From Eledone cirrhosa (Eukaryota), in contig OZ024761.1 in NCBI GenBank assembly GCA_964016885.1, positions 13,330,001 through 13,394,000 on the forward strand: a DNA stretch of 64,000 nucleotides. Reading direction: 5' to 3'. Positions within the stretch are counted from its first letter, which is position 1; each line of letters starts with the position of its first letter. The notes beneath the pieces are model-generated. The model was not told where the DNA came from and did not search any database. It saw only the letters and a list, made by a program, of their open reading frames with translations. Positions 1 to 64,000 of this stretch are shown one piece after another. The translations under genes were made by a program, and so were the position numbers.

Positions 1-3000
1 TACACACTACCACGAAGGCTCCAATACACACTACCACAAAGGCCCCAATACACACTACCACAAAGGCCCCAATACACACTACCACAAAGCCCCCAATACA
101 CACTACCACAAAGGCCCCAATACACACTACCACGGAGGCCCCAATACACACTACCACAAAGCCCCCAATACACACTACCACAAAGCCCCCAATACACACT
201 ACCACAAAGGCCCCAATACACACTACCACAAAGGCCCCAATACACACTACCACGGAGGCCCCAATACACACTACCACAAAGCCCCCAATACACACTACCA
301 CAAAGGCCCCAATACACACTACCACAAAGCCCCCAATACACACTACCACAAAGGCCCCAATACACACTACCACGAAGCCCCCAATACACACTATCACAAA
401 GGCCCCAATACACACTACCACAAAGGCCCCAATACACACTACCACAAAGCCCCCAATACACTCTACCACAAAGCCCCCAATACACACTACCACAAAGCCC
501 CCAATACACACTACCACAAAGGCCCCAATACACACTACCACAAAGGCCCCAATACACACTACCACAAAGGCCCCAATACACACTACCACAAAGGCCCCAA
601 TACACACTACCACAAAGCCCCCAATACACACTACCACAAAGGCCCCAATACACACTACCACAAAGCCCCCAATACACACTACCACAAAGCCCCCAATACA
701 CACTACCACAAAGCCCCCAATACACACTACCACAAAGCCCCCAATACACACTACCACAAAGCCCCCAATACACACTACCACAAAGCCCCCAATACACACT
801 ACCACGGAGGCCCCAATACACACTACCACAAAGGCTCCAATACACACTACCACAAAGGCCCCAATACACACTACCACAAAGGCCCCAATACACACTACCA
901 CGAAGCCCCCAATACACACTACCACAAAGGCCCCAATACACACTACCACAAAGCCCCCAATACACACTACCACAAAGGCCCCAATACACACTACCACAAA
1001 GGCCCCAATACACACTACCACAAAGCCCCCAATACACACTACCACAAAGGCCCCAATACACACTACCACAAAGCCCCCAATACACACTACCACAAAGCCC
1101 CCAATACACACTACCACAAAGCCCCCAATACACACTACCACAAAGGCCCCAATACACACTACCACAAAGCCCCCAATACACACTACCACAAAGGCCCCAA
1201 TACACACTACCACGAAGGCCCCAATACACACTACCACAAAGCCCCCAATACATACTACCACGAAGGCCCCAATACACACTACCACGAAGGCCCCAATACA
1301 CACTACCACGAAGGCCCCAATACACACTACCACGAAGGCCCCAATACACACTACCACAAAGGCCCCAATACACACTACCACGAAGGCCCCAATACACACT
1401 ACCACAAAGCCCCCAATACACACTACCACGAAGGCCCCAATACACACTACCACAAAGGCCCCAATACACACTACCACGAAGGCCCCAATACACACTACCA
1501 CAAAGCCCCTAATACACACTACCACGAAGGCCCCAATACACACTACCACAAAGCCCCCAATACACACTACCACGAAGGCCCCAATACACACTACCACGAA
1601 GGCCCCAATACACACTACCACGAAGGCCCCAATACACACTACCACGAAGGCCCCAATACACACTACCACGAAGGCCCCAATACACACTACCACAAAGGCC
1701 CCAATACACACTACCACGAAGGCCCCAATACACACTACCACGAAGGCCCCAATACACACTACCACGAAGGCCCCAATACACACTACCACAAAGCCCCCAA
1801 TACACACTACCACAAAGCCCCCAATACACACTACCACGAAGGCCCCAATACACACTACCACGAAGGCCCCAATACACACTACCACGAAGGCCCCAATACA
1901 CACTACCACGAAGGCCCCAATACACACTACCACAAAGGCCCCAATACACACTACCACAAAGGCCCCAATACACACTACCACAAAGGCCCCAATACACACT
2001 ACCACAAAGGCCCCAATACACACTACCACGGAGGCCCCAATACACACTACCACGAAGGCCCCAATACACACTACCACAAAGGCCCCAATACACACTACCA
2101 CGAAGGCCCCAATACACACTACCACAAAGGCCCCAATACACACTACCACAAAGGCCCCAATACACACTACCACAAAGGCCCCAATACACACTACCACAAA
2201 GGCCCCAATACACACTACCACGGAGGCCCCAATACACACTACCACGAAGGCCCCAATACACACTACCACAAAGGCCCCAATACACACTACCACGAAGGCC
2301 CCAATACACACTACCACAAAGGCCCCAATACACACTACCACAAAGGCCCCAATACACACTACCACGAAGGCCCCAATACACACTACCACAAAGGCCCCAA
2401 TACACACTACCACGAAGGCCCCAATACACACTACCACGAAGGCCCCAATACACACTACCACGAAGGCCCCAATACACACTACCACAAAGGCCCCAATACA
2501 CACTACCACAAAGGCCCCAATACACACTACCACAAAGGCCCCAATACACACTACCACGGAGGCCCCAATACACACTACCACAAAGGCCCCAATACACACT
2601 ACCACGGAGGCCCCAATACACACTACCACAAAGGCCCCAATACACACTACCACAAAGGCCCCAATACACACTACCACGGAGGCCCCAATACACACTACCA
2701 CAAAGCCCCCAATACACACTACCACAAAGGCCCCAATACACTACCACAAAGCCCCCAATACACAATACCACGGAGGCTCCAATACACACTACCACAAAGG
2801 CCCCAATACACACTACCACGGAGGCCCCAATACACACTACCACAAAGGCCCCAATACACACTACCACGGAGGCCCCAATACACACTACCACAAAGGCCCC
2901 AATACACACTACCACGAAGGCCCCAATACACACTACCACAAAGCCCCCAATACACACTACCACAAAGACCCCAATACACACTACCACAAAGGCCCCAATA

Positions 3001-3912
3001 CACACTACCACGAAGGCCCCAATACACACTACCACAAAGGCCCCAATACACACTACCACAAAGGCCTCAATACACACTACCACAAAGCCCCCAATACACA
3101 CTACCACAAAGGCCCCAATACACACTACCACAAAGGCCCCAATACACACTACCACGAAGGCCCCAATACACACTACCACGGAGGCCCCAATACACACTAC
3201 CACAAAGGCCCCAATACACACTACCACAAAGGCCCCAATACACACTACCACAAAGGCCCCAATACACACTACCACGAAGGCCCCAATACACACTACCACA
3301 AAGGCCCCAATACACACTACCACAAAGGCCCCAATACACACTACCACGGAGGCCCCAATACACACTACCACAAAGGCCCCAATACACACTACCACGAAGG
3401 CTCCAATACACACTACCACAAAGGCCCCAATACACACTACCATGAAGCCCCCAATACACACTACCACAAAGGCCCCAATACACACTACCACGGAGGCCCC
3501 AATACACACTACCATGAAGCCCCCAATACACACTACTACAAAGGCCCCAATACACACTACCACGAAGGCCCCAATACACACTACCACGGAGGCCCCAATA
3601 CACACTACCACGAAGCCCCCAATACACACTACCACGAAGGCCCCAATTCACACTACCACGAAGGCCCCAATTCACACTACCACGAAGCCCCCAATACACA
3701 CTACCACAAAGGCCCCAATACACACTACCATGAAGCCCCCAATACACACTACCACAAAGGCCCCAATACACACTACCACAAAGGCCCCATTACACACTAC
3801 CATGAAGCCCCCAATACACACTACCACAAAGGCCCCAATACACACTACCACAAAGGCCCCAATACACACTACCATGAAGCCCCCAATACACACTACCACG
3901 CAGCCCCCAATA
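1..3912 (+). repeat. 27-bp minisatellite (ccaatacacactaccacaaaggcc-type unit), about 145 copies, runs off the window start
   Basis: Direct tandem periodicity of 27 bp. One unit near 2738 lacks 2 bp. Confidence 0.97.
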
Positions 3913-3923
3913 CTAAGGTGCAG
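3..3923 (+). CDS. Probable mucin-like (Pro/Thr-rich) repeat exon, (PIHTTT[K/E][A/P])n, 5' end outside window
   Basis: The unit is a multiple of 3 and has no stops in the PIHTTTKAP frame. Many unit variants are synonymous in that frame (aca/acg, gcc/gct, ata/att, cac/cat, acc/act). The array ends in TTTQPPILRC followed by CAG|GTAGGA (donor-like at 3923/3924) and AT-rich intron-like sequence. There is a single 2-bp frameshift at ~2738. Confidence 0.5.
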
Positions 3924-4144
3924 GTAGGAGATAATTACATCTAATTTTTCAACATTTCATTAAAAAAAAAAATATATATAAATGATATTCTTTCTTTCAG
4001 AATATTGATCTAACATTTTGTTTTGATAGGAAATTATTATGAGGGATTCGATCTCTGTTTTGTTTTTTTAAATTAAGAAATATATTTATTTAAATGTATC
4101 ATTTTTTAAAACTATATATTGAGAGTTTGTGTGTGTATGGTTGT

Positions 4145-5260
4145 GTGAGCTGTGTGAGATGTGTGTGTGTGTGACAGCTCACACCTATGTGTGTGTGTGT
4201 GACAGCTCACACCTATGTGTGTGTGTGTGTGACAGCTAACACCTATGTGTGTGTGTGTGACAGCTCACACCCATGTGTGTGTGTGTGACAGCTCACACCT
4301 ATGTGTGTGTGTGTGACAGCTCACACCTATGTGTGTGTGTGTGACAGCTCACACCTATGTGTGTGTGTGTGACAGCTCACACCTATGTGTGTGTGTGTGA
4401 CAGCTCACACCCATGTGTGTGTGTGTGTGACAGCTCACACCTATGTGTGTGTGTGTGACAGCTCACACCTATGTGTGTGTGACAGCTCACACCTATGTGT
4501 GTGTGTGTGACAGCTCACACCTATGTGTATGGTTGTGTGACAGCTCACACATGTGTGTGTGTGTGACAGCTCACACCTATGTGTGTGTGTGTGACAGCTC
4601 ACACCTATGTGTGTGTGTGTGACAGCTCACACCTATGTGTGAGTGTGTGACAGCTCACACCTATGTGTGTGTGTGTGTGACAGCTCACACCTATGTGTGT
4701 GTGTGTGACAGCTCACACCCATGTGTGTGTGTGTGTGACAGCTCACACCTATGTGTGTGTGTGTGTGTGACAGCTCACACCTATGTGTGTGTGTGTGACA
4801 GCTCACACCTATGTGTGTGTGACAGCTCACACCTATGTGTGTGTGTGTGACAGCTCACACCTATGTGTGTGTGACAGCCCACACCTATGTGTGTGTGTGT
4901 GACAGCTCACACCTATGTGTGTGTGTGTGACAGCCCACACCTATGTGTGTGTGTGTGACAGCTCACACCTATGTGTGTGTGTGTGACAGCTCACACCTAT
5001 GTGTGTGTGTGTGTGACAGCTCACACCTATGTGTGTGTGTGTGACAGCTCACACCTATGTGTGTGTGTGTGACAGCTCACACCTATGTGTGTGTGTGTGT
5101 GACAGCTCACACCTATGTGTGTGTGTGTGACAGCTCACACCTATGTGTGTGTGTGTGTGACAGCTCACACCTATGTGTGTGTGTGTGACAGCTCACACCT
5201 ATGTGTGTGTGTGTGTGACAGCTCACACCTATGTGTGTGTGTGTGACAGCTCACACCTGT
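4145..5260. repeat. Minisatellite gacagctcacacctat(gt)n, 24-32 bp unit
   Basis: Tandem units with a variable (GT)n spacer. Confidence 0.95.
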
Positions 5261-5343
5261 GCAGGTTTAGCTGGCCTCCTCCAAGGTATATCTCGTTGGA
5301 GGTGTCTTGGGTGATTTAATGATAGGGACCTCAGTCCCTATCA

Positions 5344-5490
5344 TCTCATTTCTACAGCTGAGTAAACTGGAGCAACGTGAAATAAAGTGTCTTGCTCAAG
5401 GACACAACACTTCACCCGGTCCGAGAATTGAACTCACAACCTTTCGATTGCAAGCCCAATGCTCTAACCACTAAGCCATGTGCCTTCACT
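5344..5490 (-). mobile_element. tRNA-derived SINE, family 1 (gtgtccttgagcaagacact core)
   Basis: The minus strand reads tggcttagtggttagagc (A box) ... gagttcaattc (B box) ... gtgtccttgagcaagacactttatttcac. Homologous copies at 13590, 27868 and 46150. Confidence 0.85.
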
Positions 5491-5530
5491 GTATATATGG
5501 TTAGTGAGTTGTTGTTTTCCATCGAAATTT

Positions 5531-5711
5531 AATTGTTTCTACTTTTGGCACAAGGCCAGCAATTACCCAGTGCATTACTGGTACTTTATTTTATCAACCC
5601 CGTAAGGATGAAAGGCAAAGTCAACCTCGGCGGGATTTGAACTCAGATCGTTAAGGGACGTAACTATGCTGGAAAGCATGGCGTCCGACCCCCTACCGAT
5701 ACTGCCAATCG
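5531..5711 (-). mobile_element. tRNA-derived SINE, family 2 (gcctttcatccttacggggtcgataaa core, Nin/Deu-domain-like)
   Basis: A box tggcagtatcggtag, B box gagttcaaatccc, conserved core. Near-identical copies at 12834, 42723 and 43219. Confidence 0.85.
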
Positions 5712-6217
5712 AAATTTAATGTTGACTAACTCATTCTTGTGGATAGTTTTTGTGATTGTATGCCAGATGTCTTTCAATTGCTTCTTTGATGTTTTAACCT
5801 GGCATTGACCATGTAGCGGCTTATAGAAGATCCTACCAACACTATATACATCTCCCCCCATCTCCCCCCCTCTATCTTCCACATTCCCTCTCTCTCCCCC
5901 ACACTCCCGCGCTCTCCGCCACTCCTCCCTTTTCCTCTCCCTCTCTGCTTTGCTCTCTCCCACTCCTCCTCTCTCTCTCTCTCTCTCCATTTCCTCCCAC
6001 ACCCCACACTCTTTCTCTACCCCCCCTCTCCATCTCCCCCCGCCCCCCACACGACCCCACCCCCTCTTTTCGAACTACACCAAATATTTAATCAATATAT
6101 ATCTTCATTCTACAGTATTGTTTGTAGCGTTGTTTCCCCGTTTACTTTGCCCCCCCCCCCATTGTTTTCTCCTTTTTAGAAAATGATCTGGTCTTTGTTG
6201 TTGTTATTCACCTTGTC

Positions 6218-6522
6218 TGTGGTAGTGGTAGTAGTAGTGGTGGTAGTGGTGGTGGTAGTGGTAGTAGTAGTAGTAGTACTGGTGGTAGTGGTAGTAGTAG
6301 TAGTAGTACTGGTGGTAGTGGTAGTAGTACTGGTGGTAGTGGTAGTAGTACTGGTGGTAGTGGTAGTAGTAGTAGTAGTACTGGTGGTAGTGGTAGTAGT
6401 ACTGGTGGTAGTGGTAGTAGTAGTAGTAGTACTGGTGGTAGTGGTAGTAGTAGTAGTAGTACTGGTGGTAGTGGTAGTAGTAGTAGTAGTACTGGTGGTA
6501 GTGGTAGTAGTAGTAGTAGTAC

Positions 6523-6554
<32 letters not shown>

Positions 6555-7422
6555 CTGGTAGTAGTACTGGTGGTAGTGGTAGTAGTACTGGTGGTAGTGG
6601 TAGTAGTAGTAGTAGTACTGGTGGTAGTGGTAGTAGTAGTAGTAGTACTGGTGGTAGTGGTAGTAGTAGTAGTAGTACTGGTGGTAGTGGTAGTAGTACT
6701 GGTGGTAGTGGTAGTAGTAGTAGTAGTACTGGTGGTAGTGGTAGTAGTAGTAGTAGTACTGGTGGTAGTGGTAGTAGTACTGGTGGTAGTGGTAGTAGTA
6801 GTAGTAGTACTGGTGGTAGTGGTAGTAGTACTGGTGGTAGTGGTAGTAGTAGTGGTAGTACTGGTGGTAGTGGTAGTAGTAGTAGTAGTACTGGTGGTAG
6901 TGGTAGTAGTAGTAGTAGTACTGGTGGTAGTAGTAGTAGTAGTAGTAGTACTGGTGGTAGTAGTAGTAGTAGTGGTGGTACTGGTGGTAGTGGTAGTAGT
7001 AGTAGTAGTACTGGTGGTAGTGGTAGTAGTAGTAGTAGTACTGGTGGTAGTGGTAGTAGTAGTGGTAGTACTGGTGGTAGTAGTAGTAGTAGTACTGGTG
7101 GTAGTGGTAGTAGTAGTAGTAGTACTGGTGGTAGTGGTAGTAGTAGTAGTAGTACTGGTGGTAGTGGTAGTAGTAGTAGTAGTACTGGTGGTAGTAGTAG
7201 TAGTAGTACTGGTGGTAGTGGTAGTAGTAGTAGTAGTACTGGTGGTAGTGGTAGTAGTAGTAGTAGTACTGGTGGTAGTGGTAGTAGTAGTAGTAGTACT
7301 GGTGGTAGTAGTAGTAGTAGTAGTACTGGTGGTAGTGGTAGTAGTACTGGTGGTAGTAGTAGTAGTGGTAGTGGTAGTAGTAGTAGTAGTACTGGTGGTA
7401 GTGGTAGTAGTAGTAGTAGTAC

Positions 7423-7454
<32 letters not shown>

Positions 7455-7614
7455 CTGGTAGTAGTACTGGTGGTAGTGGTAGTAGTAGTAGTAGTACTGG
7501 TGGTAGTGGTAGTAGTAGTAGTAGTAGTACTGGTAGTAGTACTGGTGGTAGTGGTAGTAGTACTGGTAGTAGTAGTAGTAGTACTGGTGGTAGTGGTAGT
7601 AGTAGTAGTAGTAC

Positions 7615-7646
<32 letters not shown>

Positions 7647-7803
7647 CTGGTAGTAGTACTGGTGGTAGTGGTAGTAGTACTGGTGGTAGTGGTAGTAGTA
7701 GTAGTAGTACTGGTGGTAGTGGTAGTAGTAGTAGTAGTACTGGTAGTAGTACTGGTGGTAGTGGTAGTAGTACTGGTGGTAGTGGTAGTAGTAGTAGTAG
7801 TAC

Positions 7804-7835
<32 letters not shown>

Positions 7836-8004
7836 GTACTGGTAGTAGTACTGGTGGTAGTGGTAGTAGTACTGGTGGTAGTGGTAGTAGTAGTAGTAGT
7901 ACTGGTGGTAGTGGTAGTAGTAGTAGTAGTACTGGTGGTAGTGGTAGTAGTAGTAGTAGTACTGGTGGTAGTACTGGTGGTAGTGGTAGTAGTAGTAGTA
8001 GTAC

Positions 8005-8036
<32 letters not shown>

Positions 8037-9032
8037 CTGGTGGTAGTGGTAGTAGTAGTAGTAGTAGTACTGGTGGTTGTGGTAGTAGTAGTAGTAGTAC
8101 TGGTGGTAGTGGTAGTAGTAGTAGTAGTACTGGTGGTAGTGGTAGTAGTAGTAGTAGTACTGGTGGTAGTACTGGTGGTAGTGGTAGTAGTAGTAGTAGT
8201 ACTGGTGGTAGTAGTAGTAGTAGTAGTAGTACTGGTGGTAGTGGTAGTAGTAGTAGTAGTACTGGTGGTAGTGGTAGTAGTAGTAGTAGTACTGGTGGTA
8301 GTAGTAGTAGTAGTAGTACTGGTGGTAGTGGTAGTAGTACTGGTGGTAGTAGTAGTAGTGGTAGTGGTAGTAGTAGTAGTAGTACTGGTGGTAGTGGTAG
8401 TAGTACTGGTGGTAGTGGTAGTAGTAGTGGTAGTACTGGTGGTAGTAGTAGTAGTAGTACTGGTGGTAATAGTAGTAGTAGTACTGGTGGTAGTGGTAGT
8501 GGTAGTAGTACTGGTGGTAGTAGTAGTAGTGGTAGTGGTAGTAGTAGTAGTAGTGGTAGTGGTGGTAGTGGTAGTAGTAGTACTGGTGGTAGTAGTAGTA
8601 GTAGTAGTAGTACTGGTGGTAGTAGTTCTAATAGTGGTAGTAGTACTGGTGGTGGTGGTAGTAGTAACAGTAGTAGCGGTAGTGGTGGTGGTAGTGGTAG
8701 TGGTGGTGGTGGTGGTAGTGGTAGTGGTGGTAGTAGTAGTAGTAATAGTATTAGTAGTAGTAATGGTAGTAGTAGTAGTAGTAGTAACAGTAGTAGTGGT
8801 AGTAGTAGTAACAGTAGTAGCAGTGGTAGTAGTAGTAGTAACAGTAGTGATAGTAGTAACAGTAACAGTAGTGGTAGTAGTAATAGTGGTAGTAGTAGTA
8901 GTAGTGGTAACAGTAGTGGTAACAGTAGTGGTAGTGGTGGTGGTGGTAGTAGTAGTGGTGGTGGTAGTGGTAGTAACAGTAGTGGTAGTAGTAACAGTGG
9001 CAGTAGTGGTAGTAGTAGTGGTAACAGTAGTG

Positions 9033-9064
<32 letters not shown>

Positions 9065-9186
9065 GGTAGTGGTGGTAGTAGTAGTAGTAGTGGTGGTGGT
9101 GGTAGTAGTAGTAGTAGTGGTAGTGGTGGTGGTAGTAGTAGTAGTAGTGGTAGTGGTGGTAGTAGTAGTAGTAGTGGTGGTGGTAG
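6218..9186. repeat. (GTA/GTG)n trinucleotide array with a higher-order ~30-bp unit
   Basis: Direct. The poly-V, poly-L/P and poly-T readings come from the repeat itself. Confidence 0.95.
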
Positions 9187-9261
9187 AGACGTGTCGTACG
9201 TGATGTTCCAGTATTGAAACGACGGAGACCTTTTTACCAATTTACTTAGCTGTAATAATTA

Positions 9262-11070
<1,809 letters not shown>

Positions 11071-11400
11071 AACCAGACAAAAGCTAAAGAAAAGAAGATT
11101 TAATCACAAAATAAAACATTAAAACAAGAACAAAAACGAAATTACTGAACAAAGATGTCCCCCCTTACGTTGACAGAAGCCCATATATTGGTAAGAAAGC
11201 GATTTAATCGATTTTAATCGATATGTATATACTGGCGAGAGGCTGGCGGTGTTTAAGACAGTTCTCCGTGTTATTTGTTTGGTTCTAGGAACTCGGTTGG
11301 TCAAGCGTCTTCTTTCTAATATAGCCACAGCTTGACCCATGGTCAGGGAATGTCAATTTGGTAGACGGATGTCTCTCTCTCTCTCTCTCTACACACACAT

Positions 11401-11448
<48 letters not shown>

Positions 11449-11463
11449 TATGTATATGTATAT

Positions 11464-11533
11464 ATTGGGTCGTCAAGTATGAAACTTTTTTGAATTTATT
11501 TTTTCTACAAATTTCATACTTGACGACCTAATA
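11464..11533. mobile_element. Mariner-type micro-MITE (two abutting TIRs, MADE1-like architecture)
   Basis: attgggtcgtcaagtatgaaa ... tttcatacttgacgacctaat with TA flanks. Second copy at 12054. Confidence 0.7.
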
Positions 11534-11571
11534 TGTTTAATACAGCTGTGTATATATATATATATATATAT

Positions 11572-12010
11572 ATCAAAGGGCCAAGGAGCTCTTAAGAGTC
11601 AATGGCCATCCAAAATCACCGGGAGAGATGACCCCTTAGCCTTTGTCAAGTCAGAATTCTAGGAGAAGGAAAACTCTGATGGTATCCAATGATGTTGACT
11701 TGTTCTTCTTTTTGGTAAATATCATCTTGGTTAAGAGAGTGGGACTGGCTTTGTGCAGTGCCTTTGCTCCCTATAAAAGCTTCACGACACAGGCATTGCT
11801 TTATATCTGGAGATCTCTCTGCACTTGTCGTCACATGGTACCATGGGCCCAGCACTATGTGTCAATAATTGTCACAAGTGTAGTGTTTGTACCAGAGTTT
11901 TCAAGTCATGGGTTGGACTAAAAAGTCCCACTCGTTCAGCGCATCGGTGGGAGTTCTCCTACATGGATATAAGGTAGTGGCCCTCCTCGAAAACGAGTTG
12001 GCAGCCACCA
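11572..12010 (+). mobile_element. Interspersed repeat fragment (possibly a LINE/SINE 5' region), shared with 18859-19150
   Basis: tcaaagggc..aaggagctcttaagagtcaatggccatccaaaatcaccgggagagatgaccccttagcctttgtcaag recurs at ~18953-19030. Confidence 0.6.
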
Positions 12011-12014
12011 TATA

Positions 12015-12053
<39 letters not shown>

Positions 12054-12060
<7 letters not shown>

Positions 12061-12125
12061 CGTCAAGTATGAAATTTGTAGAAATTTGTTTTTTTTCTAC
12101 AAATTTCATACTTGACGACCCAATG
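12054..12125. mobile_element. Mariner-type micro-MITE, second copy
   Basis: attggatcgtcaagtatgaaatttgtagaaa ... tttctacaaatttcatacttgacgacccaat. Confidence 0.7.
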
Positions 12126-12130
12126 TATGT

Positions 12131-12317
12131 GTTTAATATAGAAATGGCTTCTACAGGACTAGAACTGTTTCATTCGAAGGAAATGATCAGGGCTTTCCTG
12201 ATGATTTCCTTCGAATGAAACAGTTCTAGACTTGTAGGAGCCATTTCTATATTAAACATTATATACTCTATGTATTGAGTTCCTTATTTACTGTGGTTAC
12301 CTCCGATTGAATCCGGA

Positions 12318-12320
<3 letters not shown>
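12131..12320 (+). mobile_element. Palindrome+tail HHR mini-element, family A
   Basis: Inverted arms 12131-12257. HHR: ggctttc CTGATGA(12198) tttc-cttc-gaat GAAA cag..ttg TA ggagcc. The tail matches 57060-57130, 54670-54720 and 61505-61570. Confidence 0.8.
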
Positions 12321-12406
<86 letters not shown>

Positions 12407-12833
12407 TATATACAGTGAATAAGTACTGGGGTTGATATCAACTAAATCAAGGTAGTGCCCCAGCATGGCCACAGTCTAATGCCTGAAACCAATAAAATAC
12501 ATCGACACAACACGCCATATTGGTAAAGAAGAGATTTAGTCGATTAACAATATATGTTGATTAGATTCTATTTATCGATACGGGAGCTGTCGACTGAACT
12601 AAATTGATCTCCGATCAGATTTGAACTTGGAATTGAAAAGAATCTGTGAAAATACTGTAAAGAATTTAATCTTTCCACAACAAGAACAATAATTTCTTAA
12701 GATTAGAATTTTCCCGTCTTTGTTCGTGTATTTCTCTGTCTATCTGTCTGTTTGTCTGTCTGTCTATCAACCACGCTGTACACACACATAAGTTCATACA
12801 TGTATACGTCGTATTATTTACACACATGAAAGG

Positions 12834-13020
12834 GTGGTGGATTGGCAGTATCAGTAGAGGGTCGGACGCCATGCTTTCCAGCATAGTTACGGCCCTTTAC
12901 GATCTGAGTTCAAATCCCGCCGAGGTTGACTTTGCCTTTCATCCTTACGGGGTCGATAAAATAAAGTACCAGTAATACTCTGGTATTTGCTGGCCTTGTG
13001 CCAAAAGTAGAAACAATTAT
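12834..13020 (+). mobile_element. SINE family 2
   Basis: Reverse complement of 5531-5711. Confidence 0.85.
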
Positions 13021-13039
13021 TTACACATATATACATACG

Positions 13040-13089
<50 letters not shown>

Positions 13090-13091
13090 CG

Positions 13092-13156
<65 letters not shown>

Positions 13157-13278
13157 CGTCTATATATATATATATTTGTTTTGTGAGTTTTTGAGTGTTT
13201 TATTATTATTTCTGGTAATATTATAACAATATTACCCTCCCCAAATATAACAATATATATATATACACACACACACTC

Positions 13279-13355
<77 letters not shown>

Positions 13356-13383
13356 ATTTATATATACACACACACACACACTC

Positions 13384-13414
<31 letters not shown>

Positions 13415-13589
13415 TATATATTCATATACATACATGTATACATATTTCATACACATGTCTGCAGAAGAGTTGTAAGTTGTAAGCAATTAGCTAATTGAGA
13501 CGAGCAGACGACATCTCGCTGGTGACGTCATACGTACACTGACAAAACACTATATAACGCAAGAAAAACATCATGGCTGCTCATTTGAA

Positions 13590-13895
13590 AGTACGTTAGT
13601 GCTTAGGAAGGTCGGCTCACGATCGTAAGGTCGAGAGTTCAACCCACGGCGGTGTGTAATGCCCTTGAGTAAGACACTTCATTTCATTTAATTGATTAAA
13701 TAAAATGAGTTTTAAAAAAAACTGTAATTCAAAGGACGAGTCTCGTTGCAGAGTGTCGGTATGAAGTACTCTGAAAATTACGTTAATGGTTCTCGAGTCA
13801 GTGGAACAATAGCCCAACAAGTCGTTAACTAACGCGTAGAAGGCTCGGTTGATCGGAGAACAGGATGCTCATCGTCGATAGTGACGGAGGATCAC
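13590..13895 (+). mobile_element. SINE family 1-related, diverged
   Basis: ttagtgcttagg...gagttcaaccc...gcccttgagtaagacacttcatttca. Confidence 0.6.
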
Positions 13896-13898
13896 TCA

Positions 13899-14845
13899 TT
13901 GTAGTGTGGTGTAGTGTGGTGTGGTGTAGTGTGATGTGTAGTGGCGTGGCGTAGTCTGGTGTAGTGTTGTGTGGTGTGGTGTGGTGTAGTGTAGTGTCAT
14001 GCAGTGTAGTGTTGTGGTGTATTGTAGTTCAGTGTGGCGTGTAGCGTAGTGTAGTGTGGTGAATTGTGGCGTTGTATAGTATAGTATAGTGTAGTGTTGT
14101 GTAATATGGTGTTGTGTAGTGTAGTGTAGTGTAGTGTGGTGAATTGTGGCGTTGTATAGTATAGTATAGTGTAGTGTTGTGTAATGTGGTGTTGTGTAGT
14201 GTAGTGTGGTGCGATGTGGAGTGGCATAGTATAGTGTAGCGTGTAGTGTCGTGTAGTGTAATGTGGTGTGATGAGGAGTGGCGTAGTATAGTGTAGTGTA
14301 GTGCAGTGTAATGTGGTGGAGTGGCGTGGTGTAGTGTAGTGTAGCGTGTGATGTAGTGTGGTGCAGTGTAGTGTGGTGTAGTGTGGTGTAATGTAGTATA
14401 GTGTGGTGTTGTGTAGTGTGGTGTAGTGTAGTGTAGCGTGTGATGTAGTGTGATGTAGTGTGGTGTAGTGTAGCGTATGATGTAGTGTGGTGCAGTGTAG
14501 TGTGGTGTAGTGTAGTGTGGTTCAGTGTAGTGTGGTGTAGTGCAGTGTTGTGTAGTGTGGTGTAGTGTGGTGTAGTGTAGTGTGGTGTAGTGTAGTGTAG
14601 TGTAGTGTAGTGTAGCGTGTGATGTAGTGTGGTGTAGTGTAGTGTGGTGTAGTGTAGTGTGGTGTAGTGTAGTGTAGTGTAGTGTTGTGTAGTGTGGTGT
14701 TGTGTGGTGTAGTGTACTGTAGTGTGGTGTAGTGTAGTGTAGCGTATGATGTAGTGTGGTGCAGTGTAATGTGGTGTAGTGTAGTGTGGTGTAGTGTTGT
14801 GTAGTGTAGTGTAGTGTGGTGTAGTGTAGTATAGTGTGGTGTTGT
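13899..14845. repeat. Degenerate (GTAGT/GTGGT)n pentanucleotide satellite
   Basis: Direct. Confidence 0.95.
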
Positions 14846-15268
14846 GTATATATATGTTGTATATATATAATGTGTGTGTTTCAGCAGGAATGTAGAGCAA
14901 CAGTAAGATCAATGATAGTTAACACAAGACTAGGGACGCCATTGTAACGCCATACAAATTACTGTCTCTCATCTTGTTAGAGAAGACTTAATCAATAAAG
15001 AACCGACACAGCACCGCCATCATCACCTTCGCCACCTCCATCGTCACCACCATCACCATCATCGCCATCACCACCACCGCCGCCATCATCACCGCCGTCG
15101 CCGCCATCATCACCATCACCGCCGCCGTCACCACCACCGTCACCATCACCATCACCGCCGTCGCCGCCATCATCACCACCACCACCACCGTCACCATCAC
15201 TCACCATCACCATCATCACTAACAACGAATAGTATCACTACACGTCCCGTAATGTACACACACACACC

Positions 15269-15322
<54 letters not shown>

Positions 15323-15366
15323 TCTATTTATATATACATATATAAATATATATATATATATACATA

Positions 15367-15410
<44 letters not shown>

Positions 15411-15474
15411 TTTATTTATATATACATATATATATATATATATACATATATGTACATATATATATTTATATATA

Positions 15475-15578
<104 letters not shown>

Positions 15579-15589
15579 TCTATTTATAT

Positions 15590-15620
<31 letters not shown>

Positions 15621-43402: not shown

Positions 43403-43828
43403 TGATTAAACGTGTGTGGGGCTCATGCCCATTTGATTTCTTACGTATATTTCATTTTAATCAAAGGGTTCCCCGGGGCACAAAACCCCCGCTGAAAATA
43501 TTTTCCTTTCGATTTATATGAAATTTAAACCATAGGTAAATGACAAGATATGATGCCTATTCACAAAATTTCAGCAAATTTCAATAATATTAAGACACCC
43601 TAATGGGGGTTCTATTTGTTTCCTTATAACAACACTCAACTCCTCTGACAAACATTTTTTCACCTGACCAATGCAATCAACAATATTTGTTTGTATTATT
43701 GTTTCGCAAATGAATGTCTTCGCTTTTGATTATCTGTCCTATATTTTGATTTAAATTTTGGTCTGAGAGGCATTGGGCATTTTAATGGGAACTGGGAATA
43801 CCCAGGTATGACCGGGTACCTCAGCTAG
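43403..43828 (+). mobile_element. Non-autonomous Helitron-like fragment (3' end)
   Basis: tacccaggtatgaccgggta hairpin followed by cctcagCTAG|T. Confidence 0.55.
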
Positions 43829-43830
43829 TA

Positions 43831-43872
<42 letters not shown>

Positions 43873-43876
<4 letters not shown>

Positions 43877-44153
43877 AAAGTTCTATTTAAAATTGTTGGG
43901 ATACAACAAGTAAATATTTTATAACTGATATAAAGCACTCGACAAGTTTTTGGAGTAGATACACGATATTAAATAAATGGAAACTATATTTATAAAACCA
44001 TATTTATTTCATTATACATATTTCAGGGATACCAAATTAAAATATGGTATGCAAATTAAAATATGGCATACCATATTTTAATTTGGTATCCCTGAAATAT
44101 GTATAATGAAATAAATATGGTTTTATAAATATAGTTTCCATTTATTTAATATC

Positions 44154-44155
<2 letters not shown>
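43873..44155 (-). mobile_element. Palindrome+tail mini-element, E group (truncated inside HHR stem II)
   Basis: Arms ~43963-44155. The tail is homologous to the rc of 56280-56372. Confidence 0.8.
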
Positions 44156-44193
<38 letters not shown>

Positions 44194-44248
44194 TCAATAC
44201 CCAGTACTCATTTCTCTCAGTTGTCAACCACATACGGATATATGTATA

Positions 44249-44635
44249 TTAGGGTGGCCCTTAACAATAGGTAATTTTCCCAAAGTTAAAATTTTGCTGC
44301 TCCCACATTGGAAAATAGGTGTTTGCCCTATAGCTGCTCTCTGCCCCCAGCTTCGCAAGTTGCCTTCCCATTTTATTTATTGTTACTTATCTTCCAAGAA
44401 TAAGTCTGAACAAATTTTTAATTTAAGAGAAAATTATATAAGAGATTAAATATTTTTATCTGAAAAAAAAAATGACTTTCCGGCCGAAAACTTCAAACTT
44501 TCACGGTCGATGAGAGACGCCTTGCAGTTGTCTGTTTGAGCTAAAATTTTGCAGAGATTGTTTTTTTGTTAATTGAAACAATATCGGGGGTGGGAACTAT
44601 ACCTTTAGAAAGTTGAAAAATAAGGGCCACCCTAA
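44249..44635. mobile_element. MITE with 15-bp TIRs and TA flanks
   Basis: ttagggtggccctta / taagggccaccctaa. Confidence 0.75.
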
Positions 44636-44642
44636 TATATAT

Positions 44643-45010
44643 ATTAGGATTGGTGCTCTGAAATAGCGATGTATTCATGAATGTATGTATAGTATATTTG
44701 GCAATATACCGTATGTTTAATTAAAAACATTTTGAAGACCATACGCTATCAGTTTTAAAGTAGCGACTATGTCACTTACTTCTTTTCGGCAAAAGAAAAG
44801 AAGGGAGAGAAGCTAACAGTCTGTTTCACGCTAGTTGGCGATCATCACAGCCACGCACTCCCTGTTTTCGCCGAAAATTATAGGAGCTAATTATACAGAG
44901 CGATTGCCGGTCCAGCAAAAATTAGGTATTAGGATTGGTGTTCTGAAATAGCGATGTATACATGAATGTATGTATAGTTGGCAATATACCGTATGCTTAA
45001 TTAAAAACAT
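44643..45010 (+). mobile_element. Duplicated mariner-like left end (~85-bp direct repeats)
   Basis: attaggattggtg.tctgaaatagcgatg...aattaaaaacat at 44643 and 44928. Confidence 0.45.
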
Positions 45011-45149
45011 ATATAAATGCACATATATTAAATCAAGAGTCTCCGGCCAACGCCTAGCCCACTCAATAAATCTACTATATTGCAGTAATGCAACTGGAAC
45101 CAGCAGTTCAGAGTGTACACAGTTTAGTTAATAGCAAGTACGGTGTCTA

Positions 45150-45268
45150 TAGTAATAATAATAAATGTGAAGACTAAAATCCGAAGAAGGCTCGATAAGG
45201 GTAATATATATAAAACCATAGATCAAATATTTATTAAGGTGAAAACAGCGATTCTAAACTTTAATCTG

Positions 45269-45272
<4 letters not shown>
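45150..45272 (+). mobile_element. Family L copy
   Basis: Homology to the rc of 56431-56540. Confidence 0.7.
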
Positions 45273-45318
<46 letters not shown>

Positions 45319-45351
45319 TATACCTATATATACACTATATATAATTATAAA

Positions 45352-46069
45352 CAGGAAAGGTCAGTAATTCATTACCACCTTATTACCAGTAAGAAAAATA
45401 GCTCAATGTAAATACATCAGATGTTTTACAGAGCCGGAATATAAATTACAGAATAATCAAAACTATGTTCAAAACATTTTATTCCTGATAATCGTTTCTT
45501 CCTAACTTTCGTTTGGAATCATCGGGGCACTAGCAAAGTTTAGACATATAATTAACTTCCTATTCCACAGAACAATCGTAAAGATACGTAGATGTGAGTG
45601 TTGTCATTAACAGTGTAATATTTAAAGAGTGAAGATGATGAGGTCAGTATCAGTGGATTGCGACAAAGATTATAAAAGAATAATACAACAATTATAGAGG
45701 AATTAAAGAAGAAAGTTACTCGCAAAACGAGGACATTAGCGGTACATAGGCAAGCGTATAGAAAGAGTGCAGATGTGTTAGGCATGTACAGAATAACCAG
45801 GTAAGAATCAAGCAATGGTACTAAGCATATATATCACAGTATGGCAAATGTATCACATAATACAATACAGGTATAAAAGCATATTAAGCAGACAGAGATG
45901 CGTGGGTATGAAAAGCAGTTTCTATGAAGTTTATGAAGGTTAATTATATGGAATAGGAAGTTAATTATATGTCTAAACTTTGCTAGTGCTCTGATGATTC
46001 CAAACGAAAGTTTCGTAGAAACGATTGTCAGCAATAAATTGTTTTGAACATAGTTTTGATTATTCTGTA

Positions 46070-46075
<6 letters not shown>
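45352..46075. mobile_element. Family G element: ~130-bp inverted arms, ~380-bp spacer, tail and intact HHR
   Basis: Arms ~45440-45567 and 45948-46075. HHR (+): tgct CTGATGA(45991) ..acgaa-agt-ttcgt.. GAAA cgattg TC agca. Confidence 0.85.
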
Positions 46076-46149
<74 letters not shown>

Positions 46150-46152
<3 letters not shown>

Positions 46153-46396
46153 GGCCCTTGGTTGAGTGGTTAGAGAATTAGATTCGCAATCGTGAAATTG
46201 TTATTTCAATTCCCGGACCGGATGATACCTTGAGCAAGATACTTTATTTCACGATGCTTCTTCTGCCTAGATTTGCGACCAGTAAATAATATTAGTAACT
46301 GGAAAGACTAATGGAAACATTGTTTCCTCGGTCCGATTTGATGAGCTCCACTCCACTTGTTAAACGAATGAGGTCCGGAATCTTGTCGACCGACTG

Positions 46397-46398
<2 letters not shown>
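46150..46398 (+). mobile_element. SINE family 1
   Basis: Homologous to 27868-28090. Confidence 0.8.
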
Positions 46399-46448
<50 letters not shown>

Positions 46449-46524
46449 TAGCACAATACTTGTAAAAACAACGGTGTTTATAATAAATACATTTGATTTA
46501 ATTGTTCCTTGATTAAAACATTTT

Positions 46525-46686
46525 CTTGGTACTTTATTTTATAAACATCCCCCACCACCACCTTCATAAGGATGAAAGGCAAAAACTAATCTAGGCGTGA
46601 TTTGAACCCATAACGTAAAGGGCCATAACTCTACGCAACTCTAGCATGATGAACGAAACTCTACCGATTTTACCGCCAATCCACCA
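46525..46686 (-). mobile_element. SINE family 2, diverged
   Basis: ggtactttattttat..aaggatgaaaggcaaa..ctctaccgat..gccaatcc. Confidence 0.65.
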
Positions 46687-46943
46687 ATGGAAGCGTGTGA
46701 ATTCTATTGTAATTAAAATCAACTGTTGCTTAGCAACAGTGAATTCTATTGTAGGGGGTTTTTTTTCAAGTTAGTGGAGAAGATGGCTGCCGAGAAAGAT
46801 GTTGCTTAGCAGCTGTGAATTCTATTGTAGGGTTCTTAGAATTAGGGGTGGGAGTTCTTCTAGTCAGAGAACTTAAGTATTGTCGACTGGATTGGATTTT
46901 TTTTTGCTTCAAGACGAGGCATTTTTATTAAAACGAGTATTGA

Positions 46944-47762
46944 GGTGTGTTGGTGTTGGTGTGTGTTGGTATGTGTGTGTTGGTGTGTTGGTGTGTGTTG
47001 GTGTTGGTGTGTTGGTGTGTTGGTGTGTTGGTGTGTGTTGGTGTGTTGGTGTGTGTTGGTGTGTGTGTGTTGGTGTGTTGGTGTGTGTTGGTGTTGGTGT
47101 GTGTTGGTGTGTGTGTGTTGGTGTGTTGGTGTGTTGGTGTGTTGGTGTGTGTTGGTGTGTTGGTGTGTGTTGGTGTGTGTGTGTTGGTGTGTTGGTGTGT
47201 GTTGGTGTTGCTGTGTGTTGGTGTGTGTTGGTGTGTTGGTGTGTGTTGGTGTTGCTGTGTGTTGGTGTGTGTTGGTGTGTTGGTGTGTGTTGGTGTTGGT
47301 GTGTGTTGGTGTGTGTGTGTTTGTGTTGGTGTGTTGGTGTGTGTTGGTGTTGGTGTGTGTTGGTATGTGTGTGTTGGTGTGTGTGTTGGTGTGTTGGTGT
47401 TGCTGTGTGTTGGTGTGTTGGTGTGTGTTGGTGTTGCTGTGTGTTGGTGTGTGTTGGTGTGTTGGTGTGTGTTGGTGTTGGTGTGTGTTGGTATGTGTGT
47501 GTTTGTGTTGGTGTGTTGCTGTGTTGGTGTGTGTTGGTGTTGGTGTGTGTTGGTGTGTTGGTGTGTGTTGGTGTTGGTGTGTGTTGGTGTGTTGCTGTGT
47601 GTGTTGTGTTGGTGTGTGTTGGTATGTGTGTGTTGATGTGTTGGTATGTGTGTTGGTATTGGTGTGTTGGTGTGTGTGTGTTGGTATGTATGTGTTGGTG
47701 TGTGTGTGTTGGTGTGTTGGTGTGTGTGTGTTGGTATGTGTGTGTGTGTGTGTTGGTGTGTG
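46944..47762. repeat. (gttggtgt)n-type degenerate satellite
   Basis: Direct. Confidence 0.95.
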
Positions 47763-47856
47763 CATGTAGATGCAACAATGAGAAAGAAAGAGAGATAGGG
47801 AGAACAATTATATCTATATCTCTCTCTCTATATATATATATAGATATAGATATATA

Positions 47857-47926
47857 TAATGAAGGAGTTCAGAAATAGCCGTCGAAACGGCTTGAGCTCT
47901 GCCGTCGGGGTCAAACATTTCCCTAT
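47857..47926 (+). mobile_element. Family D arm
   Basis: tgaaggagttcagaaatagccgtcgaaacggcttgagctctgccgtcggggtc..ccctata. Confidence 0.75.
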
Positions 47927-48065
47927 ATCTATATCTATATATCTATATATCTATCTATAGATATGTATATATATATAGGAGTGTGAGAGGCTAATGGTGT
48001 GTATAGACCACAGACACTTTAGAGTCGATGACAACAGAGCCTGGGGGAATAATTATTAATTGTCC

Positions 48066-48279
48066 TACTACTACTACTACTGTTACTGCTACTGCTAGTG
48101 CTGCTGCAACTACTACTACTACTGCTACCACCACCATCACCACCACTACTACTACTACTACCACCACCACAGCCACCACCACCACCACCATCACCACCAC
48201 TACTACCACTACTACCACTACTACCACCACCACAGCGACCACCACCACAACCACCACCACCACCACCACCACCACTACC

Positions 48280-48310
<31 letters not shown>

Positions 48311-51255
48311 CCACCACCACCACCACCACTACCACCACTACTACCGACACCACAGCCACCACCACCGCCACCACCACCACCACAACCGCCACCACCACCA
48401 CCACCACAACCATCACCACCACCACCACCACCACCACCACCACCACAACCACCACCACCACCACAACCATCACCACCACCACCACCACAACCATCACCAC
48501 CACCACCACCACCACCACCACCACCACAACCACCACCACCACCACCACCACCACAACCACCACCACAGCCACCACCACCACCACCACCACCACCACCACC
48601 ACTACCACCACCACCACCACCACCACAGCCACCACCACCACCACCACCACCACCACCACCACCACCACCACCACCACCACCACCACCACCACCACTACCA
48701 CCACCACCACAGCCACCACCACCACCACCACCACCACCACCACTACCACCACCACCGCCACCACCACCACTACCACCACCACCACCACCACTACCACCAC
48801 CACCACCGCCACCACCACCACCACCACCGCCACCGCCACCACAACCACAACCACCACCACCACAACCACCACCACCACCACAACCACCACCACAACCACC
48901 ACCACCACCACAACCACCACCACAACCACCACCACCACCACCACCACCACAACCACCACCACCACCACCACCACCATAGCCACCACCACCACCACCACCA
49001 CCACAGCCACCACCACCACCACCACCACCACCACCACCACCACCACCACTACCACCACCATCGCCACCACAGCCACCACCACCACCACCACCACCACCAC
49101 CACTACCACCACCACCACCACCACCACCACCACCACTACCACCACCACCACCACAGCCACCACCACCACCACCACCACCACCACCACCACAGCCACCACC
49201 ACCGCTACCACCACCACCACCACCACTAACACCACCACCACCACCACCACCACAGCAACCACCACCACCACCACCACCACCACCACCACCACCACCACCA
49301 CCACCACTACCACCACCACCACCACTAACACCACCACCACCACCAACACCACCACCACCACCACCACCACTACCACCACCACCACCACAACCACTACTAC
49401 CACCACCACCACCACCACCACCACCGCCACCACCACCACCACAACCACCACCACCACCACCACCACCACCACCACAGCCACCACCACCACTACCACCACC
49501 ACCACCACCACCACTAACACCACCACCACCACCACCACCACAGCAGCCACCACCACCACCACCACCACCACCACTACCACCACCACCACCACTAACACCA
49601 CCACCACCACTACCACCACCACCACCACTAACACCACCACCACCACCAACACCACCACCACCACCACCACCACCACTACCACCACCACCACCACCACCAC
49701 CACCGCCACCACCACCACCACAACCACCACCACCACCACCACAACCACCACCACCACCACAGCCACCACCACCACCACCACCACTACCACCACTACCACC
49801 ACCACCACCACCACCACAGCCACCACCACCACTACCACCACCACCACCACCACCACTACCACCACCACCACCACTAACACCACCACCACAACCAACACCA
49901 CCACCACCACCACCACCACCACTACCACCACCACCACCACCACAACCACTACCACCACCACCACCACCACCACCACCGCCACCGCCACAACCACCACCAC
50001 CACCACCACAACCACCACCACCACCACAGCCACCACCACCACCACCACCACCACCACTACCACCACTACCACCACCACCACCACCACAGCCACCGCCACC
50101 ACTACCACCACCACCACCACCACCACTACCACTACCACCACCACCACCACCACCACCACCGCCACCACCACCACCACAACGACCACCACCACCACCACCA
50201 CAACCACCACCACCACCACAGCCACCACCACCACCACCACCACCACCACTACCACCACCACCACCACCACCACCACCACCACTACCACCACTACCACCAC
50301 CACAACCACCACCACCACCACCACAACCACCACCACCACAGCCACCACCACCACCACCACCACCACTACCACCACTACCACCACCACAGCCACCACCACC
50401 ACAACCACCACCACCACCACAGCCACCACCACCACCACCACCACCACCACCACTACCACCACTACCACCACCACCACCACAGCCACCACCACCACTACCA
50501 CCACCACCACCACCACCACCACCACAGCCACCACCACCACCACCACTACCACCACTACCACTACCACCACCACCACCACCACCACCACAGCCACCACCAC
50601 TACCACCACCACCACCACCACCACAACCACTACCACCACCACCACAACCACCACCACCACCACAGCCACCACCACCACCACCACCACCACTACCACCACT
50701 ACCACCACCACCACCACCACCACCACCACAGCCACCACCACCACCACCACCACCACCACCACTACCACCACCACCACCACCACCACCACCACCACCACCA
50801 CCACCACAGCCACCACTAGCACCACCACCACCACCACCACCACTACCACCACCACCACCACCACCACCACCACTACCACCACCACCACCACCACTACCAC
50901 CACTACCACCACCACCACCACCACCACCACCACCACCACCACAGCCACCACCACCACCGCCACCACCACCACCACCACCACCACCACCACCACCACCACC
51001 ACCAGCACAGCCACCACCACCACCACCACCACCACCACCACACCCACCACCACCACCGCCACCACCACCACCGCCACCACCACCACCACCACCACCACCG
51101 CCACCACCACCACCACCACCACCACAGCCACCACCACCACCACCACCACCACCACCACCACCACAGCCACCACCACCACCACCACCACCACCACCACCAC
51201 CACCACCACCACCACAGCCACCACCACCACCACCACCACCACCACCACCACCAAC
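48066..51255. repeat. (ACC)n trinucleotide array, ~3.2 kb
   Basis: Direct. It gives poly-T/P/G/V readings. Confidence 0.97.
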
Positions 51256-53891
51256 ACAGCCACCCACCATATTATTATAGACCTACCAAACCCCACAACC
51301 ATGTATCAGAGCTCACCATATTATTATAGACCTACCAAACCCCACAACCATGCATCAGAGCCACCCACCATATTATTATAGACCTACCAAACCCCACAAC
51401 CATGTATCAGAACCCACCATATTATTATAGACCTACCAAACCCCACAACCATGTATCAGAGCCCACCATATTATTATAGACCTACCAAACCCCACAACCA
51501 TGTATCAGAGCCACCCACCATGTTATTATAGACCTACCACACCCCACAACCATGTATCAGAGCTGCCCACCATATTATTATAGACCTACCAAACCCCACA
51601 ACCATGTATCAGAGCCCACCATATTATTATAGACCTACCAAACCCCACAACCATGTATCAGAGCCACCCACCATGTTATTATAGACCTACCACACCCCAC
51701 AACCATGCATCAGAGCCACCCACCATATTATTATAGACCTACCAAACCCCACAACCATGTATCAGAGCCACCCACCATATTATTATAGACCTACCAAACC
51801 CCACAACCATGTATCAGAGCCACCTACCATGTTATTATAGACCTACCAAACCCCACAACCATGTAGCAGAGCCACCCACCATATTATTATAGACCTACCA
51901 AACCCCACAACCATGCATCAGAGCCACCCACCATGTTATTATAGACCTACCAAACCCCACAACCATGTATCAGAGCCACCCACCATGTTATTATAGACCT
52001 ACCAAACCCCACAACCATGCATCAGAGCCACCCACCATATTATTATAGATCTACCAAACCCCACAACCATGTATCAGAGCCACCATATTATTATAGACCT
52101 ACCAAACCCCACAACCATGTATCAGAGCCACCCACCATATTATTATAGACCTACCAAACCCCACAACCATGTATCAGAGCCACCCACCATATTATTATAG
52201 ACCTACCAAACCCCACAACCATGCATCAGAGCCACCCACCATGTTATTATAGACCTACCAAACCCCACAACCATGCATCAGAGCCACCCACCATATTATT
52301 ATAGACCTACCAAACCCCACAACCATGTATCAGAGCCCACCATATTATTATAGACCTACCAAACCCCACAACCATGTATCAGAGCCACCCACCATGTTAT
52401 TATAGACCTACCACACCCCACAACCATGTATCAGAGCCACCCACCATATTATTATAGACCTACCAAACCCCACAACCATGTATCAGAGCCCACCATATTA
52501 TTATAGACCTACCAAACCCCACAACCATGTATCAGAGCTCACCATATTATTATAGACCTACCAAACCCCACAACCATGTACCAGAGCCCACCATATTATT
52601 ATAGACCTACCAAACCCCACAACCATGTATCAGAGCCACCCACCATATTATTATAGACCTACCAAACCCCACAACCATGTATCAGAGCCACCCACCATGT
52701 TATTATAGACCTACCAAACCCCACAACCATGTATCAGAGCCACCCACCATGTTATTATAGACCTACCAAACCCCACAACCATGTATCAGAGCCCACCATA
52801 TTATTATAGACCTACCAAACCCCACAACCATGTATCAGAGCCACCCACCATGTTATTATAGACCTACCAAACCCCACAACCATGTATCAGAGCCCACCAT
52901 ATTATTATAGACCTACCAAACCCCACAACCATGTATCAGAGCCACCCACCATGTTATTATAGACCTACCAAACCCCACAACCATGCATCAGAGCCACCCA
53001 CCATATTATTATAGACCTACCAAACCCCACAACCATGTATCAGAGCCCACCATATTATTATAGACCTACCAAACCCCACAGCCATGTATCAGAGCCACCC
53101 ACCATGTTATTATAGACCTACCAAACCCCACAACCATGCATCAGAGCCACCCACCATATTATTATAGACCTACCAAACCCCACAACCATGTATCAGAGCC
53201 ACCCACCATGTTATTATAGACCTACCAAACCCCACAACCATGTATCAGAGCCCACCATATTATTATAGACCTACCAAACCCCACAACCATGTATCAGAGC
53301 CACCCACCATGTTATTATAGACCTACCAAACCCCACAACCATGTATCAGAGCCCACCATATTATTATAGACCTACCAAACCCCACAACCATGTATCAGAG
53401 CCACCCACCATATTATTATAGACCTACCAAACCCCACAACCATGTATCAGAGCCGCCCACCATATTATTATAGACCTACCAAACCCCACAACCATGTATC
53501 AGAGCCACCCACCATATTATTATAGACCTACCAAACCCCACAACCATGTATCAGAGCCACCCACCATATTATTATAGACCTACCAAACCCCACAACCATG
53601 TATCAGAGCCACCCACCATATTATTATAGACCTACCAAACCCCACAACCATGTATCAGAGCTACCCACCATATTATTATAGACCTACCAAACCCCACAAC
53701 CATGTATCAGAGCCACCCACCATATTATTATAGACCTACCAAACCCCACAACCATGTATCAGAGCCACCCACCATATTATTATAGACCTACCAAACCCCA
53801 CAACCATGTATCAGAGCCACCCACCATATTATTATAGACCTACCAAACCCCACAACCATGTATCAGAGCCACCCACCATATTATTATAGAC
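51256..53891. repeat. 52/48-bp minisatellite (ccacccaccatattattatagacctaccaaaccccacaaccatgtatcagag)
   Basis: About 51 tandem units in two length classes. Confidence 0.97.
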
Positions 53892-54082
53892 GAGCGCCAT
53901 TATAGCCTGAACACAGCCAACCTTCGTAAGGGCCTCTGGATACTCCAATTGGTAAAACAATTAAAACAACACAGAGAGGAAAGAATGATTCTAGCTAAAA
54001 TAAATAGTGCCATGATAAAACATTATAGGAGCCTCTTGGTGGTAGCTTGATTTACTAGAAACAACAGCCCAACCTCTCTTAA

Positions 54083-54273
54083 CCCTTTCGCATTTAAACT
54101 GGCCATATCTCCGGCCAGAATCCTCTCACATAATATCGTATCTATGAGATTTTGATGTTATTTATTTTGAGAACAATACCTTAATGTCAGTATGAGTGGC
54201 CAGTTACAGCTGGTTTGAAGAGAAAGAGGTGAGAGAATTCTGGCCGGATATGGCCGGTTTAAATGCTAAAGGG
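54083..54273. mobile_element. piggyBac-type MITE
   Basis: TTAA TSDs (54079-82 and 54274-77). TIRs ccctttcgcatttaaac.ggccatatc..cggccagaat / attctggccggatatggccggtttaaatgctaaaggg. Confidence 0.85.
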
Positions 54274-54349
54274 TTAAAATATCTGTGATGTTACGGTCAC
54301 TTTAACTAGTAGCTTAAAACGTATAAGATTCGCAATGCTCCCAAAATCT

Positions 54350-54500
54350 TCAACACCTCTGCCACGTAGACTTTGCAGATGACGTCATCCTCCTAGCCAG
54401 GAATTGGAGGAGATGCTTCTTAATGCCATCCACACTGTGAACCAGTCAGTAGGCCTAACATCCATCTTGGGGAAAGTCAAGGTGATATTGAACAACCACA
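54350..54500 (+). mobile_element. Degenerate RTE-clade RT fragment
   Basis: HVDFADDVILLA..EML...VGL..GKVKVILN, with frameshifts. Confidence 0.65.
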
Positions 54501-54670
54501 CTAAACCATCACCAGACAGCACCTGGGGGACAGGTGATTCTAGGGCATGAGAGTGAGATCCATCATCTCGACAGTAGTCGACGAGTGGTGGTGGTTGATA
54601 GATAGACCACCAAGAAGTACCTCAGGTGTCAAAGCTCTAAAACCTCTACGAGGGAAGCCTTTGAAACCTT

Positions 54671-54848
54671 AGTAACCTCAGTCAGTAAGGTACTCAGTAC
54701 ATTAGTAGAGTGTAAACATCATATTTAATATAGAAATGGCTTCTACAGGACTAGAACTGTTTCATTTGAAAGAAATCATAAGGGATTTCCTGAGGATTTC
54801 CTTCGAATGAAACAGTTCTAGTCCTGTAGAAGACATTGCTATATAAAA
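54671..54848 (-). mobile_element. Family A palindrome+tail copy
   Basis: The right arm carries ttc CTGAGGA(54790) tttccttcgaat GAAA cag-ttctagtc-ctg TA gaa. Confidence 0.8.
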
Positions 54849-54854
54849 TTGTGT

Positions 54855-54888
<34 letters not shown>

Positions 54889-54969
54889 TGTGTGTGTTTG
54901 TGTGTGTGTGTGTGTTTGTGTGTATGTGTGTGTTTGTGTGTTTGTGTGTGCGTGTATGTGTGTGTGTGT

Positions 54970-55006
<37 letters not shown>

Positions 55007-55239
55007 TGTGTGTGTGTTTGTGTGTGTGTTTGTGTGCACACATGCTCACACATACAGGGACATATACACATATATACACGCAAACACAGACACATGCACG
55101 CACAGAGCCACATAAAAACACATGTATGCAACACACACACACACACACACACAAACATATACACACTTAATGTAACACATCCTCCCACACACAGAGGCAC
55201 ATACAGATACATCACTACACACATACCACCTTACATATG

Positions 55240-55278
<39 letters not shown>

Positions 55279-55913
55279 CAGCCCACACATGTACACATAC
55301 ACACACATCAGCCCACACATGTACACACACACATCAGCCCACACATGTACACACACACACAATCAGCCCACACATGTACACACACACACATACACATCAG
55401 CCCACACATGTACACACACACATGTCAGCTCACACACACATCAGCTCTCACACATACGCGCACACATATCAGCTCACACACACACACACACATATCAGCT
55501 CTCTCTCTCTCACACACACACACATATCAGCTCACGCACACACACATCAGCTCACTCTCACACACACACATCAGCTCACACACACATCAGCTCTCTCACA
55601 CACACACATCAGCTCACACATGTACACACACACATCACTATGGAAACAAGAACATTATATGCAGCAATGGAACCAAGCTTTAATTACAAGCTGACCCTTG
55701 TCATTGACCTTTTTAGCGTCCCCCCCTCACCACTCTCTCTCTTTTCCCCATCTCTCGCTCCTTTTCTCCCTCTTATTCTCTCTCTCACTTGTTCTCTCTC
55801 ATCTCTCACCCTCTCTGTATATCTCTCTCTCCTTTTTTAATCTCTCTCTCTGTCTCTCATTCTCCCTCCCTCTCTCATATATTTGATCACATCAATGTCT
55901 ATATTTATTTATT

Positions 55914-55967
<54 letters not shown>

Positions 55968-55968
55968 T

Positions 55969-56040
<72 letters not shown>

Positions 56041-56050
56041 TATATATGTA

Positions 56051-56104
<54 letters not shown>

Positions 56105-56149
56105 CAGTCCAGCGAACTTTCAACCGTCAAGGTTGTTTTTCCACGGTTA

Positions 56150-56369
56150 TGTCAATATTTATAAAACAAATCTTATATTTTATCTGATGAAAGCGCACCA
56201 ATGATGCCTTGGATGCCTTTGAAATATGTATAATAAAATAATTATGGTTTTATCAATATAGTTTCCATTTATTAATATATTGAATATTTACTCCAGTACT
56301 TGTTGAGTGCTTTATATCAGTTATAAACTTTTAAGCTTGTTGGAATCCCAACAAATTAAATATAACCTC

Positions 56370-56372
<3 letters not shown>
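56150..56372 (+). mobile_element. E-group HHR element with tail
   Basis: tattttat CTGATGA(56184) aag..cttt GAAA(56221) ta-tg-ta TA ataaaata, with an 8-bp stem I. Stem-loop at 56290-56308. Confidence 0.85.
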
Positions 56373-56430
<58 letters not shown>

Positions 56431-56433
<3 letters not shown>

Positions 56434-56537
56434 TTTATTAAAATAACAGATTAAAGTTTAAGCAAAGAATCGCTGCTTTCACCCTTAACGGGATCTTCTG
56501 AAACTCTTTGGATTTTAGTCTTCAAATATATTATTAT

Positions 56538-56540
<3 letters not shown>
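56431..56540 (-). mobile_element. Family L element with a near-intact HHR
   Basis: rc: agagttt CAGAAGA t-ccc-gttaa-ggg-t GAAA gca..tgc TT aaacttt, with one core substitution. Confidence 0.8.
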
Positions 56541-56589
<49 letters not shown>

Positions 56590-56596
<7 letters not shown>

Positions 56597-56888
56597 TACA
56601 AATATTAATAAAATAGATGTTCTTTTGATCAATTACATTTTATTATACATATTTCGGAGGTACAACAGTACGTCCTCATCAGACAAAATATAATGATACA
56701 TGACAAACCCTGAGATGTTAATTAAGATTTAATCAAGGACTACCTTGATTAAATCTTAACCATTTAACATCTCAGGGTTTGTCATGTATCATTATATTTT
56801 GTCTGATGAGGACGTACTGTTGTACCTCCGAAATATTTATAATAAAATGTAATTGATCAAAAGAACATCTATTTTATTAATATTTGTA

Positions 56889-56895
<7 letters not shown>
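56590..56895. mobile_element. Tail-less ~305-bp palindrome with an HHR on each strand (E group)
   Basis: attatattttgt CTGATGA(56803) gga-c-gtac-tgtt-gtac-c-tcc GAAA ta-tt-ta TA ataaaatgtaat, with a 12-bp stem I including GU pairs. Confidence 0.9.
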
Positions 56896-56943
<48 letters not shown>

Positions 56944-56945
<2 letters not shown>

Positions 56946-57128
56946 CAAATTTGATATAGAAATGGCTTCTACAGGACTAGAATTGTTTCATTTCCTGATA
57001 ATTTCCTTCGAATGAAACAGTTCTAGTCCTGTAGAAGCCATTTCTATATTAAATTTGTTGTTTACACTCTACTAATGTATTGAGTACCTTACTTATTGTG
57101 GTTACCCCCGATTGAACCCGGGACTCAC
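56944..57128 (+). mobile_element. Family A palindrome+tail copy
   Basis: The core reads CTGATAA. Stem-loop at 57066-57085. Confidence 0.8.
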
Positions 57129-57159
57129 ACATATACACACACACATATATGTATATATA

Positions 57160-57560
57160 TATAATATGGAAAACCAAGAACCAGTGATGCATCGAAACAA
57201 TTTATTAACGTATTACAAGTGTTTCTCCGGTGAACAGCTCGAGGTGCGATCTATTTGTGGATCGAACCTGACTCTGGATTCGCAAGTTCCTCAGATACGT
57301 CTAGCGACTTCGAAGCAAATCCTCTGTCTGTTTGCTTCGAAATCATTAGGCATATCTGAGGAACTTGCGAATCCAGAGTCAGGTTTGATCCACAAACAGA
57401 TCGCACCTCGAGCTGTTCACCGGAGAAACACTTGTAATACGTTAATAAATTGTTTCGATGCATCACTGGTTCTTCGTTTTCCATATTATTATACTCTGCT
57501 CTGAAGTAGCATAGAGTGCTCAACCGGCATACCGCCTATGGAAGCATCCAAGCAACCTTA

Positions 57561-57563
<3 letters not shown>
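57160..57563 (+). mobile_element. Palindrome+tail HHR element, family F (long stem II insertion)
   Basis: Arms ~57160-57490. CTGAGGA(57356), ~62 nt, GAAA(57425) ca-ct-tg TA atacg. Stem-loop at 57493-57517. Confidence 0.8.
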
Positions 57564-57647
<84 letters not shown>

Positions 57648-57651
<4 letters not shown>

Positions 57652-58062
57652 GGAGGTGAGTTTTATTGTAGTACAATAAAGCAATGCAGATATCGGATAA
57701 GAAGCACTCTACAGTTTGTAGGACTGGAGTATAAATAATATATAAGATCAAAAGATGGTTAAAAGAGTTCCATGTGTTTTATTATGCGTATTTCAAAAAC
57801 AAATATCATCATGCAATAACATTTGCGTTTTCGTCAGATAAAATAGGGAGACATGATATGAAGGTTAAAACACACTTGTGAATAGTGCAGTTTTAAATCA
57901 ACATATCAAGAGTGTTTTAAATCAATATATCGAGTGTGTTTTAACCTTCATATCATGTCTCCCTATTTTATCTGACGAAAACGCAAATGTTATTGCATGA
58001 TGATATTTGTTTTTGAAATGCGCATAATAAAACACATGGAACTCTTTTAACCATCTTTTGAT

Positions 58063-58066
<4 letters not shown>
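57648..58066 (-). mobile_element. Palindrome+tail HHR element, E group
   Basis: Arms ~57738-57877 and ~57932-58066. ttttat CTGACGA(57972) long stem II GAAA tgcgca TA ataaaa. Stem-loop at rc 57706-57730. Confidence 0.88.
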
Positions 58067-58117
<51 letters not shown>

Positions 58118-58120
<3 letters not shown>

Positions 58121-58345
58121 CATCATCATCATCATCATCATTTTACGTCAGCTTTTCCCTGCTTGCGTCCTTTTGTACGCAGGGAGAAGCCCTTCTTTGT
58201 CAACAGAGGAAGCAGCTCCCTAAACTTCTTCCAACCCGTTCTTTATTCTAGATACTATGACCTCGGAACCCCCCTCCCATGCTAATCTGATCACCTAGGT
58301 ACCGGAAGCTATCAACCACTTCTCTAGAACCCACCTGCATTGGAA
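58118..58345 (-). mobile_element. Internally deleted RTE-clade LINE fragment with (ATG)n tail
   Basis: The rc encodes VVDSFRYLGDQI..GGGSE..VSRI..ELLPLLTKKGFSLRTKG. (cat)n at 58118-58141. Confidence 0.7.
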
Positions 58346-58864
58346 AAATGAGTCTATCACAGCGATTACTACTGCCAACTTTCCCTGTAATCTACTGCAT
58401 ACGTAGTTTTCCCTAATGACTGTTACGTAACAGAGCTGAGCTGATATCACATTTAGAGAAGTGAGATAAGCAAACTTTAAACCGCATTACTGCATATAAA
58501 CATGCAGCAATGCCTTTTATACAATAGATGTAGAGTGGATATCACACTTAGAGAAGTGAGATAGCGTACGATATGACACTAGTATGGATTATTATTAACA
58601 TGGCCGTATATAGATATATTTTTTTCACTTTTTAAAATGATTGAAGCAATAACTGTGTTAAAATGATACGCATTTCTAATCGATACAATGCAGAAAGGTT
58701 ATCAATACACATGTATAACTTGTACAGGTATATCAACAGTCAAGGTGAAAAAGTGTGTGATAGCAAGTGATATAGAATGGTCCTCCGTCAGTTTCGACGA
58801 TGATATAAAACTGTTTGTTAAAGGTGTTTCTATTTACCTAAAAATACCTTCCACCACTATAGGT

Positions 58865-59030
58865 ATACAGTCCTGATGAAGGGAAATGACCCTGAAACAT
58901 GTTAGCTGTTCCTCGATGTATACTTTAGAAAATACTATTTGTTTTTAGCAGTTAAATCGAGTAGCAAAGAGGTATACGGTCCTGATGAAGGGTAATGACC
59001 CTGAAACATGTTGTCTGTTCCTTGATGCTA
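58865..59030 (+). ncRNA. Tandem pair of minimal type I hammerhead ribozymes, 109 nt apart (family H)
   Basis: acagtc CTGATGA(58873) aggg-aaatga-ccct GAAA catg TT agctgt, and acggtc CTGATGA(58982) aggg-taatga-ccct GAAA catg TT gtctgt. Confidence 0.85.
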
Positions 59031-59118
59031 CTGACTGTTAAACAAACATGACGATAGTCATCAAAACCAAAGCATAGCATAAGTGAGGCCGTTTGCTCAC
59101 AAATGAATCGAATATTAG

Positions 59119-59299
59119 CAGAAGTCTCCACTGCTACGGGTAGCTAACTCTGTGTTCTGATGGTGGTGAGTAGGGAGGTGGTCCTAGGGCCAAGGACACC
59201 AGAAGTCTCCACTGCTACGGGTAGCCCACTCTGTGTTCTGATGGTGGTGAGTAGGGAGGTGGTCCTAGGGCCAAGGACACCAGAAGTCTCCACTGCTAC
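59119..59299. repeat. ~81-bp tandem direct repeat, about 2.2 copies
   Basis: cagaagtctccactgctac recurs at 59119, 59200 and 59281. Confidence 0.9.
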
Positions 59300-59669
59300 A
59301 GGCTCGACCGCAAACTACTAAATTATTTTTATATAATGTCAATGGCTTTTCATGATATTGTGAGATTTTATTTCCAAGTACCATTGGCGATGTTCCTTCT
59401 CTGTCGGGAGAAAATGCTCTTACAAGAAGGTATTTGCGTTTTTTCTCCAACTTTATCAAGATCTGGCTTTGGGATTTCATTTTGTTTTATTCCTTCCATG
59501 GAAATATTGATTTTGATGGTAAATTTCAGTGTATTTAGTTTGTGTTGAGTTGAGTTGATGATGGGGAGGTCGTATCTTTGGCTTTGGAAATTTTCACTTA
59601 GGGGAAGATTGATTGTATATACACATACACACACACATACATACACATACATACACATACATATATACA

Positions 59670-60720
59670 TATATACTTAGATACAGGCAGGCACACACAC
59701 ACACACACACACATACATACATACACATATACTTAGATACAGGCAGGCACACACAGGCACACACACACACACACAGGCAGGCACACACAGGCACACACAC
59801 ACACACAGGCACACACACACACATACATACACATATACTTAGATACAGGCAGGCGCACACACACAGGCACACACATACATACACATATACTTAGATACAG
59901 GCAGGCACACACAGGCACACACACAGGCACACACAGACACACACAGGCACACACACAGACACACACAGGCACACACACACACATACATACACATATACTT
60001 AGATACAGGCAGGCACACACAGGCACACACACACAGGCGCACACACACACACATACATACTTAGATACAGGCAGGCACACAAACAGACACGCACAAAGGC
60101 ACATACAGGCACACACACACACACACACTTAGATACAGGCAGGCACACACAAGCACACACACAGGCACGCACACACACACACACAAGCACACACACAGGC
60201 ACGCACACACACACACAAGCACACAAACAGGCACGCACACACACACACACATACTTAGATACAGGCAGGAACACACGGACACACACACACATACACATAT
60301 ACTTAGATACAGGCAGGCACACACAGGCACACAAGCAGGCACACACACATACTTAGATACAGGCAGGCACACACAGGCACACAAGCAGGCACACACACAT
60401 ACTTAGATACAGGCAGGCACACACAGGCACACACACAGGCACGCACACACACACACTTAGATACAGGCAGGAACACACAGGCACACACACACACACACTT
60501 AGATACAGGAAGGCACACACAAGCACACACACATACACACACACATGCACACACACACAGGCATATAGACACACACACTTAGATACAGGCAGGCACACAC
60601 AAGCACACACACGCACACACACATACTTAGATACAGGCAGGCACACACATAGGCACACACACGCACACACACACTCACACGCACACACAAATGCACTCTC
60701 AAACACACACACACTCAGGC
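59670..60720. repeat. Minisatellite acttagatacaggcaggca(ca)n
   Basis: Direct. Confidence 0.9.
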
Positions 60721-61034
60721 ATGCACATGCGTGCACACCAACACACACATGTACAAAAGACAAAAAGAGAGACAGTCAGATGGGGGAAAAGAAAGAGGAG
60801 AGAAAGATAGAGTTGGAGAGAGTTAGATAGAGAGGCATGTGTATGTGTGTGTATATATATATATATGTATGTATGTATGTATATATATATATATGTATGT
60901 ATGTATGTATGTATATATATATATGTATATATATATGTATATATATATATGTATATGTATATATGTATATGCATATGTGTATATGTTTATATGTGTATAT
61001 ATATATATGTATATATATATATGTGTATATATAT

Positions 61035-61066
<32 letters not shown>

Positions 61067-61225
61067 GTATATTTATGTATATATGTGTATATATATATAT
61101 GTGTATATGTGTATATGTATGTATGTATGTGTGTATATGTATATGTATTTATGTGTATATGTATCTATGTGTATATATATGTATATGTATATATGTATAT
61201 ATGTGTGTGTGTATATATATATGTG

Positions 61226-61272
<47 letters not shown>

Positions 61273-61312
61273 ATGTATATATATGTGTATATATGTATAT
61301 ATATATATATAT

Positions 61313-61415
61313 AACGAAGGGAGTGTGGTAAGGAACCAGGTGGACCATAACGCACCGAAGTACTCAATACGTAGGGTAGTAGAGTGGGTAATAGGAAATT
61401 CCTATTACTTTCCTA
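61313..61415 (-). mobile_element. Family D tail with a tiny inverted arm
   Basis: Matches 28868-28950 and ends in gtaataggaaattcctattac. Confidence 0.75.
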
Positions 61416-61430
61416 TATATATATATATAC

Positions 61431-61502
<72 letters not shown>

Positions 61503-61504
<2 letters not shown>

Positions 61505-61616
61505 GTTATTCCGGGTTGAATCGGAGGTAACCACAGTAAGTAAGGTACTCAATACATTGCAGAGTATAAAAGTTTTAATATAGATGAGATTCTACAGGAC
61601 TAGAACTGTTTCATTC
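61503..61616 (-). mobile_element. Family A 3' half plus tail
   Basis: Matches the rc of 57010-57125. A shorter tail piece is at 17467-17500. Confidence 0.75.
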
Positions 61617-61667
61617 ATATGTATATATGTATATATATATATATATATATACATATGTATATATATA

Positions 61668-61715
<48 letters not shown>

Positions 61716-61790
61716 TTATATATATGTATATATATATGTATATATAGATACATATATATATATTTATATATATGTATATATATATGTATA

Positions 61791-61821
<31 letters not shown>

Positions 61822-61957
61822 TTATATATATGTATATATATATGTATATATAGATACATATATATATATTTATATATATGTATATATATATATGTATATA
61901 TATATATATAAATATATATATATATACATATATATTTATATATACACATATATACAC

Positions 61958-62026
<69 letters not shown>

Positions 62027-62261
62027 ATAGGGAGGGTGAGAGATGGAGAAGAGAGGATGTGAGAATGTGAGAATGTGAGAATGTGTTTAGAAAGCTTTTA
62101 TCGGAGGTAATTGAGAAAATATTTTATTATCAGAATGACGTGATGCGGTCGGTGGATGTTGTGCATAGATAGTTTCACAGGTGTATATATACATATATAT
62201 GTATATATATGTATATATATGTATATACATATATATAATTGTGAAAGTATCTATCTGTCTA

Positions 62262-62362
<101 letters not shown>

Positions 62363-62400
62363 GTATTGTATATGTATACAATCAAAAACACATGGTGGTA

Positions 62401-62540
<140 letters not shown>

Positions 62541-62582
62541 CACACAAACACATATATATATATGTATGTGTATATATATACA

Positions 62583-62645
<63 letters not shown>

Positions 62646-62806
62646 CACTAAACTAAGTCTTAATGCTTTCTGTTGCATTTGCGGCTAAAAAGAATACAAA
62701 GGAAAAAGAGAATAAATAGATTTTTAGTTTAGATTAGAAATTAGAAAGTGTGTGTGTATATATATATATATATATATGTATGTGTATATTTGTATAAATC
62801 TATATG

Positions 62807-62888
<82 letters not shown>

Positions 62889-62918
62889 TACACACAGGCA
62901 AACACACACATATATATG

Positions 62919-63070
<152 letters not shown>

Positions 63071-63227
63071 TACAGATACGTGTTATATATATATATATGT
63101 TTGTGTGTATATATATACCCACATAAATGCATACATCATCATTATCATCGTTTAACGTCCATCTTCCACACACACAGACACATATATGTGCGTTTATATA
63201 TATATATATATAAATATATATATAAAT

Positions 63228-63408
<181 letters not shown>

Positions 63409-63556
63409 TATACGCACACACACAAACACATAGACAAGCATATATCGTACAGACACATACATGTATGCAAATATACATATATACAAACAGACACATATAC
63501 ATACATACATACATATATATATACATATATATATACATATATATACATATATATAT

Positions 63557-63619
<63 letters not shown>

Positions 63620-63881
63620 CAAGAAAATGATAGAAATGATTTGCTAAGTCATGTGCAGGAAGTTAGTGGGTTGTGTGTCTTTTAGCAGACGACTGTAGAA
63701 GTTCTTGAACGCCTCTCAAACATGTAAACTTAACTGTTTGTAATATAATTATGCCTTATATGGAATCTAATGCTGTATCTGAACCTCTACATCTACTGTT
63801 TTATCTCAATCACATTTAGTTTGTTGTTGTTTTTTCCACCTCCCCCCGCCACTCACCACCTCTCTGTTTGTTATTGTCTTC

Positions 63882-63973
<92 letters not shown>

Positions 63974-64000
63974 AAAAATTGAACGGGAACAAAACAGAGA

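Follow-up and report, generated by a model that had tools for sequence, protein, structure and literature searches.

The window analysed here, a 64-kb stretch of Eledone cirrhosa DNA, is packed with short back-to-back insertions set in (TA)n arrays, and it raises the question what a small bulged hairpin of the form RCTC-stem-loop-TN-GAGY is doing in one insertion family after another. The initial annotation had quoted nine instances of this hairpin, all nine of which (9/9) agree with the DNA letter for letter in position and strand, and had proposed that it is a selected RNA structure serving the reverse transcriptase (RT)/endonuclease of Penelope-like elements (PLEs) as a cis element. In the insertions of the window the inverted arms stop a few bases before the motif (the short end) and the direct arms continue 41-85 nt past it (the long end). 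Because the two kinds of arm end at different positions relative to the motif, a second copy of the hairpin was predicted just beyond the long end before it was found. Full-length elements do hold such a second copy, which is absent from all insertions of the window and was not on the list of the initial annotation; neither was the observation that the hairpins sit on the uncopied (3') side of the ends that they mark. Since each copy sits a few bases behind one of the two insertion ends, the hairpin probably tells the element's enzyme where to start copying. The relevant features of the window are the following (copy 1 is the hairpin at the short end).

56290..56308, plus strand: hairpin copy 1 of family E, a Hydra-clade PLE (sequence; ORF link); hammerhead core start at 56184, long end at about 56372.
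56433..56543, no strand: back-to-back insertion of family X, the left arm running to the short site and the right arm to the long site; it includes neither hairpin.
56590..56895, no strand: back-to-back insertion of family M; both arms end at the same place and it looks short+short.
57066..57085, plus strand: hairpin copy 1 of family A (sequence); the inverted arm starts near 56946 and stops about 7 nt before the hairpin position.
57493..57517, plus strand: hairpin copy 1 of family F, within the insertion 57156-57562 (short+long).
57706..57730, minus strand: hairpin copy 1 of family H, within the insertion from 57649 to about 58030 (long+short).
42987..43010, plus strand: hairpin copy 1 of family D, for which copy 2 and a Hydra ORF are known.
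28918..28941, minus strand: hairpin copy 1 of family D, within the insertion 28864-29068 (long+short).
61362..61385, minus strand: hairpin copy 1 of family D (sequence scan).
61547..61565, minus strand: hairpin copy 1 of family A (sequence scan).
43937..43956, minus strand: hairpin copy 1 of family E, within the insertion 43865-44153 (long+short).
34123..34149, minus strand: hairpin copy 1 of an E-like family, K (sequence).
34611..34632, plus strand: hairpin copy 1 of family J, with a full-length relative (L152).
17871..17904, plus strand: hairpin copy 1 of family G (sequence).
45401..45434, minus strand: hairpin copy 1 of family G, within the insertion 45320-46077 (long+short).
41050..41089, plus strand: a further hairpin copy (scan), of a family absent from the initial annotation.

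Most tails between 56280 and 57740, and in locus L265, also have another hairpin, specific to the family, in the stretch from copy 1 to the long end. Elsewhere in the window two short hammerhead-like cores stand in tandem, 109 nt apart, at 58873 and 58982 (plus strand) with no motif match nearby, and positions 39519-40500 (minus strand) hold a fragment of a non-LTR (LINE-type) reverse transcriptase.

A strict scan of the window (RCTC, at least three upper pairs, a T-N bulge and the exact complement) gave 15 matches, each of the 15 with a (TA)n run 25-95 nt to its 3' side, and 30 local dinucleotide shuffles of the window gave 0-2. The genome to which the window belongs (G000) was sampled with 40 evenly chosen 10-kb stretches across the chromosomes; these 400 kb contained 38 matches, of which 35 had a TA run 25-95 nt away on the 3' side and 8 had one on the 5' side, and ten shuffles of the sample gave 2-12 matches of any kind. 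When the length of the bulge or the stem was altered, the association with 3' TA runs was gone: in the same 400 kb a 3' TA run accompanied 5 of the 26 matches to a pattern with no bulge, 5 of 20 with a bulge of one nucleotide, 9 of 23 with a bulge of three, 4 of 18 with a non-T bulge and 2 of 57 with YCTC stems. Ranked by the asymmetry between 3' and 5' TA runs among all 4-mer lower stems tested, ACTC came first (23/23) and GCTC third (12/15); the stem ranked second is a CATA repeat artefact. A bulge of constant length, as originally described, is too strict a rule, because by eye one family (flank of L267) has a 1-nt bulge instead of two; the copy of this family in the window, at about 34767-34786 (minus strand), is also mismatched in the lower stem.

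The carriers had been described as unrelated hammerhead (HHR) families, but all families that could be tied to an open reading frame (ORF) belong to one clade, the Hydra-clade PLEs, which have been little studied. Extension of family E in the upstream direction led to an ORF that encodes a reverse transcriptase with DKT, a CxCX5C linker and an endonuclease without CCHH, and families D, X, J and H were also joined to Hydra-type ORFs, the relative of family H in L036 being located downstream of a Hydra-type endonuclease. Since DKT, the CxCX5C linker and the CCHH-less endonuclease are the defining marks of the Hydra clade in the available part of Craig et al. 2021 (PMC8557442), the ORF-linked families were assigned to it. 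DKT takes the place of DKG in families E and D; in 49 full-length loci from marine metagenomes a three-frame regular-expression search, in which chance matches are possible, found DK[TS] in 49 and [AS]DKG in none. An N-terminal RWK/RWR is present in the G000 families and in 48/49 of these loci. P0002, six more and the alignment consensus have the CxCX5C linker, a C-terminal GIY-YIG without CCHH, and CxxC and CxH around E and N, and the CxCX5C/CCHH-less GIY-YIG feature set was found in 46/49 full-length metagenome loci. The carrier elements prefer (TA)n targets. With DKT, RWK, CxCX5C, the CCHH-less endonuclease, hammerhead-type motifs and (TA)n targeting they resemble the Hydra clade of Craig et al. 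(PMC8557442), the available text of which describes the hammerhead and a tail of 30-40 bp, but no hairpin; the tails of the carrier families are about 60-85 nt. The searches of G000 yielded no full-length copy of families A, F and G and hence no link to a Hydra ORF, and these three were assigned from the shared motif and the end geometry only.

As to the hammerheads, CTGANGA..GAAA cores are found in E, K and A and in the metagenome loci; the cores of D and X are non-canonical. The first half-core is altered in both, family X (56433-56543) and family D (L250) having AGAAGA where TGANGA is expected, and both families are very successful; judged from the sequence, these hammerheads may be variant or dead ribozymes. 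In family H the core is one base short in the window and standard in L036.

Among the PLE clades checked, the motif is, at the level of sequence, specific to the Hydra clade. Four 8-mers from the 3' half of the motif had 21 matches in the archive of Craig et al., in a test for the motif in Naiad, Chlamys, Neptune-like or Poseidon ends; four matches, in Hydra consensi, were the hairpin and the other 17 were without it (by eye; line breaks hide some matches). The motif is absent from the one Poseidon element inspected, PAc of Anolis (sequence in Fig. S1 of PMC11167929), and the covariance model described below had no match at E up to 2 near the one Neptune-like element of the window. The long PLE ORF of the window itself (36372-38862, minus strand) has a DKSG motif and a CX4CxxC linker, and by these motifs only it can be called Neptune-like; it was ruled out as the driver of the motif families, its best E-value to a Hydra protein being 0.71 and its tail being without the motif. 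This Neptune-like PLE (35630-39140, minus strand; also 19300-19800) has short and long ends of its own. Its short end is followed within a few nucleotides by an inverted repeat of another, AC-rich kind, which may be the counterpart of the hairpin in this clade and is reminiscent of the stem-loop, likewise AC-rich, of PAc. A DNA search of the genome with the Neptune-like tail gave no candidates, a result that says nothing either way.

Both in G000 and in the marine-metagenome relatives, two hairpin copies lie between the hammerhead and the ATG of full-length elements. The second copy is present in the full-length elements of family X in G000, in family D (300 pattern matches in G000, none for the reversed control), in family J (L152, just past the long end, Hydra ORF present) and, with a C/T basal mismatch, in two further families. 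In family E a pattern search for it gave no match, the pattern being too subfamily-specific; it was later found via the ORF in L258, L260 and L265-L268, and in degenerate form in L263, among 12 loci. Two pattern searches of G000 gave one spurious match and none for family A, and none in either search for family F. Six published Hydra consensi were inspected by eye: one coral and two sea-cucumber elements have a perfect motif, two have it in degenerate form, and one, which ends soon after the hammerhead, is without it. The published sea-cucumber consensus Hydra-1_Ajap has two copies before the ATG. Both copies are kept even in non-autonomous tandem derivatives of family D. These are retrozyme-like (L252, L253 and G000:C2:356030063-356031901), with periods of 257 and 299 nt, the 257-nt units retaining both hairpins and the ORF start.

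The position of the insertion ends was determined by a BLAST-based alignment of 12 references to 173 stretches of G000 (0.94 Mb), which gave 357 arms: 58 read through copy 2, 53 end off TA and 246 end at TA. Among the 246 ends abutting TA, 237 fell within two windows, 108 at site 1 (short) and 129 at the long end, and only 9 were elsewhere, although TA-rich sequence is everywhere in the UTRs of the carriers. The TA repeat begins 5-10 nt before copy 1 at 84/108 short ends and, in families with known copy 2, 5-10 nt before copy 2 at 105/111 long ends. Four ends in metagenome elements, two of them placed via a close relative, are at -6, -6, -8 and -9. Back-to-back pairs consist of one short and one long arm in 53/55 cases, with no short+short and no long+long pair, a count in which at least one arm belongs to two pairs and family M (56590-56895), the apparent exception to the short+long rule, has no reference among the 12. 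Broken down by set, the short+long pairs are 21/23 in the window plus the unbiased sample, and 14/14 and 18/18 in loci chosen on the E tail. Among the matches listed there was no RNA sequencing run that holds the element. DNA contigs of run X4 have loose TA ends at positions 1441 (-6 to copy 1) and 1521 (-4 to copy 2) of L250; since X4 may be the same organism, these ends argue only against an assembly artefact.

The metagenome relatives allowed the motif to be followed over a larger distance. From a metagenome scan with 498 Hydra-type loci we kept the best 80, which form 66 clusters at 80% identity; in most loci the RT is 42-62% identical to the reference. Sequence of 60 nt or more before the ORF was available in 43 loci, of which 28 matched the strict pattern, 11 of them twice, compared with 1 on the reverse strand; the 3' half-site was found at least twice in 26 of the same 43 regions, once in 11 and not at all in 6. 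Two full copies 43-83 nt apart are present in 17 loci. Where there is a hammerhead, copy 1 starts 42-67 nt past its GAAA, and in families E and H of the window the motif is located about 65-90 nt downstream of it. A covariance model built from 53 instances was run on 40 loci that were not part of its training rows, some of these loci being possibly close kin of the rows, and one locus being dropped for size; it had 26 matches at E up to 0.035, of which 23 were on the sense strand, and four pairs among them were spaced 59-67 nt apart. Rfam had no match in the window at gathering score or significant E-value, and in five metagenome loci it left the motif unmatched, with one chance match to mir-297 elsewhere; nor did any PLE tail motif described in the literature searched correspond to it.

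For the analysis of pairing, instances were anchored in a non-circular way, on the 3' half and the nearest upstream CTC, which gave 69 metagenome instances in 36 clusters, unselected for pairing; 8 half-sites lacking a CTC, several of which lay at the edge of a contig or at a TA junction, were left out. The first upper pair is Watson-Crick in 61/69 (CG 38, UA 22), compared with 32.7 in shuffled controls (0 of 5000) and 8 when one strand is slid by one position, and the second, third and fourth pairs are formed in 39, 38 and 32 of 69, where 17-19 are expected. Of the upper stem, which the initial annotation had described as staying paired while its sequence changes, the first pair is the only one kept nearly always, and the stem is often just 1-2 bp long. 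The A-U to G-C change at the base of the lower stem is seen among the families of the window's genome only, the metagenome relatives keeping G-C (58/69; 45/53 in alignment A3), and the three CTC/GAG pairs, since they never vary, say nothing on covariation. In alignment A3 the covariation score was 0.353 versus 0.157 (0 of 500), and slid controls scored 0.02-0.16. A quick RT tree with 38 rows, all Hydra-type, requires 7 changes in the C-G/U-A state of copy 1, at least 4 of them forced by well-supported branches, when only rows with either pair are counted. Covariation supports the view that the structure is selected, and together with the fixed distance to both kinds of insertion end it supports a putative cis element of the PLE RT/endonuclease.

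The motif extends beyond the hairpin to an unpaired 3' ACUCU and to a U/A-rich (UAUA) stretch at -8..-5, these positions being U, A, U and A by majority or near-majority; ACU follows the motif in at least 67 of the 69 instances, and the bulge is UU, UC or UA. The 3' GAGCACT is kept as sequence. Free folding was unremarkable (z -1.82 to +0.14 in 10 folds) and RNAalifold predicted just the four lower pairs. The profile of the hairpin is that of a small protein-recognised element and not of a stable fold. Pair asymmetry does not identify the folding strand, since G-U pairs are not in excess of A-C (5 vs 7 at the second upper pair). In alignment A3 GAGY together with the RCTC that follows is close to self-complementary, and the 3' strand could therefore change its pairing partner or join one copy to the other. 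Among the Hydra hammerheads in File S2 of PMC8557442, several have a stem III that resembles the lower stem of the motif. Pairing of the motif with the hammerhead stem III was ruled out, stem III of family E being an AT palindrome and the motif ACTC/GAGT; so was the possibility that the motif itself is a hammerhead ribozyme, as alignment A3 contains no CUGANGA/GAAA core and its basal pair is G-C in 45/53, not A15.1-U16.1.

How could two hairpins determine two ends? For the Poseidon element PAc, Frangieh et al. 2024 (PMC11167929) found that the RT begins at two neighbouring internal sites, which delimit the tail, that both strands of the target are extended and that RNA on the 3' side of the start sites is required; the RT is a predicted dimer. 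We apply this mechanism by analogy, the Poseidon precedent being without such a motif, and think it fairly probable that the RNA has two docking sites for the protein, that these define two internal sites of priming, and that the Penelope 'tail' is the result. Transcription from tandem copies would give the order ORF, 3'UTR, hammerhead, UA-rich site 1, hairpin 1, about 40-65 nt, UA-rich site 2, hairpin 2 and next AUG; the layout from the ORF to the next AUG, with two UA-rich sites and two hairpins, is observed in the sequence. The PLE protein would bind each hairpin, and the endonuclease, if it acts like the Poseidon enzyme, would nick both strands of the (TA)n target. A nicked end would then pair with the UAUA 5-8 nt 5' of a hairpin, where the insertion ends are observed, and prime cDNA in the direction away from it, with site 1 serving one target strand and site 2 the other. 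Such a course would result in the observed pattern, a back-to-back insertion with one tail-less end and another end that carries the tail and hairpin 1, and hairpin 2 would stay uncopied at the tailed end. The simplest cause would be a two-protomer complex on one RNA, with one protomer per hairpin. We are inclined, with some reserve, to believe that across animal phyla the hairpin pair holds two RT-endonuclease protomers on one RNA, each priming one (TA)n strand at the internal UAUA 5' of its own hairpin.

It is possible, but in our opinion unlikely, that the hairpin acts in DNA, the endonuclease recognising cDNA or extruded donor DNA, cutting at TA 5-8 nt upstream and trimming longer cDNAs to the two ends. 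Craig et al. credit the tail to endonuclease resolution (PMC8557442), and Frangieh et al. (PMC11167929) report that the endonuclease of Drosophila Penelope depended on the tail in plasmid DNA; the sites consist of TA, the endonuclease's own target, and there is no G-U strand bias. The Poseidon start sites, however, come from RNA-templated initiation and coincide with the limits of the tail (PMC11167929), at the junctions the fresh (TA)n arrays are joined in the polarity that priming would produce, and a loop that varies from 5 to 26 nt with paired changes would be unneeded by a double-stranded DNA site.

The constant position of the ends 5' of each copy would also be expected if the hairpins were RNA cleavage sites, protein-assisted or for a host nuclease, which generate two RNA 3' ends for end-primed reverse transcription, and the likeness of the lower stem to hammerhead stem III (PMC8557442) points in the same direction. 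We regard this as improbable: the motif consists of about 5 bp and a bulge, without a catalytic core, and G-C dominates at the base, where a hammerhead needs A-U. Poseidon uses unprocessed RNA (PMC11167929), and cleavage alone fails to explain that each site is used once in nearly every inverted insertion.

In the metagenome loci the ORF usually starts 18-35 nt past the end of copy 2, and this closeness, with the conservation of the 3' GAGCACT as sequence, would suit a translational operator or an internal promoter just before the AUG, the ends following from nearby TA-rich sequence. As the explanation of the motif such control of expression seems quite improbable to us, since the AUG is about 65 nt away in family D and about 45 nt in family J, whereas the distance to the ends stays at 5-10 nt, and the 9/246 ends elsewhere are few for UTRs that are TA-rich throughout; the motif may have a role in translation in addition to setting the ends. 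That it is a neutral remnant shared by descent, as the confinement of ORF-linked carriers to one clade could suggest, is very hard to believe of a motif which is kept with RTs 42-62% identical to the reference in most metagenome loci, in coral and sea-cucumber consensi and in both copies of the family D derivatives, while flanks are 57% conserved per column (core included), and the paired changes of which recur on the RT tree.

We return to the reading in which the two hairpins set two priming sites, and compare it with known systems. A hairpin recognised by an RT is already known in kind; one that is duplicated and accompanies two internal start sites on the side left uncopied appears to be new. 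No earlier description of the hairpin was found in the openly accessible papers and preprints searched. The 3' tail stem-loop of stringent LINEs such as the eel UnaL2 lies 5' of the reverse-transcription start site. Like our motif it is a small bulged RNA hairpin near the RT start, needed for retrotransposition, but it is single and inside the copied 3' tail, whereas the Hydra-clade hairpin is duplicated and on the uncopied 3' side (PMC1636434). A LINE-type single hairpin inside the copied tail does not fit the elements described here, with two copies, each 3' of the end that it marks. PAc is similar to the carriers in that two internal sites bound the tail; it differs in that initiation takes place inside an AC-rich stem-loop, in that it belongs to a different clade, and in that the available text identifies no binding motif (PMC11167929). 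Hepadnavirus epsilon shares the order of lower stem, bulge and upper stem, is bound by the RT and sets internal initiation (PMC5541001, PMC8903280). It templates protein priming from the bulge, whereas in the Hydra clade target DNA would putatively act as the primer, 5-8 nt outside the stem; a comparison of the sequences of epsilon and the motif showed no likeness. The minimal hammerheads of PLEs and non-LTR retrozymes have in common with the motif the terminal region and the tandem non-autonomous derivatives, but the motif is downstream of the hammerhead, is without a catalytic core and is unmentioned in the available parts of PMC4209133, PMC7229834 and bioRxiv 2026.07.22.740005.

How Penelope-like RTs choose internal start sites has been an open question, and so has the origin of the one-ended tail and the inverted repeats of their insertions. 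Telomerase has its closest relatives in the PLE RTs, and for this reason an RNA structure that positions an internal template bears on the evolution of template definition. The in vitro work on PAc, in the part available, mapped two start sites and not the signal (PMC11167929); the hairpin is a small, mutable candidate for such a signal. A genome-wide first look at G000 gave 58,037 candidates for the Hydra endonuclease, with many open Hydra ORFs of 709-778 aa, some in tandem, far above the few families reported for the clade. An intact ORF has 709 aa in family X and 760 aa in the family of L150. These many open ORFs are material for testing the role of the hairpin, and the hairpins give a rule for annotating the true ends of Hydra-clade elements. 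RNA-templated insertion tools could make use of a portable hairpin at which target-primed copying begins within an RNA. If the proposed role is true, the hairpin would be a sequence-defined start-site signal for the RT of a telomerase-related retroelement, and the direct cause of Penelope insertions with a tail and inverted repeats.
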